A stretch of DNA of 64,000 bases, taken from the NCBI GenBank assembly GCA_048882485.1, contig JBHLRP010000011.1, forward strand, positions 1 through 64,000. The letters are read 5' to 3'. The first letter of the stretch is position 1. Each line of letters begins with the position of its first letter. Positions 1-64,000 of the stretch are shown here, piece by piece. A program made the translations under genes and the position numbers. The DNA comes from Candidatus Thorarchaeota archaeon. GTDB lineage: Archaea > Asgardarchaeota > Thorarchaeia > Thorarchaeales > Thorarchaeaceae. The notes below the pieces were generated by a model. It saw only the letters and a list, made by a program, of their open reading frames with translations. It was not told the origin of the DNA and searched no databases.

Positions 1-12
1 TACTACGAGTAA

Positions 13-657
13 TCACACTTTCACAGCTATTGTGCAGCCCTCACCAATGGGTAAGAGAGTACTAAACACTCCTGATGTCAGAATCTTCTTGTTGAAATCA
101 TGGATTGCTCTATAGGAATCAGTCCATTCACTTTTCTCTCTTATCACTGGAAAGAGAGTGTCATCTATGAGAAAGAGTCCTCCCTTCTTCAAGACTCTTA
201 CACAATCCTCCAACATGACAGGATAGAGCCTCTTAGATGCGTCTTGAAATACAACATCGAATGATTCTGACTCAAACCCTTTGATAATCTCACTTGCATC
301 TCCAATCCTAATATCAATGATATCATCCACATTGTAATGTTTGAATGCTTTCTTCGCTGTTGGAATTATGTTCTCGTTAATCTCCAATGCGGTGACTCTC
401 CCGCCATGGTCTTTGACAGCAAGTGCCATTGATGTTGTTGAATACCCAACGCTCATCCCAATCTCAAGGATTTTTTTAGGTTTGGTCAATTTGAGAAGAA
501 GCTTGAAGAGATGAGCCATCTCATCTTCAATCACAGGCTCAAATTCTTTGACACCGAGAAACTCAACATATTCGTTCACTGTGGGGCTGTATGCTTCATT
601 ATATAGCTCTGCAATATACGACAGTGCATCCCCTAGATCAAAATATACTTCGGGCAT
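13..657 (-). CDS. SAM-dependent O-methyltransferase (YrrM/TrmR/CCoAOMT-like)
   Basis: Motif I ILEIGMSVGYST, FDVVFQDA, LKKGGLFLIDD. Confidence 0.85.
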   Translation of the reverse strand: MPEVYFDLGDALSYIAELYNEAYSPTVNEYVEFLGVKEFEPVIEDEMAHLFKLLLKLTKPKKILEIGMSVGYSTTSMALAVKDHGGRVTALEINENIIPTAKKAFKHYNVDDIIDIRIGDASEIIKGFESESFDVVFQDASKRLYPVMLEDCVRVLKKGGLFLIDDTLFPVIREKSEWTDSYRAIHDFNKKILTSGVFSTLLPIGEGCTIAVKV

Positions 658-715
658 ACTTGACGATTAATTATTCTGGCAATATGCCTATAGATAGTTG
701 CAGGAAACTCCAACT

Positions 716-1555
716 CTAATGCTTGTGACTACGCGTCCAGTAATCCTTGCCTGCAATCGCTTTCTCTTCATCCATCTCTGCAAGAATTCGTACAGCTTCA
801 TTGCCGCACGCAATTACATCCTCTTCTCCTGCGACCGCAAACCTATCCTTGACACGATTAGCATAGACTGCGCACACAGCACCTGACCTGAAGCCAAAGA
901 TGTTTGCCAGGGTGAAGATAGTAGCGGCCTCCATCTCGAAGTTCGCCACATTCGCCTTCTGGAGGTCGTCAATCAGAGTTTCGCTGAAGCTTTGTGTGTA
1001 GCCATTGAATCCTGGTCGAGACTGCCCGAGATAGAAGGAATCTGTTGATGCCGATACTCCCAGGTGATACTTGAATCCTAGAGTGTCAGCCGCTTCCACG
1101 AGAGCTATGACAACTTCGTATGATGCAATAGCTGGGTATTCCGGTCTTACGTATTGCTTGCTGGTGCCTTCTAATCTGACAGCTCCAATAGAGATGATTA
1201 AATCACCAATCTCTATCTCCTCTTTTAGAGCGGCACATGAACCCACACGGATGAAGTTCTTCGCTCCCACATTCGCTAGTTCCTCAACTGCGATTGCGGT
1301 GCCTGGGCCGCCAATTCCAGTTGAACAAGCAGAGATTGGTGTGCCCTTGAATAGCCCTGTGTGGGTTACATATTGCCTGTGTGCGGCAACCTCCTGAAAT
1401 GAGTCCCATTTTGAGCTGATCTTTGCCACGCGCTGGGGGTCTCCCGGAAGCAGAACTGTTTCTGCAATCTCTCCAGGCTTTACTTCAATATGATATTGCT
1501 CTCGCTCAGCGGTTTCAGGTCTACGTGCAGAAACTGTATCTCTCGGCATCGCCAT
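716..1555 (-). CDS. udp: Uridine phosphorylase (PNP/UDP family)
   Basis: QYHI, LLPGDPQRV, STGIGGP, RVGSC, SASTDSFY.GQ.R, NFEMEAA. Confidence 0.9.
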   Translation of the reverse strand: MAMPRDTVSARRPETAEREQYHIEVKPGEIAETVLLPGDPQRVAKISSKWDSFQEVAAHRQYVTHTGLFKGTPISACSTGIGGPGTAIAVEELANVGAKNFIRVGSCAALKEEIEIGDLIISIGAVRLEGTSKQYVRPEYPAIASYEVVIALVEAADTLGFKYHLGVSASTDSFYLGQSRPGFNGYTQSFSETLIDDLQKANVANFEMEAATIFTLANIFGFRSGAVCAVYANRVKDRFAVAGEEDVIACGNEAVRILAEMDEEKAIAGKDYWTRSHKH

Positions 1556-1766
1556 CCCTTCTGGTTCATCATTACTAGGCTATTTGAGTTTCGGGCATTC
1601 CGGCATATGGTTTGCACTACCAACAAACTATTATACGTTCATAGAATATTTGCGCTTCGTTGTGGACAGGGTCTCCGAAACACCTATTACGAAAGCGAAA
1701 GGGGCCCATTCCTGTCAGAGGGCTATTCACACCCTCATGATAATCTGGAAACGGAGCGAGAAGAGA

Positions 1767-2915
1767 TTGGTTGAAACCACCATTAGCGTAATCAAAGCCG
1801 ATATTGGTTCTTTGGCTGGTCATGTTGTTGTCCCTGACTTCCTACTTGAGTTCGCACGAAAGGAGCTGAAGAGGGGTGTTGAACAAAAAATCATCAACGA
1901 CTTCCATGTGACAAATGCCGGAGACGACCTTGAGTTAATCATGACACACTTCAAGGGAGAGAACAACGAAGAGGTACATCGTCTAGCCTTTGAGACCTTT
2001 CTAAAAGGTACCGAACTGGCTCGTGAGAAGAAGATCTATGCAGCCGGCCAAGACATCCTGTCAGACACATTCAGTGGTAATGTCAAGGGCATGGGACCTG
2101 GCTCTGCTGAGATGACAATTGAAGAACGAAGGTCTGAGCCATTCGCAATATTCATGGCTGACAAGACTGAGCCAGGTGCGTTCAATCTGCCTCTGTTTAA
2201 GATATTCGCCGATCCGTTCAACACTGCTGGACTCGTCATCGACCCGAACCTTCACGATGGATTCACCTTCGTGATCCAAGATATCATGAAGGAGGTCCCT
2301 TGTTTCGTTGATATGAAATGTCCTGAAGAGATGTACGACTTGCTGGCTCTCATTGGCAGCACCGGGATATTTACCATAAAGAAGATCTATCGAGCAGATG
2401 GCATGGTCTGTGCCTCGGTCAGCACAGACAAGCTTCATGCTGTTGCAGGGAAATACGTCGGAAAAGATGACCCTGTTGCCATTATCAGAGCACATTCAGG
2501 TCTGCCAGCTATGGGCGAGGTGCTGGAGGCATTCACAATTCCACATCTTGTCGCCGGATGGATGCGCGGTTCACACGCTGGCCCTCTTCTTCCAGTGGCT
2601 CTAGAGGACTCACGATGCACCAGGTTTGATGGTCCGCCTCGTGTAGTCGGGCTGGGCTTCCAGATTTCAAACGGAATGCTCGTCGGTCCAGTGGATCTCT
2701 TCGACGATGTTGCATTTGACATCACTCGCCAACGCGGAATGGAGATTGCGGACTACCTTCGTCAGCATGGCCCATTTGAATTCCACAGACTGTCATCAGA
2801 TCGGATGGAGTACAGCACTCTGCCGAAGGTGCTTGACAAGTGCGGCACTCGTTTCACTGAAGAAGAGATAATTCCAACTGGCAAAGCCAAGGACACTTCT
2901 GATTCTGCAGAGTAG
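1767..2915 (+). CDS. fbp: Bifunctional fructose-1,6-bisphosphate aldolase/phosphatase (FBPase class V)
   Basis: ISVIKADIGSLAGH, GDDLELIMTH, DKTEPGAFN, GKYVGKDDP, GWMRGSH, RFDGPPRV; likely TTG start at 1767 (ORF track extends it to 1584). Confidence 0.95.
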   Translation: MVETTISVIKADIGSLAGHVVVPDFLLEFARKELKRGVEQKIINDFHVTNAGDDLELIMTHFKGENNEEVHRLAFETFLKGTELAREKKIYAAGQDILSDTFSGNVKGMGPGSAEMTIEERRSEPFAIFMADKTEPGAFNLPLFKIFADPFNTAGLVIDPNLHDGFTFVIQDIMKEVPCFVDMKCPEEMYDLLALIGSTGIFTIKKIYRADGMVCASVSTDKLHAVAGKYVGKDDPVAIIRAHSGLPAMGEVLEAFTIPHLVAGWMRGSHAGPLLPVALEDSRCTRFDGPPRVVGLGFQISNGMLVGPVDLFDDVAFDITRQRGMEIADYLRQHGPFEFHRLSSDRMEYSTLPKVLDKCGTRFTEEEIIPTGKAKDTSDSAE

Positions 2916-2916
2916 A

Positions 2917-2948
2917 TGCGGGACTGCAATCCCGCAATCTCTTTGTTT
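2917..2948 (+). terminator. Hairpin plus T-rich tract between convergent fbp and parvulin genes
   Basis: tgcggga-ctgcaa-tcccgca followed by atctctttgttt. Confidence 0.5.
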
Positions 2949-2956
2949 CCCAATAG

Positions 2957-3271
2957 CTAGCCAGTTCTCTTTATGATATGGTAACCAAACTCGGGCTTGA
3001 CCGGATCTGTAGTCATAGCACCTACATTGAGCGCAAAGACTGCCCTTTCAAACTCCTTCACCATCTCGCCTCGGCCAAAGCAACCAAGGTCACCGCCGCG
3101 TTTCTTTGATGAACAATCGCTGTACTCTCTGCAGAGAGCAGCGAAGTCTTCTCCCTCTCTGATTCTGCTGATTATCTCAAGTGCCTGGCTATGTTTCTTG
3201 ACCAAAATATGACTGGCACATACCTTACCCCCGCCGCCCTTCTCCTTTTTGGCTTTACTCTTCTTGCCCAT
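2957..3271 (-). CDS. Parvulin-type peptidyl-prolyl cis-trans isomerase
   Basis: SHILVK, GGDLGCFGRGEMVKEFE, FGYHII; Lys/Gly-rich N-terminal extension. Confidence 0.92.
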   Translation of the reverse strand: MGKKSKAKKEKGGGGKVCASHILVKKHSQALEIISRIREGEDFAALCREYSDCSSKKRGGDLGCFGRGEMVKEFERAVFALNVGAMTTDPVKPEFGYHIIKRTG

Positions 3272-3392
3272 GGGTGACACCATGGCAAGTCACGCAGAAC
3301 ATCGCAATAAGCACTGCGATACTGGATGTACTATAACACAGGATTTTAGACCAATCCACTCTCACTGCAATCCAGATTTGAGGAGAGATCAG

Positions 3393-4436
3393 ATGAAAGC
3401 CACAGTATTCAATGAACATGGACCCCCAGATGTGCTCAAGTACGTCACAGACTTTCCAAAGCCGAATGTTGGACCTGATCAGGTTATGATTGAGGTCAAG
3501 GCTGTTGCCTTGAATCACCTTGACCTATTCACCCGTGCAGGGATTCCTGGTCTGAGTCTTGAAATGCCTCACATTCTAGGAAGTGACATCTCTGGTGTCA
3601 TATCTGAGAAGGGATCTGACGTTTCAGATGGTCTAGAGGTCGGTACACGGGTGGTTATCGACCCGGGTGTATCCTGCGGTGTCTGTGAGTACTGTGCATT
3701 AGGCGAAGAATCACTATGTTCCACGTACGGAATCCTTGGCGAGCATCATCCAGGAGGCTATAGAGAGTTCATGGCAATTGATGCTCACAAGGTCATACCG
3801 ATTCCTACAGATAGCGAACTTAGCTTTGAAGAGGCCGCTGCAGTTCCTCTCACATTCATGACTGCATGGAGGATGCTCAAGACAAGAGCTCGTTTGAAAG
3901 CAGGTGAGGATGTATTGATAATTGGCATTGGCGGCGGAGTAGCTGTAGCTGCATTACAGATTGCCAAAGCAACTGGTGCTCGAGTTTTCGTCACCAGCTC
4001 TTCCAATGACAAACTGGATAAAGCCCGCCACCTAGGGGCTGACTTTCTGATTAACCACACAGAAACGCCAGACTATCACAGAGAAATATGGAAACTTACA
4101 GAGAGGCGAGGTGTTGATGTGGTTATCGACTCAGTTGGCGAGGCAACTTGGGCACGGAGTCTTCGCAGCCTTCGCAAAGGCGGACGACTGGTGACCTGTG
4201 GAGCTACTTCTGGCCCTAATGCAGTGACAAATGTCAATCTAGTGTTTTGGAAGCAACTAGAGATATTGGGGTCTACTATGGCCAGCAGGTCAGAACTGGA
4301 AGAAGTTCTTCAACTAGTGTGGGATAGACAGCTCAAACCCATTGTGGACCGGATTCTACCTCTCTCTTTGGCAAAAGAGGCCCATGAGATTCTGGAACGC
4401 GGAGATCAATTCGGAAAGATTGTTCTCACACCGTAG
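3393..4436 (+). CDS. Zn-binding MDR-family alcohol dehydrogenase / quinone oxidoreductase-like
   Basis: Structural-Zn motif CGVCEYC..C, GxGGGV nucleotide motif, LNHLD instead of catalytic Cys; start ATG 3393 after GAGGAG. Confidence 0.85.
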   Translation: MKATVFNEHGPPDVLKYVTDFPKPNVGPDQVMIEVKAVALNHLDLFTRAGIPGLSLEMPHILGSDISGVISEKGSDVSDGLEVGTRVVIDPGVSCGVCEYCALGEESLCSTYGILGEHHPGGYREFMAIDAHKVIPIPTDSELSFEEAAAVPLTFMTAWRMLKTRARLKAGEDVLIIGIGGGVAVAALQIAKATGARVFVTSSSNDKLDKARHLGADFLINHTETPDYHREIWKLTERRGVDVVIDSVGEATWARSLRSLRKGGRLVTCGATSGPNAVTNVNLVFWKQLEILGSTMASRSELEEVLQLVWDRQLKPIVDRILPLSLAKEAHEILERGDQFGKIVLTP

Positions 4437-4539
4437 GATGCCGCCTCGAGTTTCAATAGAGAGCGAGTAATACCGTGGTGTCAATCTGGAAATGACACGC
4501 TTTCATTAGCGTGTTTGCTACTCCATTGATTGGTCAAGA

Positions 4540-4770
4540 ATGAAAGTAGTAACGATTTGCCTCCCTGAGTCTTATGTTGATGGTCTGGACAAGCTCATTG
4601 GACAGAGCAAATACCCTAACCGTTCTGAAGTAATCAGGATTGCCATTCGAGACCTCCTCGTGGATGAGTTATGGGGCAACCGAACACCATCCAATTCTGT
4701 TCCGCTTATTGCTCAGCTTCAGGAATTGGCCTCTACACCAAAAATACCTCCTGTTGAGCCATCAGCGTAG
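4540..4770 (+). CDS. Ribbon-helix-helix (CopG/MetJ-like) transcriptional regulator
   Basis: MKVVTICLP..LDKL...YPNRSEVIRIAIRDLL. Confidence 0.85.
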   Translation: MKVVTICLPESYVDGLDKLIGQSKYPNRSEVIRIAIRDLLVDELWGNRTPSNSVPLIAQLQELASTPKIPPVEPSA

Positions 4771-4894
4771 TTGTACAGTCAAATTACCTTTTTCTGCAAT
4801 TGCTGTCATTCGAGGTCTGTCGACTGAATCGGACTATGTTTGGAATACTTCGCCATTCTAAAATGTCGACCTTTGAAAGGAGACCGTGTGCAAG

Positions 4895-5482
4895 ATGGAT
4901 AGAATCAAGAAACTACTTGGTCGTGACGAAGAGAAAGAGGAGGCACAAGCTGAAGAAGCTCCAGCAGTTGATGAAGCTGCTCCAGAAGCAAAACCTGCTG
5001 AAGCTTCAGAGGAGGCTGCTGAAGCAGCTGAGCCTGAAATCGAGGTTGAGCCGGATGAGCCCTTCCCAGAAGACGAAGCCGCCACAATTCCACATCATTC
5101 GGAGATTACAGACCGACTGAAGTATATGTTTCAAGATGCTAACATCGCCGCAAATATCGAGGGCCCTGATGAGTTTACAATTGAATTCATGGCTATGGGT
5201 GAACGATTCAATTTCATCAAGGAGGCTCGAGGTGAAATCAAATTCGGAACAGGGACTGCTCCTGATGAAGATGTCTTCATTCGCATTTCAAACGATGCAG
5301 TGGCGGAACTGTTGAGTGCGCCTAATTTCGAAGATTTTAGGCAAATCTATATGAAATATTACAGAAATCCAGAGGCTGGCAAATTCGTAAAAATTGAACT
5401 TCGCAAGGACCTTGTCTGGATGAACCGTCAGGGATATGCTAGAGTTCCGCTTTTGAAGCTCCTTGTGGGGCAAGTCCGCTAG
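4895..5482 (+). CDS. Hypothetical protein: acidic Glu/Ala/Pro-rich N-terminus and a possible SCP2-like domain
   Basis: Low-complexity aa ~10-60; C-terminal pattern F.I.F....F.F....GEI..G.G...D.DV.I.IS.DA..ELL. Confidence 0.6.
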   Translation: MDRIKKLLGRDEEKEEAQAEEAPAVDEAAPEAKPAEASEEAAEAAEPEIEVEPDEPFPEDEAATIPHHSEITDRLKYMFQDANIAANIEGPDEFTIEFMAMGERFNFIKEARGEIKFGTGTAPDEDVFIRISNDAVAELLSAPNFEDFRQIYMKYYRNPEAGKFVKIELRKDLVWMNRQGYARVPLLKLLVGQVR

Positions 5483-5575
5483 ATTTCGCGATGAGCAATA
5501 CAACTTATTAGCCGCTACGCCACGAAGACCCTGCCTGCGTCGCTATTGAAGCGGAAACCGGCAGGATAGTACAAA

Positions 5576-6259
5576 ATGCCAGCGATAGATCTACCTGTTA
5601 TTGCCATAAATTTCAAGACCTACCCACAAGCCACTGGAGAAAAGGCAGTATTACTCGCGCAGACTTGTGAGAAGGTGTCAAAGGAGTATGGAGTTTCAGT
5701 TGTCGTTTGCCCTCAGATACCCGACCTATATAGAGTCAGCCGGACGGTCGATATTCCAGTATTCTCACAGCATATGGATCCTGGAGACCCTGGTCGTTTC
5801 ACAGGACATGTCATTGGAGAAACCCTAGTTGATGCAGGATGCGCTGGAACTCTGCTCAATCATTCAGAGAATAGAATGAGGCTTGCGGACATTGAGGATG
5901 CTGTTAGGCGTGCCGAGCACCTCAATCTCTACACCATTGTCTGTACAAACAATCCATTGGTTAGTGTTGCAGCAGCTTCGCTCAACCCAAATGCCATTGC
6001 TGTAGAGCCTCCGGAGTTGATTGGGTCCGGGATATCAGTATCCCAAGCTCAGCCTGAAGTCATTTCAGGTACTGTTGAAAGAATTCGTGCGGTAAACAAG
6101 GAAGTCATCATTCTTTGTGGAGCTGGAATTGGGACTGGCGACGATGTAAAGGCTGCAATCAAGCTTGGCTCTCAAGGCGTTCTTCTTGCTTCAGCTGTTG
6201 CCAAATCAGACAAGCCTGAAGATGTGCTGAAAGACCTGATCAAACCGATTAGAGATTAG
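5576..6259 (+). CDS. tpiA: Triosephosphate isomerase (archaeal type)
   Basis: INFKTY, LLNHSE, AVEPPELIG, LCGAGI, GVLLAS. Confidence 0.96.
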   Translation: MPAIDLPVIAINFKTYPQATGEKAVLLAQTCEKVSKEYGVSVVVCPQIPDLYRVSRTVDIPVFSQHMDPGDPGRFTGHVIGETLVDAGCAGTLLNHSENRMRLADIEDAVRRAEHLNLYTIVCTNNPLVSVAAASLNPNAIAVEPPELIGSGISVSQAQPEVISGTVERIRAVNKEVIILCGAGIGTGDDVKAAIKLGSQGVLLASAVAKSDKPEDVLKDLIKPIRD

Positions 6260-6314
6260 TCCATTCCGGTTCATTTTTCACAGTAGTTCCTACCGGAGGA
6301 TTCGGCGATTATAG

Positions 6315-7196
6315 GTGAAGGTGACACTAGAATGCGCGCACTGCCTGCTTGAAAGAGCGATAAATCAAATCACGCTAGCAACTGATGACAAAGAAACACG
6401 AATGAATGTGACTGCGGCTATGCTTGATTTTCTCAGTAAAAGCTTCAATATGGATGCGGTGCCCAGCCACATCGGCACAGATCGTGATCTCTTGGTCCAA
6501 GAGATGACAGGCAGAGACCCGTATGAAGAGCTCAAACGCGTTTCAAATGCCATAGCACTGGACATCCTACCAGAGCTGAGGCAGCTATTGGATGAATCTC
6601 CCAATTCCGAAAGTCGATTCAGGAGAGCTACACTCATCGCGGCTGCAGCCAATGCAATCGAGTTTGATGTTTCAGGTCGAGAATTCGACTTGGAAGAGCT
6701 TCGCGGAATCATCGAAAACGTGGAATCTGATCTTGCGATTGATGAGGTCGATGAATTCCTGAAACTATGCCGTGAAAAAAAGGAGGTTCTGTACCTGCTT
6801 GATAATGCGGGAGAAATTGTTTTGGATATGATTCTGATTTCTGAACTCAAGAAGCTTGGATTGAGGGTGGTTGCAGTGGTAAAGGGAGGCCCTGTTCTGA
6901 ACGATGCGACAATGATTGATGCCAAAGACGTCGGTCTAGACAATTGTGCAGACGAGGTCATCCATACTGGTGCCGCTGCAATCGGAGTAAATCTTGAAAG
7001 GAACTCGAAAGAGTTCCTAGAAGTCTTTAACAGGGCAGAACTGATAGTCGCCAAGGGGATGGGCAATTTCGAGTCATTGACAGAACTGAATCCTCACTGC
7101 CCAATTGTGCATATTCTAAGAACGAAGTGTCCGCCAGTGGCTCAACACATAGGTACCGGTCTCAATCAGAATGTCATTCTTGTGAGGAAGCCTTGA
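6315..7196 (+). CDS. DUF89/ARMT1-like damage-control metal-dependent phosphatase
   Basis: N-terminal CxxC, DPY..K, YLLDNAGE, LNDAT, AKGMGNFE. Confidence 0.9.
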   Translation: MKVTLECAHCLLERAINQITLATDDKETRMNVTAAMLDFLSKSFNMDAVPSHIGTDRDLLVQEMTGRDPYEELKRVSNAIALDILPELRQLLDESPNSESRFRRATLIAAAANAIEFDVSGREFDLEELRGIIENVESDLAIDEVDEFLKLCREKKEVLYLLDNAGEIVLDMILISELKKLGLRVVAVVKGGPVLNDATMIDAKDVGLDNCADEVIHTGAAAIGVNLERNSKEFLEVFNRAELIVAKGMGNFESLTELNPHCPIVHILRTKCPPVAQHIGTGLNQNVILVRKP

Positions 7197-7211
7197 AGCT
7201 TTAATTCTGCA

Positions 7212-8036
7212 CTAGCTCTTCGTGAGAATCTTTGTCACTGGCTCTGACTTTGTATAGTCAATCTTAAGGTCAGAGAACTGTAGACTAAGCTGATGCTTCA
7301 ATCGATTCATCCCTGGCTCTTCGGTGATGAATGCTCCAGCCTCGTAGACCTGCATCCCTTCCTCAGCTGCCAAAAGCCTCACTTCAGGAGACAGCTCCCC
7401 TGTGACTACTGTTGTGATGTCCTGTTTCTTTGCAGCTAGAATCTCGGGTACATCCAAGAGGCTACCGGGGAACACTAGTGTCTGGCCTACTTCTTCATCT
7501 AGATCGCCAGCAAATCTCACAGTTTCAATCCCGAGTTTCTCAGTTAGATAATCAGCGAATCGCGAATGATTCATGGGACTCTTAGGTTGACAGATTCTAC
7601 CTGCGGGAACAAGATCCTCGCTATCTCCCATGACTAAGAATTCCCCCTTCTTGTTCAATTCCAAGACTTCAACAAGGGCATCAGCTATTCCATCACGGGC
7701 GCAGATCCATGCACCACCAATCATATAGCTTGAGATGTAGTTCTTCGTCAGCAGCCTGACTCTGATCAAATCAAGGCCAGAGAGTCGATCAACTGCAAAA
7801 GGAAACAATGGCCGATGCGTCACGAGCAGATTTGTTTTGTCTTGCGTGGCTTTCGCCACTACTCTTCCTGATGGATATGTAGCTATGATGACTCTATTGA
7901 CAGTCGTTTTCTCCTGCTCTTTTTCTGTTTGAGGCCCTATCTCGACTCTAGAATGAAGACCTCCAAAGACAAGATGTGGTGGGGCAATCATCTCAAGATG
8001 TTTTACAATTGTCAATAGAGTAGTCACTCGAATCAC
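7212..8036 (-). CDS. Nif3/YqfO-like protein (degenerate metal ligands)
   Basis: LLVTHRPLF, VVTGE, EAGAFITEEPG match the Nif3 layout. Confidence 0.7.
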   Translation of the reverse strand: MIRVTTLLTIVKHLEMIAPPHLVFGGLHSRVEIGPQTEKEQEKTTVNRVIIATYPSGRVVAKATQDKTNLLVTHRPLFPFAVDRLSGLDLIRVRLLTKNYISSYMIGGAWICARDGIADALVEVLELNKKGEFLVMGDSEDLVPAGRICQPKSPMNHSRFADYLTEKLGIETVRFAGDLDEEVGQTLVFPGSLLDVPEILAAKKQDITTVVTGELSPEVRLLAAEEGMQVYEAGAFITEEPGMNRLKHQLSLQFSDLKIDYTKSEPVTKILTKS

Positions 8037-8125
8037 CTGAATAGGTTGCTAGAAACGCAACATGTTAGTTCAGAGAAGACCCCTGTCTTATTCTTTGTCA
8101 TGAGATTAGAGTCGAGGTTTCTTGT

Positions 8126-8575
8126 CTACTCCTCAAGTTCTTCGAGCTCATCGTCATCTAGAATATCATCATCATATGAGTAAAGATCCTCAAGTTCCTC
8201 ATCAATGACCTCGAGTTCTGGCTCCTCCTCTTCCTCTTCGAGAGCTTCCAGTTCTGAGTCCTCTTTGAGAACTGCCAATACTGGTTCTTCATCGATCTCT
8301 TCCAGTTCTGGTTCATCCTCAATTACTTCTAGTTCAGGTTCTTCGTCGATGACTTCCAGCTCAGGTTTCTTCCTTCTTCTTGGCTCTTTCTTCTTGGATT
8401 TGGCCTTCTCCTTCTTCTCTGTAACAACATGAGATGAGGGCTTCTTCTTGAATGCCCAGAATTCTGAACGCGCCTTGCGATGCCTACGCATTTTTCTGAA
8501 GTCTATCTGCTGCGGATTCTGGCTCTTTCTTATTCTAATCAGGTCCCGTTTCGCAGCCTTTTCCTTGTTGACCAT
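8126..8575 (-). CDS. Hypothetical bipolar (basic N-terminal, acidic C-terminal) low-complexity protein
   Basis: K/R-rich aa 1-70 followed by PELEVIDEE-type repeats. Confidence 0.6.
   Translation of the reverse strand: MVNKEKAAKRDLIRIRKSQNPQQIDFRKMRRHRKARSEFWAFKKKPSSHVVTEKKEKAKSKKKEPRRRKKPELEVIDEEPELEVIEDEPELEEIDEEPVLAVLKEDSELEALEEEEEEPELEVIDEELEDLYSYDDDILDDDELEELEE
8190..8365 (-). repeat. Imperfect ~27-bp (9-aa PELExIxEE) coding tandem repeat, about 4-6 units
   Basis: PELEVIDEE PELEVIEDE PELEEIDEE PVLAVLKED SELEALEEE..PELEVIDEE. Confidence 0.75.
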
Positions 8576-8710
8576 CAGATTCTCACCGTCGCTTCTTCAG
8601 CGTGCCCGCTGCGGCTTTTGTTATAACTGTGTCGGAGGAGCATTTCAGAAAGAGGAAGGCTTTTTGTTCCCGTATTGAATGTGGTCTACTTGGAAGAGGT
8701 AGACATTGAG

Positions 8711-9232
8711 ATGACTCCAGCACGCAAGAAGAAAACATCCAGTATTCGTGTAACGCTAGACGAAGAAACCCTGAAAAGAATAGACGCTATGGCTGGAGAG
8801 CGGGGGCGACAGAGGTTCATCAAGGAGGCTATTTTGTGGAGACTCGACCAAGAGCTTCCTCCTGTGGTGTTTGAGCTAATTAGAGATGTAGAACAGCTTC
8901 AGGAGAGGGTTGAACATCTGGAAGGAATTCGATCTACCAGTGTCTATATTGGAGGAATGAATGAAACCGTCAGGGCTCAGGTATGTCGAGATGACCTAGA
9001 CCGCAATTTAGTCGCCTACTTCCTACAACATGAGGGTGCATCCACACCAGAGCTTGCGAAGAAATTTCTCAAAGATGAAAACAAACGCAAAACAATCCAC
9101 GTACGAATCCGGAAGTTGAACGATCGATCCAAAACGGTGCTTGGAACTCGGATTCTCAGATATGAAAAGGGGGAAGTAAAGGGGAAGCGTGATGCATGGT
9201 GGCTCATCGAGCCTGACCTTGTTCGAGAATGA
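8711..9232 (+). CDS. Putative DNA-binding protein: N-terminal RHH, short coiled coil, C-terminal winged-helix-like region
   Basis: IRVTLDEETLKRID...RQRFIKEAI; ASTPELAK...TIHVRIRKLN...WWL. Confidence 0.6.
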   Translation: MTPARKKKTSSIRVTLDEETLKRIDAMAGERGRQRFIKEAILWRLDQELPPVVFELIRDVEQLQERVEHLEGIRSTSVYIGGMNETVRAQVCRDDLDRNLVAYFLQHEGASTPELAKKFLKDENKRKTIHVRIRKLNDRSKTVLGTRILRYEKGEVKGKRDAWWLIEPDLVRE

Positions 9233-9281
9233 TCTGGGTGCGGTGCAGCAAATCTAAAAAGAGCAACCAATGAGGAGTCTT

Positions 9282-9359
9282 GGGGCCGTAGTCTAGCCTG
9301 GATAAGGCACCAGCCTCCGGAGTTGGTAATCCCCGGTTCGAATCCGGGCGGTCCCGCCA
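9282..9359 (+). tRNA. tRNA-Arg(CCG), CCA encoded, no intron
   Basis: Acceptor stem GGGGCCG/CGGTCCC, anticodon arm ccagc-CT CCG GA-gttgg, T-loop GTTCGAATC, 3' GCCA. Confidence 0.95.
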
Positions 9360-9437
9360 TTACTATTTCTAGATTGAAATCGATTGGAGTTTAAATGCCC
9401 GGCTAAGGCACACCTGTCTGATGCGAGGTCGAAATCG

Positions 9438-9629
9438 ATGAGCATTTTGAAAGGCGCACGTTCTCCTCCCGAAAGGGTGGTCGAACGCTTCACGCGGTAT
9501 CTCAATGGCCCAATGGGCCGAACGGTCTTGGAAACTTTGGATGAGGGTGAGAGTTTCATTCTGCAGACATCTGAACATACAATGCGAGTCACTAAGAGGA
9601 GAGGCAGAGCCCACGTCGAGATGCTGTGA
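9438..9629 (+). CDS. Small hypothetical protein (63 aa) between the two tRNA-Arg genes
   Basis: ATG after GAGG, TTTAAA box upstream (~9390), globular-looking alpha/beta sequence. Confidence 0.55.
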   Translation: MSILKGARSPPERVVERFTRYLNGPMGRTVLETLDEGESFILQTSEHTMRVTKRRGRAHVEML

Positions 9630-9697
9630 AAATTCCATGTATAATTGCCAAGCCTCCAGCGAAGACTCTATAAGTTGAACAAGGCCCCACGGTGAAC

Positions 9698-9775
9698 GGG
9701 GCCGTAGTCTAGCCTGGATAAGGCACCAGCCTGCGGAGTTGGTAATCCCCGGTTCGAATCCGGGCGGTCCCGCCA
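9698..9775 (+). tRNA. tRNA-Arg(GCG), CCA encoded, no intron
   Basis: Identical to 9282..9359 except the first anticodon base (GCG). Confidence 0.95.
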
Positions 9776-9861
9776 TTATTTCTACAAAAGATTCATCATC
9801 GGCGTGAAGCTTAAATGAGCGTGAAATTCGACAAATATACTAGTCTTGTTCTGAAAAGACA

Positions 9862-11013
9862 ATGGTTGTAGTTGAGTTGCGTATCATGCAGTTCACCCCT
9901 CAGAGAATCGAGCGAGTCCATCGAGCCATGAAGAGCGAAGATACAGAGGCTCTTGTAGTAACAAGAAGGCAGGACGTTCGTTATCTAACGGGGTATGAGA
10001 GTCCCACCAATACTCTTCCTACCGGATGCGTCATTATAATGAATGAGCAGCCTCAGTTGGTTATGTCCAGCCTGCAGCATGAGGCACTAGGTCACAATTC
10101 CATAATGGCTCAAGTCCATCCCATAGATGACAAGCCCTTCGATGAATGGGGTCTTTATCGAAGTGCCAAGTTCTGGGATTCTGTAGTCAAGATTCTCGAG
10201 GATTCCGGAATCGAGAACGGCATAATAGGTCTACAGCAGGAACGTCTCTCAGTAAAAGAGTTCGAATATCTCAAGACAAAGATTCCAGGTGCTGGCTTCA
10301 AGGATTTATCTTCACTCCTTTGGAGGCTAAGACAGGTCAAAGATGATGCAGAGATTGAAGCAATTCGCAAGGCAGTCAAGGTGGCTGAGATTGGAATTCG
10401 GACAGCCCTTGAGATTATTGCCCCAGGCAAGACAGAGGCTGGCGCATCAATTGAGATTGAGGCGGCAATGAGGGCTGCTGGCGGTCAACTGCGAGGCATC
10501 AGAGCTGCAGTGTTATCTGGAAACCGCGGAAGATTTCCTTTCGCACAACCAACCGCCAACAGGATTGGGAAGAACGAGCCAGTGGTTATTGACGTTACAG
10601 TGAGCGAATCAGGGTATTTTGCTGAAGTTGCTAGAACATTGCATAATGGATCTCCAAAGGAATCGCAGCAAAAGGCGTATGATGCAGTATTGCGAGCCTG
10701 CAAAGCTGCTGAAGACAAAATGACAGCTGGAGCTGGAGTTTCAGATGTCTATGGACGAGTAGCCAAGAAAGTGGGGAAGAAGACTCCCATAGGCAGTTTT
10801 CTGCAACCTCTTGGGAACTCAATAGGTCTCGATCTTCGGGAGCCTCCTCTCATGGTTTCATTTAGTAGGGCATCACTAAGAGAGGGAATGGTTCTCTCTC
10901 TCCATCCCACATATTATCACGAAGGGATGGGCGCCGCAAAAATCGGTGATATGTTTCTAATCACTTCCGATGGTTATGAGAATCTGTCAACAATTTCTAG
11001 AGAGACCATGTAG
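9862..11013 (+). CDS. M24B (Xaa-Pro peptidase/creatinase-fold) protein, probably catalytically degenerate
   Basis: Creatinase_N (VRYLTGY), LRQVKDDAEI, pita-bread domain with substituted ligands. Confidence 0.8.
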   Translation: MVVVELRIMQFTPQRIERVHRAMKSEDTEALVVTRRQDVRYLTGYESPTNTLPTGCVIIMNEQPQLVMSSLQHEALGHNSIMAQVHPIDDKPFDEWGLYRSAKFWDSVVKILEDSGIENGIIGLQQERLSVKEFEYLKTKIPGAGFKDLSSLLWRLRQVKDDAEIEAIRKAVKVAEIGIRTALEIIAPGKTEAGASIEIEAAMRAAGGQLRGIRAAVLSGNRGRFPFAQPTANRIGKNEPVVIDVTVSESGYFAEVARTLHNGSPKESQQKAYDAVLRACKAAEDKMTAGAGVSDVYGRVAKKVGKKTPIGSFLQPLGNSIGLDLREPPLMVSFSRASLREGMVLSLHPTYYHEGMGAAKIGDMFLITSDGYENLSTISRETM

Positions 11014-11014
11014 T

Positions 11015-11548
11015 TCAGGGTGTGATTTGCCATCTCTTCAACTTCTTGAAGACTTGTGAGATTGTTTCTGCTATTTCGGACTGCTTTTCCACCTCTTCGC
11101 GTGAGAGCTCCCGTATCTGAGATGCTGGCACGCCTGAATTCAGACTCCTTGGAGGAATCACTATGTTTGCAGGAACAATACTCCCCGGTGCAAGTCTAAT
11201 TCCCTCGCCTAATGTTGCCCCATCGAAAATAACGCAGCCCTCCCCTACGTTAGCACTATCTCCAATATATACGCCATGAATGACAGAGGCGCTGCCAATA
11301 ACGCTGAGATTCCCAATAATAGCTGGGTTCTCTTCGGTATGTGCATGAATAACAACACTGTCCTGAATACAAGTATTCGCTCCAATTCGTACTGAAGCTT
11401 GATCGCCCCTTATCACAGCTCCTGGCCATATGCTGGCACCAGGACCAATCTCAACATCGCCCACTATTGTGGCCTGTTCACTAACGTACGCATTAGCATC
11501 AATTTTCGGATTTTTATCGGCAAATGGAAGAATTGGCAGCGTTTCCAC
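11015..11548 (-). CDS. Gamma-carbonic-anhydrase-like hexapeptide-repeat protein (YrdA/CaiE/PaaY family)
   Basis: IVGDVEIG..ASIWPGAVIRGD, IQDSVVIH, GVPA; GTG start at 11548 after GGAGAG. Confidence 0.85.
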   Translation of the reverse strand: METLPILPFADKNPKIDANAYVSEQATIVGDVEIGPGASIWPGAVIRGDQASVRIGANTCIQDSVVIHAHTEENPAIIGNLSVIGSASVIHGVYIGDSANVGEGCVIFDGATLGEGIRLAPGSIVPANIVIPPRSLNSGVPASQIRELSREEVEKQSEIAETISQVFKKLKRWQITP

Positions 11549-11622
11549 CTCTCCAGACTGGACTCTAGACTGGGTGGTGATAAGACGAATATAAAACATC
11601 ACATGACATTGGGTTGTTCGAT

Positions 11623-12012
11623 TCATTGGGGGAGTATTTGATGGATTACCGATTCAAAATGCCAGGCTGGCCTCTTGCCAATCAATCGATTTGTCTTCTT
11701 CTTGAGGCGGCCACTTGGGTCATCGAAGTCTACAAGCTCTCCATCAAGAAACACCAATATGCAAGGTAGTCCAAAGATGTCATGCTTCGCGCCAAACTCT
11801 GGAAACTCTTGGACATTTATCTGGATGAATGAAATGTCGGGATTATCACTGTACTTCTCATCAACCTCAATCAATGTGGGCACAAGCGCCTTACAGGGTT
11901 CGCACCATGGTGCCCAACAGTCGACGAATGTAAGCCGCGATTCACATATAGCGTATTCAGCATCATCCAAGGTTACTTGACGAAGCAACAGTATCTCTCC
12001 ACGCGATGCCAT
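11623..12012 (-). CDS. Thioredoxin-family protein
   Basis: WAPWCEPC, cis-Pro loop GLP. Confidence 0.85.
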   Translation of the reverse strand: MASRGEILLLRQVTLDDAEYAICESRLTFVDCWAPWCEPCKALVPTLIEVDEKYSDNPDISFIQINVQEFPEFGAKHDIFGLPCILVFLDGELVDFDDPSGRLKKKTNRLIGKRPAWHFESVIHQILPQ

Positions 12013-12051
12013 CAGTCAGCGGAGTCCCTATGAACTTTCTGGAATGTGTGG

Positions 12052-12100
12052 GAGAAAAATAGAAGAAGTAGCCCGGTAGATCCCATCGGGTCCAACCGGG
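12052..12100 (-). terminator. Hairpin plus T-tract downstream of thioredoxin 12113..12469
   Basis: Minus strand cccggt-tggaccc-gat-gggatct-accggg then ctacttcttctattttt. Confidence 0.5.
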
Positions 12101-12112
12101 AGTGCGGATTTC

Positions 12113-12469
12113 CTATGCTTCAGCAAGTAGTTCTTCTACAATCTGCGTGTACACTTCGGGCGGCATGACTCCTACAAGTCTATCGACTTTCCTACCTCCA
12201 CCATCATCAAAAACAACACGCTTTCCCTCACTGTAGACGAACACGCTTGGTACGCCTGTGACACGATTAGTCATACTGAAATCTCTGTTCTGATCCACAT
12301 CCAGCTTGACAACCTTGAACCCTCTTTCCGAATACTTCTCATCCAGCTCTTCAAGAATTGGTGATAGTGTCCTGCAAGGACCACACCAAACTGCGTGGCA
12401 GTCTAGAAATACGACCTTGTTGTCGTTCACAACCTTGTCAAGTTCGTCTTGAGTTATCTCTTCAACCAT
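12113..12469 (-). CDS. trxA: Thioredoxin
   Basis: WCGPC, KLDVD, GVP. Confidence 0.9.
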   Translation of the reverse strand: MVEEITQDELDKVVNDNKVVFLDCHAVWCGPCRTLSPILEELDEKYSERGFKVVKLDVDQNRDFSMTNRVTGVPSVFVYSEGKRVVFDDGGGRKVDRLVGVMPPEVYTQIVEELLAEA

Positions 12470-12602
12470 GTAACTGTCATCTCCCACAAACGGAGCGATT
12501 GTGCGTTCCTCGCGAACAACCGGTTAAAAGTCTTGTTGTGTGTCCAAAAGACCTCCTCCTGCCAAACTTTGATAAGTTCAGCTAAAGGAGGTCGCAGGAA
12601 CG

Positions 12603-15260
12603 GTGTTTATCTTGCCTGTACTTCACTGTCCAAAATGTGGCTCAAAGCTCTACATCAAGAAGGGCGGCCACATATGGACCGTGAGATGTTCTACATGTCA
12701 GGTGGAGATTCTGGAGAATGGTCAGAAGAAGGACCTCTTTGATGCCTATGATGCCTATTCACAAGCCTTGAAGGATGGTACAATCCAACCAACTTCTAGG
12801 GCAAAGTCGAGAAAGCGGTCTAGAGCCTCTTCTACAGCAGACTCGTCTGCAGGTCTGACTAGGGCCAGACGTGCAAGAGGAATACGGGTTCAGTCTGAAG
12901 AGGAAGTTACACGATTGGTGGAAGAAGGCGGAAGTCAACTGGAACTGATTGCAGATTCTGTGCAGTCAATTCTTGGGGGCGGTCAAGATTATCTAGTAAA
13001 GTACCAGTTCATGCAGTCCTCTGATGCCGAGTATGGTAGAGATATTGAAGCCGCAAAGATACCAACAAGATTGAGAGAGCTACTTGCCAAAAAGGGAATA
13101 ACACAGCTGTACAGATTTCAGGATGAAGCCTACGAGGCCATCTTTGCTGGGGAGGATGTTGTGATTGCAGCGCCAACAGCACAGGGTAAGACAGAGGCAT
13201 TCATTCTGCCTATTATTCGGAAACTTTTGATAACGATCAAAGACTCTTTCATGGACCGAGGAATTAGAGCGCTACTAATCTATCCCACCAAGGCTTTAGC
13301 TCGTGACCAGTATGACAAGATTGTGGAGATGAGCAAGGCCTCTGGAGTTACCGTGGGCATCTTTGATGGTGATGTGTCCCAGAGTCAAAGAAGCAAGCTC
13401 TACGCGTCTCCGCCTGATATCCTTCTCACAAATCCTGACGTTCTTCACTATCATCTTGGATGGGCTGGCTCGCGGTTGGTTCCGCTACTGCACACAGTGA
13501 AATATGTGGTTCTAGACGAGATCCACCTATACACAGGGTCCATGGGAGCCAATGTCTACTACATCCTTAAGCGCCTTGAGCTTGAAGCTGGTGAGTTCCA
13601 AAAGGTTGGAGCTTCAGCAACGATCTCTAATCCTAAGGAGTTTGCTGACCAGCTATTCGACAACGAAGTACGCCTAATTGAGTCTGTGAGCGCGAAACGC
13701 GGCCCAATTCACTTCATGATGTTCTATCCGGGTAATCGTAGCAAATACAGCATGATTGTAGACATCGTGAGAAGACTACAGGAGGGTGGCTTCAAGACTC
13801 TGGTATTCGGGAACACTCACTCAGAGGCAGAAGTCCTAAACATGCTCATCAGAGATGTTGGAGTACGGTCAATGGTCCACAGGGCTGGCCTTACGAAGAA
13901 ATACCGCAGCCAAGTCGAATCTCAGTTCAAGTCTGGTGACCTACATTGCCTGGTTTCAACTCCAACCCTCGAGCTGGGGATAGACATTGGAGACCTAGAT
14001 AGTGTCGTAAGTATGATCGTGTCAATAACACGTCTGACTCAGAGAATTGGACGCGCCGGCAGAAAAGGACAAGAGAGTGTGGCAGTCCTTGCCCTTAGAG
14101 AGAATGATCCAATCTCATCCTTCTATCGGCATGAACCCGAGAAATACTTCACAGATATTGATGCCGCCTATATGGAGCCTGAGAATGAAGTGGTTGGCTT
14201 CTACCAACTCATCGCTGCGGCTATGAGCGGCAAGCTGAGTCTCTCGATGTTCCCCCGCCAGAAGAAAATCTTTGACACCTTGGTGGCGGAGGGTCTCGTG
14301 AAGATTGAGGATAGCGGCGAAGTTCGCATTGCTGATTTTGAGTCCGCGCAGAAGAAATGGAGAGGCTATAGCATTCGCGGCATTGGTGATACTGTTCAGA
14401 TTAAGTCGGATAGAAAGACTCTGGGCGAGAGATCAATGCCAATGGCTGCACAGGAACTGCACCCCGGAGCAATATATCTGCACGGTGGTCGCAACTACAT
14501 GTCAGTTGACTTCAAGCATACTCCAGGATTTGGAAGAGCTACGGTTGTCCCCTTTGCAGACCGAAGTGTTCACACGAAGCCGCTCTACTCTACAATGCCC
14601 AAGATTCTGGATATTGTAGAAACCAAGAAGATTCTCGGAATGAATATCATCTACTGCAAACTCGGAATGACTCAGACGGTCTATGGATATGTGAAAAAGG
14701 AAACCAGGTCCGGAAAGGTTGTTGGGAGGTCCGATCTTGCCACTCCACTCACCTACAACTACACAACCAGAGGATTTGCGTTCGGAGCGCCTGAACCTGT
14801 GAAGATGGTAAATGAGTATCTTGAGGGCAAACTCCCTGGTGCGAAGGGAATAAGGATGGGTCCCGCTGAACTCTATGGCGGATCTTTCCATGCACTGGAA
14901 CATGTGGTGATTGAATCTAGCGATATGCTCACAGGAGGAAGCACAAGGGAGATTGGCGGAGTATCTATGGGTGATTCTGGTATAATATTCGTCTATGATG
15001 GAAGTCCTGGAGGAAATGGTGCATCAAAGCTCCTATTCACTCGATTAGATGAGGCATTCAAGCGCACAAAGACAATACTTGAGAAATGTGACTGCAATAC
15101 GATTGATGGATGCCCTCTCTGCACCTACTCATATCAGTGCGGAAATAACAACCGACCTCTCTTTAAGCTCGGTGCCCTGGAGAGTGTGAATCTCATTCTC
15201 GGGGAAGCCAAGACGGAGGTCGACACAGAGGGTTATGCGGGATATGAACCGCTTGTATAG
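12603..15260 (+). CDS. SF2 DEAH helicase with C-terminal DUF1998 (Hrq1/SftH/MrfA family) and N-terminal Zn ribbon
   Basis: APTAQGKT, YPTKALARDQ, TNPD, DEIH, SAT, LELGIDIG, QRIGRAGR, HALEH, YDG.PGG.G, CDC..GCPLC; N-terminal CPKC..CSTC. Confidence 0.9.
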   Translation: MFILPVLHCPKCGSKLYIKKGGHIWTVRCSTCQVEILENGQKKDLFDAYDAYSQALKDGTIQPTSRAKSRKRSRASSTADSSAGLTRARRARGIRVQSEEEVTRLVEEGGSQLELIADSVQSILGGGQDYLVKYQFMQSSDAEYGRDIEAAKIPTRLRELLAKKGITQLYRFQDEAYEAIFAGEDVVIAAPTAQGKTEAFILPIIRKLLITIKDSFMDRGIRALLIYPTKALARDQYDKIVEMSKASGVTVGIFDGDVSQSQRSKLYASPPDILLTNPDVLHYHLGWAGSRLVPLLHTVKYVVLDEIHLYTGSMGANVYYILKRLELEAGEFQKVGASATISNPKEFADQLFDNEVRLIESVSAKRGPIHFMMFYPGNRSKYSMIVDIVRRLQEGGFKTLVFGNTHSEAEVLNMLIRDVGVRSMVHRAGLTKKYRSQVESQFKSGDLHCLVSTPTLELGIDIGDLDSVVSMIVSITRLTQRIGRAGRKGQESVAVLALRENDPISSFYRHEPEKYFTDIDAAYMEPENEVVGFYQLIAAAMSGKLSLSMFPRQKKIFDTLVAEGLVKIEDSGEVRIADFESAQKKWRGYSIRGIGDTVQIKSDRKTLGERSMPMAAQELHPGAIYLHGGRNYMSVDFKHTPGFGRATVVPFADRSVHTKPLYSTMPKILDIVETKKILGMNIIYCKLGMTQTVYGYVKKETRSGKVVGRSDLATPLTYNYTTRGFAFGAPEPVKMVNEYLEGKLPGAKGIRMGPAELYGGSFHALEHVVIESSDMLTGGSTREIGGVSMGDSGIIFVYDGSPGGNGASKLLFTRLDEAFKRTKTILEKCDCNTIDGCPLCTYSYQCGNNNRPLFKLGALESVNLILGEAKTEVDTEGYAGYEPLV

Positions 15261-15268
15261 AACGTGAG

Positions 15269-17218
15269 GTGAATGAAATAACAGAGTTCTTGATTGCTAG
15301 AGGCCATGACGGACCTGCTAGATCGGGCACCTATATCATAAGCGAGATGGCAATTAGCACACCTGCACTTATTGGACCCAGCCAAGCAGAGAAAATCACT
15401 CTAAGATATCGCACCTATGATCGATCAGAACCAGTCAAAGATACTCCTATGATTGTGTCAATTCCAGGTGTCAAGGACATCGAGATGGATAGATTACACG
15501 AGTATGAATCAGTATTGCTTCCCTCGATGATAGCAGAAGATACTCTCAACTCAGAAGCAGGAAAGTTGCTCATGCATCAACAGGAGTCTTTCCTCAAGAA
15601 TCAACGCATTCCGCCGTCACATGCCATTGTACGTGTACCAGGGTCACTCGATACGGAGTCTTACCTACAGAGCCTGCAGCAATTCGGTCATCTTGGGGTG
15701 AGAGCCGCAGCTTTCCGCTTCACAGGAAACCTCGGTCCAAATGACCGCAAAATGCTCATCCTGCGCAGTCAGCTTCCTCGAAATTGGCTTACACTTGCAA
15801 TAGGCCGAATCGAGCCTTATTCAGTACCCTTATTGCATTACTTGGGGTTCGACATCATTGACTCCAGCCGTGCGTTTGAAGCAGCAGCACAGGGAATCCG
15901 GTTGTGGCGTATGGATTCAGAGCAGGTGAGTAATGCTGACAGCGCAAGACACTGCGCATGTCTTGCTTGCGCTCCGTATTCTGATCTCACTATCTTAGAC
16001 AATTCTTCGCTAGTTGAAGTCTTGACAAAACACAATCTCTCGAGATTTCAGATGGTGCTCTCTGAGAGCGCACATGCAATGCAGTCAGGGCACTTGCGGT
16101 GGTTGGTTGAATCACTTACCCATGCATCTCCATCAATAGCCTCTATTCTAAGAAGGGTCGATGCAGAGTTGTATCCATTCTTGGAGGAGTTCACTCCCAC
16201 TGTAGGAAAATCTCCAATGCCTCTCATAGGACCTGAATCATATAATGCGCCAGCAATTAGACGCTTTCGCGAGAAGGTGGCTTCTCGCTTCAAGCCCCCA
16301 GTACATAAGAGGCTAGTCTTGCTCTTGCCTTGTTCAGCGAGAAAGCCATACTCAGACTCAAAGTCACACAAGCGCTTTGCCAGAGCAATCGAGGCTGCAA
16401 TCGGACCTGCGAGATTTGAAATAGCCGAAACGATTCTGACATCTCCCTTGGGAGTCATTCCTCGGGAGTTGGAAAGGATTCATCCAGTGGCACACTATGA
16501 TATTCCTGTGACCGGCGACTGGGATGCAGAGGAAACTGAGATTGCCGTTCACGCTCTCATAACTCATATGGAGAAGTTCGGGGAGTCCACAGTTGTTGTG
16601 GCGCATGTCTCTGGAGGATACCTCGACATTGTGAAGAATGCTGAGGAAAGTTTCAAGCAGACACTGATCTACACTTCCTCTGATGCAAGAGCTACAAGTG
16701 GAACTTCACTTGACATGCTTGATGAAACTCTGAGAGATATGGGTGAACTCGTTCTAAGCGGTGAATATCGGCGAACGGATTTGGAAGACACGCTTCGTGC
16801 TACTGCGGACTTTCAGTTTGGTTTGGGTTCAGGTGAGCTACTCATTCCAGAGGGTGCAGGTCTGAGGGGCAAGCTGTATAGAACAGTCATCTGTCAAATT
16901 GATAAGGAACAAGTCTGTGCATACAATGCTTCTTCCGGAATGTTGTCCCTGACTCTTGCAGGAGCCCGAAGAATCGCAGATTCACAAAAAAGCTGGGTTC
17001 GCTTTGAGGGCAAGGAAGTGAAAGGCGGATCAATTTTCGCAGTTGGAGTGAGGGAGGCGGACTATGGCATTCGCCCCGGTGATGAAGTCATTGTAGTCGA
17101 CAAAAATGATAACGTGGTGGCAGTCGGACGAAGTGAAATGTCTGGAAAAGAGATGTGCGATTTTGAAAAGGGAAGGGCTGTGACAGTCCGTCACAAGCTG
17201 GGGGTGACAGAAGAATGA
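15269..17218 (+). CDS. arcS: Archaeosine synthase subunit alpha (TGT-like N-terminus, DUF5591, PUA)
   Basis: HDGPARSG, LLPCSARKPYSDSKSH, TSPLGVIPRELE, YDIPVTGDW, C-terminal PUA. Confidence 0.9.
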   Translation: MNEITEFLIARGHDGPARSGTYIISEMAISTPALIGPSQAEKITLRYRTYDRSEPVKDTPMIVSIPGVKDIEMDRLHEYESVLLPSMIAEDTLNSEAGKLLMHQQESFLKNQRIPPSHAIVRVPGSLDTESYLQSLQQFGHLGVRAAAFRFTGNLGPNDRKMLILRSQLPRNWLTLAIGRIEPYSVPLLHYLGFDIIDSSRAFEAAAQGIRLWRMDSEQVSNADSARHCACLACAPYSDLTILDNSSLVEVLTKHNLSRFQMVLSESAHAMQSGHLRWLVESLTHASPSIASILRRVDAELYPFLEEFTPTVGKSPMPLIGPESYNAPAIRRFREKVASRFKPPVHKRLVLLLPCSARKPYSDSKSHKRFARAIEAAIGPARFEIAETILTSPLGVIPRELERIHPVAHYDIPVTGDWDAEETEIAVHALITHMEKFGESTVVVAHVSGGYLDIVKNAEESFKQTLIYTSSDARATSGTSLDMLDETLRDMGELVLSGEYRRTDLEDTLRATADFQFGLGSGELLIPEGAGLRGKLYRTVICQIDKEQVCAYNASSGMLSLTLAGARRIADSQKSWVRFEGKEVKGGSIFAVGVREADYGIRPGDEVIVVDKNDNVVAVGRSEMSGKEMCDFEKGRAVTVRHKLGVTEE

Positions 17219-18315
17219 GCAGTCTACCTGTAGGTCTCCAGGAGATTATTAGACAGGCAGCCCTAAGTGCTCGTGGCAGTTCTCTCTCGAGAATCAGAAA
17301 GAAATCTCTAACAGAACCAGCCGCAAAATGGGTGGCACAAAGCCGCATAGGATGCGAGGTGGGACATGCTCTCTCCGTTGTGTTGGCCACTCCAGGTTGT
17401 TCTCACGCTCGTAGTGATAAGGGCGGTTGCACTATGTGTAGCTATCTCCTGGATGGTACCAGCAAGACAGTATCAGCCGAGAATCTAGTCAGGCAATTTC
17501 AGGACGCCATGAACTTGCTTGAGGGGCTCAGGGGTCCAATCTCAATCAAAGTATACACAAGTGGAAGCTTCCTAGATCCGGATGAAATTCCGTTGGAGGC
17601 GAGATCTGTGATTCTGAAAACTATCGCAGAAGACGATCGCGTCCGTCAAGTTGTTCTTGAGTCGCGGCCCGAGTATGTGACTGAAAAAGCCACAGGCCTC
17701 GTTCGGGAGATTCTAGACGATAGGGAAATTGAGATGGGAATGGGCCTTGAGAGCATAGATGACGGTGTGAGGTATCTTTGCATCAATAAGGGCTTCTCGC
17801 TTGGCGAGTTTGAAACTGCACTCAAGACTGCAGCAGTCCATGACATAGGTACTCGAGCATATGTACTCATCAAGCCACCTTTTCTCACTGAAAATGATGC
17901 TTTACTAGATTCAACTCGAACCATTATTGATGCAGTGAAAATGGGGGCTACAACTGTTTCAGTGAATCCTGTGAATGTCCAGAAGCACACCCTTGTTGAG
18001 CGAATGTGGACTAGAGGTGCATATAGGCCCCCATGGCTATGGACCGTCACCGCAACCCTGAAGCAATCAAGAGTTCAGGTGCCTTCCGAAGTAAATATCG
18101 TCTGTGACCCAGTTGCTGCTGGCAAGCCTAGAGGCACTCATAACTGTGGCAGGTGTGACGACGCCTTTGTGAAAGCCATTCGTCAATTCTCATTGGACCA
18201 GAGTCCTCTACATTTCGAAGGGCTTGACTGTGGGTGTAGGTATCAATGGATGCATACTCTAGAACATGAGGACTTCGCACATCTAGTACACTCCTCCAAG
18301 TTCCGTATACCTTAG
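17215..18315 (+). CDS. Archaeosine biosynthesis radical SAM protein RaSEA
   Basis: GC....GGCTMC, YTSGSFLD, ESRPEY, INKG, YVLIKPPFLTE, YRPPWLW, HNCGRCD; overlaps the arcS stop. Confidence 0.9.
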   Translation: MSSLPVGLQEIIRQAALSARGSSLSRIRKKSLTEPAAKWVAQSRIGCEVGHALSVVLATPGCSHARSDKGGCTMCSYLLDGTSKTVSAENLVRQFQDAMNLLEGLRGPISIKVYTSGSFLDPDEIPLEARSVILKTIAEDDRVRQVVLESRPEYVTEKATGLVREILDDREIEMGMGLESIDDGVRYLCINKGFSLGEFETALKTAAVHDIGTRAYVLIKPPFLTENDALLDSTRTIIDAVKMGATTVSVNPVNVQKHTLVERMWTRGAYRPPWLWTVTATLKQSRVQVPSEVNIVCDPVAAGKPRGTHNCGRCDDAFVKAIRQFSLDQSPLHFEGLDCGCRYQWMHTLEHEDFAHLVHSSKFRIP

Positions 18316-18376
18316 AAAACCCTTAAGAGAAACATAGCTGCGGTCCGTTCCATTCTGAAGTGACGAGGTCGTATCG

Positions 18377-18718
18377 ATGTCTGAATATGTGACCAAAGTT
18401 TCAGTCTGGTTCAATAGTGAAGGAGCATCCCCAAGCACTGTGATCAAGAAGATGCTTGAGCTGGGGTTCATTCCTGTTCGCGGAGCCTACGATTTTGTTT
18501 ATGAGCATGAGGAGAGCGACATGAGCGAGTCCGACCTCAGTGAGTCGATACTCGAAATTGCAGATGCGCTACACAAAGCACTATCCGGGTTTCGTGTCTT
18601 CTATACGCTCGACACGTTTCCAAAGGATGAAAGCGAATACATTCCTCTAGCTGACATAGACGCAGAGCTGGACGCAACTCGCAAGGAGCTAGAAGAGATG
18701 GAAAGAGAAGTAGAGTGA
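18377..18718 (+). CDS. Conserved-looking archaeal hypothetical protein
   Basis: FNSEGASPS...LGF.PVRG.YDFVY; RBS GAGGT upstream. Confidence 0.7.
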   Translation: MSEYVTKVSVWFNSEGASPSTVIKKMLELGFIPVRGAYDFVYEHEESDMSESDLSESILEIADALHKALSGFRVFYTLDTFPKDESEYIPLADIDAELDATRKELEEMEREVE

Positions 18719-18722
18719 CCTA

Positions 18723-18753
18723 CTAGGCTGGGGGTCATGACCCCCCTGCCTAG
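18723..18753. terminator. Inverted repeat between convergent genes (putative bidirectional terminator)
   Basis: ctaggc-t-GGGGGTCATGACCCCC-ct-gcctag, containing a perfect 16-bp palindrome. Confidence 0.55.
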
Positions 18754-18771
18754 CAGGAGGATGAGTGAGTT

Positions 18772-20577
18772 CTAGTCTGAGGTCACTTCTGGCTCGCGAC
18801 GCTCATATTCGCCGGCGTCTTCGCCAGCCTGCACAGAAACATTGATTTTCTTCTTGTCGCCAGGATTCATTCTAGTCCATGTCCAGACTAGATTGGTGCC
18901 ATCGTGGACAGGTTTCTCAATAGGTGCTTCTTCCATAGGGTCTGTGGATACATATTCGAATCCTGCAGGTATCCAGTCTGTCACCTCAACGTTCTCGACT
19001 GTCACCTCGCCCTTGTTTTCTATTACAATAACCACTATGTATTGACCCGGATCTGATCCCTTGTTGATACCTTTCTTTGTCGAGATGCTTCTCTTCTTGT
19101 AGAGAATCCCAATTTTATGACCATCCTCTGCACTCGCAGCCTCTCCAGCAAGACCCTCAGGATATGTATGTGCTTCACAATAGATGGGAGATGGATATTC
19201 CTTCTCAGGCCTGTTTCTCCAAGCCATGATAGCATAGTTGAGCTTGACTGAGTCGCCGGGCTCAACTTCGCCAACTGAGTCTTTGAGATTGAGAATCTTG
19301 AAGGTCATCTTATGTGGAACCTCGGGATTCTGATCATCGGGATCCACGGCTACTTCGAACTCGCCGCCATATTCTTCACCTCTCACCAAGATCGTAACAT
19401 GTTCCGGCTTGGGGGGCATCACATCGTCAGGCAAGCTGTCTTCAATCATGAATGAGTTGAGGCGGGCCGTCCCAACATTCTTCACCTTGATTGTTACCTC
19501 CACTGGAGTCTTGTCGAAACTACTGACTTCAGGAGGGTCGAACTCCTTAGTATAGTCAATGCGTACAACAGGCAGTTCCTGAGGAATTTTCTCAACGGTT
19601 CCAAGGACTCGACTTGTGATGACTCTCATTGGAGTGTATACCATTTCTTGGGTGCATTTGGGCGGCGACTTGCTGCCAATCTCAAATTTCGAGCTCCAGT
19701 CTTGATTTGGAGCCATCTCCAGCCTAGGAGTTTCATCAATCATCTTCTGCTTCTCTCCACCATCCTCAGGTGTGAGATAGACTTCCGCTTTATCTAGCCG
19801 AACCATTAGGTCGCTTTCATTAGAGCATTCCAAGATGCACTCCCATTGGTTGGGTTCTGTTTCGGCTGTTTCGATGCCTGTTAGAAACTCCGTCAGTGCA
19901 GTCATATCAGGAGTAAGGCCAGACCTCTGCTGATCCTCCCCTCTGTACGTGACCACTATCTCGCCAGCGCTCTTGATTTCCGTGTCGTCAACATTCCCAG
20001 TAGCTGAAATGACAAGTGTCGATTCCTCTCTGGGATATACGACAAAGTCCTTCCAGATGATTGTCCCTGTTCCCTCATCGAACTCTGTGACTCCTGAGCT
20101 CGTGGAATCTACATTCACCATTGTGAGCTCGGGTGGAATGGTCTTGTTGAGGACGATGTTGTCAAGCTGCCCATCTGTTTCATTCTTTACTTTGATCGTG
20201 ATTTTTACAGGATTCTCCTTTCCGTATACATATGCCCAGTGCGGTTCATCAGTTGGTACAGTGCCACAGGTATCAAATCTCTCTGTGAGAGTAAGAATTG
20301 GCTTCTTGATGTCGACTGTGTAGTCAGTTTCCCATTTCGCACCAGCATCGACCTCGCCTGCTGATAGTGATTCATCAGAGAAGCTCGTACCTCCGGCGCT
20401 TCCTTCAAGCAGCACTCGGACATTCCAGATTCGTGATCTATCTGAAACATTGTTGACGGATAGGATCCCTCTGGCCTCGGCGTTCTTAAGACCACTTCGC
20501 TCGCCGATGACCGCCTTTTCGGTTTCCTCTAAGTCGATTTCGACAGTTTTGTGTTCACTCAATTGGAACTCACCCAT
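18772..20577 (-). CDS. Acidic multi-beta-sandwich protein (DUF11/Ig-like repeats; mu-homology-like N-terminus), no signal peptide
   Basis: Repeated V.I.V.N.G...L.N..I.D.LP/IP and W....PG motifs. Confidence 0.65.
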   Translation of the reverse strand: MGEFQLSEHKTVEIDLEETEKAVIGERSGLKNAEARGILSVNNVSDRSRIWNVRVLLEGSAGGTSFSDESLSAGEVDAGAKWETDYTVDIKKPILTLTERFDTCGTVPTDEPHWAYVYGKENPVKITIKVKNETDGQLDNIVLNKTIPPELTMVNVDSTSSGVTEFDEGTGTIIWKDFVVYPREESTLVISATGNVDDTEIKSAGEIVVTYRGEDQQRSGLTPDMTALTEFLTGIETAETEPNQWECILECSNESDLMVRLDKAEVYLTPEDGGEKQKMIDETPRLEMAPNQDWSSKFEIGSKSPPKCTQEMVYTPMRVITSRVLGTVEKIPQELPVVRIDYTKEFDPPEVSSFDKTPVEVTIKVKNVGTARLNSFMIEDSLPDDVMPPKPEHVTILVRGEEYGGEFEVAVDPDDQNPEVPHKMTFKILNLKDSVGEVEPGDSVKLNYAIMAWRNRPEKEYPSPIYCEAHTYPEGLAGEAASAEDGHKIGILYKKRSISTKKGINKGSDPGQYIVVIVIENKGEVTVENVEVTDWIPAGFEYVSTDPMEEAPIEKPVHDGTNLVWTWTRMNPGDKKKINVSVQAGEDAGEYERREPEVTSD

Positions 20578-20604
20578 TTTGTTTCTAACCACCCTTCCAG
20601 GTGA

Positions 20605-21321
20605 CTATTCTGGCTCAGATGACGTGGAACTCAATGAATGCCTGAATTCATGGCCGGCAGCCCACTGTACTTCCAGCGTCTGTCCTGGTTCCATCAGGAG
20701 AGGAGTAGTCTTTTGCCCAAACTGTTCGATGTACTTGGCGAACTTCTTGGGTTGGTCCTCCGAAGTCCATCTAACAGGGATGCCGACTTGGGGAATCGCA
20801 TCAATACAAAGACTGACTGCATCCTTTACGGCAAATGCATGTTCGCCTCCCACTGGTACAATCATCACGTTTGCTTCCAGCTGCCCGAAAGGACCTCGTA
20901 CCAAGCTGTCGCCGAGATATGACACCTTCATAGATGACATTTCGATATGAAGACCCAGATTCTCAATCGTTTCGCCAGTTTCCACACTCCGCTTTTGAAG
21001 GGGGAATGGTGTGACTTTTAGCCCCGGAATCTCATATGGAACCTCAGGCTTTAGAGTGTGCAGCAGCCAGGCCCTAGCACCTTTTTGCTGAGCTCTCTCA
21101 ATCGTAGCTTCATTGCCAAGAATCCACGCCTTTGAGTTCACAGCGATTTCTGCAGCGTTCCCTAGTGCGTCATCCTCATAGTTTGTCACAATGATGACCC
21201 GGCAGTCAAATTCGTCCGGGACAACTGCCTCTCCGTCCCAGGTTCCTGGGTTCAGGAGCACAGTTGTTTCCTGTGTTTCCAATGCGAATGATGTCTTTCC
21301 AAAGTACGCTATCTTGAGCAC
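20605..21321 (-). CDS. Metallo-beta-lactamase-fold protein (UPF0173/UlaG-like), degenerate
   Basis: KIAYFGKTSF, VLLNP, IIVTNYEDDA in place of THxHxDH, YLGDS, IVPVGG, IPVRW. Confidence 0.7.
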   Translation of the reverse strand: MLKIAYFGKTSFALETQETTVLLNPGTWDGEAVVPDEFDCRVIIVTNYEDDALGNAAEIAVNSKAWILGNEATIERAQQKGARAWLLHTLKPEVPYEIPGLKVTPFPLQKRSVETGETIENLGLHIEMSSMKVSYLGDSLVRGPFGQLEANVMIVPVGGEHAFAVKDAVSLCIDAIPQVGIPVRWTSEDQPKKFAKYIEQFGQKTTPLLMEPGQTLEVQWAAGHEFRHSLSSTSSEPE

Positions 21322-21466
21322 TGGACCACTTCCCGTAGTTCCGCTTGGTCGCCAACTTGCCAGAATCCTTGCGGTCAAAAAATCGTAGATTCAGTTCCTT
21401 TTAAGACAATCTCCGAGGAACGGCGCAAATACTTAAATCACGCACGATATAGTTGGCTAATGGCAA

Positions 21467-21805
21467 ATGATGTGCCTGGAGGTGTTACTTCTATTGTTGC
21501 AGCAACAGATGGTCACCGTAAGCATCCCTTTTCTACTCGCCTTCGGTTTCCTACTAGGTATGTTACTATTGATTCTTGGATATCGCGAAAGAGTAGATGT
21601 CCTAAGAAGAAATCGTCTATTGGGCTCAGGGCTCAGCATCATTGGTATAATGACTCTTCTGACTCCGCTCTCATGGTTCCTGTACCTAGCCAACAGATAT
21701 GGAACTGTGATTATGACTTCAAGTGACATTGTAATCCTTGCTATGTGGGCTTTCACGGGAGGCATAATCATGGGTGTTGGTATTATCACTGCTCTGAAAC
21801 GCTAA
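21467..21805 (+). CDS. Small membrane protein (~3 TM)
   Basis: Three hydrophobic segments; TATA-like TTAAAT upstream. Confidence 0.6.
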   Translation: MMCLEVLLLLLQQQMVTVSIPFLLAFGFLLGMLLLILGYRERVDVLRRNRLLGSGLSIIGIMTLLTPLSWFLYLANRYGTVIMTSSDIVILAMWAFTGGIIMGVGIITALKR

Positions 21806-21964
21806 TTGGCCTTCCAAACACTCGCCTGAGCCTCTGAGATTAGAGCTGAGATGTGTTCTCAGGACTCTCTCGAATCAACCGAGTGCTATGTTTTTATGAC
21901 CTTGGAATGAGAAACAGATGAGGTTGACCTAGGTTTACTAACCGAATGATTGAGAGAGGGTTCC

Positions 21965-23257
21965 ATGCTGGAGAAGATTCTCACCGACAGGTTCAGAGAG
22001 ATTCTGAAACTAGTCTTCACAGACATAAGCAATCAACAAGACAGGCGCGATGCGGAGGAGTTCTCAAAAGATGAGGTTCGGATCAAGCAACAGCTTCTTG
22101 ATATCGTAGACCCTTATCCTCCTGACATAATTCTTGAAGAAGACTTTCTCATAGCAGCAGTAGATGGCTCTGGCACGGACAATCTGATGCTCTTGGATGA
22201 TATTAGGGTGCATCTCTTGAGTACAGCTACAACTGTGCTAGACACCAACACGCGGTCTGAGAAACTCTTTGACCCAATTGGAACAAAGGTCTTGGAGGAG
22301 CGTCTTGGAGGTCAACCACATCTTGATGTTCATTGGCATTCAGGAGTTCGAAATGATGCTCAGAGAAAGATGGCCGAAACCCTAGAATCGATTTATCCTC
22401 TCAAGGATGTGGTTGACATAATCCTGCCTTTCTTCAGAGATGATACAAAGGGTGCCATATCCTCAATCTCTGACTTCAAGGGAACTGATTATGAGAAGCA
22501 TCTGCCTGAACTGAGAGAAATGGAGACCCTGATATCAAGAGCACAGATACTCACAAACCCAGTGGTCCATGATGAATTGCGAAAGGTGTCAGAGTATGCA
22601 GCGGCGAGAAACGTCTTGACTAGCAATATACGTCCAAAGTATTTGCTTCTCGATGGGGCGCTTTCAATCTTCATGCACTTTGTGAAGAAATACCCCTCAA
22701 TGCCGAGTGGATTCATGCTACGCGAGCTAGCATCTCTAGCAAGAAAAGAGGGTGTTGTACTTTGTGCCGTGAGTAAGAACCACACAATTCCCTTTGCACA
22801 TCGGATTGCCAAGATGGCACAAGAAGCCTTTGGAGATGGCGCCAAGTGGTTCTGCCAACTTCCGTGCAAAGACGATCCAGGAGGCGGTCTTCATATTACC
22901 GAAGACCGGACCTACATCCCTCCACGATTAGCTGTTCCCTATCTCTTCAGCTTCTCCCAAGATAATCGACCCTCTCGGATTGACTTTGATAGAGTCTGGT
23001 GGCTTGAGAATGTGTTTGTACGGGGCGATCCCGTGGCCACGAGACAGAATGAGAAGGCCCTCTTCCGTGATATTGAATTTATGTCACGTGATGCAAGGTG
23101 GTATGGATACCCTGTGCCTCTGGCACTTGCCCATGAGGTTTGCAAGCTTAGCTATGAGGATTTGAGGCTTGCTAGAGAGATATGCAAAGATGTTCGACAC
23201 GAAATTGGTCTGGAAACAAGAAAAACTGAGCCATTGAGAGCAGACTATAATCTATGA
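21965..23257 (+). CDS. nurA: NurA-family 5'-3' nuclease
   Basis: AAVDGS, LLLDGAL, AVSK, GYPVPLALAHE; first gene of the herA-mre11-rad50 run. Confidence 0.85.
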   Translation: MLEKILTDRFREILKLVFTDISNQQDRRDAEEFSKDEVRIKQQLLDIVDPYPPDIILEEDFLIAAVDGSGTDNLMLLDDIRVHLLSTATTVLDTNTRSEKLFDPIGTKVLEERLGGQPHLDVHWHSGVRNDAQRKMAETLESIYPLKDVVDIILPFFRDDTKGAISSISDFKGTDYEKHLPELREMETLISRAQILTNPVVHDELRKVSEYAAARNVLTSNIRPKYLLLDGALSIFMHFVKKYPSMPSGFMLRELASLARKEGVVLCAVSKNHTIPFAHRIAKMAQEAFGDGAKWFCQLPCKDDPGGGLHITEDRTYIPPRLAVPYLFSFSQDNRPSRIDFDRVWWLENVFVRGDPVATRQNEKALFRDIEFMSRDARWYGYPVPLALAHEVCKLSYEDLRLAREICKDVRHEIGLETRKTEPLRADYNL

Positions 23258-23274
23258 GAGTGAGGTAGTAAATC

Positions 23275-25032
23275 ATGTTGGATAGAGATAACCTCGGAGA
23301 ACTCTTCGGAAAGGTAGGTATGGGCAATCAGAACATGCTTGGTATCATGGGAAACAACCGCGACATAAGCGTTGGCGAGATTTTCATGATTTATTCACAG
23401 AGAGATGGCCATGAGCGAGTCTTCTTTTTCAGAGTGCTTGGGCTGGAGAACTACCTCAGACAGGTTGATGACATGGCTAGAGTCGCTGGCACGTTGATGG
23501 TAGAGGGCGATTCGTACCTGTCCGGAATTGAAAGAAACATGCTCCTCTCGGTGGATGGAAGGATGCTGGGCTACGCTGAGGAAACAGGGGACGGTTGGAG
23601 ATTCATGTCCCCTAGACGACTTCCAGACCATCTAGCGAACGTCTATCGACCAATTCCAGGCACATCGGACAAGCCTGTCAAAGAAATGCTGAGTTCACAG
23701 ACAGACGGAAATGTCCGTGTTGGAGACCTACAGATTGGTGAGGCGACTCTTGATGTTCCAGTCATGATTCCCGCAAAATTCCTGCCTATGCATGTGGGAA
23801 TTTTTGGATCAACAGGTGCCGGTAAGAGCAACTTGATGATGGTTCTTATCAAATCAATAATCGACTCTAATTTGGATCATCTCCACGAACATAACACCGT
23901 ACATCCCAGAGTATCCGCATTCTGTATAGATCCGCATGATGAGTTCGCGAAGGGCGTAGACAAGTATGGAATCCAGAACGTGATTGAGGCAATGGACCCA
24001 ACAACAAGGACTGATGTCATCGGCGACTTCTACTATCTTACGACTCACAAGAGAGCCACCCCCCGGGAGATTAAGCGATACGCGAGGGAGATTCGTGTTC
24101 TCTGGGAAGAGATTCGACCTCGAGATCTCTACTCAATAATGGAATTCACTCCTCAGATGTACTCATTCATTGATGCCCAATTCAATCGATACAGAGAGAA
24201 CTGGGTGAGAGAGATTCTCGCATTGGATAAGGATCCTGAAGGCACTCCCACAGGCACAGTCAATGCCGTTCAACGTAGGCTCCGTTTTCTCGAGAGATCT
24301 CCAATCTTTGTAGAAACTGGTAGTTCTATTCTTGGTGATATCTTTGAGGCAATGGAAACAGGAAGAATCATCGTTGTCAATACCAGTCTTATGAGAGACA
24401 CGGAGCAGTTCCTTCTAACGACAATTGTGACAAGAACTCTGTCAGACATGAGGCGTGCCCTCAAGAGCAGCGGTAATCTCGGAGACTTCATTCGCCAAGG
24501 CGAAATGCGTCTACCTGTGCCCTTTTTCAGAAAAGTCAAGGCGCAAGCAAAGACCTTCTATGGCGTGGGAGGAGTCGATGATGAGTCACCCGTGCATGAT
24601 CCCCGCAATCTCCCAGTTATTCTCATCACTGTTGAGGAGGCACCCACGATCCTCAATCCAGAGCTAATGCGCGGCCAATCAGTATTCAAGGACATCTCGC
24701 GACAGGGACGTAAGTTCAACATGGGCCTCCTAGTGGTAAGCCAGCAAGTCAGTGTACTTGACAATGTCATCCTTAGTCAAATGAACACAGAAATCAATCT
24801 CCGGTTGGGCAATGAGCGTGAGATTCGGGCATGCATTGAGAATGCAAGTGTCAATATATCCGGATTCGAAAATGAATTCCGTGTAATGTCACGGGGTGAA
24901 GCAATTATGACGGCTTCATATAGAGAAATGCCATTGCCGGTTAAGATCCCGCTCTTTGACAAGGTCTTTGAACGTGACAGAGATAGGTACAGAGGGAAGA
25001 GCTCAAAGAAGACAGAAAAACGGGTTCTATGA
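23275..25032 (+). CDS. herA: HerA ATPase/DNA translocase
   Basis: HVGIFGSTGAGKSN, IDPHDE, Walker B ITVEEAP, RQGRKF, SQ. Confidence 0.9.
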   Translation: MLDRDNLGELFGKVGMGNQNMLGIMGNNRDISVGEIFMIYSQRDGHERVFFFRVLGLENYLRQVDDMARVAGTLMVEGDSYLSGIERNMLLSVDGRMLGYAEETGDGWRFMSPRRLPDHLANVYRPIPGTSDKPVKEMLSSQTDGNVRVGDLQIGEATLDVPVMIPAKFLPMHVGIFGSTGAGKSNLMMVLIKSIIDSNLDHLHEHNTVHPRVSAFCIDPHDEFAKGVDKYGIQNVIEAMDPTTRTDVIGDFYYLTTHKRATPREIKRYAREIRVLWEEIRPRDLYSIMEFTPQMYSFIDAQFNRYRENWVREILALDKDPEGTPTGTVNAVQRRLRFLERSPIFVETGSSILGDIFEAMETGRIIVVNTSLMRDTEQFLLTTIVTRTLSDMRRALKSSGNLGDFIRQGEMRLPVPFFRKVKAQAKTFYGVGGVDDESPVHDPRNLPVILITVEEAPTILNPELMRGQSVFKDISRQGRKFNMGLLVVSQQVSVLDNVILSQMNTEINLRLGNEREIRACIENASVNISGFENEFRVMSRGEAIMTASYREMPLPVKIPLFDKVFERDRDRYRGKSSKKTEKRVL

Positions 25033-25042
25033 GGAGTGAAAG

Positions 25043-26350
25043 ATGGCTGTACGCATTGCGCACATCTCCGATACACATCTTGGCGCCCGACCCCGTCAAG
25101 GTGTTAGACACAATGTCTGGGGAGAGGAGATGCGGAGCCAGCTACTTGAGAATGATTTCTACGAACGATTTGCTGAGATATTTGAACGCATTTCTCTAAC
25201 AGAGCCGTCCGTAGACTTGGTCATTCACTCCGGAGACCTCTACAATTCTCCTTGGGAGAACAACCCATCACAACCTCCAGTTGTTGCGCAAGAAACTGCC
25301 ATACGAGTTCTGAAGGATTTCATAAACAGAACCAACATTCCGGTCCTAATCATCGAAGGAAACCATGGGCTTTATCGTTCATTAGATGTATCGCTTCTCG
25401 ATTCTCTCAAAATGGCAGTTCCTGGGCTTGATGTAGCAACTCAGGTTGATTTGAAACGAGCATTTCGTTTATGGGAGCCGCTCAGGTTCTCTTACGAGAA
25501 GTTGGATGTCTACTGCTTTCCATTCATTGACTATGCCGTTCTTAATTCCATGGCACTTCTGAGCGACTTCAACGATTGGATTTCCACAAAGCAAATTCCC
25601 AGTCCAAAAAGAGTATCAATTGGTGTTGCTCATGGTATGGAAATTGATAGGTCTCTCCACAAACCCATCTTAGAGATGGGCTATGACTACATTGCCTTGG
25701 GTCACGACCATCATATGCACAAGCACGCGGAGAACGCATGGTATGCAGGGGCTCCTGAACGCTGGAGATATGATGAGATTCGCCATGAGAAGGGCTACCT
25801 CCTAGTAGATTTGGAACTTGACACGCCTCCAAAGATTACTCCTGTTCATCTCGAATTCATAAGATCAGTGCAAAGTGACAAGCTCGAAATTGAACTCGAC
25901 GATACCGAAGAAACCATCATCGGAAAAACTGAAGAATGGTTCGAGAAGAATGGGTTGAAGAGATCATGGGAGCCATCAACAGCTGGGCGTGTAAGGCTAC
26001 TCTTTGAGGGTATGTCCCCTCGAGTTAGCGGGTTTGAGCTTACAATGGCGTTAGAGGCCCTCAGAGCTAGGGTCCTTGCTTCTGAATCAGAATATAACAT
26101 AGCTCAGCTTGTATGGAACATTCGTCAGACAGAAGCAGAGCACAGTCCTTCAGCATATCCCGAAATTGAATCTGAGTTCCTCATAGAGAATCCTGAAGGC
26201 GACTTTCGCGCTTATTTGGAAACCCTTGAAATCGATGAGAGATACGACGAAAGGAAATTGACGAAGATTGCTGTTGAGGCTTTGAGAATCTCAGTCACAT
26301 GTCCAGACGAGAGTCTGAGATTGGAGCATCTTACGGAGGGTGAGGAATGA
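25043..26350 (+). CDS. mre11: Mre11/SbcD nuclease
   Basis: HISDTHLG, SGDLY, GNH, AHG, YIALGHDH, YAGAPE. Confidence 0.9.
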   Translation: MAVRIAHISDTHLGARPRQGVRHNVWGEEMRSQLLENDFYERFAEIFERISLTEPSVDLVIHSGDLYNSPWENNPSQPPVVAQETAIRVLKDFINRTNIPVLIIEGNHGLYRSLDVSLLDSLKMAVPGLDVATQVDLKRAFRLWEPLRFSYEKLDVYCFPFIDYAVLNSMALLSDFNDWISTKQIPSPKRVSIGVAHGMEIDRSLHKPILEMGYDYIALGHDHHMHKHAENAWYAGAPERWRYDEIRHEKGYLLVDLELDTPPKITPVHLEFIRSVQSDKLEIELDDTEETIIGKTEEWFEKNGLKRSWEPSTAGRVRLLFEGMSPRVSGFELTMALEALRARVLASESEYNIAQLVWNIRQTEAEHSPSAYPEIESEFLIENPEGDFRAYLETLEIDERYDERKLTKIAVEALRISVTCPDESLRLEHLTEGEE

Positions 26351-28431
26351 GACTCATACGCTTGGAGCTTCAGAACTTCAAGCCATTCAGAAAGCTCACT
26401 CTTCCCGCTGAGGACGAGGAATTGCCAAAAGGTCTCATTATCGTTCGAGGCCCTAACTCGACAGGAAAGTCTTCAATCTTCGAAGCTATCCTCTGGGCTC
26501 TTTGGGGTTCAGGAGCAGTTGAGCCAGCGAATGATGAGTTGATTAATTTTGCCTCTTCATTCTGTGATGTAAGGCTGGAGTTTGATATTGCAGGCACCAA
26601 GTATGAGATTAATCGTTCTTACGACCCCGCGAAGGGCATGTCCGTCGTTCTTTCAGAGAAAAAGAATGGCAATTGGAAGCGAATCGCAGACAAGAACCAG
26701 ACAGTGAGTAGAAGCATGGAGGATATACTCAACCTAGAACATCAACAGGCACTTCAAACACTTCTTGTCCGCCAAGGCGAAGTTGCTCTAATTGCCAACG
26801 CCACTCCCACCGTTCTTAGAGAATTGCTTGAGAAGGTCTATAATATCGAGCTATTGGGTGAGATGAAGAAGCAGCTCGCGAATCTAGAGGCGAACCTAAA
26901 GACCAACATTGATGTTCTGGAGAAGGAGTACAGGCCTCCTGAACATATTCGTGAACAGATTGCCAATGTCAAGAAGCGTATTGTACATGATGAACGTGAG
27001 CTCAAGAAGATTACAAAAGAGAGTCGCAAAGCAGAGGAGCTCCTAAAAACCCTGCCAGACCCCAAGGACCTGAAAAGAGCCGCTGAATTACTTGAAGATA
27101 TCAGAATAAAGGAGGGAGAACACAAAAGGGTCCTAAAGTTGAGAGAGAGAGAGCTACAAATGGCTGGGATTGCTGATTCAAATCCGGAGATCATTCGTGC
27201 AAGATTGGAATTCTTGAAGAAGGAAAGCGCAAAACTGGATTTAGACAGGGATACAATAATGGAGAAGTCGCATCGCATAGAGAGAGAGATTGGAGAGCAT
27301 AAGGCCCTGCTAGGAGATGTCGAAGAGAAGATTACAGGTCTGACAAAGGTGGATGAAGGCGGTCTATGTCCGATATGTCAAAAACCTCTTTCTGCGCACG
27401 AATGCAATAGAATTGTTTCTGAGTATAAGTCTACAGCAGAGAGCCATAAGATGAGAATTGATGCTCTATCCCAGGAACGAGATGCAATCCCTGATGAATT
27501 GAAGGAAATAGATGATAGACTTAGAACCATTCCTCGTGCAATTGATGCGGCATCCCGCCTAGCAGATCAGCAGAGAGAAGCTGATGCTATCGCCTCTGAG
27601 GCAGGGGCGTTGGCAAACACGCTCGGTTCAGTTCTCAGAAAGATGAATGTGGAAAGCGTTAAGATGCTACTCAAGAAGCATAAGGTCAATGACATTTTGC
27701 ATCTGCAGAGCAATATAATCAGGCTCAAAGAAACGCTCATTGCGAACAAGACAAGCATTGAGTCTGCATCAAAGAGAATAGAGCGGGGCAAAGAAGAGGT
27801 CAAAGAGCTTGAAGAAAAGCAGGTAAAGATGAAGGAGTTGGGTGCCCAAATCCAGTCAATCGAGGAACTCAAAGAACATACCACATATGTCCGGAGGAAG
27901 CTTGTTAGCGGATTTATAGCAGACTACATTTTTCAGAAACGACTGATTGGAATCATCAGAAAAGCGACCAATGTGTATGTAGATGCGTTCACCAATGGTC
28001 AATACACATCGATTGATCTAGAGCCAACTCCAGCAAAGGGGCGTGCAGGACCCGGCCTTCTTCTCAGGATATGGGATGAACGTGACAAGGCAAAGAAGAG
28101 AAGCTCCCAGCTTAGCTTTGGTGACAGAACTGCCATTAGTCTAGGTCTTCGACTTGGTATCAGCAGGACAATGAGCAGCATTAGACCTTTGAAGGAAAGC
28201 CCTGCTGTGGCTCCGCGTGTCCGAAGTGTGCTTCTTGATGAACCGCTTGGTGGTCTGGATAGGGGCCGGAGAATATCTGTTGTCAAGAACCTAGTGAATG
28301 ATCAGAGCTTCGAACAAATCTTTCTCATAACTCATACTGATGTTGGAGGATGGGAGGGTGTTCCGGTCATAGAAGTGAGCAAGAGTGGTTCTGGCAGTGA
28401 TGCTTTACTGGTCCTCTCTCCTGATGTATGA
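26347..28431 (+). CDS. rad50: Rad50/SbcC ATPase with zinc hook
   Basis: NFK, GPNSTGKSS, Q-loop RQGE, CPIC hook mid coiled coil, LLDEP, ITH; signature reads LSFGD. Confidence 0.9.
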   Translation: MRLIRLELQNFKPFRKLTLPAEDEELPKGLIIVRGPNSTGKSSIFEAILWALWGSGAVEPANDELINFASSFCDVRLEFDIAGTKYEINRSYDPAKGMSVVLSEKKNGNWKRIADKNQTVSRSMEDILNLEHQQALQTLLVRQGEVALIANATPTVLRELLEKVYNIELLGEMKKQLANLEANLKTNIDVLEKEYRPPEHIREQIANVKKRIVHDERELKKITKESRKAEELLKTLPDPKDLKRAAELLEDIRIKEGEHKRVLKLRERELQMAGIADSNPEIIRARLEFLKKESAKLDLDRDTIMEKSHRIEREIGEHKALLGDVEEKITGLTKVDEGGLCPICQKPLSAHECNRIVSEYKSTAESHKMRIDALSQERDAIPDELKEIDDRLRTIPRAIDAASRLADQQREADAIASEAGALANTLGSVLRKMNVESVKMLLKKHKVNDILHLQSNIIRLKETLIANKTSIESASKRIERGKEEVKELEEKQVKMKELGAQIQSIEELKEHTTYVRRKLVSGFIADYIFQKRLIGIIRKATNVYVDAFTNGQYTSIDLEPTPAKGRAGPGLLLRIWDERDKAKKRSSQLSFGDRTAISLGLRLGISRTMSSIRPLKESPAVAPRVRSVLLDEPLGGLDRGRRISVVKNLVNDQSFEQIFLITHTDVGGWEGVPVIEVSKSGSGSDALLVLSPDV

Positions 28432-28489
28432 TTTGTCTGCTATGTAGATAAGGACAAATATAAGGGAAATAATCTGAGAGCCATTCGCA

Positions 28490-30121
28490 ATGTTATCAGG
28501 AGACATTAGACGACGAGCCCTGAGATTCCTGCTTGAGTATGGGATTCTCATAGTTATCTTGGCTGTTGGTCTTTATGTCTGGGTTACGATATTTCAGGCT
28601 GCTGTGGTAGATTATTTGGACTCAGACCATTGGGTCTCCAGACATGTCTGGCTTGGACCTGGCGTGAATCCCGGAGAGTTCGATTTCTTTGGGATAACCC
28701 TCTACTACCAGTTTGAGGGATACAGTGACTATTCCTTTTATTACGTCCATTGGGGCCATAACATGCTAAATGGGGTCCTGCCGTATAGTGGTGACTTTGG
28801 CCAAATTGTTATCGACGGCGTTTCAAATAGGAATGGGGCATACATGTTTCCTCCCTTGACAGTGATTCTATATGCTATCGGAATCATGATTCCTGTCACT
28901 GAGTGGGGGATTGGCCTACTATTGGCTGCCTTTGGGTACCTGACGGTTTTTCCAGTCTACGGTCTTGGAAAGGAACTATCAGGTAACAGACATGTGGGTG
29001 AAGCAGCAGCGTTCACCTATATTCTTGCTCCGAATGTTCTCTATCATACAACTTTTCTCTGGATGAATCCCTCTCCGTTCATTTTCTTCTTTTTCTTTGG
29101 ATTCTACATGCTAGTGATTGGAAAGCGACATCTTGGCACTCTTCTTATAGTAACAGCCGCACTATTCAAACAGACTGCTTGGCTACTTGGAATACCTTTG
29201 GTTGTACATCTCTTAATGAAAGCGCAACCAGTCAAATCAAAGGAAGAAGAGACGCCCTCCAAAACAACCTCGACATCATCGAGCGCGAATGGGACTTCAT
29301 CTGATATACCCAAGCCGCGACTTCTTGATAGCATCATTGACATTTTTAGAGAATATTTCGACCTTCGAGAGTTTGCAGTGAGTGTGCTACTAGTTCTCGG
29401 ATATGCAGGGGCGATAATGTATCCCTTTTTCGTGGCAAATCCCAATCTCTGGAACTTTCTGAGGCTGGCGATGGGCGGGTTCCAGATGGAATCCTTCACT
29501 GAGGTCCCAGGCTATAGTTCCCCTATGCGGCTACAGGTTCTCTTTGTGATTGCAGGACTTCCGGCTCTTGCAGAGATTGTGGACTTCATTGTCTACTCAG
29601 GTGGACTCCTGATTATGGGAGTCTTGATCTTTTGGGGCTTAATGATGCTGGAGAACAAATATGAAGGGAAGAGGCATGTGTATCTACGACGTATTCTCTT
29701 CTTCACCTTGCTTATGATGCTCTGGGTGAATATAGCTGGTCCCAGGGGAGTCTTCAAGTACTACTTTACGATGTTTGCTCCATTCTTCTCTATCTTCTCA
29801 TCTGGTACGATGTGCATGAGTACGGAGGAGAATGTAAAGTTCTCCACATCAATGCTCTGGTTGCCATTCTTGTTCAGCCTCATGATTCTCATTCCTGTTA
29901 GAGCCATTTACCTTGTCTATGTCATCGCTATTTTCATTGGATATCTGATGGCAAAGAGAATAGGCCGCGTATGGTATCTTGCTACATTTCCTGTTCGATT
30001 CGTGAAAAGAAAGATCTCCCCTCGGCTCTACCCATTGAAAGCGCGTCTGAGCCGGCCTAAAAAGAGGATTCTTGACTACGCTTATGGAGATCAGGATATT
30101 GGCGCAGTTACTGAGGGGTAA
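28490..30121 (+). CDS. Polytopic membrane protein, putative GT-C-fold glycosyltransferase (GT87/PIG-M/PMT-like)
   Basis: Many TM segments; EGYSDY loop, PY, YMFPPL, FKQ. Confidence 0.6.
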   Translation: MLSGDIRRRALRFLLEYGILIVILAVGLYVWVTIFQAAVVDYLDSDHWVSRHVWLGPGVNPGEFDFFGITLYYQFEGYSDYSFYYVHWGHNMLNGVLPYSGDFGQIVIDGVSNRNGAYMFPPLTVILYAIGIMIPVTEWGIGLLLAAFGYLTVFPVYGLGKELSGNRHVGEAAAFTYILAPNVLYHTTFLWMNPSPFIFFFFFGFYMLVIGKRHLGTLLIVTAALFKQTAWLLGIPLVVHLLMKAQPVKSKEEETPSKTTSTSSSANGTSSDIPKPRLLDSIIDIFREYFDLREFAVSVLLVLGYAGAIMYPFFVANPNLWNFLRLAMGGFQMESFTEVPGYSSPMRLQVLFVIAGLPALAEIVDFIVYSGGLLIMGVLIFWGLMMLENKYEGKRHVYLRRILFFTLLMMLWVNIAGPRGVFKYYFTMFAPFFSIFSSGTMCMSTEENVKFSTSMLWLPFLFSLMILIPVRAIYLVYVIAIFIGYLMAKRIGRVWYLATFPVRFVKRKISPRLYPLKARLSRPKKRILDYAYGDQDIGAVTEG

Positions 30122-30124
30122 ATC

Positions 30125-31612
30125 ATGAGTGGTCTGGCTATGGCAAGGGATTCTGTAAAAGAGAATCTCAGAAGGCATCGTCTGTTTATCATTGTGCTTC
30201 TATTGGCTGCAGTTGTCTGGATCTGGGTCTTTTCTCAAGCAGCAATACAATTTGTCACTAGCACAACATGGCCTCGAGCAGTATGGAATGGCTATGGTAG
30301 AATCGATCTCTTTGGCTTCCCCATCAGATTTGCATACGAGGGCTGGGCTGACCATGATTATTTCTATCATAGCTGGGCTAATCAGTTCCTAAGTGGTCTT
30401 ATGCCTTATACGCCAGAATTCGATCACTTAATTCAGAATGAGGCAAATTACAATGTCCCGTACTTCTTCCCTCCGCTCTACCTTTATGTCTGTGTTCTTG
30501 GCAAAGTGCTTCAACCAGACTTGGGGATTGGGTTTGTTCTCTCCTTGTTTGGATTCATGACCGCATTTCCTGCCTACGGTATTTCCAACTATCTCTCTGG
30601 GAACAGGAATGTTGGAGCTGTCGCAGCAGCGACCTATCTGCTAAGCCCAATAGTGCTTTATCACACTGCTTTCGAGTGGCTCAACCCTGCTCCCTTCGTT
30701 TTCTTTGCAATGCTATCCTTCTATCTCCTGATGCAAAATAGAAGACTCTCAGGAGTCCTTGCTATGACCACATCGGCGCTTTTCAAGCAGACAGCATTCT
30801 TCTTCGCGCTCCCTCTCATTGCATTCATGTTGAAACGTGCCCCGGAACCTGCTTCTGATGTTGAAGAAAACACAAATGATGAGGGGAAGTCAAAACGCCC
30901 AAAGAGTGACAATCTGGACTTACGGGGATTTGCGATTATGGCACTAGCTGTGTGTACCTATGCAGCAATTCTATCATTGCCATATCTGCTTGACCCACTC
31001 AACTATGGAAATGCAATCTTCTCACGAGCAGGGGCAACTTATCTGGATGACCTCACATCTCCTCCCCCAATGAACTATCCTATAACCCTTGCAGTTCTCT
31101 TCATCATTATTGGAGCGCCTGAGTGGCTGTCTGAACTCATTAATCAGATGACATACTACTCAATCGGGATTGCCATCCCTGTTATACTATTGCTGGTCTT
31201 GATGCTGATGGAGGTAAAGGATGACAGGGACCTTCAATCATACTGGCGGAGGATGCTTTTCATGACCTTGCTCTTGATGCTTTGTGTCCACATATTCTCG
31301 CCGCGTGGAATTTACAAGTACTACACTGTTGTTCTCGTGCCTTTCTTCTCAATTCTATCAACATCCAGTCTATGCCAGAGGTCCTCCGAGAGAGTAAATG
31401 TATCCTTACCCATGTTGTTTGTGCCAATGATATGCGGATTTGTGATAATGGTGCCCTCAAGAGCTGTCTATATGCTTTACCTCATACTCATTCTTGCTGG
31501 ATATGTCGTACACCGGTCATTCTCGGAAGTATATGAATTGGTTGCAGAACCTGCAAGGAAATTGCTTCGTAGGATAAATATTTCGGCACGAAAACGCTTT
31601 GCTACTCAATAA
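30125..31612 (+). CDS. Paralog of the preceding gene, putative GT-C-fold glycosyltransferase
   Basis: EGWADH, PY, YFFPPL, W.NP.PF.FF, FKQTA, PRG.YKYY shared with 28490..30121. Confidence 0.6.
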   Translation: MSGLAMARDSVKENLRRHRLFIIVLLLAAVVWIWVFSQAAIQFVTSTTWPRAVWNGYGRIDLFGFPIRFAYEGWADHDYFYHSWANQFLSGLMPYTPEFDHLIQNEANYNVPYFFPPLYLYVCVLGKVLQPDLGIGFVLSLFGFMTAFPAYGISNYLSGNRNVGAVAAATYLLSPIVLYHTAFEWLNPAPFVFFAMLSFYLLMQNRRLSGVLAMTTSALFKQTAFFFALPLIAFMLKRAPEPASDVEENTNDEGKSKRPKSDNLDLRGFAIMALAVCTYAAILSLPYLLDPLNYGNAIFSRAGATYLDDLTSPPPMNYPITLAVLFIIIGAPEWLSELINQMTYYSIGIAIPVILLLVLMLMEVKDDRDLQSYWRRMLFMTLLLMLCVHIFSPRGIYKYYTVVLVPFFSILSTSSLCQRSSERVNVSLPMLFVPMICGFVIMVPSRAVYMLYLILILAGYVVHRSFSEVYELVAEPARKLLRRINISARKRFATQ

Positions 31613-32771
31613 GCTTCTCTAATTCCTGCCTTTTCTTCTCCAGATTCTCACTCAACCGTGCAAGACGTGTATCAAGTTTCTCAACCTGCTCAGTATAGGT
31701 GTCCTTGGGCATTGCACCAGAGGCGTGTCTCTCCTCTATATGATCCCTTAGCTGCTGTACAGATTTGATTTCCTTCTCTAATGCCTTTGCATCAGCTTCC
31801 ATCTCTGCAGCCTGACTCTCTTCATCCGTTTGAAATTGCCTAGATGGAATCATTACTCCAAGCTGTGACTGAGTCTTTTCAGCGAAATCTTGGAATTGGT
31901 CTCGAAGCATCTCAATGTTCTTCTCTACACTAGTCATCTTCTTGTCCAGTTTGCTGATGTCCTTCTGCAGGTCAAAGACTGCATTGACTAACCTACGCAT
32001 TGTCTTCTCCATCTCAGCGCTGGCCTGCGCAGACACCTTTACCTGCTTCTCTTCTTTTTCTTGTTGGGCTTCTAAAACCTTGCTTGGCTTGGCAGTTCTT
32101 ACCTCTCCGCTCAACCATTTGATTGCATTCACCGCAAAGGCCTTGTTGCCCTGATGTTTTATGCCACCGCCTTTTCTGAACACCTCATAACTACCAACGC
32201 AAAGCACGCGTCCCTTTCCTGACTCTGCAATTGCAATGACTGGCTTATTCGGAGGATCAGCAGTATCGGATGTACTGGCTATTGTTGTCGCCTTAGCCGT
32301 GACATTAAGAGTGCAGCCAGACGGTATGAGGATGTCTTGCACATCTTCAGTCACAGGGTGCGAAAGGATATTGGTAATGATAGGCATTGTTGGAAGGCCC
32401 GCGTTGTTTCTCTCATCACGCACTGCCGTGTTTTCAAAACTGACTCCAAATCCTTTTGAAACCTGACTCAGGTTGTTCATCAAGCCCCGGTCGCCTCCCG
32501 ACAGCGAGAGCAGCAATAGACCACCTCCATTCTTCACATACCGCTTCAGAACATCAATCTCGGCTGGTCTCAGTTTTGAGCTATTTGGACAACCAAACAC
32601 CAAGACATCAGCTTTCTCAAGGTTCTTTGCGAGTATCATGAACTCAGTGTAAGGCTCAACATCGAAGTCATTGTCCTGCAAGAGCTTGGCGAGTTCTGAA
32701 TATGTTGTATCGAGCCTACCCCGTTCATTTTGGGTCTGGTCAAAGAGAACGAGCTTCCTTCTTCCGCTCAA
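31602..32771 (-). CDS. GIFT/DUF4350 (GldG/IFT52-like) domain protein with C-terminal coiled coil
   Basis: VLFDQ...E, DVLVFGCP, EIDVLKRYVKNGGGLLLL, GCTL.V, P.NKPVIA, GRVLCVGS; no signal peptide. Confidence 0.75.
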   Translation of the reverse strand: MSGRRKLVLFDQTQNERGRLDTTYSELAKLLQDNDFDVEPYTEFMILAKNLEKADVLVFGCPNSSKLRPAEIDVLKRYVKNGGGLLLLSLSGGDRGLMNNLSQVSKGFGVSFENTAVRDERNNAGLPTMPIITNILSHPVTEDVQDILIPSGCTLNVTAKATTIASTSDTADPPNKPVIAIAESGKGRVLCVGSYEVFRKGGGIKHQGNKAFAVNAIKWLSGEVRTAKPSKVLEAQQEKEEKQVKVSAQASAEMEKTMRRLVNAVFDLQKDISKLDKKMTSVEKNIEMLRDQFQDFAEKTQSQLGVMIPSRQFQTDEESQAAEMEADAKALEKEIKSVQQLRDHIEERHASGAMPKDTYTEQVEKLDTRLARLSENLEKKRQELEKLIE

Positions 32772-32930
32772 TAGTGTGTCCTCCTGTCTAGAGGTTGTGC
32801 GACGGAATGTGATGATAATAGAGAACTAATGAGAGTTGTGTAGGTGTCATCAGCATACCTTCTCCGCTTCGGAAGACTGAAATCTCACATGGGAATGCAG
32901 ATAGATGGAAAACGAGTCGGAGGTTGAAGA

Positions 32931-33377
32931 ATGTCAGATGACTGTCTGTTCTGCAAAATAGTGAATGGTGAGATTTCCTCCTCAATTATCTTTGAAGATG
33001 ATATATCGATGGCTTTCATGGATATATTTCCCGTCAATAGGGGTCATTGTCTTTTGATTCCCAAACAACACTATGTTAACCTCCTCGATATAGACCTAGG
33101 TGTTCTTGGTGAAGTGAGTAAACGGCTTGCACTACTCACAAGGAAAGTATACAACAGCATAGAGCCAGCGGGGATACTGAATGCAATCACTAATGGCAAG
33201 GGTGCTGGCCAAGAGGTATTCCACATCCATTTTCATGTTATACCCCGAGAGCCTGGCGATGGCTTCGCAACAAGAATGGTACCAGGCACTAATCGCGAGA
33301 TGGCACCTCGAGAGGAGTTGGATGAGTTAGCTAAGCTAATCAGGGAAACCGAGCCTCAAATTGGAGAGATCACTTAA
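32931..33377 (+). CDS. HIT-family nucleotide hydrolase
   Basis: CLFCKI, GHCLLIPKQH, AGQEVFHIHFHVIPR. Confidence 0.95.
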   Translation: MSDDCLFCKIVNGEISSSIIFEDDISMAFMDIFPVNRGHCLLIPKQHYVNLLDIDLGVLGEVSKRLALLTRKVYNSIEPAGILNAITNGKGAGQEVFHIHFHVIPREPGDGFATRMVPGTNREMAPREELDELAKLIRETEPQIGEIT

Positions 33378-33807
33378 TATCCATCAGGTTGAGTCCAGTT
33401 ATCGCATCCTCAGCTCGACGTAGGTCTGCGTCGGTTTCAAAAATCACAAGCTCAATGGTGACTGACACCTCACAACCCTCCATCAGATGACCGCCCCAAC
33501 ATCTCCCATTTTCGTCTGAGACAACCAGATGAGTATGAACCACAATACTATCGTCCTCAAGACGGGAAATGTTGCCTATCCCAGATACTACCTCAAGATC
33601 GCGCTCAATCAGGAAGACCTTGTATTCTCCTGCCTCTCTATCAAAGTACCCAAGCTTCGCCCTTGCTACAGCACCAATTAGTGTAATCTGCCCTGATTTC
33701 ACATTGTGTTCTGACGCAACACGCTCAATTGTCTTTAGAATGTCATCGCCCGGATCCATCCTTGAGATGATGACTCCTTTAAGAGTCGTTTCTATTGACC
33801 GAACCAT
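33370..33807 (-). CDS. PPC/DUF296 domain protein
   Basis: RMDPGDDI, IGAV, EVVSGIGNI, HTHLVVSD, GGHL. Confidence 0.9.
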   Translation of the reverse strand: MVRSIETTLKGVIISRMDPGDDILKTIERVASEHNVKSGQITLIGAVARAKLGYFDREAGEYKVFLIERDLEVVSGIGNISRLEDDSIVVHTHLVVSDENGRCWGGHLMEGCEVSVTIELVIFETDADLRRAEDAITGLNLMDIK

Positions 33808-33898
33808 GCAAGATTTCGACTTATTCCTTCTAATGAAGGGTTCGCTCTGAGTGTTCTTTGGAAGCGCTTATCAGGAGTAACTAGCCCAGATATTGTGA

Positions 33899-36703
33899 GT
33901 GGAACTGGTGAAAGACAAGAGGCCTACTGATGACCAACAGGCATCGCTCGAGGACTTCTTTGCAGCTGATATTGAAGAAGATGAGCCTGAAATAGTAGAG
34001 CCGCCGCAAGATGAACCTCGTAACTCCCTTCCTGACCATCATATAGATGAGTCTGAAGTAGCTGAAGATGATGACCTAGGGACGGAGGATGAGGAGCTTC
34101 CGCCAGATGATACTGTTGAAGTGGTGACTGAAATCAAGGTGGGCGAAAGAGAAACTCCAATCAACTTGCCGCCTTCATACCTTCTCTCTGTAGACTATGC
34201 TGGCACTCAGAGAAAGGCATTTGCTCGATTATATAATCCAGATGATAGGAGAATCTATTTCTGGTTTGACAACACCGGGCACCAACCCTATTGTTACACT
34301 GACTATCCTCCTGCAGAGGCAAAACGGATGATTGGTCGTCATCAGGGATTTGTACGGTCCGAACGTGTCGAACTCACCGACCTTCTACGTGATGAGCAAG
34401 TGAAGATGACCAAGATAATTGCCAGTGACCCTCTCTCAATAGGCGGGTCTGCCGGTGCAATAAGGGAGCGCTTAGTAGATCGTTCTGGCCCAACAAATGT
34501 AAGTCATGCTTGGGAGGCTAATATCCGCTATCGCAACTGCTACACGTATGACACCAATATTGTTTCGGGTCTGCCATATCGGATAGAGGATGGCAATCTT
34601 ATTCCGAGTACTCCAAAACTAGACAAGAGGATGCTCGAGGAATTCAAGAGCACGTTTGAAGATGATAAGGAACTTGAGAAGATAATCACCGAGTATGCCC
34701 CCATGTTCTTCACCGAAGTTCCTGACATTCGAAGGATTGCTTTAGACATAGAAGTGTATACACCAGTGAAGAATAGGATACCTGATGCTCGAACCGCTCC
34801 ATATCCTGTAACAGCTATTGGACTGTCAGATAACGAGGGATATGATAAGTGCTTCATACTGAAGCGGCCGAAGATAAAGGAGGGCACAAAAGGACCGGAT
34901 TATCCAAAAGAGATGGAAATTGCTTACTATGAAGACGAGAAAGAGATGCTTATCGAGGCCTTCAGAATCATTGATGCATACCCTATTGTGCTCACATTTG
35001 TTGGTGACGCGTTTGACTTCCAGTATCTGCATAACCGTGCACAAAAACTAGGAATCAACATGAGCAAGCACTGCCCAATCTATCTTGCAAGAGATTTAGC
35101 GCTCTTGCAAAGAGGTATTCACGTAGACCTATATCGTTTCTTGAAAAACCCGTCAATCCGACTCTATGCGCTTTCTGGAGCATATGAACAATTCAACCTC
35201 GAGTCTATTGCCAAGGGGCTCCTAGGTGTTGGCAAGCTTGATTTAAGTGACGATATTTCCGCGCTCGATTACTTCGAATTAGCTCATTATTGCTGGCGAG
35301 ATGCCAACTTGACTCTTCGCCTAACTACCTTTGATGACAATCTCCTTCTGAGGTTGATAGTGCTACTGATGCGTGTATCCAGGCTATCAATGGAGGACGT
35401 CACCAGGCTATACATCTCATCTTGGATTCAATCATTGTTTAGGCAAGAGCATCGTTCAAAGAACTACATCATTCCACGTAGGATTGACATAGACAGTGTG
35501 AAGTCTGTCGAGGCTCAGACTGAAGCAATGATCAAAGACAAGAGCTTCAAGGGTGCCATTGTGATCGAGCCTGTAGCAGGAGTCCACTTCAACGCTACCG
35601 TGCTCGACTTTGCGAGCCTATATCCAACCATCATGAAACAACACAACATTAGCTACGAAACCATTGACTGTCCTCATGAGTCTTGTCGAAGTAATCCGAA
35701 AAACCGGGTTCCCGAAACAGACCACTGGGTGTGCACTGAACGAAAGGGAATGATTAGCCAGACTATCGGATTCTTCAGAGACACGCGTGTGAAGTGGTTT
35801 AAACCCAAGAGTAAAGACAAAACTCTGAGAGAGCAGACACGAGCCTGGTATGGAGTTGTTGAGAAAGCACTCAAGGTATTTGTCAATGCCGCATACGGTG
35901 TCACTGGCGCTCAGCATTTTGAGCTCTTCTGTATGCCTGCAGCGGAGAGTACTACTGCCTATGGCCGTAATGCAATCATTGAGACCAAGAAGAAGGCGGA
36001 GGAAATGGGAATCCGTGTTCTTTATGGCGACACCGATTCGGTCTTCCTTGATAATCCGAATGAGGAGCAGCAAAAGGAGCTAGTCAAGTGGTCGACAAAA
36101 GCTCTGGGTATTGACCTAGAGGTCGAGAAGACATACAAGTACGTCGCACTGTCGGATAGGAAGAAGAACTACATTGGAGTCTATGAGTCAGGCTACGTTG
36201 AAGTGAAGGGATTAAGTGGAAAGAAGAGAAACACCCCCGACTTCGTTCAAGATGCATTCCGTGAGATGCTTGATGCATTGAGCAAGGTAGACAATTTGGA
36301 AGGCTTTAAGGCTGCTAAGGAAGAGATTCGAGAAATTGTCAACTGTGTCATAGATCGCCTCGAAGGAAAAGCAGATCCATATTCACCTGAAGAGCTAGCC
36401 TTCCGGGTTCAGATTACGAAACGAATTGGGGACTATGGGCTTTCGAAGCCTCAACATGTCCGAGCAGCAGAGATGCTGCAGAGTGCGGGTTTTGATGTAC
36501 CGCCGGGAACAATTGTGGAATATATCAAAATCAAGGGCGGTGATGGGCTTCTCCCTGTCCAGTTGGCAGGTGAAAAGAGCTATTGGCTTGACAAGGATAA
36601 ATACATTGACACGCTGAAAAGTGTCTTTGGCCAAGTTTTAGACTCGGTTGGAATCAACTTCGAGGAATTGCTCGGATTTACAACACTTGACCAGTTCTTC
36701 TGA
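33899..36703 (+). CDS. polB: Family B DNA polymerase (PolB1-like) with acidic N-terminal extension
   Basis: DNTGHQPY, ExoI DIEV, FDF.YL, DFASLYP, KVFVNAAYG, YGDTDS, KKNY, KKRNTP. Confidence 0.95.
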   Translation: MELVKDKRPTDDQQASLEDFFAADIEEDEPEIVEPPQDEPRNSLPDHHIDESEVAEDDDLGTEDEELPPDDTVEVVTEIKVGERETPINLPPSYLLSVDYAGTQRKAFARLYNPDDRRIYFWFDNTGHQPYCYTDYPPAEAKRMIGRHQGFVRSERVELTDLLRDEQVKMTKIIASDPLSIGGSAGAIRERLVDRSGPTNVSHAWEANIRYRNCYTYDTNIVSGLPYRIEDGNLIPSTPKLDKRMLEEFKSTFEDDKELEKIITEYAPMFFTEVPDIRRIALDIEVYTPVKNRIPDARTAPYPVTAIGLSDNEGYDKCFILKRPKIKEGTKGPDYPKEMEIAYYEDEKEMLIEAFRIIDAYPIVLTFVGDAFDFQYLHNRAQKLGINMSKHCPIYLARDLALLQRGIHVDLYRFLKNPSIRLYALSGAYEQFNLESIAKGLLGVGKLDLSDDISALDYFELAHYCWRDANLTLRLTTFDDNLLLRLIVLLMRVSRLSMEDVTRLYISSWIQSLFRQEHRSKNYIIPRRIDIDSVKSVEAQTEAMIKDKSFKGAIVIEPVAGVHFNATVLDFASLYPTIMKQHNISYETIDCPHESCRSNPKNRVPETDHWVCTERKGMISQTIGFFRDTRVKWFKPKSKDKTLREQTRAWYGVVEKALKVFVNAAYGVTGAQHFELFCMPAAESTTAYGRNAIIETKKKAEEMGIRVLYGDTDSVFLDNPNEEQQKELVKWSTKALGIDLEVEKTYKYVALSDRKKNYIGVYESGYVEVKGLSGKKRNTPDFVQDAFREMLDALSKVDNLEGFKAAKEEIREIVNCVIDRLEGKADPYSPEELAFRVQITKRIGDYGLSKPQHVRAAEMLQSAGFDVPPGTIVEYIKIKGGDGLLPVQLAGEKSYWLDKDKYIDTLKSVFGQVLDSVGINFEELLGFTTLDQFF

Positions 36704-36808
36704 AAACTTAAAGGGTGGGAGTCTAATCGAAGAAACTCTTAAAGCATACACAAGCAACAAACGCTAAAGGGAATCTGCAGACTGACCAACGCTAGCGGAG
36801 TTATAAAA

Positions 36809-37840
36809 ATGCTAAACTTCAGGGAATTCTTCATGCAGAAGCTCCTCATCCTTTTGAGGCCATCCGACATCGACATGTCTGCGAAGGACTTTGTTTCTAC
36901 TTACGCCTCCTACATGGACTCTATCGGCATAGTTGGCAAAGGCCCAACAGGCCACGTCATTTACCCAAGCAGAACCGCTCCAGTCGATGCGGAACATACC
37001 CAGCTTTTCGAGGACCTTGTGAGCTTGACAAGTACCCTGGATATTCACACTGTCGCTGGCATGGACTTCTATACAGATGCATGGTTTGCCAAGGACCCGA
37101 AGTATCATACGGTGTCTCCACGAGGCGAACCAATGCCACACCAGATCTGTCCCAACAGAGAGGAATTCTGGCAATATGGTGCTGAAATAGTAGGTGAGCT
37201 TGCAACCTATCCAATCGACGAAATCTTGCTCTTTGGTGCCGGTTTCATTCGCGACCACTTCTGTTTTTGTGAACGCTGCAGGAATGATTTTGCACCAATG
37301 GTGGACCAAGAACCCGCTCGCCTCACTTACGACTATATCATTGAGAATGCTGACTACCATGCGAAATGGCACGAATGGCGCTCAAGCAAGGTGAGTGAGG
37401 GTCTGAAGTATCTACAGGAGGCTGCTCGTGATGCAGATGACAAAGTCGGGAGAGAGAGTCCGCTCAGAATCTCTGTTGAGGTACTGCTTGATCCCGAAAC
37501 CGGTTTCTCTGAGGGCGGCAAGGGTCAGTATGGGTATGATTACTCAAGTATCCTCGAAATCACCGGCAATGTTCTGATCAATATGTATCCTTGGAGTCCA
37601 ATTCTCCCCACAAAAGGCTCGAGTGAATACGACGAATTGATTGAATCACTTTACTACACAAGCGAGTTCCAGCGTCGAGGTGGAACTGCATCACTTTTCC
37701 GTTGGGGCGTGACTACTATTGATCAATTGCGCGAGCTAAAAGAGATTGGAAAGGATGCCAACATAGACCGTATGGTGACGACCTTCAGTTATCCAAGTGA
37801 TTATTCCACTCGACGCGAAAGTGCAATTGGGAGCTACTAG
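36809..37840 (+). CDS. Hypothetical TIM-barrel glycoside-hydrolase-like protein with Cys cluster
   Basis: ICPN..E, YPIDEILL, FCFCERC...F, W.EWR. Confidence 0.45.
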   Translation: MLNFREFFMQKLLILLRPSDIDMSAKDFVSTYASYMDSIGIVGKGPTGHVIYPSRTAPVDAEHTQLFEDLVSLTSTLDIHTVAGMDFYTDAWFAKDPKYHTVSPRGEPMPHQICPNREEFWQYGAEIVGELATYPIDEILLFGAGFIRDHFCFCERCRNDFAPMVDQEPARLTYDYIIENADYHAKWHEWRSSKVSEGLKYLQEAARDADDKVGRESPLRISVEVLLDPETGFSEGGKGQYGYDYSSILEITGNVLINMYPWSPILPTKGSSEYDELIESLYYTSEFQRRGGTASLFRWGVTTIDQLRELKEIGKDANIDRMVTTFSYPSDYSTRRESAIGSY

Positions 37841-37848
37841 TCTTTCTT

Positions 37849-38694
37849 TTATTGAGGCACACCACACCATGGACATACCTTTGTGCCAGCTCTGAATGTT
37901 CTGCCACAAGAGAAGCAAAATGTTCTATCTTCTCTACTCTCTGAACCATCGCTGAATGGACTAAGTTCTCCTTGAGAAAACAGTGAACCAACGCTTTTGT
38001 CAGGAGAACGAATGCGGCATGTTGATCCCTCAGTTTCGCAAGCATCTCCAAAGAGATTGCTCAGATCAGCATAGGAGTCGGACCTTTCTGGCTCCCCATA
38101 GGATGGTGCAGTTTCAATTGGCGTAGATGTTTCATGCCGACTCCACGAACTCTCTTCTCGCTCCGGATAGCTTCTTGGCTCCAAGGATCGATCTATTGTG
38201 TCGAAATCTCTGCGATATTCGTCCCCACCATACCCTCTATCCACAGCAGGTCTGTTTGCCAGGGTTGAACCATAGCCATCATAGTCACTGCCAGAGCCTC
38301 TGTGACCTCGTGCAGACTCAATGAATCTGATGTGTGAATCGCTTTTCAATCGCTCGTATTCGTCTGGTGTAAGCCCAAGCATCTCGAGTGCTCTGTCTCT
38401 CTCTGCACATCTCTTTGACATCGGACAGCAGAAAGAAAGACTTGCATGACACAAAGACGCCATTGCTCTGTCTTGCCGCGATTTGAAGATAGGAGTTATC
38501 CTGCGCCTACCTAGAACGAGTGAGTCTCCACTCGCACGAAGTTCTGCATAACCACTCTGTGCAAGCGCCTCTACTATCTCTCTGGCTGGATAAGCTCTCC
38601 CCTCGATCACAACATGTCCTTCAGTCTTATCTAATCGCACTGGGCGTTCAGCGTTTCTGCCGTCTTCACGGCTAGGATATCTCGTGATAGCCAC
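37849..38694 (-). CDS. Hypothetical protein with Cys-rich motif (methanogenesis-marker-9-like) and C-terminal double Zn ribbon
   Basis: CHASLSFCCPMSKRCAERDRAL..LGL...EY..LK; FCFSCG......CPWCG. Confidence 0.6.
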   Translation of the reverse strand: MAITRYPSREDGRNAERPVRLDKTEGHVVIEGRAYPAREIVEALAQSGYAELRASGDSLVLGRRRITPIFKSRQDRAMASLCHASLSFCCPMSKRCAERDRALEMLGLTPDEYERLKSDSHIRFIESARGHRGSGSDYDGYGSTLANRPAVDRGYGGDEYRRDFDTIDRSLEPRSYPEREESSWSRHETSTPIETAPSYGEPERSDSYADLSNLFGDACETEGSTCRIRSPDKSVGSLFSQGELSPFSDGSESREDRTFCFSCGRTFRAGTKVCPWCGVPQ

Positions 38695-38836
38695 CTCTAG
38701 AAATTATGACTAAATGTCATGTCCTAATGCTCTCTGTGCAATACAGGTGTATGTATTATCTGGGTCTGATACGCGATGGTTATATACCAGCATGGAGTCC
38801 CTACGGTTTACCTATTCTTGTGGAGGAAAACTAGGA

Positions 38837-39196
38837 ATGGGCTGCAAAGCCGAAGGTGCTGCACAGGGATTCACTGTGCTAGGCGGTATTGTACTTGTAG
38901 TGATTGCAATCCAGATGATCAACAGCGGCATCAATGCCCTTGGTGGAGATGGTTTGATTGATGTGATCGTAGGCATTGTGCTAATCCTAATGGTCGCACT
39001 CTCCTATGATGCATGTGGTCTTATTCTTTGGAAGATGCGTCGAAACGGAGCCTATCTAACAGTATTCGGCTTGTTCTCGATTTTCATCGTACTGCGTCAC
39101 TTCAGTTTCGAGCCAATTTTATGGTTGATGAACTCGGGAACATTGGCGGGATTCATGATTTTGATTGCAGGAATGCTTCTTCTCATTAGATCATAA
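38837..39196 (+). CDS. Small 4-TM membrane protein
   Basis: Four hydrophobic segments. Confidence 0.65.
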   Translation: MGCKAEGAAQGFTVLGGIVLVVIAIQMINSGINALGGDGLIDVIVGIVLILMVALSYDACGLILWKMRRNGAYLTVFGLFSIFIVLRHFSFEPILWLMNSGTLAGFMILIAGMLLLIRS

Positions 39197-39336
39197 TAAT
39201 AGAAGTGAACAAGAAAGCACTAGCTGGAGAAGGAGGGCCTATTGGTCCTCCTACCAAAACAGCAAGGGGACAACAAAGGAAAACGCTGTCAATCGAATTG
39301 AAAAAGCAATCAAGGAATCGGCTCTGACGGTCTGGT

Positions 39337-39384
39337 CCAAAAAGAAAGAAGACTCATCTCCTGACTTCTAGAGTCGGAGATGAG
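39337..39384 (-). terminator. Hairpin plus T-tract downstream of 39395..39724
   Basis: ctcatctcc-t-gact-tctag-agtc-ggagatgag next to aaaaagaaagaa on the + strand. Confidence 0.6.
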
Positions 39385-39394
39385 CATCCTATGT

Positions 39395-39724
39395 CTAGAG
39401 AAGCCAGAGAATTGCACCCAGAATGACTAGAATACCACCCAGGTCGCTAGTGAACAGAATCATCAGAATTCCCATGATTAGGACTACGATGAATTTGTTC
39501 GTTTTTCCAAAGTCGAGTGCACTGATTTTTAGGAATCCACTGTTCACCAAAGCTATCAGTGAAAAGAGGATCGCTAGAATACCCATTATCAAGGGGTCAA
39601 GAAAGCCTGCAAGCAGGTTAACGAATCCAAATGGACTCCCTATAACCTTAAGGATTCCCTGGATTAGACCAACAAGTGCACCTAGGAGTACCAGAAGGTC
39701 TCCAATCTTCTTTAGATCTGCCAT
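39395..39724 (-). CDS. Small 4-TM membrane protein
   Basis: Hydrophobic helices, GGILVILGAIL C-terminus; similar layout to 38837..39196. Confidence 0.7.
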   Translation of the reverse strand: MADLKKIGDLLVLLGALVGLIQGILKVIGSPFGFVNLLAGFLDPLIMGILAILFSLIALVNSGFLKISALDFGKTNKFIVVLIMGILMILFTSDLGGILVILGAILWLL

Positions 39725-40015
39725 TGAAATTATCTCCTCTATCTGCCTCTCCACAATTCATTTAGACGCTCAGTTCCTTTGGATGAATGGTACTTTATCA
39801 TGGTGCTCGCTGTGGGTGCATGCCCAAAATTCACCCAACATCACATCACTCCAAATGATTAGGGATATTTCAGCTCGAATTCTTTCTTCTATTTAATCTA
39901 ACCGGATGATGGGCTCTCATAGACTGCAACAAATCATACGTTTTATCTGAGCATAAATGGCAATGCAATACTACCGCCATGCTCGCTATTGAGTAGACAG
40001 AGGTCCGAATATTCT

Positions 40016-41149
40016 ATGAGGAATGAGAAGAGAGTCTTATCACTTGCCAAGAAACTGATTGCTGCTAACTCTGAGAACCCCCCCGGAAGGGAGAGAGAAG
40101 TGGCAGAGGTTCTTCTCTCACATTTTGAGCCTTATGGGATTCATCGCACTCAGGTCGGTTCTGATGATAGACCTAACCTCGTCTTCTCAACGCACGATGG
40201 TGAAATGGGATCGCTTGTCCTTCATGGGCATATGGATACAGTTCCTGCTGGCCCTAGAGAGAAGTGGGAACATGATCCTTTTGGTTGTGAGGTAGTCGAT
40301 GGACGCCTGTATGGTAGAGGCGCAGCTGATATGAAGGGGCCTTTGGCAGCTTTAGCTGAAGCTATGATTCTATACAAAAAGGCAAATCACAAGGAGCCGC
40401 TTCTTTTACTCGCTACATCCAACGAAGAGAATGGCCTTCTTGGGGCGGAAGAGGTTGCGAACTCAGGAATCATGCGGGGCGTTAAATATGGAGTATGCGC
40501 AGAACCGACAAGCCTGCAGCTCTTTTTGGGAGTGAAAGGAGTTGTATGGGTAAAAGTCACTGCAACAGGAAAAACAGGCCACAGTTCTCGTCCTGACACA
40601 GGCAATAATGCCATCGATTTATGCATCCAAGCAATTCATGTATTGACGCATGGAGATTATCCATGTGAACCCGATGCGCTATTGGGAGAATATACAATGA
40701 ATGTGGGGAAGATAGAGGGCGGTACACAGCAGGGAGTCATTCCTGAATCCTGTGAAGCTCTAATTGACATGCGGATAGTAAAAGGCCAGACACCCGAGTC
40801 AATCATGGATCTAATGAGGCGCCACCTAGATGATGCAGGCATCGGGCAGTACATCTCGATTGAGAATTACAATAGTTCCTACACCACAATAACTCCCTTT
40901 GATTCCAAGATTGTGAAGTTCGCCACCAGAGCCATTGAGGATTTGACGGGATCGCAACCCACACTAGGTGTAGCTACATATGGGAGCGATGCGTCGGTGC
41001 TTCAAAACCGAATTGGAATTTCTAACATAATTTATGGTCCTGGCTCGATCGCTCAAGCCCATCAACCCAATGAGTACATAGAGATTGATGAGCTTTTGAA
41101 GTCAATAGATGTGTATCTTCATATTGCACGTGCATTTATTGAGCAATAG
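40016..41149 (+). CDS. M20-family metallopeptidase/deacylase (ArgE/DapE-like)
   Basis: GHMDTV, GRGAADMKG, NEE, AEPT, GHSS, AHQPNE. Confidence 0.9.
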   Translation: MRNEKRVLSLAKKLIAANSENPPGREREVAEVLLSHFEPYGIHRTQVGSDDRPNLVFSTHDGEMGSLVLHGHMDTVPAGPREKWEHDPFGCEVVDGRLYGRGAADMKGPLAALAEAMILYKKANHKEPLLLLATSNEENGLLGAEEVANSGIMRGVKYGVCAEPTSLQLFLGVKGVVWVKVTATGKTGHSSRPDTGNNAIDLCIQAIHVLTHGDYPCEPDALLGEYTMNVGKIEGGTQQGVIPESCEALIDMRIVKGQTPESIMDLMRRHLDDAGIGQYISIENYNSSYTTITPFDSKIVKFATRAIEDLTGSQPTLGVATYGSDASVLQNRIGISNIIYGPGSIAQAHQPNEYIEIDELLKSIDVYLHIARAFIEQ

Positions 41150-41218
41150 CGGAATCCACAAATTAGATAATGGGGTGATACGCCCAGCGCTCTTGTCCCA
41201 TCACGGAAGTGACATACG

Positions 41219-42568
41219 ATGGATGAGAAGCATATTGGAATTCTCAAAGAACTTGGTTTCGAAGATATCGATTCAGCTAAAATGACAAATGACTATTGGA
41301 AGCAGAGAGGCGCAGATGCTCTGGCTATCACAACTCAGGACAGAGATGTATATGGCTGCCTTGATCACACTGTTGGTGATGGCGTACTAATCTATGATAT
41401 TGAAGGTACGGAGTACCTGGATATAACCGGAGGAGTTGCTGTCCGTGCTTTTGGCTTAAGGTACAAACCCTATCTAGAATTCCAGAATCGCATAGTGGAT
41501 GTTGTGCATGAATTTCCTGGAATGGATTTTGATGCGATTCCTCAGACGCTTCTTGCCGAGAAGCTAGCCAAGATTACACCTGGGGACCATAAGAAGCGGG
41601 TTGCATTCACCACGTCCGGAGGACGTGCTGTAGAGGGATGTATGAAATCGGCTATGGACCTGTCAGGGAAGCGAAGATTTGTCACTTTCAGGCCAGCTTT
41701 TCATGGCCGAACAGGGTACGCTCTCGCTCTGACTTCAACAAACTCCAAACACAAGTCGGGTTTCCCGCAAGGAGTTGATGTAATTCGAGTTTTCTATCCC
41801 TACTGTTACCGATGTCCGTATGGTCAGAATGTAGAGGACTGCAATCTTGAGTGTGTGGAGGCTCTTCGCTATGCTCTCCAAGTCGAAGGTGATGATATTG
41901 CGGCAACTGTCATGGAGCCAATTGCGGGAGAAGGAGGATTGATAGTTCCGCCAGCCAAGGCTGTCAAAGGCATCTATGAGGTCACTAAGGAGTTTGGCGC
42001 ATATTTCATGTCCGACGAGGTCCAAGCCGGAATGGGCCGTACAGGAAAGTGGTGTGCAGTAGAAAATCATGGAGTGGTTCCTGATTTCATCTCCATGGCA
42101 AAGGCCCTAGGCGGTGGCTATCCTATGGGTGCATCCATTGGCCCAGTTCCAATGTACACTAGCGGTGCAAGACATTCTGAAACTTTCTCTGCTGAGCCTA
42201 AGATGTCCTTGTTATCCCTCTGGATATTGAAGCATATAGAAGACGGCGACTATTTGAGGAAGAACGCAGAGAAAGGTGCATACCTCTTGAAGCAGCTCAA
42301 GGAGCTTGTAGATAAACATGAAGTTGCTGGCGATGCCCGTGGAATTGGGCTAATGGTTGGAATTGAGTTTGTGAAGGACAAGAAGTCAAAGGAGAAGGCC
42401 CCCAAACTCCGTGATAAGCTTCTCAAGAACTTGGTCCAGAAACAGAAGCTATGGGTGTTGGGCTGTGGACAAAACGTCATACGGATCACACCTAGTTATG
42501 TGATTACCAAGGAAAATATCGATGATGCTGTAGAGCGACTTGATAAGGCAATTACCGAGGAGAGCTAA
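41219..42568 (+). CDS. Class III PLP-dependent aminotransferase (GabT/ArgD-like)
   Basis: FHGRT, EPIAGEGG, DEVQAGMGRTG, AKALGGG.P. Confidence 0.9.
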   Translation: MDEKHIGILKELGFEDIDSAKMTNDYWKQRGADALAITTQDRDVYGCLDHTVGDGVLIYDIEGTEYLDITGGVAVRAFGLRYKPYLEFQNRIVDVVHEFPGMDFDAIPQTLLAEKLAKITPGDHKKRVAFTTSGGRAVEGCMKSAMDLSGKRRFVTFRPAFHGRTGYALALTSTNSKHKSGFPQGVDVIRVFYPYCYRCPYGQNVEDCNLECVEALRYALQVEGDDIAATVMEPIAGEGGLIVPPAKAVKGIYEVTKEFGAYFMSDEVQAGMGRTGKWCAVENHGVVPDFISMAKALGGGYPMGASIGPVPMYTSGARHSETFSAEPKMSLLSLWILKHIEDGDYLRKNAEKGAYLLKQLKELVDKHEVAGDARGIGLMVGIEFVKDKKSKEKAPKLRDKLLKNLVQKQKLWVLGCGQNVIRITPSYVITKENIDDAVERLDKAITEES

Positions 42569-42649
42569 TCCGCAAAAATTGCGCTGGCAGCGGCAACCTT
42601 ATCATTTGATTCTAGGTTTACTGTAGTGTGACCTATAGATAGCTGGGAA

Positions 42650-43987
42650 ATGAAACGAATGGATACACCTTCAAGCCAATCACAACCACAAAACATCACA
42701 GCTGGCCACGATGGCGTGTTGGAGATTGAGGGTGACATCGATCCTGATTTCTCAATCCCGGATGACGCTAGGATTCTGATTATCAGCCAAGACCAAACCT
42801 TTCTGACGCATGGTATTCACAAATTTCCAGCGAAATTCTTCCCCGAACTTCCGAGATATCTGATTAAGCGATATTCGGAGCCAGGTCAGATTGTGCTCGA
42901 TCCAATGTGTGGCAGCGGGACCGTTGTTTTGGAGGCTATTCTGTCTGAGAGAACTGGAGTTGGCATCGATATTGATCCTATGGCGCGTCTCATAACAAAA
43001 GTAAAGACAACTCCAATTGAACATGATATTCTGCACTCTGCTGCAAATAACCTGATGCAACTAGTCCATCAGCGGAATACATCAGGTTATATCACTCCAT
43101 CCATTCCCCAATTCAATTACAGAGATACATGGTTCAAAGACTTCGTGCTACGAGAACTTGCTATCATTCGTGAATCAATTATTGATCTGAAGTTATCCAA
43201 GGGGAGCAACCCTCGGGATTTCATGAGAGTTGTTTTTTCATCCATAATTCGCGATGTGTCAAATGCTGATCCTCACTGCACTCGAACTGTCATCAGAAAG
43301 AATTTAGAAAAGAAGATATCGCCAGGTGAGGTCATTACTAGGTTTGCCAATGCGCTTTCAAAGCAAATCCGCGCCATGCATGATTTCTCAGAAGTGTGCA
43401 AGTCCATGAATGTTGGCGATGTACAGATTCCTGACGGCATAGCCACACAGACTGGCCTTGGAGATGATTCTATTGATTTGGCTGTGACCTCGCCGCCCTA
43501 CATTAACGCAGTTGATTATCCTCGCACTCACCAGCTTGAGATGTATTGGCTGGACCTAGTGGAGGATGGCCCTCTCTCGAATATGAAGCGGAAGTATATT
43601 GGCACTGAAACTGTCTACAAGGATGAATATTCGCAGTTAAAGGTTTCAGGATTCGAATCACTGGATCCACTTCTTGAGAGAATCTTCAATAGGGACCCGC
43701 GTCGGTCTTTCATTATCTTCAAGTTCTTTGAGGATATGAAAGAACAGCTCAAAGAAACCTTCCGTGTCCTCCATCCTGGGAGTCACTACTGTGTGGCTAT
43801 TGGCAATAATGTTATCCGAGGCAATTTAGTTGAGTCACACAGGATACTGGAGGAGATTGCTACTTCTGATGATGTGGGATTTATGATTGAGAAGACGTTC
43901 TTTTCAGGTGTAATCCGCCATTTCATCAAAATTCCGCGAAAAGAGCGAATGGCTGGAGAATGGATTTTGGTTTTGAGGAAGCCCTAG
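42650..43987 (+). CDS. Amino-DNA methyltransferase (N4-cytosine-type SPPY)
   Basis: THGIHKFPAKF, LDPMCGSGT, TSPPY. Confidence 0.85.
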   Translation: MKRMDTPSSQSQPQNITAGHDGVLEIEGDIDPDFSIPDDARILIISQDQTFLTHGIHKFPAKFFPELPRYLIKRYSEPGQIVLDPMCGSGTVVLEAILSERTGVGIDIDPMARLITKVKTTPIEHDILHSAANNLMQLVHQRNTSGYITPSIPQFNYRDTWFKDFVLRELAIIRESIIDLKLSKGSNPRDFMRVVFSSIIRDVSNADPHCTRTVIRKNLEKKISPGEVITRFANALSKQIRAMHDFSEVCKSMNVGDVQIPDGIATQTGLGDDSIDLAVTSPPYINAVDYPRTHQLEMYWLDLVEDGPLSNMKRKYIGTETVYKDEYSQLKVSGFESLDPLLERIFNRDPRRSFIIFKFFEDMKEQLKETFRVLHPGSHYCVAIGNNVIRGNLVESHRILEEIATSDDVGFMIEKTFFSGVIRHFIKIPRKERMAGEWILVLRKP

Positions 43988-43994
43988 GATTGCT

Positions 43995-44690
43995 CTACTT
44001 GTCAACTGGCCACATGAATTGCCGGATACCTTCGATAATCTCATTCATCACTCCTAGGGAATCCGACACTCCTCCTGGCACCTCCATACTATGATTTGCA
44101 TCATCAACAACCACAAGATTTCCTGCTGTGGCACTCTTGACCTGATTAAGGATGTCTTTATCGTAATGGGAATCGGATGTGCCTATGATGAATATGGAAT
44201 TAGGGTGGTACTTGGTGATCTGCATCACTAGATGTGGCATCTTAATGAGCGGCGTATGCCATATCACTTTGCAATTCCTAGTTTCTGAGAATGTATCTAG
44301 AAGGTGACCAATAGCAAGTGTACCAAGGGACTTCCCAACAAGAACTCTGACTTCAGCATCTATCTGATCTATAGCTGCCTTGTAAGCCTCCTCAACATCA
44401 CTGTAGAGCCACCTTTGTCTGTCCTCCCATTCTAGACTATTGAAATCCTGATTATTCCAATAGGCATAATCAACACTGAGCACACTAACTCGATTCTCGA
44501 GCAATAGGCTAATTGTGTAGTGAAGTAGTGGGCCTTGCGACGTATAGCCTCTACCAGGGAAGACTAGAGCAATTTTATCGCCAAATCCTTTAAGTTTGAG
44601 ATAGGTATTTGGTATCTGCTTTCCATCGTATCCTGTGATCTCGATGCTCTCAAACGAATACATGAGATGTAGCTGTTCTCTCTTGTACAT
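43995..44690 (-). CDS. Alpha/beta-hydrolase-fold protein
   Basis: FPGRGY, GKSLG nucleophile elbow, GTSD, ANHS; start uncertain. Confidence 0.8.
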   Translation of the reverse strand: MYKREQLHLMYSFESIEITGYDGKQIPNTYLKLKGFGDKIALVFPGRGYTSQGPLLHYTISLLLENRVSVLSVDYAYWNNQDFNSLEWEDRQRWLYSDVEEAYKAAIDQIDAEVRVLVGKSLGTLAIGHLLDTFSETRNCKVIWHTPLIKMPHLVMQITKYHPNSIFIIGTSDSHYDKDILNQVKSATAGNLVVVDDANHSMEVPGGVSDSLGVMNEIIEGIRQFMWPVDK

Positions 44691-44812
44691 AAGAACTGTG
44701 GAGGTTCCCCCGAAGACGATGGAATACGAATCCTTATTTGTCAAAATCACAGGAGAACTTCAGCACAATCAGGAGGTATGATAGAACATGGTGACTACTT
44801 TAAGGTGGGATC

Positions 44813-45046
44813 GTGTTTGCACAGCGCTCATTCTTAGCTCTACCTCCGTCTGCGAAGTTCTTGTACGTGCTGCTTAAGAACAGGCGCCGGATGACCCGGC
44901 AAGACCTGATCAGCAACACCTTCTTGCCTCCCAGGACAGTGAACTATGGCCTCAGTCGGTTGAAGGACCTAGGTCTTATCCAGGAGCATGAACATGGAAC
45001 GGACAAGCGGATGGCGGTCTATGAGCTAATTTCGGCGCCGATGTGA
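44813..45046 (+). CDS. Small winged-helix (MarR-like) regulator
   Basis: LPPSAKFLY..L, T.LPPRTV.YGL.RL, DKR..Y. Confidence 0.8.
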   Translation: MFAQRSFLALPPSAKFLYVLLKNRRRMTRQDLISNTFLPPRTVNYGLSRLKDLGLIQEHEHGTDKRMAVYELISAPM

Positions 45047-45062
45047 GCTAGTATGTAAAAGG

Positions 45063-45097
45063 AACGATATCTCTGAGGCTTGCTCGGAGATGTCGTT
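45063..45097 (+). terminator. 15-bp stem hairpin between the wHTH gene and aspS
   Basis: aacgatatctctgag-gcttg-ctcggagatgtcgtt (G-U pairs favour the + strand). Confidence 0.45.
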
Positions 45098-45190
45098 TCG
45101 GATTTCTTGAACTGCTTTCCGACACTTGTGCCAAAAGCCTCATAATGAAATCATGGAGGATTCTGTTCTGGAATACTGAGGCGATATCAG

Positions 45191-46549
45191 ATGGACTTCT
45201 ACAGCGATGCAGGTGTCGAGCCGATAGGCGAAGAAATCCGTACTCACTTCTGCACTGAGATCACAGCAGAGATCGCAGATGCGGAAGTCATCGTTATGGG
45301 CTGGGTTCATATTCTGCGTGATAAGGGGAAGATAAAGTTCCTTGTCCTTCGAGATGAACAAGGCCAGTGCCAAGTCACTATTCCTCAGGCGAAGGTTTCT
45401 GAGGAAGTCTTTGAGGTCTCTGGACAACTAAAACCAGAGTATGCAGTGGCTGTGACAGGCAAAGTTGTAGCCGCCAAGCAAGTCGCTTCAGGTGCTGAGA
45501 TTATTCCCACTAAGATTCGAATCATCAATACAGCTCAACGTCTGCCAATCGATGTTGTAGAGGGGAAGGTGGATATTGATCTGGATACGCGCCTCAACCA
45601 CAGAATTCTCGATCTTCGGAAGCCTTCAATCAACGCTATCTTTCGGATTCAACACTCATTGGTGCGATTTGCACGTGAATATCTTGAGTCAAATGGGTTT
45701 GTAGAGATTCACACTCCAAAAATTGTAGCCGAAGCCACAGAGGGAGGAGCAAACCTGTTCGAGATCAAATACTTCGATAAGAAGGCATACCTGGCTCAGA
45801 GTCCACAGTTCTATAAACAGCTGATGCTGCTGGCTGGATTCGGAAGGGTCTTTGAAATCGCTCCAGTGTTTCGAGCTGAGAAACACAACACAAGACGCCA
45901 TGTGAATGAGTATACGTCGTTCGACTTTGAGATGGCATGGATAACCGATGTGGATGATGTCATGAAGATGGAAGAGAGGATGCTCAATCATTCCTTCAAG
46001 AAGACCTCCAAGGCTGCAGCAGACGAATTAGAACTTCTTGATATCGAGCTGGTTGTACCAAAGTTGCCCTTCAAGAGAATCAAATATGCTGAAGCGATTG
46101 ACCTTCTCAACAGTGAAGGAAAAGAGATGGCAGTCACTGATGACATTGACCCAGAGGCTGAGCGCCTGCTAGGAAAGATATTCCCCGAGAAATTTGGGAC
46201 TGATATGGTTTTCTTGACGCATTATCCATTGGAGCTTAGGCCTGCATACACAATGCCGAGTATGACGGATGAGGGGATGACTGAGAGTTTCGACCTGACA
46301 TACAAAGGCATGGAGATTACAACGGGAGGTCAGCGAATTCATATCTATGACCTTTTGGTTGAGCGATTCAGGGCCAAAGGCTTCAATCCTGACGCTTTTG
46401 CTTTCTACCTAGACCCATTCAAGTATGGTGCACCCCCACATGGAGGATTGGGCCTCGGTGTTGAACGACTCACTATGCAGCTGCTGGGGATTGAAAATGT
46501 TCGCGAGGCTACTCTTCTTCCTCGAGACCGAGACCGAATCACGCCTTGA
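45191..46549 (+). CDS. aspS: Aspartyl-tRNA synthetase (archaeal type)
   Basis: GWVHILRD OB fold, LAQSPQFYKQ, FRAEKHNTRRHVNE, GAPPHGGLGLGVER. Confidence 0.95.
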   Translation: MDFYSDAGVEPIGEEIRTHFCTEITAEIADAEVIVMGWVHILRDKGKIKFLVLRDEQGQCQVTIPQAKVSEEVFEVSGQLKPEYAVAVTGKVVAAKQVASGAEIIPTKIRIINTAQRLPIDVVEGKVDIDLDTRLNHRILDLRKPSINAIFRIQHSLVRFAREYLESNGFVEIHTPKIVAEATEGGANLFEIKYFDKKAYLAQSPQFYKQLMLLAGFGRVFEIAPVFRAEKHNTRRHVNEYTSFDFEMAWITDVDDVMKMEERMLNHSFKKTSKAAADELELLDIELVVPKLPFKRIKYAEAIDLLNSEGKEMAVTDDIDPEAERLLGKIFPEKFGTDMVFLTHYPLELRPAYTMPSMTDEGMTESFDLTYKGMEITTGGQRIHIYDLLVERFRAKGFNPDAFAFYLDPFKYGAPPHGGLGLGVERLTMQLLGIENVREATLLPRDRDRITP

Positions 46550-46672
46550 TTGACAGAATACATTCTTGATGTCCGGTGATTAAAAGAATCATCCTTTACA
46601 TGCAGCTACTTGCGTCAATTCAAAGCTATAAATTCTGTATTCAAGCCCGCGGATGACAAGGTGAAATTGCTA

Positions 46673-46891
46673 ATGCAAACAAGATTGAAGATATCATTGG
46701 GCGGAACTTTGGTTCTGTTGTCGATTTTCTTTGGCGTAGCTGCATCGGAGATAATTGCATACCTCAATACAACTACATCATCAATGCTGGGACTACCTAC
46801 CATAATTGCATTCTTCTTGGGCATAGCATTGGTATGTGGATTCATTGGATTCTATCTCTTATCGGAGATGGCAGTGAGCAAGCAGAGCTGA
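46673..46891 (+). CDS. Small 2-TM membrane protein
   Basis: Two hydrophobic helices; followed by hairpin gagggca-gtg-tgccctc (46911..46927). Confidence 0.5.
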   Translation: MQTRLKISLGGTLVLLSIFFGVAASEIIAYLNTTTSSMLGLPTIIAFFLGIALVCGFIGFYLLSEMAVSKQS

Positions 46892-47035
46892 GGTCCCACG
46901 AATTAATTCAGAGGGCAGTGTGCCCTCCCTATTCTCCCTCAAATATACCTGATAATACTCTCTCTTATAGTAGCAGTAGACCATTCTCAACCAATAGTCC
47001 ATTCTGGACTAAACACTTGAGTGAAGGTTTCTGCG

Positions 47036-47794
47036 ATGCAAGAACGTCTCCAATCTGAACTCTTCGCCTCAATAGCAACCCTTGACCAGCTGAAGAAGAT
47101 GTTCGACATGGGCATAGTCGACATCAGATCCTATCAGAGGGAGTCTGAAGCACTGGCCAGTGAGGTAAAGGCGAATATTGCAGACCTGAAGCGCATCGGT
47201 CTAGATTTCGGCACCTTCATTCAGACTGAACGTGTTGCAGAACGATTCCCTGATGCTATTATGCTGCTTGACATTTCCCGACGTGAAAATAGATACCGTG
47301 GCGACGGCATGACAATGGATGAATATTATGACCACATTGGCCTCGCGATTCTTGATGTGGCAACTGTACATGCATCCAAGGGACTCATGGGACTGGCTGA
47401 ACTGATTGTTGAAGTTGTGAAGCGCATGCCTGAGCTAAAGGCAATAAGCTATAGTGATGTAATTGAGGCTGTCAACCGTGTAGCTGAGCACGGGCTAATC
47501 CCTGGAATTCGGACTCTGCGCGGTGGCGTGAAAGTTGTCGAGCTCCGCCCGCTTGAGCTCCGGAGGGACCAAGCGGATGTGGTGAACCTCGCTGCATCAA
47601 AAGGCTATGTTTCCGTTGAAGAAGTAATGATGCTTATGAAATGGTCTGAGGATCATGCAAGGCAAGTCCTATCCAGTCTAGTAGACGCCGGTATGGCAGT
47701 GGCAGACATTCGATTCTCAACCGGGGGCAGATACTACTTCCCAGGTCTACGTGCTAGGGACTCCAGCGATGGTGGACCTATCTCACGGCGATAG
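47036..47794 (+). CDS. ESCRT-II EAP30/Vps22-Vps36-like protein with Vps28-N-like N-terminal region
   Basis: C-terminal: YYDHIGLAILDV, GLMGLAEL, IS.SDV..AV, P.EL..DQ..V, GYVS, W....A..VL..L, D.....YYFP; N-terminal: ELFASIATLDQLKKMF..G......Y. Confidence 0.8.
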   Translation: MQERLQSELFASIATLDQLKKMFDMGIVDIRSYQRESEALASEVKANIADLKRIGLDFGTFIQTERVAERFPDAIMLLDISRRENRYRGDGMTMDEYYDHIGLAILDVATVHASKGLMGLAELIVEVVKRMPELKAISYSDVIEAVNRVAEHGLIPGIRTLRGGVKVVELRPLELRRDQADVVNLAASKGYVSVEEVMMLMKWSEDHARQVLSSLVDAGMAVADIRFSTGGRYYFPGLRARDSSDGGPISRR

Positions 47795-47795
47795 G

Positions 47796-48518
47796 TTAAA
47801 CGACAATCTTGATTGCCCCTTTCTTCTTATCCACCCAATCTGCAAGTCCTTTCTCTACCATTATTAGGAGTATCTGATGAAGGTCCTTCTCTGGCAGTCT
47901 AGCGAAGCTATACTCCTCTTCCTGAATGACTATTGATTTGACATCTAGTCTAACCTTTCCTGACTTCAAAGCCCATTCATAGATAATGTCCGCCCATTCC
48001 TCAAGGAATCTCCAGTAGACTCGCAATTGTCTTCGGTTTCTATCCAACCATTCTGCAATTTCTTTCTCAACAAGCACATTGCCAATTAACTTGAAAGAAT
48101 CAATCTTATTCGTAATATCGTTGAAGGGGGGCTCCTTGATGAAGGCGGTCACGGATAGGACATGAACATCATGAGCTTCCATCCATCTAAGAACGAAATC
48201 AGACCACTCTTCAGCCCACATGTTTCTGTCTTCTTCTCGAGGAGGTATACCATACATCCACTCCGTCTGTGTAAGATCTCCCCAGGGAGGCATGATGACA
48301 ACTTCTTCCGTTTCGACTAAAACCTCCTCGGCTTCTACAGTTTCTTCGACAGCAGTGTCTGTTTCCACTTGCGTAATAACAACTTCTGGCTTGTGGATTT
48401 CCTCTGCTTCTTCAATCTCTTCGACAGGAATTACTTCATCTACAGTGGGTTCTGCTGTTGAGGTTTCTGACGTAGTCTCTTCCTTCTCCTTCTCCCTACG
48501 TCTTTCTCTGACACCCAC
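47796..48518 (-). CDS. ESCRT-II Vps25-like protein with acidic N-terminal extension
   Basis: W..EWSDFVL.W, LVEK..AEWLD, VYWR..EEWADIIYEW, L..MVEKGLA; downstream of vps4. Confidence 0.8.
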   Translation of the reverse strand: MGVRERRREKEKEETTSETSTAEPTVDEVIPVEEIEEAEEIHKPEVVITQVETDTAVEETVEAEEVLVETEEVVIMPPWGDLTQTEWMYGIPPREEDRNMWAEEWSDFVLRWMEAHDVHVLSVTAFIKEPPFNDITNKIDSFKLIGNVLVEKEIAEWLDRNRRQLRVYWRFLEEWADIIYEWALKSGKVRLDVKSIVIQEEEYSFARLPEKDLHQILLIMVEKGLADWVDKKKGAIKIVV

Positions 48519-48521
48519 TCC

Positions 48522-49745
48522 CTAGGAACCCTCCGCCCAATCGATATACCTCTTAACATCCTCTGGAGAAGTTGCTGGCCTTATGTTCTCAATCGCCTGC
48601 AGGAAATCCTCTCTGGATACAGGTCGAATATTAATGATCTTTTCTTCATCATCCATTCTTCCAGTACGCTGTAGGTCCCTTATTGGCTCCATGGCTGCTT
48701 CTCTACAGACGACACTTATATCGCGTCCACTATAGCCCTCACTGAGGTCCGCAAGCTCCTCATAGTTGACTTCGGGAGCGACTTCTATCTCTTCCATGTG
48801 GATCTCGAAGATTCGCTTTCTAGCTGGCTTATCTGGGAGGGGCACGTGAATCTTCTTCTCAAACCTTGACCGAAGAGCGAAATCCAATTCCCATGGTAGA
48901 TTTGTTGCACCAATAACTGTGACCCTATCTTCAAGATCACTGGCGAGTCCCTGCAGCTCTGTTAGAAGCTGAGTCTTGAGTCTTCTTTCTCCTCCAACAT
49001 CATCACCTGACCTAGAAACTCCGACAGAATCCAGCTCGTCCATGAAGACTATGGCAGGCTGATTTCGTCTGGCCAACGTGAAGAGATTCATGACTAGTTT
49101 CTCAGACTCACCAAGCCACTTGCTCACAATGTTGCCTGCTGAAACGTTGAAGAAAGTGGCATTCACCTCGGATGCCACTGCTTTTGCGATCAATGTCTTT
49201 CCACATCCCGCAGGACCGTAGAACAATATTCCTCTCCAAGGCTGACGAGACTTCCCTTTGAAGAGCTCTGGATGCTTCATTGGCGCAATAATCGCATCAT
49301 GAATTGCCTGCTTGGCATTCTCCAAGCCTGCAACGTCGCTCATCTTGACCTTAGGTTTCTCAGTGATGATTGTGTCAGCTATCATCTCCTGCAGTCTTCG
49401 GGTATCTTCATCAACCTCAGCTTCAGAAGCTGTTGCTTCCGTAGACTTTTCCGCTGTTGGCTCTGCTTCAGCAGGAGAAAACACTGGCGGCGTTGTCAAA
49501 CCATCTGGAGGGCCTCTCGCCTTCTTCTTTATTCCAGAGATATAGCGGACTCTGTCAACACACTCTTGTGCCCTGTCAAGGTAATGTTTCTGGACTGAGG
49601 GCAGAGATGCTGCATTTGACAGTTTGATCAGAATTTTGCTTGCTTTCAGATAGTACTGAGCAGCTTCCTTCTTCATTCCTCTCTGGTCAAGCTCTATGGC
49701 CTTGTCAAGTAGGTTTTTCAAGCCCTGGTCTAATCTATCAGACAT
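48522..49745 (-). CDS. vps4: Vps4-like AAA+ ATPase with N-terminal MIT domain
   Basis: MIT AIELD..G...EA..YY; DVAGLE.AK, PWRGILFYGPAGCGKT, SKWLGESEKLV, DELD, GATN.PW.LD, GYSG.DI, MEPIR. Confidence 0.92.
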   Translation of the reverse strand: MSDRLDQGLKNLLDKAIELDQRGMKKEAAQYYLKASKILIKLSNAASLPSVQKHYLDRAQECVDRVRYISGIKKKARGPPDGLTTPPVFSPAEAEPTAEKSTEATASEAEVDEDTRRLQEMIADTIITEKPKVKMSDVAGLENAKQAIHDAIIAPMKHPELFKGKSRQPWRGILFYGPAGCGKTLIAKAVASEVNATFFNVSAGNIVSKWLGESEKLVMNLFTLARRNQPAIVFMDELDSVGVSRSGDDVGGERRLKTQLLTELQGLASDLEDRVTVIGATNLPWELDFALRSRFEKKIHVPLPDKPARKRIFEIHMEEIEVAPEVNYEELADLSEGYSGRDISVVCREAAMEPIRDLQRTGRMDDEEKIINIRPVSREDFLQAIENIRPATSPEDVKRYIDWAEGS

Positions 49746-49905
49746 CCCTGTTCAGGTCTAACTGGAACCCGTGATGATAATAAGTTCTGTGTGACTATCA
49801 CTATATGCCGCTAATACTGGGATTGATAGATACTGTACACCAGCTCTACGAAGGTTTAAACGCTGAACATTCATCCTAGTGTTGTAGGGCGAAATCCCTA
49901 GCTAA

Positions 49906-50529
49906 GTGGTGAGACTTTTGGATTCACTCAGAAAGGCATTCAGATGGGGTCGGAAAAAACCCGACATTGGAGAGGTTTCCAGCCAACTCAGAATTCTAAC
50001 GAAACAACTTGCCCGTGAGAGAAACAAGTTGGAGAAGGAAGAACGTGATACAAGGGCGCGAGCTATCAAGGCTCGCCAAGCTGGACAAATGGATGCCTTC
50101 AAGACCTATGCAACTGAGATGGTACGTTTCAGAAGATATGCGCTCTCTACAGACAAGGCACGGCTTCAGATTCTCAAAATCCTTACCCATCTCAATCGTG
50201 CACAGACATCGGCAAGAACAGGCCGCGCACTCGAGGAGGTGGCAAAGATCCTCGGAATGCTTGGCGATACAAGTGACACCCGCAGGCTTGTTGAGAATGT
50301 TGATGAGATTACTCGTCGACTAGACGAATTCGAGATTGAGAGCGCTATATCTGCAGAGGCGCTTGATGCAAGCATGGAAGTCAGTTCAGATGATTTAGCT
50401 GCAGCTATGCAGGAGATAGATGTGGAAGTCGGATTAGCTGATGCAGCATCCGTGGCAGCTAGGCCTGCGTCTGAATCGGAAACTCTTGAGAAAGACATTA
50501 AGGATTTGGAGCGTGAACTGGGCATCTAG
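49906..50529 (+). CDS. ESCRT-III (Snf7-domain) protein, Vps2/24/46 (CHMP1-3)-like
   Basis: Basic helical N-half QL.R...KLEKEE......KA...GQMDA.K.YA.E.VR.R, acidic C-half, amphipathic C-terminal MIM-like helix; divergent from vps4. Confidence 0.85.
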   Translation: MVRLLDSLRKAFRWGRKKPDIGEVSSQLRILTKQLARERNKLEKEERDTRARAIKARQAGQMDAFKTYATEMVRFRRYALSTDKARLQILKILTHLNRAQTSARTGRALEEVAKILGMLGDTSDTRRLVENVDEITRRLDEFEIESAISAEALDASMEVSSDDLAAAMQEIDVEVGLADAASVAARPASESETLEKDIKDLERELGI

Positions 50530-52101
50530 TTACCATCTGTACCCATGACCATGCCTTGTTGCACGCTCGATTTCACGATTGGTCTGATATGAGTCGCGCA
50601 TGAGACCCCGATATCTTCTGATGAAGTCTTCAGGGACCAAGTGTCCGTTTCTCATTAGATGTAGAGTTTCGTTAATCGCATTTTGAATCTCTAGTGCGTT
50701 TCTCCTGAGATATTCCATATCAGATTCGGCAGTTGTATACGAAGGGTCTCGATAGTACCCTCGTCCATAGTCCGTGCGTCCAAGAGTGTCCTCAAGATGC
50801 TCCTTGAACGCTTTAGGATGGTCATAAGGATTCTCAATTCGCCCATATCTTGATGGAGCTGGTCGTGGCTGATAGAATTCAGTTCTCCTAGGATATCCTC
50901 GCTGTACTTCTGAGGCATTTCCAGTTGCGGAGAGCAATGAGTATACCAATCCCTCTATCTTGAGTCTGACATCGCTAATGTTGAGGTTCTTCTGCTCGAT
51001 TTTTCGAACTCTCTGAAGATCACTCTGCATATACTTCTCAAACTTCCTCGCAATCTCAAAATAATCTGGCATGACCTTTTTTGTTTCCTCGCTGCAGGAG
51101 ATCTTCAAATCGCCCTGTTTTAGTCGCAATACAATTCTCTTGCGAAGTCGACCATCTTCTTCGATATCTTTCAAATACATCAGTGGAAACTGGAATACAA
51201 TCTCAGTCTTCTTGCGTAATCTTCCTGTCTCAGCTACTAGGAATAGCCTCTTGTTTGTGATGAAGAGTGTGCCGTAGGCTTTGTCATTTTTCAAGAAGTT
51301 GCTACCTACAACCTTGATGTCCGGCAGAGCAGCTACAGGCAATTCATTAACAGATAGCTCGCCATGTTCATAGAACTCTGCGAATTCCTGCCTATGATAG
51401 CTCAGACCATCAAGTTGCGCCATTACTTCCTGCAGTCTTGGTCTGACCTCATGAAGGCTATCATCGACATGTTGCTTGTAGTACGTGCCGAGCTCTGATA
51501 CTCTATTTCTGACACCTTCAATGAAGGGGAACTGAGCAGGAGTCCACTTGCTATAGTCAATGAGGCCTTTTGTTTCAGCAGCGATTTGCTTTGCTACTAT
51601 CTCAGCTTGATTTCCAATTCGGCTCTTGATTGCAGGCATCTCATCCTGCACTGACTCGACTTTTTCCTCTATCCAATGATAATGTAGGAAGTTAGCCATC
51701 CTGAGAGATACAAGCGTTCTTTTGGCATTATCAAGCTTGGTCATGAACTCTCGCAATTTGGTATGGCCGTACTGAATGCTCATGATGGCTTGCCTAAGCT
51801 CTTGAGCCAGAGTTCGTCGTTTCTCTTCCAATAGGATTATGCGACTTGAGTGGCATCGAGGACAAATGTCAGCTGTGCGTCTACCTGTGTCAATGTTCTC
51901 AGATTCACACTCAGGACAGCTTTCTATCTCTTCGCCCTGTAACGTTGTCAATGTTGCGTGACACTCACGGCACATGTGATACTCTTTGGTTCTTGAGTCA
52001 AGGCACTCTGAGCATAGCACAGTCCCACAATCTTCACACAAGTGACTGGCTCTGTTTCTTTGACAGACAGGACAGCGATGAGATGAGGAGTCTAGTGTCA
52101 A
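50530..52101 (-). CDS. B-box/Zn-finger + coiled-coil + PH/GRAM-like + Vps23/37 steadiness-box-like protein
   Basis: CPVC..HLCEDC...LCSEC, CREC/CPEC/CPRC; GTLFITNKRLFL; AINETLHLMRNGHLVPEDFIRRYRGL. Confidence 0.65.
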   Translation of the reverse strand: MTLDSSSHRCPVCQRNRASHLCEDCGTVLCSECLDSRTKEYHMCRECHATLTTLQGEEIESCPECESENIDTGRRTADICPRCHSSRIILLEEKRRTLAQELRQAIMSIQYGHTKLREFMTKLDNAKRTLVSLRMANFLHYHWIEEKVESVQDEMPAIKSRIGNQAEIVAKQIAAETKGLIDYSKWTPAQFPFIEGVRNRVSELGTYYKQHVDDSLHEVRPRLQEVMAQLDGLSYHRQEFAEFYEHGELSVNELPVAALPDIKVVGSNFLKNDKAYGTLFITNKRLFLVAETGRLRKKTEIVFQFPLMYLKDIEEDGRLRKRIVLRLKQGDLKISCSEETKKVMPDYFEIARKFEKYMQSDLQRVRKIEQKNLNISDVRLKIEGLVYSLLSATGNASEVQRGYPRRTEFYQPRPAPSRYGRIENPYDHPKAFKEHLEDTLGRTDYGRGYYRDPSYTTAESDMEYLRRNALEIQNAINETLHLMRNGHLVPEDFIRRYRGLMRDSYQTNREIERATRHGHGYRW

Positions 52102-52254
52102 GTGTATACCTCCTGCAGACTATGAAGTAACACGAGGAATCTAAGAATAACCCGTGTATCACTCGGGTATTAGTTACATAGAGTTTTACCCGTTCAGTTT
52201 GACCAGTCCATATCAGTTATAATAGATTGAACATCTGCAAAAACCTGTCAGGAG

Positions 52255-53646
52255 ATGCTTATGGAAGACATAGCTCAGGCTGCAATTGAGGCGGCTATCA
52301 ATACTGGAGCAACATTTGCTGATGTGCGAATAGAGAACACAGTCACCACGATCATTGAAATGACTGATGGCGTTACAAAAAGGTCCATGGCCTCACGGCT
52401 GAAGGGAGCTGGGATTCGAGCATTCATTGATGGCGCTTGGGCCTTTGCTCAGACAACTGACCTTACCACCAAGGGTATGCGTGAAACAGGTGAATCAGTG
52501 GCAAAGCTAGCGTTGGCCACTAGGGCCAAAGTCAATGAGAAGTTTGAGATGGATGGGCCTACCTTCAATGATAGGGTTAGAGTCAAGCTTAAGAAGCCCT
52601 TCAAGGACATTCCGGTTGAGGACAAGATTGAGTATATCAAGAGAATTGATGAGCAGCCTCGTGCCTTTGACAAAAGGATTGTCAACACACGCTCTATATA
52701 TGGTGACCTCTGGACTGAGCTATATGTCGCAAATTCCTTGGGGACAACCGTGAGCGAGGAAAATACTCTTCCTAGAGTAATCTCTGTTTCAACTGCCAAA
52801 GATGGTGCTAACAGGCAACGAGCGTTCAAGTCCTACGGGGTCAAGGGCGGTTTTGAAATGATGGAGCTAGAACGGCCGCAGACCATCGGTGAAGAATCTG
52901 CAAAGACGGCAATCGATCTACTCTCATCCGTAGCTGCAAAGGGAGGCACGTACGATGTCATCATGGACCCCGTCCTAAATGGCGTAATGGTCCATGAGGC
53001 ATTTGGTCATGCCTGCGAAGCAGACAACTGGCCAGCTCACACAACAGTTCTCGAGGATAAGGTTGGAGAATGTGTGGGCCCTGATCACCTTAATCTGAGC
53101 GACGACCCTACTATGCGCGGAGAGCGGGGGTCGTTTGAATATGACTGGGAGGGCACAAAGACGAAGAAGAGACCCCTTGTCAAGGATGGCGTTCTCACCG
53201 AGCTTCTGCATACTCTTGAAACCGCAGTCCGTCTCGACATGCAACCAAATGGGGCTGCAAGAGCACAGTCATTCATGTATCCCCCGTTGGCCAGGATGTC
53301 AAACACCATCATGGAGCCAGGTGACTGGGACATCAACGAGCTGATTTCAGACACAAAGGAAGGTGTCTTGCTCTGTAGCTTCAACTATGGATATACAGAT
53401 CCCTCAAAAGGACAATTCATGTTCCAAGCCAGTCATGGCTATCTAATTGAGAATGGAGATCTTGGCCAAATGGTCCGCGATGTTTCTCTTGCTGGGCAGA
53501 TTCTTGATGTATTGGCCAAGATAGATGCAGTCGGCAATGACTTCCACATGGATGCAGGGACTTGCGGGAAGAACGGGCAGATGGTGCCTGACATGAGTGG
53601 AGGCCCTCATGCCAGAATTCGTAGTATTCCTGTAGGAGGGATGTAG
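52255..53646 (+). CDS. tldD: TldD-family metalloprotease
   Basis: ADVRIE, GIRA, HEAFGHACEAD, DDPT, DWEG, RMSNT, CGK.GQ. Confidence 0.92.
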   Translation: MLMEDIAQAAIEAAINTGATFADVRIENTVTTIIEMTDGVTKRSMASRLKGAGIRAFIDGAWAFAQTTDLTTKGMRETGESVAKLALATRAKVNEKFEMDGPTFNDRVRVKLKKPFKDIPVEDKIEYIKRIDEQPRAFDKRIVNTRSIYGDLWTELYVANSLGTTVSEENTLPRVISVSTAKDGANRQRAFKSYGVKGGFEMMELERPQTIGEESAKTAIDLLSSVAAKGGTYDVIMDPVLNGVMVHEAFGHACEADNWPAHTTVLEDKVGECVGPDHLNLSDDPTMRGERGSFEYDWEGTKTKKRPLVKDGVLTELLHTLETAVRLDMQPNGAARAQSFMYPPLARMSNTIMEPGDWDINELISDTKEGVLLCSFNYGYTDPSKGQFMFQASHGYLIENGDLGQMVRDVSLAGQILDVLAKIDAVGNDFHMDAGTCGKNGQMVPDMSGGPHARIRSIPVGGM

Positions 53647-53647
53647 A

Positions 53648-54997
53648 GTGAAGGAAACGCTTCTAGATATAGCAGAAAAGGCAGCTAAGAAGGCTGAATC
53701 ATTTGGTGCCGACCAGGTGGAAGTTTACTCGTCGTCATCCCGCACCTTCTCCATTGATGTAGAGAACAATTCAATCAAGAGTGCCTCAGAGCAACGAGAC
53801 ACGGGCTGCGGAATTCGATCAGTTGTTGGACAAAAGGTGGGGTTCGCTTATGCTACAACTGTTTTGGAACCTGACCTTCTGGAGGCTGCTGAGATGTCTG
53901 TTAGACTCGCCAAAGCCTCTGTTCCTGACCCGGACTTTGTGAGCCTTCCATCATTCGATGGCAGCTATCCTGACGTAAAAGGACTCTACGATCCCGAAAT
54001 AGTCGCATTGGATTCCGAGCAAGTCGCTGAAATAATCATACGCGGAGTTGACGCCACTCGTTCCAGACTAGAGGGCATGAATGTTGCAGTTGAAGCTAAA
54101 ATGAGTTCATCAACTGGCACCAAGGTTATTGTCAATTCGCTTGGAATCAAGGGGTCCGGCGAAACGACATCAGTATGGATGTATACAGAGCCTATCATCA
54201 AAGAAGACGGTGATCAAACGTCCAGCTATGAGGTCCAGCTTTCTCGTAGCCTCAAAGGGATCGACCCCGAGTGGATAGGCAAGACGTCTGCAGAGAATGC
54301 ATTAAGCAATCTCGGCGCTAAGGTTATTGAGGGTGGTGAAATGCCCGTCGTTCTTGCTCCATTTGCCGTTGGTACCATCTTAGGGGGAGGGTTCGCTGGA
54401 GCTGTGAACGCTGAAGAAGTCCAATATGGCCGCTCATACATTGCAGATGCATTGGGCGAAGAGGTATCGACTCCACAGCTTCGAGTTATTGATGATGGCC
54501 TTATGAAATCCGGTGTGGCGTCTAGGTCATTTGATGCTGAAGGCCATCCATCTCAACGTACTGAGATTCTTGATGATGGCGTCCTAAAGAGCCTCTTGCA
54601 CAACTCCTATACTGCCAACAAGGATGGCGTCGATAGCACTGGAAATGCCAGTCGAGCAGGATATGCAGGAGTGCCTTCGATATCCTCGTCAAACTTTGTA
54701 ATTGCACCCGGAAAAGGTACACTGGATGACCTCATCGAAGACGTTGGCAAGGGAGTTCTATGCCGCTTCACTGGGGACCGGCCAAACATGACAACCGGTG
54801 ACCTCAGTGCAATGATTATGGAAGGATCATATTTCGAGAATGGAGAGATTCAGCATCCTGTCCAAAACACACTCATTGGGATAAACATGCGTGATTTGTT
54901 GAAACGTATTGAGATGGTAGCTGCAGATACTAGAGTTGCGTTCTCGATTATAAGTCCCTCAATAGTCATAAGCTCTGCACAGGTCACCTCTGGTTGA
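53648..54997 (+). CDS. pmbA: PmbA/TldE-family protein
   Basis: No HExxH; FDAEG.P, STGNA, TGDLS; follows tldD. Confidence 0.88.
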   Translation: MKETLLDIAEKAAKKAESFGADQVEVYSSSSRTFSIDVENNSIKSASEQRDTGCGIRSVVGQKVGFAYATTVLEPDLLEAAEMSVRLAKASVPDPDFVSLPSFDGSYPDVKGLYDPEIVALDSEQVAEIIIRGVDATRSRLEGMNVAVEAKMSSSTGTKVIVNSLGIKGSGETTSVWMYTEPIIKEDGDQTSSYEVQLSRSLKGIDPEWIGKTSAENALSNLGAKVIEGGEMPVVLAPFAVGTILGGGFAGAVNAEEVQYGRSYIADALGEEVSTPQLRVIDDGLMKSGVASRSFDAEGHPSQRTEILDDGVLKSLLHNSYTANKDGVDSTGNASRAGYAGVPSISSSNFVIAPGKGTLDDLIEDVGKGVLCRFTGDRPNMTTGDLSAMIMEGSYFENGEIQHPVQNTLIGINMRDLLKRIEMVAADTRVAFSIISPSIVISSAQVTSG

Positions 54998-56911
54998 TTA
55001 CATTCGTTCGACAACAGGGATTCCAAGAATCCCCAGGCAGTTCACCATCGTAGTCTTGAATGCCTTCACTAGCTCGAGCCTGGCATTTCTGAAATCTGGC
55101 TCTGCTTTAAGCACTGGGCAAGAATCATAGAATCTGCTGAAAAGAGTTGCCAACTCATAGCAGTATGCAGCAATTCTGTTGGAACTAAATCCTGTTCCCC
55201 AGGTTTCTTTCTTCAGACTTCTCACCACTTCAAGAATCATATCTGGGAAGCGTGAGATGGCTTTGACGAGCGCAAACTCCGCCTCCTCTACCAACAGTTT
55301 TGGATCGGCTTTTGAAGCATCTACTTCATCTGCTCTCTCTAATATTCTCTGCGCTCTTGCAATAGAGTATTGCAGATATGGAGCTGCATCTCCGTTGAAG
55401 TCTAATGCATCGTCCCATCTAAAGGTGATTTTTCTGTCCGGTGACGATTTCAGCAGCAAGTATCGAACAGAACCTGTTCCTACCTTAGCAGCCACATCAT
55501 TTTTGAAATCCTCAGACTCCTCAGGATTTCGTTTTTCAACCTCCTTTCTGGCTAGAGCCTCTGCCTTGTCGAGTACCTCGTCGCATGAATATCCTATCCA
55601 CGTGCCCTCCCTGCCTGAGAAGTCCTCATCTTCAAGTCCAACAAACTCGTAGGCGATATGATGTGAGTTACTACTCTGATCATTATATCCTAGGAGTCTA
55701 AGCACCGTGTAGACCAATCGTTGCGGCTGAGATTGTTCTGATCCAATTATGTTAAAGACAAGATCCACAGTACCAAGGTCTCTCTCGGTTCCATCTACAG
55801 CAGTTCTATACACGGTTTCGCCGTTTGGCTGATACTCAAACTCTTTGTATAGGAATGGGTCTTCTATTATCCCGAACTTCCACATCTGTGTGGCTACATC
55901 TGCGCCAGTGTAAGTCCTAGTTCCATCTGATCTGAAGAGGACCTTCAATGGATCCTTCATGTCCTTGAACTCTTCAATTGTCCTGAGGTCAGCTACTACA
56001 CATCCTGCCTTCTCACCGCTTTCAGGGATGAAGATGTTCTCAGTTTCTAGCATCATCTTACGAGCTTGATCCAACAATCCACTGTGAGCAATTGTACTCT
56101 CCCATATCTGGTAATCATGAAAGATTCCTAGTCGATATGCAGTCTGACACTGTGCTCTCACGCATTCAGTGACCATCTCTTCGCTGACTCGAGCCGCTTC
56201 GCTCTCCAGGCTCTCGAGGTCACGAGCAACCGCCCGAATCTCGCCTTCTACTTTCTTGTCCTTCTCAAAAGCTTCATGCACACCAACATATAGGTGCCCT
56301 AGAAAGTGATCATATTTCTCATCTCTAGGGGAGGGTTTGTCCTTCATCAGCTTCCAAACGAGCTGGGCAATCTGCAATCCGAGGTTATTGATATAGTCAG
56401 TTCTAATCACGTCATAGCCTGCTGCCTCAAGGACATTGCCCAAGGTGTCCCCAAGAACAGCATTTCTGGTATGGCCAATGTGCCACGGTTTGGATGGATT
56501 CACCGCGGGGTACTCCATCAGAGCTCGATTGCCCTGAAATTCGTCAGACTTGCCATAGTTCTCATCTGATCGTTCAACTGTTCTGATGACAACATCAGCA
56601 AGATGCCCTCTTGACAGAAAGAGATTGATGTATGGCCCCTTTGTGTCCACTCTATCTATCAGGGGCTCCTCCTTGACGGCACTATCTAGCTTCTTCGATA
56701 TTTCTGCAGCAATCTTCGCTGGATTCTCTTTTCTTTGCTTTGCAAGGCGAAAAGATATGGTAGTTGCAATATCTCCTAGCTTGGCGTCTGGAGGAATCTC
56801 AAGGTTCTCGTGAGCTGTCACAAGAGAGACAGACGCAGACTCAGCTAGAATTCTTGCGGCTACGTTCATTACATGACTCCATGGATTATCTGTCGTCTTG
56901 TCAGTCGTCAC
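54998..56911 (-). CDS. argS: Arginyl-tRNA synthetase
   Basis: GPYIN, EYPAVNPSKPWHIGHTRN, RSDGT.TY, FSGREG, PYLQYS.AR, DALR-type C-terminus ending ERM; GTG start after GAGGA. Confidence 0.95.
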   Translation of the reverse strand: MTTDKTTDNPWSHVMNVAARILAESASVSLVTAHENLEIPPDAKLGDIATTISFRLAKQRKENPAKIAAEISKKLDSAVKEEPLIDRVDTKGPYINLFLSRGHLADVVIRTVERSDENYGKSDEFQGNRALMEYPAVNPSKPWHIGHTRNAVLGDTLGNVLEAAGYDVIRTDYINNLGLQIAQLVWKLMKDKPSPRDEKYDHFLGHLYVGVHEAFEKDKKVEGEIRAVARDLESLESEAARVSEEMVTECVRAQCQTAYRLGIFHDYQIWESTIAHSGLLDQARKMMLETENIFIPESGEKAGCVVADLRTIEEFKDMKDPLKVLFRSDGTRTYTGADVATQMWKFGIIEDPFLYKEFEYQPNGETVYRTAVDGTERDLGTVDLVFNIIGSEQSQPQRLVYTVLRLLGYNDQSSNSHHIAYEFVGLEDEDFSGREGTWIGYSCDEVLDKAEALARKEVEKRNPEESEDFKNDVAAKVGTGSVRYLLLKSSPDRKITFRWDDALDFNGDAAPYLQYSIARAQRILERADEVDASKADPKLLVEEAEFALVKAISRFPDMILEVVRSLKKETWGTGFSSNRIAAYCYELATLFSRFYDSCPVLKAEPDFRNARLELVKAFKTTMVNCLGILGIPVVERM

Positions 56912-57234
56912 AGCTGGGTTCCTCTTTGGGTGTGTCATAGATGCCCGGTGTTGACTCATAAACTAAGCGCTACTTCACAATTGTTTCACGCTGAATGATG
57001 ATTCGCCATTGAATGTTTTAGCGCCCGGGCCGGTCTTTAATTTATTCAATTATACAACTAAACATCAGCGAAAACGTGCAAAGAGTTTATAATGATTTAA
57101 TATCTGCGCATAGGTGTTCTCTCTGAGAATACCCGCGTCCCTCAAACGTGCTCCTTCACCGCCATGATTGGGGCACACAGCACAGGTATCAACAATTACT
57201 CTGACGGCAACCCTACTCCCCCGATAGGGTTTGC

Positions 57235-58206
57235 ATGGAGATGATTGCACTGGCCAGCAAACACGCGAAGACCAAGAAATCCGGAGAAAGCAAAGCTGGT
57301 GCGGCTAGATACGTCTGTTCTACGTGCACTTCTGATGAAGTCTATATTGATAGTGCGAGGGGAGAGGTAACCTGTTCTAATTGTGGACTAGTTCTTTCTG
57401 ATAGATCCATTGATATGGGTCCAGAATGGCGTGCATTCACTGCAGATGAGCAGAATGCGCGTCAACGCGTTGGCGGACCAACAGACTGGAGTAAGTTCGA
57501 TCAAGGGCTCACCACGATAATTGGTCGCCAGAACGTGGACGCTTCAGGAAGGAAATTGACTTCTACCAGACGAGCTCAAATACATAGACTACGCAAATGG
57601 CAAATACGCACCAAAGTGCACTCTTCTGACAAACGTAACCTTGCGGTTGCTATGACAGAACTTCATAGAATCAGCTCTCAGTTGAGCATCCCCTATTCGA
57701 TAAGAGAGACCTCAGCAGTGATTTACCGAAAAGCTCTGCGTAAGCGTCTTACGAGAGGGCGTACGATCTTGGGGATGATTGCAGCCTCATTATACCTTGC
57801 ATGCAGGGTGCACCAAGTTCCTAGACCTCTGGAGGAAGTCTGTGATCAGATACACATCACTAGAAAGGAACTCAGTCTGTGTGTCAGACTGATTCTAAGG
57901 TATCTGAATCTCAAGATTCCTCACAGCAATCCTGTGGAGTTTGTGCATCGATTTGGAACTGAGTTGGGACTTGAAGGCGACGCCAAGAAGAAAGCTATAG
58001 ACATTCTTGAGATGGCCCGAGAGGAACGACTCACAATTGGCAAAGATCCAAAGGGAATGGCAGCTGCAGCGATTTACGTTGCAAGTATTCTCACGGGTCA
58101 ACGCCGGACCCAACTTGAAATCGCTCGCACTGCGCGAGTGACTGAAGTAACGGTTCGAAACAGATACAAGGAAATGGTCGAGAAGCTGGGGATTTCCACA
58201 ACCTAA
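57235..58206 (+). CDS. tfb: Transcription initiation factor IIB
   Basis: Zn ribbon CSTC...CSNCGLV, D.GPEWRAF, RLRKWQ, two cyclin repeats, GKDPKGMAAAAIY, VTEVTVRNRYKE. Confidence 0.96.
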   Translation: MEMIALASKHAKTKKSGESKAGAARYVCSTCTSDEVYIDSARGEVTCSNCGLVLSDRSIDMGPEWRAFTADEQNARQRVGGPTDWSKFDQGLTTIIGRQNVDASGRKLTSTRRAQIHRLRKWQIRTKVHSSDKRNLAVAMTELHRISSQLSIPYSIRETSAVIYRKALRKRLTRGRTILGMIAASLYLACRVHQVPRPLEEVCDQIHITRKELSLCVRLILRYLNLKIPHSNPVEFVHRFGTELGLEGDAKKKAIDILEMAREERLTIGKDPKGMAAAAIYVASILTGQRRTQLEIARTARVTEVTVRNRYKEMVEKLGISTT

Positions 58207-58243
58207 CGGAGAACGCAGTCAAAGAGTTGGAAGGCAGAGGAAT

Positions 58244-58283
58244 GGACAGGGTCCAACACCCTGTCCTTTTGTTCTTTTTCTTG
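58244..58283 (+). terminator. Intrinsic-terminator-like hairpin plus U-tract after tfb
   Basis: ggacagggt-ccaac-accctgtcc-ttttgttctttttcttg. Confidence 0.7.
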
Positions 58284-58351
58284 TATTATTCACGTCCGAC
58301 ATAGTCTTATTTCTAAGATCTACCAATGGCTTCCTAGGAGCTTGGACGACA

Positions 58352-59185
58352 ATGTCCAACAAGAGATCGGTTCAAGGCATATGGCTGATTGAGCGTGGTA
58401 GCGGCAGAAATCTCGTTAGTAGAGCCTATGCCAATATCGAAATCGACATGGACTTGATTGCTCCTTTTCTTTCGGCAACTCACACCTTCATAGACAAAGC
58501 AGCACAAGAGAGTCTCAAGACTATTGATACAGACACAAATCGCTACATCTGGGAGGCGAATGATTATCTTCTCTTTGTAATGGTTGTTTCCAAAAGCGCT
58601 CGAGTCAGCCATATGCGCTTCATCCTTGAATATGCTATGAACGAATTCATGAAGAATCAGATACCCCCTGACAAAGACATTGAAATGATGCTGAAACAAT
58701 GGCATGGACGACCTGGCCAGTTTAGGAAATTCGGGACTTTCATTGATGAACTCGTAAGTCAATACGAGGTTACAGACGAAAGCCTTGTAGCCGGAAAATC
58801 GATGGACTGCCTTGCTGTCTACAGTCATCTTTTCAAAGCTCTCATGAAGGTCAAGACTGACTCTGATACACGGAAGAAGCTTGTGAGGCGAATCAGAAAG
58901 TCGATAAAGCCTATCAAGGAATTCTACAGTTTTCTCGATGTGGTTGCTGTCGATTCTGGTGGTATTGATGTCCTGAGTATTGATGTTAATATCGCTCCCT
59001 ATAAGGAACTTAGAGTCGCATTGGAAGAGATATTGAAAATGCTGAGTCAAGTAGTTCAGGAAACCGTTTCCAAAAGAGTCTACCAGACAATGTTATTCAA
59101 GCACGCAATGCCATATGTGAAGTCAGACGTAGAGCGTCTTCAAACATATGCAATCCTCGATGATGTGATTCGACATCTATTCTAG
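58352..59185 (+). CDS. Longin-like N-terminal domain protein with helical C-terminus
   Basis: IWLI...G..L..R.Y....D.DLI..FLSA..TF.......L..I......Y.W.....LLFVMV. Confidence 0.6.
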   Translation: MSNKRSVQGIWLIERGSGRNLVSRAYANIEIDMDLIAPFLSATHTFIDKAAQESLKTIDTDTNRYIWEANDYLLFVMVVSKSARVSHMRFILEYAMNEFMKNQIPPDKDIEMMLKQWHGRPGQFRKFGTFIDELVSQYEVTDESLVAGKSMDCLAVYSHLFKALMKVKTDSDTRKKLVRRIRKSIKPIKEFYSFLDVVAVDSGGIDVLSIDVNIAPYKELRVALEEILKMLSQVVQETVSKRVYQTMLFKHAMPYVKSDVERLQTYAILDDVIRHLF

Positions 59186-60525
59186 GCTTTACCCAACATC
59201 ACGACATTCCGTTCCACAATCTGCCCTCTCTTTCTTTCAGGCAAAGTGCTGCGTTCAGGAATTACCTGAAGCTGTTTGTGTTTCGGTGCTGCCTCTGCAA
59301 ATGCATCTTTAGCAAGGAGCTTGAAGACCACGAATCCGGTACCTTCCGTCATAGGTGCAAGATCTATGGAAACCTGCTTCTCAGTTGTGTTCACAACAGG
59401 CAGGGTCATTGCGATTCTTCCTCCCGGTCTGAGACAGGACTCAAGACTCTGGAGCACCTCACGATATAGCACCGTGAGCTCCTCCATACTGCTTGCCGCA
59501 TCTTCATAGGAAGGAGGTTCTGAGTACGTAGGACCTAGATGTGGCTCAAACGCCACAGCATCTACTTGCCCATCAATGAGCTTAGCCGCATTGCGTGCAT
59601 CGCCTTTGATGAGCTTGAAATCCAACCATTCTCCAAGGCCCGACCCCAGCCATTTAAGATTCTGGCCTGCTCCCTGAACCATTGACTGCTCGATATCAAT
59701 GCCCACGCATTTCATGCCAAGCATTGCTGCTTCCATGAGCAGTGTTCCAGTCCCGCAGAATGGATCAAGCACAGTGTCTCCGGGTCTTGCACCGGATAAC
59801 GTGAGGAGAGTTCTGCAGATTTTGGGACTAGTGCTAATCTCTGCTGACATGAAGGGCCTAGTTTCGTCTCTGTACCTCTGGAGTGTTGAGTCATAGACTG
59901 CTACTGTCTTGGCAATATATAGTGTATCCTCCATTAGAAGAGCGAGCAACTCGGCGTTTGGGGGACTCAAAAGGCTGTGTCGACCTATGCTCTGAGGCCA
60001 AAGTGCTACATTTGGTCGACGTGCATCTCTCTTATCGGGTCCATCATAGATGTAGTATACAGCTTTCTTCGCACCAAGTTCCAGAATGCGTTTCTTGGTC
60101 CACTCATCGAGTCCAAGAGTGAATTTTCTAAGGTCGATAGTAGTCTGTTTTCCCAACATTGGGTATGTGCTGACTCCAAATTTGACCTTGCCTCCCTTCA
60201 ACTTGTTCCAGATGCGGTTAGTCCACGGAGCCTCTTGAAACGCTATTCGTGCCTGTTTGTCTACTTTCCCTCTTGCTGGAAAGGCACCATCCACAAGTGA
60301 CCTGTCATATGCAGACACAACTCGGCCAACTTTGAAGCAACCACCAAGTGCACTCTGAATCTCGACCAACTGTTCGTCATCCAGTTTTTCCTCAATCTCC
60401 ACAATAGCTGCTGTCCTCGAGTAATCCTTCACGCCATCAGCAAGACCTCTATCTCGAATATAGACGACTAGCTCAGCAAGGCTAAGCAGCCAATTTTTAC
60501 CAAGGACAAATGCATAATCAGTCAT
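59182..60525 (-). CDS. tRNA (guanine-N2) methyltransferase, Trm11/TrmG10-like
   Basis: LSLAEL, RD..RP, SPKICR.L, LDPFCGTGT, EP.LGP. Confidence 0.8.
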   Translation of the reverse strand: MTDYAFVLGKNWLLSLAELVVYIRDRGLADGVKDYSRTAAIVEIEEKLDDEQLVEIQSALGGCFKVGRVVSAYDRSLVDGAFPARGKVDKQARIAFQEAPWTNRIWNKLKGGKVKFGVSTYPMLGKQTTIDLRKFTLGLDEWTKKRILELGAKKAVYYIYDGPDKRDARRPNVALWPQSIGRHSLLSPPNAELLALLMEDTLYIAKTVAVYDSTLQRYRDETRPFMSAEISTSPKICRTLLTLSGARPGDTVLDPFCGTGTLLMEAAMLGMKCVGIDIEQSMVQGAGQNLKWLGSGLGEWLDFKLIKGDARNAAKLIDGQVDAVAFEPHLGPTYSEPPSYEDAASSMEELTVLYREVLQSLESCLRPGGRIAMTLPVVNTTEKQVSIDLAPMTEGTGFVVFKLLAKDAFAEAAPKHKQLQVIPERSTLPERKRGQIVERNVVMLGKA

Positions 60526-60532
60526 CGATGAA

Positions 60533-61375
60533 TTACTCCAGAGCTTCATAGAGATGTTTTGTATACAGAGCGCCTTCGAGAGAATTGGGCGTTTCCGATA
60601 TGAAGGTGGGGGTATAGCCCACTTCCTTCACTATCTGCATTAGTGGGAGAATATCAGGGCCCCACTCTCCGCCCAGCGGTCTATGCGACTTCTCTCCTCT
60701 CTTTGTGTGGGTGATTCCGCTTACGTGGAAGTGCATGTTATCAACAAAACGATTTCCTAGCTGGTCCTCGAATCTACCAATTATCTCAAGGTAGCTTTCC
60801 ATATCGTTGATTCGGCCCAAGCTCCGCGCATACAGATGTGCCCAATCGATTGCGGGAAGACAACCATCCACATCTTGGCATAATCCAATCAGCTCATCGA
60901 CGGAGCCAAATGCACCCTTCTTGCCTGCAGTTTCGACCATGAGAATAGCTCCATCTCCTAGGTGTCCCGCTTTCTCCCAGACCTCTTCCACCGCATCCCT
61001 GACAACAGCATAGGCTTCTTGCTGGGAAAGCCCGCTATATCCCCCAGGATGAAAGACGATTCTCTTTACATGCATGAGAGGTGCGAATTGAAGTGCCTTC
61101 GCTAGCCTACCCTTTGATCTTTCTCGGACGTCTTGCTGCTTGGACAGCAGACTGACGTAATATGCTGCATGCATGCTCATCGAGGTTCCCGACTCTTTGG
61201 CAAGGTGGCCAATCATCTCAGCTTTTTCTGGACCCATACGTAGACCGTAAACAGCTGCATATTCCAGCGCGTTGAGGTTGACCTCGTTCAAGAGAGAGAA
61301 AACGCGTGACACACTTCCCTTGGCAGCAGAAGGATAGCCTGCTGGTCCGAATCTGATATCTGCCAGGAACGTCAT
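60533..61375 (-). CDS. nfo: Endonuclease IV-like AP endonuclease (TIM barrel)
   Basis: RFGPAG, SMHAAYY, VFHPG, ETAGK, IDWAH..AR, HFHVSGI, GEKSH, ISETP. Confidence 0.85.
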   Translation of the reverse strand: MTFLADIRFGPAGYPSAAKGSVSRVFSLLNEVNLNALEYAAVYGLRMGPEKAEMIGHLAKESGTSMSMHAAYYVSLLSKQQDVRERSKGRLAKALQFAPLMHVKRIVFHPGGYSGLSQQEAYAVVRDAVEEVWEKAGHLGDGAILMVETAGKKGAFGSVDELIGLCQDVDGCLPAIDWAHLYARSLGRINDMESYLEIIGRFEDQLGNRFVDNMHFHVSGITHTKRGEKSHRPLGGEWGPDILPLMQIVKEVGYTPTFISETPNSLEGALYTKHLYEALE

Positions 61376-61516
61376 TCCTCCACTCTTATGGATCCAAGGT
61401 GATGAGCTACCACAGTCGCTTTGAGAGTTTCCTCATATGAGTGATTGGGTCTAGATTGGACTCAGCGGAAGTCTTTAATCCCGAGTCCTCCCCGACCTTT
61501 GAGAGGGAGGATAAAA

Positions 61517-62455
61517 ATGACGGAAGCTCCTAATGAATCAGAACCGCCATCCTCAAATCAGAAGATTGACCCAGTTGCATTCCTTTCAATCATTCGGCCG
61601 CAGAACTGCTTCATAGGATCGCTTACAGTAATTGCTGGCTTCCTAATGAGCTACAGGCAAGACCCTATTCTTAATTTGCTTAATACTCTCTCTATTCTTG
61701 CATTTGCATATATCACATACTTCACAATTGCTGCTGGATCCAATGTTGTCAATGATATCTACGACATCGAAATTGACAAGATTAATCGTCCGCATCGTGC
61801 TCTCCCCAGCGGTAAGATGACCATAAGGCAGGCATGGATTTACGTTGCAGTTCTAAGTGCAGTTGGGCTGATCTTTGGTTTCCTGACTGGTCCATGGAGT
61901 ACCTTGATTGTATTGGTCTTTATTGCCATAGGATACGCATATGCTGCGAAAGTCAAGACCTGGGGTCTTGCTGGCAATTTCATGGTTGCATTTTCATTTG
62001 CGTTTGGTGTATTATACGGGTCTTTCGTCTATGCAGAGCAGACCATGAGCTATATGATTCCCATTCCCTCGTGGCTTTTCTTCCTTACTGCGTTCATGAT
62101 TCTTCAAGCACGGGAAACAATCAAGGGCGCTGAGGATGTTGAAGGTGACCGAGTCAGGGACGTACGAACAATCGCTAGAGTATATGGATACAACGCAGCA
62201 GCTGGAGTTGCTGCGTTTCTCAACCTCATTGGTGTGGCGTGCTATTCCCTAGTCTGGATTCTAAACTTCGCTAGTTGGGAACTCTGGCCTCTTCTCGGAC
62301 TTGGCTCTGCTATTGTATTGGGTGCTGCTATTGCACCACTGACAGGCCCTGATGACAAGAAACGCCTCTTGATAGGAAGCACACTCGATAAGATTGGTGC
62401 TCTTGTGGGCCTGATCGCCTTTGTCATCATTCCCTTGTATGGCCTACCCATCTAG
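61517..62455 (+). CDS. UbiA-family prenyltransferase, likely DGGGP synthase
   Basis: RPQN, NDIYDIEIDKINRPHRALPSG, RETIKGAEDVEGD. Confidence 0.88.
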   Translation: MTEAPNESEPPSSNQKIDPVAFLSIIRPQNCFIGSLTVIAGFLMSYRQDPILNLLNTLSILAFAYITYFTIAAGSNVVNDIYDIEIDKINRPHRALPSGKMTIRQAWIYVAVLSAVGLIFGFLTGPWSTLIVLVFIAIGYAYAAKVKTWGLAGNFMVAFSFAFGVLYGSFVYAEQTMSYMIPIPSWLFFLTAFMILQARETIKGAEDVEGDRVRDVRTIARVYGYNAAAGVAAFLNLIGVACYSLVWILNFASWELWPLLGLGSAIVLGAAIAPLTGPDDKKRLLIGSTLDKIGALVGLIAFVIIPLYGLPI

Positions 62456-63264
62456 TGAACTTGCCAGAAGGTCCAAATCAGGACTATAATACAAGCTAGG
62501 GACACAAGTGTTGCCCACCTTGTGGAAGTGTCATGTGCCTCCCTTATACCAAATATCAGCAGGAATCCTGTCCAGAAGAACGCTCCTACTGTCATTAGGT
62601 CTATGATTTCCCAACTAGGCGACATGAATATCGCGTCAACAATCCCCCCGTACTGTGAAGCCAGATTTACATCAAAGGCTGGTAGAGTCGTCATAATGAC
62701 AAAGATTGCAGCTATTCGAATGAGCACGACAGGAAGCATGCTATAGCCAACGATTGCCACTGACTTTCGCTTGTTTCCAGTACCTCCAGTAATTCTGAAG
62801 GCTAAGTGAGCGAAGGCTCCACCGATAATTAGGTAGAACATACCAAGCATCATGTAGGGAACAATGGTGGCCACTGCAGCGAGGATGACCTGGGGCGCGA
62901 ATTGACTGCTCAATATACTCACGTCAGCAGTCTGCCCTGAAGTCACGTTGACTGTGACTGTGACTGTGAACTTGGATGATATTGCCAAGAAGAATCCAAA
63001 TAAGACCAGAGCATTGGCAATTATGACCAACATAGGTCCAGCGGCGTCTGGCCTTCTTCCGATATCCCGGTAAGCCGCAGCAGGACGTCGAATTACTCCC
63101 CATAGCCTGTCCTTGATACCCATCTCCCTTACATCTGGTGCATCAGGTCTCTTGAGCATGGGTAGAATTCTCTCAAGGGTTTCCTCAGCAATCTCCTCAT
63201 TGCATACTGGGCAAATAGTAGCATCAGCTGGGACAGGACTGTCACAGAACTCGCATCGCCGCAT
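62452..63264 (-). CDS. Yip1-domain membrane protein with N-terminal Zn ribbon
   Basis: CEFC....CPVC; GVIRRP.AAY, GG.G, GYS.LP, W...LL.FGI.EAH. Confidence 0.75.
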   Translation of the reverse strand: MRRCEFCDSPVPADATICPVCNEEIAEETLERILPMLKRPDAPDVREMGIKDRLWGVIRRPAAAYRDIGRRPDAAGPMLVIIANALVLFGFFLAISSKFTVTVTVNVTSGQTADVSILSSQFAPQVILAAVATIVPYMMLGMFYLIIGGAFAHLAFRITGGTGNKRKSVAIVGYSMLPVVLIRIAAIFVIMTTLPAFDVNLASQYGGIVDAIFMSPSWEIIDLMTVGAFFWTGFLLIFGIREAHDTSTRWATLVSLACIIVLIWTFWQVH

Positions 63265-63363
63265 TGTGAATCATCCTATGGTGGCTGGTCTGACTATTCT
63301 ACGGACCACCGCATATAGCGGTTTCTAGGGTTCCCTCCGTGCCACGAGTTCACCTGCAGGGAC

Positions 63364-63984
63364 TTACCACATGCCAAACCGCTCGAATATGGGGCTGAGA
63401 TGAACGGTTGCGTACGGAATCAAGCTGTCCCAAAGACTCTGCGAGAGATTCAGGATTAAGGCATATGTAAAAATAAACTCAGCCGTCCATACAGGTCCGT
63501 ATAGAATTGGCACCATGACCAGATTTGCCGGGACCATTATGAGCAGTCTGACAAGAGTTGCAATGGCCATTGAACCAGTGAAAAGCACAGGATTAGCTAG
63601 ACTTATTCCTCCATGGTCTTGCCCCCGAAATCTTACTAGAAGCCAAGGGATGACAATCATGGGCAGAGTGGCCAATAGTTTGAACACGGGTCCAATACCT
63701 GAAGGATCATAGAAGAATAGGCCCATAGTTCCAGCAAGCATACTGAAAATGCCGACCTCGATTCCACACACAAGGAATGTTATGATCCAGAAGAATGAAA
63801 CGGGGTCGAAAAGCGCGATCTCCCATCCAGGAATTCTAGGAATCACGGAGGCAATGGGAGTCACGGCCAATGAGAGAGATGTCATGATCCCTGCCAATGC
63901 TACTTTCTTGGCGTCTTTACTAGTTGATGAAACTTCAGAGAGCCGCCAATCATCCTCATCATGTGCTCGCTCGGGAGAAGCCAT
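63364..63984 (-). CDS. ECF-transporter S-component-like membrane protein
   Basis: KKVALAGIMTSL, FDP, six TM segments, NL.Q. Confidence 0.55.
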   Translation of the reverse strand: MASPERAHDEDDWRLSEVSSTSKDAKKVALAGIMTSLSLAVTPIASVIPRIPGWEIALFDPVSFFWIITFLVCGIEVGIFSMLAGTMGLFFYDPSGIGPVFKLLATLPMIVIPWLLVRFRGQDHGGISLANPVLFTGSMAIATLVRLLIMVPANLVMVPILYGPVWTAEFIFTYALILNLSQSLWDSLIPYATVHLSPIFERFGMW

Positions 63985-64000
63985 TGCGGCATCAACCTCC

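Follow-up and report, generated by a model that had tools for sequence, protein, structure and literature searches.

The stretch of DNA considered here (the window; 64,000 nt) lies on contig C11 of a 3.96-Mb thorarchaeal genome, which is 90.5% complete and distributed over 157 contigs. An earlier note on this DNA had proposed a five-gene ESCRT locus, and all five ORFs were found in the ORF list of the window at the coordinates named beforehand (47036–52101), with each family reading confirmed. The genes follow one another in the order g1 (+), g2 (−), g3 (−), g4 (+) and g5 (−) and code for a Vps28-N/Vps22 fusion, Vps25, Vps4, an ESCRT-III protein and a Znr_CC_PH_SB protein, respectively. The block is flanked by AspRS and TldD/PmbA, and the order and orientation of block and flanks are identical in 18 related loci, 6 from near relatives and 12 from other genera; the arrangement is therefore not due to chance.

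Vps25, Vps4 and two classes of ESCRT-III

Vps25 (g2; 47796–48518, minus strand; Pfam ESCRT-II, 59 bits) is encoded on the same strand as vps4, 3 nt downstream of it, and is the only Vps25 gene that the Pfam ESCRT-II search returned from the genome. The protein possesses an acidic, variable N-terminal extension of ~75 residues, and conservation among orthologs starts at residue 75. The AAA+ ATPase Vps4 (g3; 48522–49745, minus strand) has a MIT, AAA, lid and Vps4_C architecture in Pfam, with 134 bits for AAA, 28.9 bits for Vps4_C, a match to AAA_lid_3 and a MIT score of 24.4 bits, which is under the Pfam cut-off of 30. Against the NCBIfam CdvC model g3 reached 272 bits, under the equivalog cut-off of that model. 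Vps4 and the neighbouring ESCRT-III gene are divergently transcribed from a 160-bp spacer (49746–49905), as had been noted earlier, and the spacer measures about 140–210 bp in orthologous loci. It contains a BRE/TATA-like motif, CGAAGGTTTAAACG (49849–49862, plus strand), ~45 nt upstream of the ESCRT-III start, whose core CGAA-GTTTAAACG is invariant across 10 aligned spacers, including 3 from other genera, and whose position 5 (G) is nearly invariant. The motif may act as a promoter element.

The ESCRT-III protein of the locus (g4; 49906–50529, plus strand; Snf7, 44 bits) belongs to the ESCRT-IIIA, or Vps2/24/46 (CHMP1–3), class. Its best matches in the PDB are CHMP2A and CHMP1B, and its family profile aligned with CHMP1B at 2.3e-13, followed by CHMP1A, CHMP2A and CHMP3, with Heimdall ESCRT-IIIB at just 6e-4. 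The C-terminal amphipathic tail, LExxIxxLExELG[VI] (50485–50526, plus strand), is a candidate MIT-interacting motif; residues L194, E195, L201, E202, L205 and G206 do not vary among 14 orthologs, and the hydrophobic spacing is MIM1-like without the canonical basic residues. The earlier note had counted only one ESCRT-III, which holds for the locus and the window, the only other Snf7 match on contig C11 being noise (E 0.73), but not for the genome. A gene of the ESCRT-IIIB (Vps20/32/60) class is located on contig C2 (49611–50273; Snf7, 60 bits), and its family profile matched Heimdall ESCRT-IIIB at 1.5e-21 and Snf7 at 1.5e-8. Hence, the suggestion that the second class, the usual partner of Vps25, might be encoded elsewhere proved correct, and the description of the pathway as minimal does not extend to the whole genome. 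The IMPase/ESCRT-IIIB/HAD context of this gene is kept in 12 genomes. Exactly two Snf7 genes are present in 71 of 87 Thorarchaeia genomes, and they are unlinked, being 0.3–1.1 Mb apart in single-contig assemblies.

Fused subunits with ESCRT-I features

The g1 protein (47036–47794, plus strand) combines a Vps28 N-terminal core with a Vps22-type domain (Pfam EAP30, 54 bits, residues 74–229). The longest ORF opens at a GTG at 47021, but ATG 47036 is probably the true start, because orthologs begin at residue 6 of the longest ORF. The AF2 model (pLDDT 87) consists of a hairpin (H2–29, H35–58) and two winged helices, and the best Foldseek matches are the human and yeast ESCRT-II chains 2zme_A, 3cuq_A and 1u5t_A. 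The headpiece hairpin was assigned with hhalign to ORF residues 8–88 (47042–47284, plus strand), the g1 family aligning with 13 Asgard Vps28 proteins at 99% probability (E 3e-18), and the g1 ORF is the sole match of an Asgard Vps28-N HMM in the genome (3.1e-14). A Vps28-C HMM had no match in this genome and no stand-alone Vps28 was found in it; within the main thorarchaeal family, none of 26 genomes matched Pfam VPS28, versus 101 of 151 phylum-wide. The hhalign result equals that for the Asgard 'Vps22#' (asCOG cog.002769), residues 1–70 of the thorarchaeal protein KXH75178.1 having been assigned to the VPS28 N-terminal domain with an HHpred probability of 99% (Makarova et al. 2024, mBio 15:e00335-24, Table S3).

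The Znr_CC_PH_SB protein g5 (50530–52101, minus strand) resembles, by AF2, Foldseek and profile comparisons, a Vps23-like ESCRT-I subunit devoid of a UEV domain. In its AF2 model (pLDDT 78), Zn ribbons and a coiled coil precede a PH-like domain, and a hairpin lies at the C-terminus. The Zn-ribbon region (residues 1–90; 51832–52101) has six conserved CxxC pairs, of which C22, C25, C30, C33, C44, C47, C62, C65, C80 and C83 are invariant and C10 and C13 nearly so. It is followed by a long, stalk-like helical or coiled-coil region (residues 91–245; 51367–51831) with helices at 91–135, 142–177, 188–217 and 220–245 (pLDDT mostly 85–95), and by a PH/GLUE-like domain (residues 255–357; 51031–51339) of seven strands and a C-terminal helix, whose Foldseek matches include the EAP45/Vps36 GLUE domain 2hth_B (TM 0.60), the Lam6 PH-like domain and the MTMR2 GRAM-PH domain. 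The C-terminal hairpin (residues 458–518; 50548–50730; helices 458–484 and 490–518, pLDDT >90) is assigned as a Vps23-type steadiness box because the C-terminal profile (A3) matched the yeast Vps23 core 2f66 at 3.7e-5; 2p22 and 2caz were also matched, as was TSG101 (6vme) at 7e-3, and the alignment with Vps28-N was weak (35% probability). Identity among g5 orthologs is ~45–60% for other genera of the class and reaches 96% for near relatives, and the family occurs in 98 of the 151 Asgard genomes sampled. It corresponds domain for domain to Znr_CC_PH_SB (cog.011556), with three Zn ribbons, PH, coiled coil and steadiness box; both this family and the SB-fused Vps22 have already been described, and nothing essential separates g1 and g5 from them [Makarova 2024]. 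The present analysis adds that the steadiness box of g5 is closest to Vps23/TSG101, that its PH domain is GLUE/GRAM-like and that the genome lacks a Vps28 C-terminal domain.

Proposed assembly and function

Based on these comparisons of sequences and predicted structures, we hypothesize that g5 is a Vps23-like subunit in which the three Zn ribbons and the GLUE-like PH domain would replace the eukaryotic UEV, and that its steadiness box and the Vps28-N hairpin of g1 pair into a headpiece like that of ESCRT-I. [quoted passage not shown] Subsequently, g1 would bind Vps25, which may recruit the unlinked ESCRT-IIIB; ESCRT-IIIB would nucleate the ESCRT-IIIA polymer, and Vps4 would disassemble it via the conserved C-terminal tails. 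Targeting to membrane or cargo would fall to g5, through its module of PH domain and Zn ribbons, instead of to ubiquitin. For thorarchaeal proteins, a self-interaction of Vps22, a possible SB–Vps28 contact and possible contacts of ESCRT-I/II with ESCRT-III that bypass Vps25 have been reported (Hatano et al. 2022, Nat Commun 13:3398).

The proposed assembly has in common with eukaryotic ESCRT-I/II (Vps23–Vps28–Vps37–Mvb12 and Vps22–Vps36–two Vps25) the steadiness-box and Vps28-N headpiece hairpins, a coiled-coil stalk, the tandem winged-helix ESCRT-II core and Vps25, together with two ESCRT-III classes and Vps4, whereas UEV, ubiquitin, Vps37, Mvb12 and the Vps28 C-terminal domain are lacking. 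The eukaryotic bridge from Vps28 to Vps36 is non-covalent, whereas g1 carries Vps28-N and the Vps22/36 homolog in one fused chain; the PH/GLUE-like domain and Zn fingers are found on the Vps23-like subunit rather than on Vps36.

The same order of assembly would be compatible with a role in cytokinesis, like that of Cdv in TACK archaea, instead of cargo sorting or vesicle budding. Division of Sulfolobales is driven by ESCRT-III and Vps4, which by analogy may point to such a role, and cargo-recognition domains of known specificity are missing. However, the tubulin/FtsZ family is represented in the genome by three genes, two with strong scores (161 and 151 bits), and a convincing CdvA is lacking; the sole match near the cut-off is to a transporter-like membrane protein, in its coiled-coil tail. 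In addition, the ESCRT-I/II-like parts and the PH domain suggest membrane targeting as in eukaryotic sorting, and we therefore regard cytokinesis as an unlikely function of the locus.

Ubiquitin and archaeal-type modifiers in Thorarchaeia

No ubiquitin, E2, UEV or Vps23_core gene was found in this genome, and contig C11 gave no match to ubiquitin, E2, UEV or ThiF, in agreement with the reported lack of ubiquitin, E1/E2 and UEV in the window. A UEV-Vps23, a stand-alone Vps28 or a ubiquitin gene elsewhere had been named beforehand as speaking against the earlier interpretation, and the genome search found none of them. It is the class-wide zero, rather than one 90.5%-complete genome, that carries the argument: ubiquitin was matched in 0 of 87 Thorarchaeia genomes, including 24 high-quality and three single-contig assemblies, while the identical search matched it in 107 of the 123 other Asgard genomes of the phylum sample; likewise, none of the 87 class genomes had an E2 over the cut-off. 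The genome does encode six ThiS/MoaD/Urm1-type ORFs ending in Gly-Gly (over the Pfam cut-off of the ThiS family), a SAMP2-like ORF and two ThiF-type E1-like proteins. Because such modifiers and enzymes exist, the proposed ubiquitin independence stands for eukaryote-type ubiquitin, E2 and UEV and is narrowed to these. The idea itself is not new, as Thorarchaeota were described as possessing ESCRT-I/II/III seemingly without ubiquitin [Hatano 2022].

The archaeal modifiers raise the question of whether the pathway depends on a SAMP/MoaD/Urm1-type beta-grasp tag, whose receptor would be either the Zn ribbons of g5 or its GLUE-like PH domain. Eukaryotic Vps36 binds ubiquitin through NZF-type zinc fingers and GLUE domains, an analogy that would fit such a receptor, and the GLUE domain of EAP45, taken from a structure of a ubiquitin complex (2hth), is similar to the PH domain of g5. 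However, neither ESCRT locus is linked to a beta-grasp or E1-like gene, and ThiS/MoaD proteins, which most archaea require for cofactor sulfur chemistry, are expected regardless. Since many other Asgard genomes encode both a g5-family protein and true ubiquitin, g5 is not a Thorarchaeia-specific ubiquitin substitute, and dependence on an archaeal tag appears quite improbable. That ubiquitin, E2 and UEV genes are present but were missed, being too divergent or lost in the gaps of an incomplete assembly of 157 contigs, is very improbable given the class-wide counts; a candidate ORF (C12:59480–59791) had no Pfam match at E 0.1, and independent surveys agree [Hatano 2022; Lu 2023 preprint], the latter stating that UEV-Vps23 is missing from Thor and Loki. 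An ESCRT system that is truly minimal, having just one polymer-forming ESCRT-III subunit, as the lone Snf7 gene of locus and window could suggest, is ruled out for practical purposes by the ESCRT-IIIB gene on contig C2 and the class-wide Snf7 counts.

The lack of eukaryote-type ubiquitin sets Thorarchaeia apart from Heimdall-, Hel-, Odin- and Lokiarchaeia, whose ubiquitin-ESCRT clusters share the ESCRT-II, ESCRT-III and Vps4 core and in many cases a Znr_CC_PH_SB homolog. These lineages encode ubiquitin, E1/E2/E3, UEV or UEV-Vps23 and stand-alone Vps28, whereas Thorarchaeia lack all of them. An identical gene set is found in Thorarchaeota AB_25 (ThorAB25_08990 to _09030), which represents another genus or species; ThorAB25_08990 ('SB', the ortholog of g5), _09020 ('Vps25') and _09030 ('Vps22') belong to the set of proteins that had been synthesised for yeast two-hybrid screening, and the sequence starts printed in the supplement match the g5 and g1 families, labelled there only as steadiness-box protein and Vps22, respectively [Hatano 2022]. 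The absence of ubiquitin, the subunit fusions and the locus itself have thus already been published [Hatano 2022; Makarova 2024]. Taken jointly with the proposed assembly and targeting scheme, the locus is very probably the class-typical five-gene ESCRT membrane-remodelling locus of Thorarchaeia.

A conserved Thorarchaeia ESCRT locus

All five open reading frames of the compact ESCRT locus that the earlier note had claimed at 47036-52101 are present as described, occupying 47021-52101. They encode, in order, a Vps28-N/Vps22 (EAP30) fusion (g1; 47021-47794, + strand, 257 aa), Vps25 (g2; 47796-48518, - strand, 240 aa), Vps4 (g3; 48522-49745, - strand, 407 aa), ESCRT-IIIA (g4; 49906-50529, + strand, 207 aa) and a Znr_CC_PH_SB protein (g5; 50530-52101, - strand, 523 aa). 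As the g1 orthologs begin at residue 6 of the longest ORF, g1 likely starts at the ATG at 47036. The convergent genes g1 and g2 lie 1 nt apart, vps4 is separated by 3 nt from the downstream, same-strand vps25, g4 and g5 converge with zero gap, and the divergent vps4/g4 spacer measures 160 bp (49746-49905), as had been noted. This spacer contains the motif CGAAGGTTTAAACG (49849-49862), located approximately 45 nt upstream of the g4 start, with a core, CGAA-GTTTAAACG, that is unvarying in ten aligned spacers, three of them from other genera. Judged from its sequence, the motif is likely the BRE/TATA promoter element of the ESCRT-IIIA gene. A scan for sigma-70 promoters and terminators was uninformative, the organism being an archaeon.

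The genome under study is a 3.96-Mb assembly of 157 contigs that is 90.5% complete, in which the window forms part of contig C11. The gene order AspRS, g1, g2, g3, g4, g5, TldD/PmbA is the same in six near relatives and, within the main Thorarchaeia family, in another 12 genera. The window adds another example of an ESCRT locus conserved across the class Thorarchaeia, and the earlier note had rightly read a system that is real and interesting, yet already known. The layout differs in G001, the sole genome from the sister family, where a g5-like gene (29% identity) adjoins adjacent IIIB-like and IIIA genes. G001 also has three Snf7 genes and a weak VPS28 match (24.6 bits), is still without ubiquitin, and is useful for polarising loss versus ancestry. 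Several public records that are 90-96% identical to the locus or fall within the g5 family are titled Hermodarchaeota, Promethearchaeota, Hodarchaeota, Lokiarchaeota or Sifarchaeia; the use of other Asgard names for near-identical records looks like inconsistent MAG labelling.

Several components have been described previously. The Thorarchaeota proteins ThorAB25_08990 (SB), ThorAB25_09020 (Vps25) and ThorAB25_09030 (Vps22) were among those synthesised in a study that included a yeast two-hybrid screen and stated repeatedly that Thorarchaeota seemingly lack ubiquitin (Hatano et al. 2022). For the Thor proteins, this screen gave a Vps22 self-interaction, a possible contact between steadiness box and Vps28, and possible contacts bypassing Vps25, while the Vps25-ESCRT-IIIB link was given for Asgard proteins in general (Hatano et al. 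2022). The SB-fused Vps22 and the Znr_CC_PH_SB family have been defined by Makarova et al. (2024), whose Table S3 lists the N-terminus of a Thor Vps22 as VPS28-N (99%), and a 2023 preprint reported that Thor- and Lokiarchaeia are without UEV-Vps23.

[quoted passage not shown]

The Pfam profiles VPS28 and Vps23_core missed both the N-terminus of g1 and the C-terminus of g5, and profile-profile and profile-PDB searches were therefore needed. The g1 product matches EAP30 (PF04157) with 54 bits. Its AF2 model (pLDDT 87) starts with a confidently predicted helical hairpin, after which come two winged helices, and its best Foldseek matches are the human and yeast ESCRT-II chains 2zme_A, 3cuq_A and 1u5t_A (E down to 1e-9). 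Pfam, AF2 and Foldseek agree on the tandem winged-helix ESCRT-II core typical of Vps22/Vps36. When aligned by hhalign to a reference set, drawn from other Asgard genomes, of 13 genuine Vps28 genes, g1 residues 8-88 match Asgard Vps28 residues 24-104 (99% probability, E 3e-18), the core hairpin by which the Vps28 N-terminus enters the headpiece, and g1 is the sole match of a Vps28-N HMM in its genome. Hence, g1 is a Vps28 N-terminal domain fused to Vps22/36. It passes straight into EAP30 without the Vps28 C-terminal four-helix bundle, which binds ESCRT-II, and is therefore not a Vps28 ortholog but merely carries the N-terminal domain. A Vps28-C HMM had no match in the six-frame ORFs of the genome, an absence that fits a covalent Vps28-N/Vps22 link. 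When residues 1-95 of g1 served as query in a region-restricted word search, every match was a Thor EAP30 fusion and none a stand-alone Vps28, and VPS28 (PF03997) is over the cut-off in 0/26 genomes of the main Thor family versus 101/151 of the phylum sample.

The only Pfam VPS28 match in the genome, a 427-aa coiled-coil protein (C10:52046-53329), was rejected as Vps28, its VPS28 (21.6 bits) and BAR (19.5 bits) matches both being sub-threshold; a relationship to the 'BAR-SB' architecture of Thor (Makarova et al. 2024, Table S3) is possible. Weak EAP30 matches on contigs C21 and C30, by eye an MCM-type protein and a small wHTH protein, were set aside as noise. A 779-aa protein (C2:96480-98819) combines a coiled coil and an Ig-like (CarboxypepD_reg-like) domain with a C-terminal Vps22/EAP30-like region (20 bits, sub-threshold). 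Such a C-terminal match is shared by many proteins of approximately 770 aa among the distant g1 homologs, and the C2 protein may represent a second ESCRT-II-like module.

The g2 product belongs to the Vps25 family, with a match to PF05871 (ESCRT-II/Vps25) of 59 bits over residues 88-188 (cut-off 27). Its residues 1-75 (48294-48518) form an acidic, low-complexity N-terminal extension, which is found in the orthologs too, with its sequence poorly kept.

For g5, Pfam gave only weak zinc-ribbon and PH hints. Its N-terminal Zn-ribbon region (residues 1-90) has six conserved CxxC pairs and is followed in the AF2 model (pLDDT 78) by long helices (residues 91-245), a seven-stranded sandwich with a C-terminal helix (residues 255-357), a disordered linker (residues 394-457) and a helical hairpin (residues 458-518). 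By Foldseek, the sandwich groups with PH, GRAM and GLUE folds, one of its matches being the GLUE domain of EAP45/Vps36. A profile of the hairpin built from 14 orthologs matches the yeast Vps23 ESCRT-I core (2f66, 3.7e-5; also 2p22 and 2caz) and TSG101 (6vme, 7e-3) in the steadiness-box region, the C-terminal element of Vps23/TSG101. Alignments of the hairpin by hhalign to Vps28-N (35%) and to the g1 N-terminus (3%) were not significant. By Pfam, g5 contains no UEV domain, the best UEV match across the genome having an E of 0.68. Based on the steadiness-box matches, g5 is a Vps23-like subunit that lacks the UEV domain, and compared by description it has the one-chain architecture of the Asgard Znr_CC_PH_SB family (cog.011556), with three Zn ribbons, a coiled coil, a PH domain and a steadiness box. 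Homologs were found with the family profile in 98/151 sampled Asgard genomes, including 28/28 Thorarchaeia and many ubiquitin-bearing lineages; the family is therefore an old Asgard component and not a Thor-specific replacement for ubiquitin recognition.

Vps4 and the ESCRT-III pair

The g3 product has the single AAA cassette (134 bits), lid (AAA_lid_3, 51 bits) and C-terminal oligomerisation helix (Vps4_C, 28.9 bits; cut-off 21.3) of Vps4. Its residues 11-69 match the Pfam MIT domain with an E of 3.2e-5 and 24.4 bits, which is under the gathering cut-off of 30.

A single ESCRT-III had been claimed in the earlier note, which allowed that the second class might be encoded elsewhere. The claim holds for the locus, in which g4 matches Pfam Snf7 with 44 bits, but not for the genome, since a second Snf7 gene (60 bits) is present on contig C2 at 49611-50273. 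Its product starts with MGFLSGKKK, and the gene has an IMPase-like gene on one side and a gene for a HAD hydrolase on the other. Against the PDB, the g4 family profile matches CHMP1B (2.3e-13), CHMP1A (6.6e-11), CHMP2A (1.2e-9) and CHMP3 (1.5e-7), and Heimdall ESCRT-IIIB with a mere 6e-4, Snf7 being absent among the matches, whereas the family profile of the C2 gene has as its matches the structure of Heimdall ESCRT-IIIB (1.5e-21), Snf7 (1.5e-8) and a Vps20/32/60-like protein (2.9e-8). The family profiles split the two paralogs cleanly, and these class calls, which rest on PDB profile matches, assign g4 to ESCRT-IIIA (Vps2/24/46, CHMP1-3) and the C2 gene to ESCRT-IIIB (Vps20/32/60). Snf7 is present in 84/87 Thorarchaeia genomes, 71 of the 87 having precisely two copies, which lie on different contigs or, in single-contig assemblies, 0.3-1.1 Mb apart. 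The ESCRT-IIIB neighbourhood is kept in 12 genomes from different genera and is unlinked to the ESCRT locus. Both proteins have kept C-terminal tails (LExxIxxLExELG[VI] in g4 and IDxLLAxLExEA in ESCRT-IIIB) that are candidate MIT-binding helices; compared with the MIM1 consensus (D/E)xxLxxRLxxL(K/R), the g4 tail has the L/I/L spacing, with acidic residues where basic ones are expected. The only other matches to Snf7 (E 0.73) and Vps28-N (E 2.6) on contig C11 come from a 407-aa ORF with a long C-terminal coiled coil (31602-32825, - strand); they are insignificant and were treated as coiled-coil noise.

Ubiquitin, other modifiers and membrane targeting

The reported lack of ubiquitin-system genes was borne out by the genome-wide search, in which no credible match was found for ubiquitin (best E 0.59), E2 (UQ_con; 0.55) or UEV (0.68), and none at all for Vps23_core. 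Across Thorarchaeia, 0/87 genomes (17 genera, 24 of the genomes being high-quality) have ubiquitin (PF00240), and E2 (PF00179) is over the cut-off in none of the same 87. As a positive control, PF00240 is found in 107/151 genomes of the phylum sample, with 0/28 in Thor and 107/123 in the others. Thus, the search of the genome did not turn up the UEV-Vps23, stand-alone Vps28 and ubiquitin operon that would remove the ubiquitin-independent interpretation.

Other modifiers are encoded, however. The genome has two ThiF-type E1-like proteins and six ThiS/MoaD/Urm1-family ORFs that end in Gly-Gly and are over the Pfam cut-offs (L060 and L062-L066, on contigs C5, C14, C16, C20, C32 and C53). There are also a SAMP2-like ORF, a paralog that is under the ThiS cut-off and has its GG capped by eight residues, and an ORF of ubiquitin-like appearance that ends in SAVR and has no Pfam match; these lie on contigs C7 (L061), C5 (L067) and C12 (L068). 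None of the E1-like and GG-ended beta-grasp genes is linked to any ESCRT locus. One ThiF-type E1-like protein, on contig C9 (L023:1345-2508; 387 aa), has a C-terminal extension of approximately 130 residues, and no beta-grasp gene adjoins its gene. The pathway can therefore be called independent of eukaryote-type ubiquitin, the part of the earlier claim that stands, whereas 'tag-free' is unproven because SAMP/Urm1-type modifiers exist.

By homology, the g5 steadiness box and the Vps28-N hairpin of g1 would pair to form a headpiece, and the g1 winged helices would dimerise and bind Vps25. Next, Vps25 would recruit ESCRT-IIIB, which would nucleate ESCRT-IIIA, and the polymer would be recycled by Vps4, while the PH and Zn-ribbon module of g5 would target the assembly to membrane or cargo. 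A primary role in Cdv-like division is less likely, as three genes of the FtsZ/tubulin family are present in the genome and CdvA has no convincing candidate there; the CdvA/SB Pfam matches on C29 (a transporter tail) and at C2:93356-93910 reached at most 10% probability in hhalign against the g5 steadiness box, Vps28-N and the g1 N-terminus. It is conceivable, although we consider it quite improbable, that ESCRT sorting in Thorarchaeia is still directed by a tag, one other than ubiquitin, with the Zn-ribbon and GLUE-like PH module of g5 reading a SAMP/Urm1-type modifier, or a lipid signal alone, and relaying it via the covalent ESCRT-I/II formed by the fusion of Vps28-N to Vps22. If so, the class would be a natural test of whether ESCRT-I/II predates the coupling to ubiquitin.

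To the published picture of an ESCRT pathway independent of eukaryote-type ubiquitin, this analysis adds a class-wide ubiquitin count with a positive control (0/87 versus 107/123), the conserved, unlinked neighbourhood of ESCRT-IIIB, the Vps23-type hairpin and GLUE-like PH domain of g5, the absence of the Vps28 C-terminal domain from the genome and the presence in it of SAMP/Urm1-type modifiers. Thorarchaeia are the one well-sampled Asgard class with ESCRT-I/II/III and Vps4 but without ubiquitin, E2 and UEV, and hence, as is established in the literature, a natural experiment on ESCRT-I/II targeting without ubiquitin.

Follow-up and report, generated by a model that had tools for sequence, protein, structure and literature searches.

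Within the 64,000-nucleotide window (the whole stretch of DNA analysed), a reading frame at 50530..52101 on the reverse strand encodes a 523 aa protein from a TTG start, as the preliminary description had it, and it shares its locus with genes for ESCRT components. The genes at this locus, and the segments of the 523 aa protein in order from its N-terminus, are as follows:

47036..47794, (+): Vps22 (EAP30, E 2.2e-14) with an N-terminal hairpin, tentatively of Vps28 type, covering about aa 1-70 when numbered from the ATG at 47036
47796..48518, (-): Vps25 (ESCRT-II) with an acidic N-terminal extension (Pfam ESCRT-II, E 6.7e-16, aa 88-188)
48522..49745, (-): Vps4 (MIT, AAA and Vps4_C, from Pfam)
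49906..50529, (+): ESCRT-III (Pfam Snf7, E 2.3e-11), convergent with 50530..52101
50530..52101, (-): Znr_CC_PH_SB gene, 523 aa, TTG start (reading frame and homologues)
51952..52083, (-): eight-Cys cross-brace-type Zn module, B-box-like, aa 7-50 (Cys conservation, Pfam and fold matches)
51838..51924, (-): third Zn site, a zinc ribbon (C62/65, C80/83), aa 60-88 (invariant Cys, Pfam DZR and a beta-hairpin)
51373..51831, (-): four long helices (91-135, 143-176, 188-216, 219-243), aa 91-243 (AlphaFold, pLDDT 90-98)
51046..51339, (-): basic PH domain of GRAM/GLUE/bacterial-PH type, aa 255-352 (model, fold matches and Pfam)
50734..50922, (-): mostly disordered, variable linker, aa 394-456 (pLDDT below 50 over 394-427 and 441-456)
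50548..50733, (-): steadiness-box helical hairpin of Vps23 type, aa 457-518 (model and family profile)

The start, nine residues ahead of the first Cys, is common to 30 relatives, in most of which it is also TTG. There are 167 full-length homologues, with identities of 49-92% among those listed, and those that carry a source name are labelled Thorarchaeota; of 301 Asgard genomes sampled, 286 contain a match to the Znr_CC_PH_SB family profile. Because of these homologues and profile matches, the features of the protein are not attributable to chance. Whole lengths among the relatives range from 420 to 1171 aa, with linkers of highly variable length, and the AlphaFold model of the 523 aa protein has a pLDDT of 85.9. 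Makarova et al. (2024, mBio, PMC10936438) proposed asCOG cog.011556 (Znr_CC_PH_SB or Znr_PH_CC_SB) as a likely Asgard ESCRT-I component, and a preprint (bioRxiv 10.1101/2023.07.25.550441) lists it as 'Steadiness/Vps23 box'; the family and the ESCRT-I idea have been known since 2024 (PMC10936438) and are not a new discovery here. We assign the protein as the Thorarchaeial member of cog.011556 by homology and by the identical locus order of a relative, P0140. This relative aligns with aa 7-397 at E 3e-32, and its locus (M20 peptidase, C69 peptidase, L35Ae, X, MetE, Snf7(-), DHQS) has the gene order given for the Lokiarchaeum GC14_75 cog.011556 gene (Table S2, PMC10936438).

The N-terminus had been described as Cys-rich, with five CxxC pairs and a His; Cys-rich it is, but the pairs number six (C10/13, C22/25, C30/33, C44/47, C62/65 and C80/83), and the region therefore has three Zn sites. 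None of the 12 Cys varies across 22 N-terminal sequences, eight distant relatives among them, and in an alignment of 54 members ten are invariant and the other two, C10 and C13, at least 90% conserved. These data show that aa 1-90 comprise three structural Zn sites, arranged as an eight-Cys cross-brace, probably B-box-like, and a zinc ribbon. The cross-brace module has the spacing C-x2-C-x8-C-x2-C-x4-C-x2-C-x10-C-x2-C, and its earlier designation as B-box-like holds at the level of the family: with the N-terminal fragment, Pfam zf-B_box scores 23.8 bits, just under its cut-off of 24.1 (E 5.1e-5, aa 7-35), and it matches 28 of the 54 family members (E <= 0.1), with ANCHR-like_BBOX matching 13 of 54. 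Pfam DZR, likewise near its threshold, extends across aa 30-83 (E 7.9e-6), and at the third site the predicted models place a beta-hairpin at E70-79 and the fold comparison returns MCM Zn ribbons (Z 4.5). There is no RING upstream of the B-box-like module, the protein beginning nine residues before the module's first Cys.

The next segment had been described as some 150 aa of heptad helix. Helix is indeed predicted over aa 91-243, in the form of a four-helix region; neither a Pfam family nor a usable match in an Atlas feature search was found for these helices. Of the proposed likeness to a TRIM B-box/coiled-coil protein, the domain order (B-box, then helices) stands, whereas a RING is absent and the four modelled helices give no clear TRIM coiled coil. 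We also considered homology of the helices and PH domain to DH-PH RhoGEFs. Foldseek ranks Dbl-family DH-PH tandems at the top (E ~1e-5), but with a TM of ~0.2 and an rmsd of 17-24 A, and VIA alignments across the helices have an rmsd of 7-14 A; DH homology was rejected, and we read the region as helices plus a PH domain.

In the AlphaFold model aa 255-352 form seven strands followed by a C-terminal helix, and the segment GTLFITNKRLFLV (aa 277-289) lies within this fold. The PH/GRAM-type segment and GLUE-like module of the preliminary description are both supported by the VIA fold comparison, in which the domain matches the PH-GRAM domain of MTMR2 (Z 12.3, rmsd 2.7 over 107 residues), the GRAM domain of Lam6 (Z 11.8) and the GLUE domain of EAP45 (2hth_B, Z 11.3, rmsd 3.7 over 107, 20% identity). 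At the level of sequence, the PH fragment is matched in Pfam by bPH_3 (E 0.0031) and GRAM (E 0.026); PF11605, the Vps36 GLUE model, matches seven of 54 family members (best E 0.014) and gives no match on the 523 aa protein of the window. The domain has a net charge of +7, which is positive in 52 of 54 members, and basic residues at 285, 296-298, 318, 321 and 322 are conserved, distant members included. The low-complexity linker noted earlier is recovered as disorder at aa 394-456, interrupted at aa 429-441 by a helix of lower confidence.

The C-terminal hairpin consists of helices 457-484 and 490-518, both predicted with high confidence (pLDDT 91-97), and contains NAINETLHLMRNGHLVPEDFIRRYRGLMRDSY; G478, F485 and Y489 are invariant. 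Its resemblance to the Vps23/TSG101 steadiness box, suggested previously from the sequence, is supported at the level of the family: profile positions 457-516 align with the steadiness box of yeast Vps23 (2p22_A, E 4.3e-5; 2f66_A, E 8.7e-5; 2caz_A, E 3.7e-4) and of human TSG101 (6vme_B, E 1.8e-3), all four entries in one common register. A profile restricted to Thorarchaeota again ranks Vps23 first, at an E of 0.22 that is not significant by itself, and Vps23_core matches 10 of the 54 family members. In a single-sequence scan the C-terminus of the window protein matches no Pfam steadiness-box family, PF09454 included, and whole-genome scans with the Vps23_core, Mod_r and CdvA models give no match on the gene. 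The family-profile alignments show the hairpin to be homologous to the Vps23/TSG101 steadiness box. Similar hairpins of the form G-x-[IL]-x4-[FY] occur in unrelated proteins of the same genome, one being a Na+/H+ antiporter that ends in such a hairpin.

The gene was reported to abut an ESCRT-III gene, and the Snf7 gene does adjoin it without a gap, the two meeting 3' end to 3' end. The cluster order is the same in a Thorarchaeota relative of 54% identity. A convergent ESCRT-III neighbour is present at 19 of 20 loci outside Thorarchaeota, from seven other Asgard families, and Snf7 is convergent with or adjacent to the Znr_CC_PH_SB gene in Jordarchaeia and other lineages; linkage to ESCRT-III is kept far beyond Thorarchaeota. 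The adjacent ESCRT-III genes outside Thorarchaeota belong to one paralogue clade, and the one in this window to the other; this genome has a second ESCRT-III paralogue on another contig (C2, 49659-50156).

Vps28 is the known partner of the Vps23/TSG101 steadiness box. In the window, the putative Vps28-type hairpin of Vps22 (47036..47794) is the candidate partner that we propose for the steadiness box of the 523 aa protein. Most Vps22 homologues begin at the residue that matches the ATG at 47036, and the C-terminus of the Vps22 profile aligns with human SNF8 at E 4.3e-20. Profile positions 6-70 match only the core hairpin of yeast Vps28 (2f6m_B, 2f66_B, 2p22_B and 2caz_B), at E 0.12-0.2, and across our searches the Vps28-type match of the N-terminus is weak (E 0.08-0.2); its tentative assignment leans on a published HHpred comparison, in which aa 1-70 of the Thorarchaeota orthologue KXH75178 match VPS28 at 99%. 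In the ESCRT-I core structures 2F66, 2P22 and 2CAZ, the C-terminal hairpin of our protein matches Vps23 (chain A), and the N-terminus of Vps22 matches Vps28 (chain B). When the two families were compared by hhalign, the sole similarity was hairpin to hairpin (probability 12.8%, E 0.0022). Other hairpins resembling those of CdvA or the steadiness box are present in this genome, with further hairpin proteins encoded at L042:1483-2031 (-) and L043:1111-1623 (-), and because of these the partner could be another protein.

The reading that we favour, with moderate confidence, is that the 523 aa protein is an ESCRT-I-like, ubiquitin-independent membrane adaptor of the Znr_CC_PH_SB family. The PH domain would dock the protein on an anionic membrane, with the Zn and helical module self-associating or binding cargo, and the tethered steadiness box would pack on the putative Vps28-type hairpin that the neighbouring Vps22 carries at its N-terminus. 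In this way the adaptor would be coupled directly with ESCRT-II (Vps22/Vps25), and ESCRT-II could then nucleate ESCRT-III for Vps4-driven remodelling. The conserved neighbour of the gene is ESCRT-III and not Vps22 or Vps28, an observation that counts against the route through ESCRT-II. A further point against the favoured reading is that the long helices do not run on into the steadiness box as they do in the Vps23 stalk.

No UEV domain was found in the 523 aa protein or, at E < 0.6, in the 90.5%-complete genome, and no match to ubiquitin or another ubiquitin-family protein was found in that genome; the preliminary reading of the protein as a non-UEV subunit acting without ubiquitin fits these absences. 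They agree with Hatano 2022, and a 2023 preprint describes Thorarchaeota and Lokiarchaeota without a UEV-Vps23. A further-reaching proposal, which we hold only tentatively and would expect to fail somewhat more often than not, is that in Thorarchaeia the protein is the sole Vps23-type subunit, its steadiness box seated in the Vps22-fused Vps28 hairpin to give one hard-wired ESCRT-I/II supercomplex. Targeting would then be purely by the lipid-binding PH domain and the B-box-like oligomerising module, a pre-ubiquitin mode, and the loss of a Vps20-type ESCRT-III from the Thorarchaeial cluster would belong to this rewiring too.

Crenarchaeal CdvA is a membrane-binding recruiter upstream of ESCRT-III, and a comparable role for the 523 aa protein is an alternative that we consider unlikely. 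The protein would anchor to the membrane and bring in ESCRT-III itself, by way of the hairpin or the Zn and helical module and not via ESCRT-II, with the steadiness box serving in homo-oligomerisation or ESCRT-III contact. This would account for the identity of the most conserved neighbour, convergent and often abutting; the CdvA hairpin model PF18822 matches three of the 54 family members, and Makarova et al. (PMC10936438) connect the steadiness box with the CdvA hairpin. However, the ESCRT-III in this window is of a different paralogue clade from that found outside Thorarchaeota, and adjacency therefore follows no single ESCRT-III partner; neither a PRC barrel nor an E3B-type peptide is seen in the protein, the best matches of the hairpin are to Vps23/TSG101, and a candidate Vps28-type hairpin lies on Vps22 only 3 kb away.

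The NZF fingers of yeast Vps36 offer a model for a second, improbable alternative, in which the Zn module is the functional core, either as a receptor for cargo or a modifier or as a scaffold of the E3-like RING/B-box kind, the PH domain and hairpin do no more than localise the protein, and coupling to ESCRT is secondary. The family profile matches the RNF4 RING (E 3.2e-5), no residues of the family are more strongly conserved than the 12 Cys, and the weak VIA fold matches of the N-terminus, which are suggestive of a RING/B-box plus ribbon in the predicted model, are mostly to RING, B-box and U-box folds together with Zn ribbons (Z 3.5-5.5 for B-box/RING). Every one of these fold matches is below Z 6, though, and Foldseek with the N-terminal domain alone gives no match at E <= 0.001; the all-Cys, highly conserved pattern fits a structural role equally well, and the genome in which a modifier would be read yielded none of the ubiquitin, UEV or ubiquitin-family matches sought. 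That the C-terminus is a generic SHOCT-like oligomerisation hairpin with no ESCRT function, its gene placed here by local accident, as raised at the outset, has in its favour the G-x-[IL]-x4-[FY] hairpins of unrelated proteins and the failure of the window hairpin alone to reach any Pfam threshold, but is largely refuted and very improbable, given that SHOCT (PF09851) matches eight places in the genome at E <= 10 and none on the contig that carries this gene, that it is absent from the 25 families with the most matches among the members, that four Vps23/TSG101 entries align with the family profile in one register, and that ESCRT-III linkage is kept in seven other Asgard families.

The ubiquitin-independent adaptor that we favour bears on ESCRT-I, of all parts of the Asgard ESCRT machinery the one least understood; in eukaryotes it is the step at which ubiquitinated cargo is read. 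That a near-universal Asgard protein joins a putatively lipid-binding PH domain to a steadiness box of Vps23 type points to a way of targeting membranes before, or without, ubiquitin, and Thorarchaeota, with no ubiquitin or UEV found, provide the cleanest case. The family having been described computationally in 2024, the value of the present analysis lies in well-defined constructs and a specific candidate partner on the adjacent Vps22.

Among known systems, TRIM/B-box proteins and ANCHR (ZFYVE19) share a Zn module of eight ligands, spaced much as in B-box1, with long helices after it. Unlike TRIM proteins, the 523 aa protein has no preceding RING, uses all-Cys ligands with weak fold support (Z <= 5.5), and gives no sign of a TRIM-type antiparallel coiled-coil dimer. 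CdvA resembles it in a hairpin related to the steadiness box (Makarova et al., PMC10936438), but our protein has no PRC barrel, its membrane module is a PH domain, and PF18822 does not match it. With the GLUE domain of Vps36/EAP45 it shares the PH fold and a modelled basic surface consistent with lipid binding, although by sequence the Vps36 model is a more distant match to the domain than bPH_3 or GRAM, and the GRAM domains of MTMR2 and Lam6 score equal to or above EAP45 GLUE in the fold comparison. Yeast Vps36 likewise joins a PH domain and Zn fingers, but the 523 aa protein lacks the EAP30 winged helices, and no inserted fingers interrupt its PH domain. In Vps23/TSG101 the register of the hairpin is the same (L..G.[IL]....F[IV]...R.L.R..[FY]), and the gene of the window is encoded alongside ESCRT-II, ESCRT-III and Vps4 genes; here, however, there is no UEV and no P[ST]AP-binding or ubiquitin-binding module, Zn sites are present at the N-terminus, and in place of a continuous stalk and headpiece the PH domain, two short helices and the ~60 aa mostly disordered linker separate the helices from the hairpin. 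Closest of all are the other members of cog.011556, which have three Zn modules, a helical region, a PH domain and a steadiness box, an equal set in the same order, and which are confined to Asgard archaea, occur widely among them and lie in ESCRT gene neighbourhoods. The Thorarchaeial proteins differ in their length (~520 aa, against ~650-800 in Loki-type members), a consequence of their shorter linker, in an eight-Cys module that looks B-box/RING-like rather than like two separate ribbons, and in lying beside the other ESCRT-III paralogue, and none of these differences is essential.

The open reading frame at 50530..52101 (minus strand) comprises 523 residues from a TTG start codon and meets a convergent ESCRT-III gene stop to stop. 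It encodes a Znr_CC_PH_SB protein (Zn modules, helices, PH domain and steadiness box), and the genes lie in this order:

Genes of the Znr_CC_PH_SB locus
50530..52101, minus strand, Znr_CC_PH_SB protein, 523 aa
49906..50529, plus strand, Snf7/ESCRT-III, its stop adjoining that of the Znr_CC_PH_SB gene
48522..49745, minus strand, Vps4, past the Snf7 gene
47796..48518, minus strand, Vps25, past Vps4
47036..47794, plus strand, EAP30/Vps22, past Vps25

The window covers the initial 64 kb of contig C11, in an assembly of 3.96 Mb with 90.5% completeness. The TTG start (52099-52101) is common to most Thorarchaeial orthologues (loci L009-L038), and the chosen start is 9 residues ahead of the first Cys in 30/30 loci. 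Vps25 has an N-terminal extension of ~85 aa, very rich in Glu/Thr/Val, before its ESCRT-II domain (Pfam, aa 88-188).

An AlphaFold2 model of the protein, built from a 54-sequence family alignment, is confident (mean pLDDT 85.9, pTM 0.67) and predicts the following arrangement:

Predicted architecture of the Znr_CC_PH_SB protein (AlphaFold2)
aa 1-90, small beta-rich Zn module
aa 91-135, 143-176, 188-216 and 219-243, four long helices
aa 255-352, PH domain, seven strands and a C-terminal helix
aa 362-391, two short helices
aa 394-456, mostly disordered stretch
aa 457-484 and 490-518, two-helix hairpin (pLDDT > 90)

The features previously read from the sequence are all found, except for the Cys count: five CxxC pairs and a His had been described, and there are six pairs. 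In an N-terminal alignment of 22 sequences, eight of them from distant relatives, none of the 12 Cys varies; across the 54-sequence alignment ten are invariant, with C10 and C13 at least 90% conserved. Six conserved pairs therefore indicate three Zn sites. The last four Cys constitute a zinc ribbon, and the first eight are spaced like those of B-box1. The isolated N-terminus scores 23.8 bits against zf-B_box (cut-off 24.1), a model matched by 28 of the 54 family members, and 13 of the 54 match ANCHR-like_BBOX. When aa 1-95 are modelled on their own (pLDDT 81.6), the fold matches are mostly to RING, B-box and U-box, and also to MCM and other zinc ribbons; because all of these are weak (Z <=5.5), the B-box-like character proposed earlier for the first Zn module, which the spacing and near-cut-off score favor, is plausible rather than proven.

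The top structural matches of the PH domain span about one Z unit:

Structural matches of the PH domain
MTMR2 PH-GRAM, Z 12.3, rmsd 2.7 A over 107 aligned residues
Lam6 PH-like, Z 11.8, rmsd 2.9 A over 108 aligned residues
EAP45 GLUE, Z 11.3, rmsd 3.7 A over 107 aligned residues, 20% identity
BBS5 PH, Z 11.1, rmsd 2.4 A over 99 aligned residues
bacterial PH (3hsa), Z 10.9, rmsd 2.8 A over 104 aligned residues

With MTMR2 PH-GRAM and EAP45 GLUE both in this set, the earlier GRAM/GLUE-like call holds. By sequence, family members match bPH_3 (30/54), GRAM (7/54) and the Vps36 GLUE model (7/54). The domain has a net charge of +7 and is net positive in 52/54 members, with basic positions kept across distant lineages, compatible with binding to anionic membranes.

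When the whole-family profile was searched against all PDB sequences, positions 457-516 aligned with yeast Vps23, as found in three independent entries of the ESCRT-I core (2p22_A, E 4.3e-5; 2f66_A, E 8.7e-5; 2caz_A, E 3.7e-4), and with human TSG101 (6vme_B, E 1.8e-3), in keeping with the steadiness-box resemblance noted previously. Pfam Vps23_core is matched by 10/54 members (best E 7.2e-6), Mod_r by 4 and CdvA by 3. With a profile of Thorarchaeial C-termini alone, searched against 177,635 sequences, Vps23 ranks 1st, 2nd and 4th and keeps that register, at an E of just 0.22. The assignment draws on family-level evidence because the protein's own sequence falls below threshold for every steadiness-box model; at that level, the hairpin is best read as a Vps23/TSG101-type steadiness box. 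A generic SHOCT-like hairpin, the alternative named at the outset, is disfavored, as the SHOCT model has no match on the gene even at E <= 10. Profile positions 458-517 also match PDB 8whn_A (161 aa; E 0.027), whose deposited name is 'Ribophorin 1 superfamily protein', and at the locus of one distant homologue (L044) a Ribophorin_I-like gene is immediately downstream.

A likely partner is encoded nearby. The longest Vps22 ORF (47021-47794) begins at GTG 47021, and most homologues start at the residue matching ATG 47036, probably the true start; from this conserved ATG the protein opens with a highly conserved hairpin. The C-terminal part of the Vps22 family profile matches human SNF8 (E 4.3e-20), and positions 6-70 match nothing but the core hairpin of yeast Vps28 (2f6m_B, 2f66_B, 2p22_B and 2caz_B, E 0.12-0.2); HHpred gave 99% to VPS28 for aa 1-70 of the Thorarchaeial orthologue KXH75178 (Makarova et al., PMC10936438). 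One hairpin thus matches Vps23 and the other Vps28, which makes them homologues of chain A and chain B, respectively, in the same solved ESCRT-I headpiece structures, where those two chains pack together. The sole similarity between the two families (hhalign) is hairpin to hairpin, at low probability. On these sequence grounds, the Vps22 hairpin is the likely candidate partner of the steadiness box. Neither UEV nor ubiquitin was detected in this genome (90.5% complete), consistent with Hatano et al. 2022 and with a 2023 preprint (bioRxiv 10.1101/2023.07.25.550441) according to which UEV-Vps23 is absent from Thor- and Lokiarchaeia.

The family profile matches 286/301 sampled genomes of the phylum, some of these matches being weak and perhaps spanning only part of the protein, and 88/90 high-quality genomes. 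Among the matches listed, source-named homologues are nearly all labelled Thorarchaeota, and the distant members that a source names come from Jordarchaeia, Sigynarchaeum and Promethearchaeota. The whole cluster order is kept in a Thorarchaeial relative 54% identical to our protein. Linkage to ESCRT genes, raised earlier as a check, is evident among 20 loci from seven other families, picked by top match score and not by neighbourhood: 19/20 have a convergent ESCRT-III gene on the other strand, no more than ~2.5 kb away, 13 have it within 130 bp, and two carry Vps4 and Vps25 as well. This conserved neighbor suggests the main rival reading, that the protein is a CdvA-like recruiter acting directly on ESCRT-III. 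That reading is weakened by the tree of ESCRT-III proteins from these loci, which has two clades (100/100 support): in other families the copy beside the homologue belongs to one, and the window's 49906-50529 copy to the other. The genome's copy of the first clade is isolated on contig C2 (49659-50156, L068), flanked by inositol-monophosphatase-like and HAD-like genes. The Thorarchaeial cluster apparently derives from an ancestral order in which Znr_CC_PH_SB was followed by a pair of ESCRT-III genes and these by Vps4 and Vps25, with one ESCRT-III gene since lost.

We favor a role on the ESCRT-I side. The PH domain would anchor the protein at the membrane, and its Zn and helical module would oligomerise or bind cargo. 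The tethered steadiness box would capture Vps22 by its Vps28-type hairpin; Vps22/Vps25, recruited to the membrane in this way, would nucleate ESCRT-III, and Vps4 would then recycle the ESCRT-III. This model builds on the observed domain identities, conservation and gene linkage, with all of its binding steps proposed.

Related hairpins occur elsewhere in the genome. A 543-aa Na+/H+ antiporter-like membrane protein on contig C29 (L041:178-1809, plus strand) carries two tandem CdvA/steadiness-box-like hairpins at its C-terminus (PF18822, at the cut-off with 30.2 bits). Steadiness-box proteins might bind it, as cargo or as a partner; alternatively, the hairpin might be a more general oligomerisation motif. 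On C2, a 183-aa protein (L042:1483-2031, minus strand) has an N-terminal coiled coil, a Pro/Ala-rich linker and a C-terminal steadiness-box/CdvA-like hairpin (PF18822, E 1.7e-4), and adjoins an Arf-family GTPase of 308 aa that is extended at its N-terminus (L042:2169-3092, minus strand); at L044, a Roadblock-Arf GTPase is two genes from the homologue. A 171-aa protein on C25 (L043:1111-1623, minus strand) combines a PCI/winged-helix domain (E 6.7e-7) with a steadiness-box-like hairpin at the N-terminus (DLELDYMRGLMAEEEY) and a Zn ribbon at the C-terminus, like Asgard steadiness-box, winged-helix and Zn-ribbon arrangements of Makarova et al. A 427-aa helical protein on C10 (L001:1309-2592, plus strand) is the genome's sole match to the VPS28 model (positions 52-185 of the model, E 3.2e-4) and also matches BAR weakly (E 8e-4); it may be the Thorarchaeial form of the 'BAR-SB'-type protein mentioned in Table S3 of that 2024 paper.

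The gene is real and well supported, and its novelty is low because the family is already described. Our small additions are a B-box-like reading of the eight Cys in the first Zn module, a count of how often the gene pairs convergently with ESCRT-III, the apparent ESCRT-III paralogue swap in Thorarchaeota and the chain-A/chain-B argument for the Vps22 hairpin as candidate partner. Our literature search found no experimental paper on Znr_CC_PH_SB, and the family is still a good subject for experiments. The ESCRT-I-side placement in the preliminary description was correct and already known, since Makarova et al. 2024 (mBio) describe the family; the 2023 preprint already has cog.011556 as a "Steadiness/Vps23 box" asCOG. 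Makarova et al. report exactly this architecture, absent from eukaryotes and likely ancestral in Asgard archaea, as a likely ESCRT-I component expected to be membrane-associated via its PH domain. In their Table S2, the Lokiarchaeum GC14_75 gene has L35Ae on one side and MetE on the other, followed by Vps20 and DHQS, and the gene order around P0140, a relative of our protein (E 3e-32), is identical to that of this published locus.
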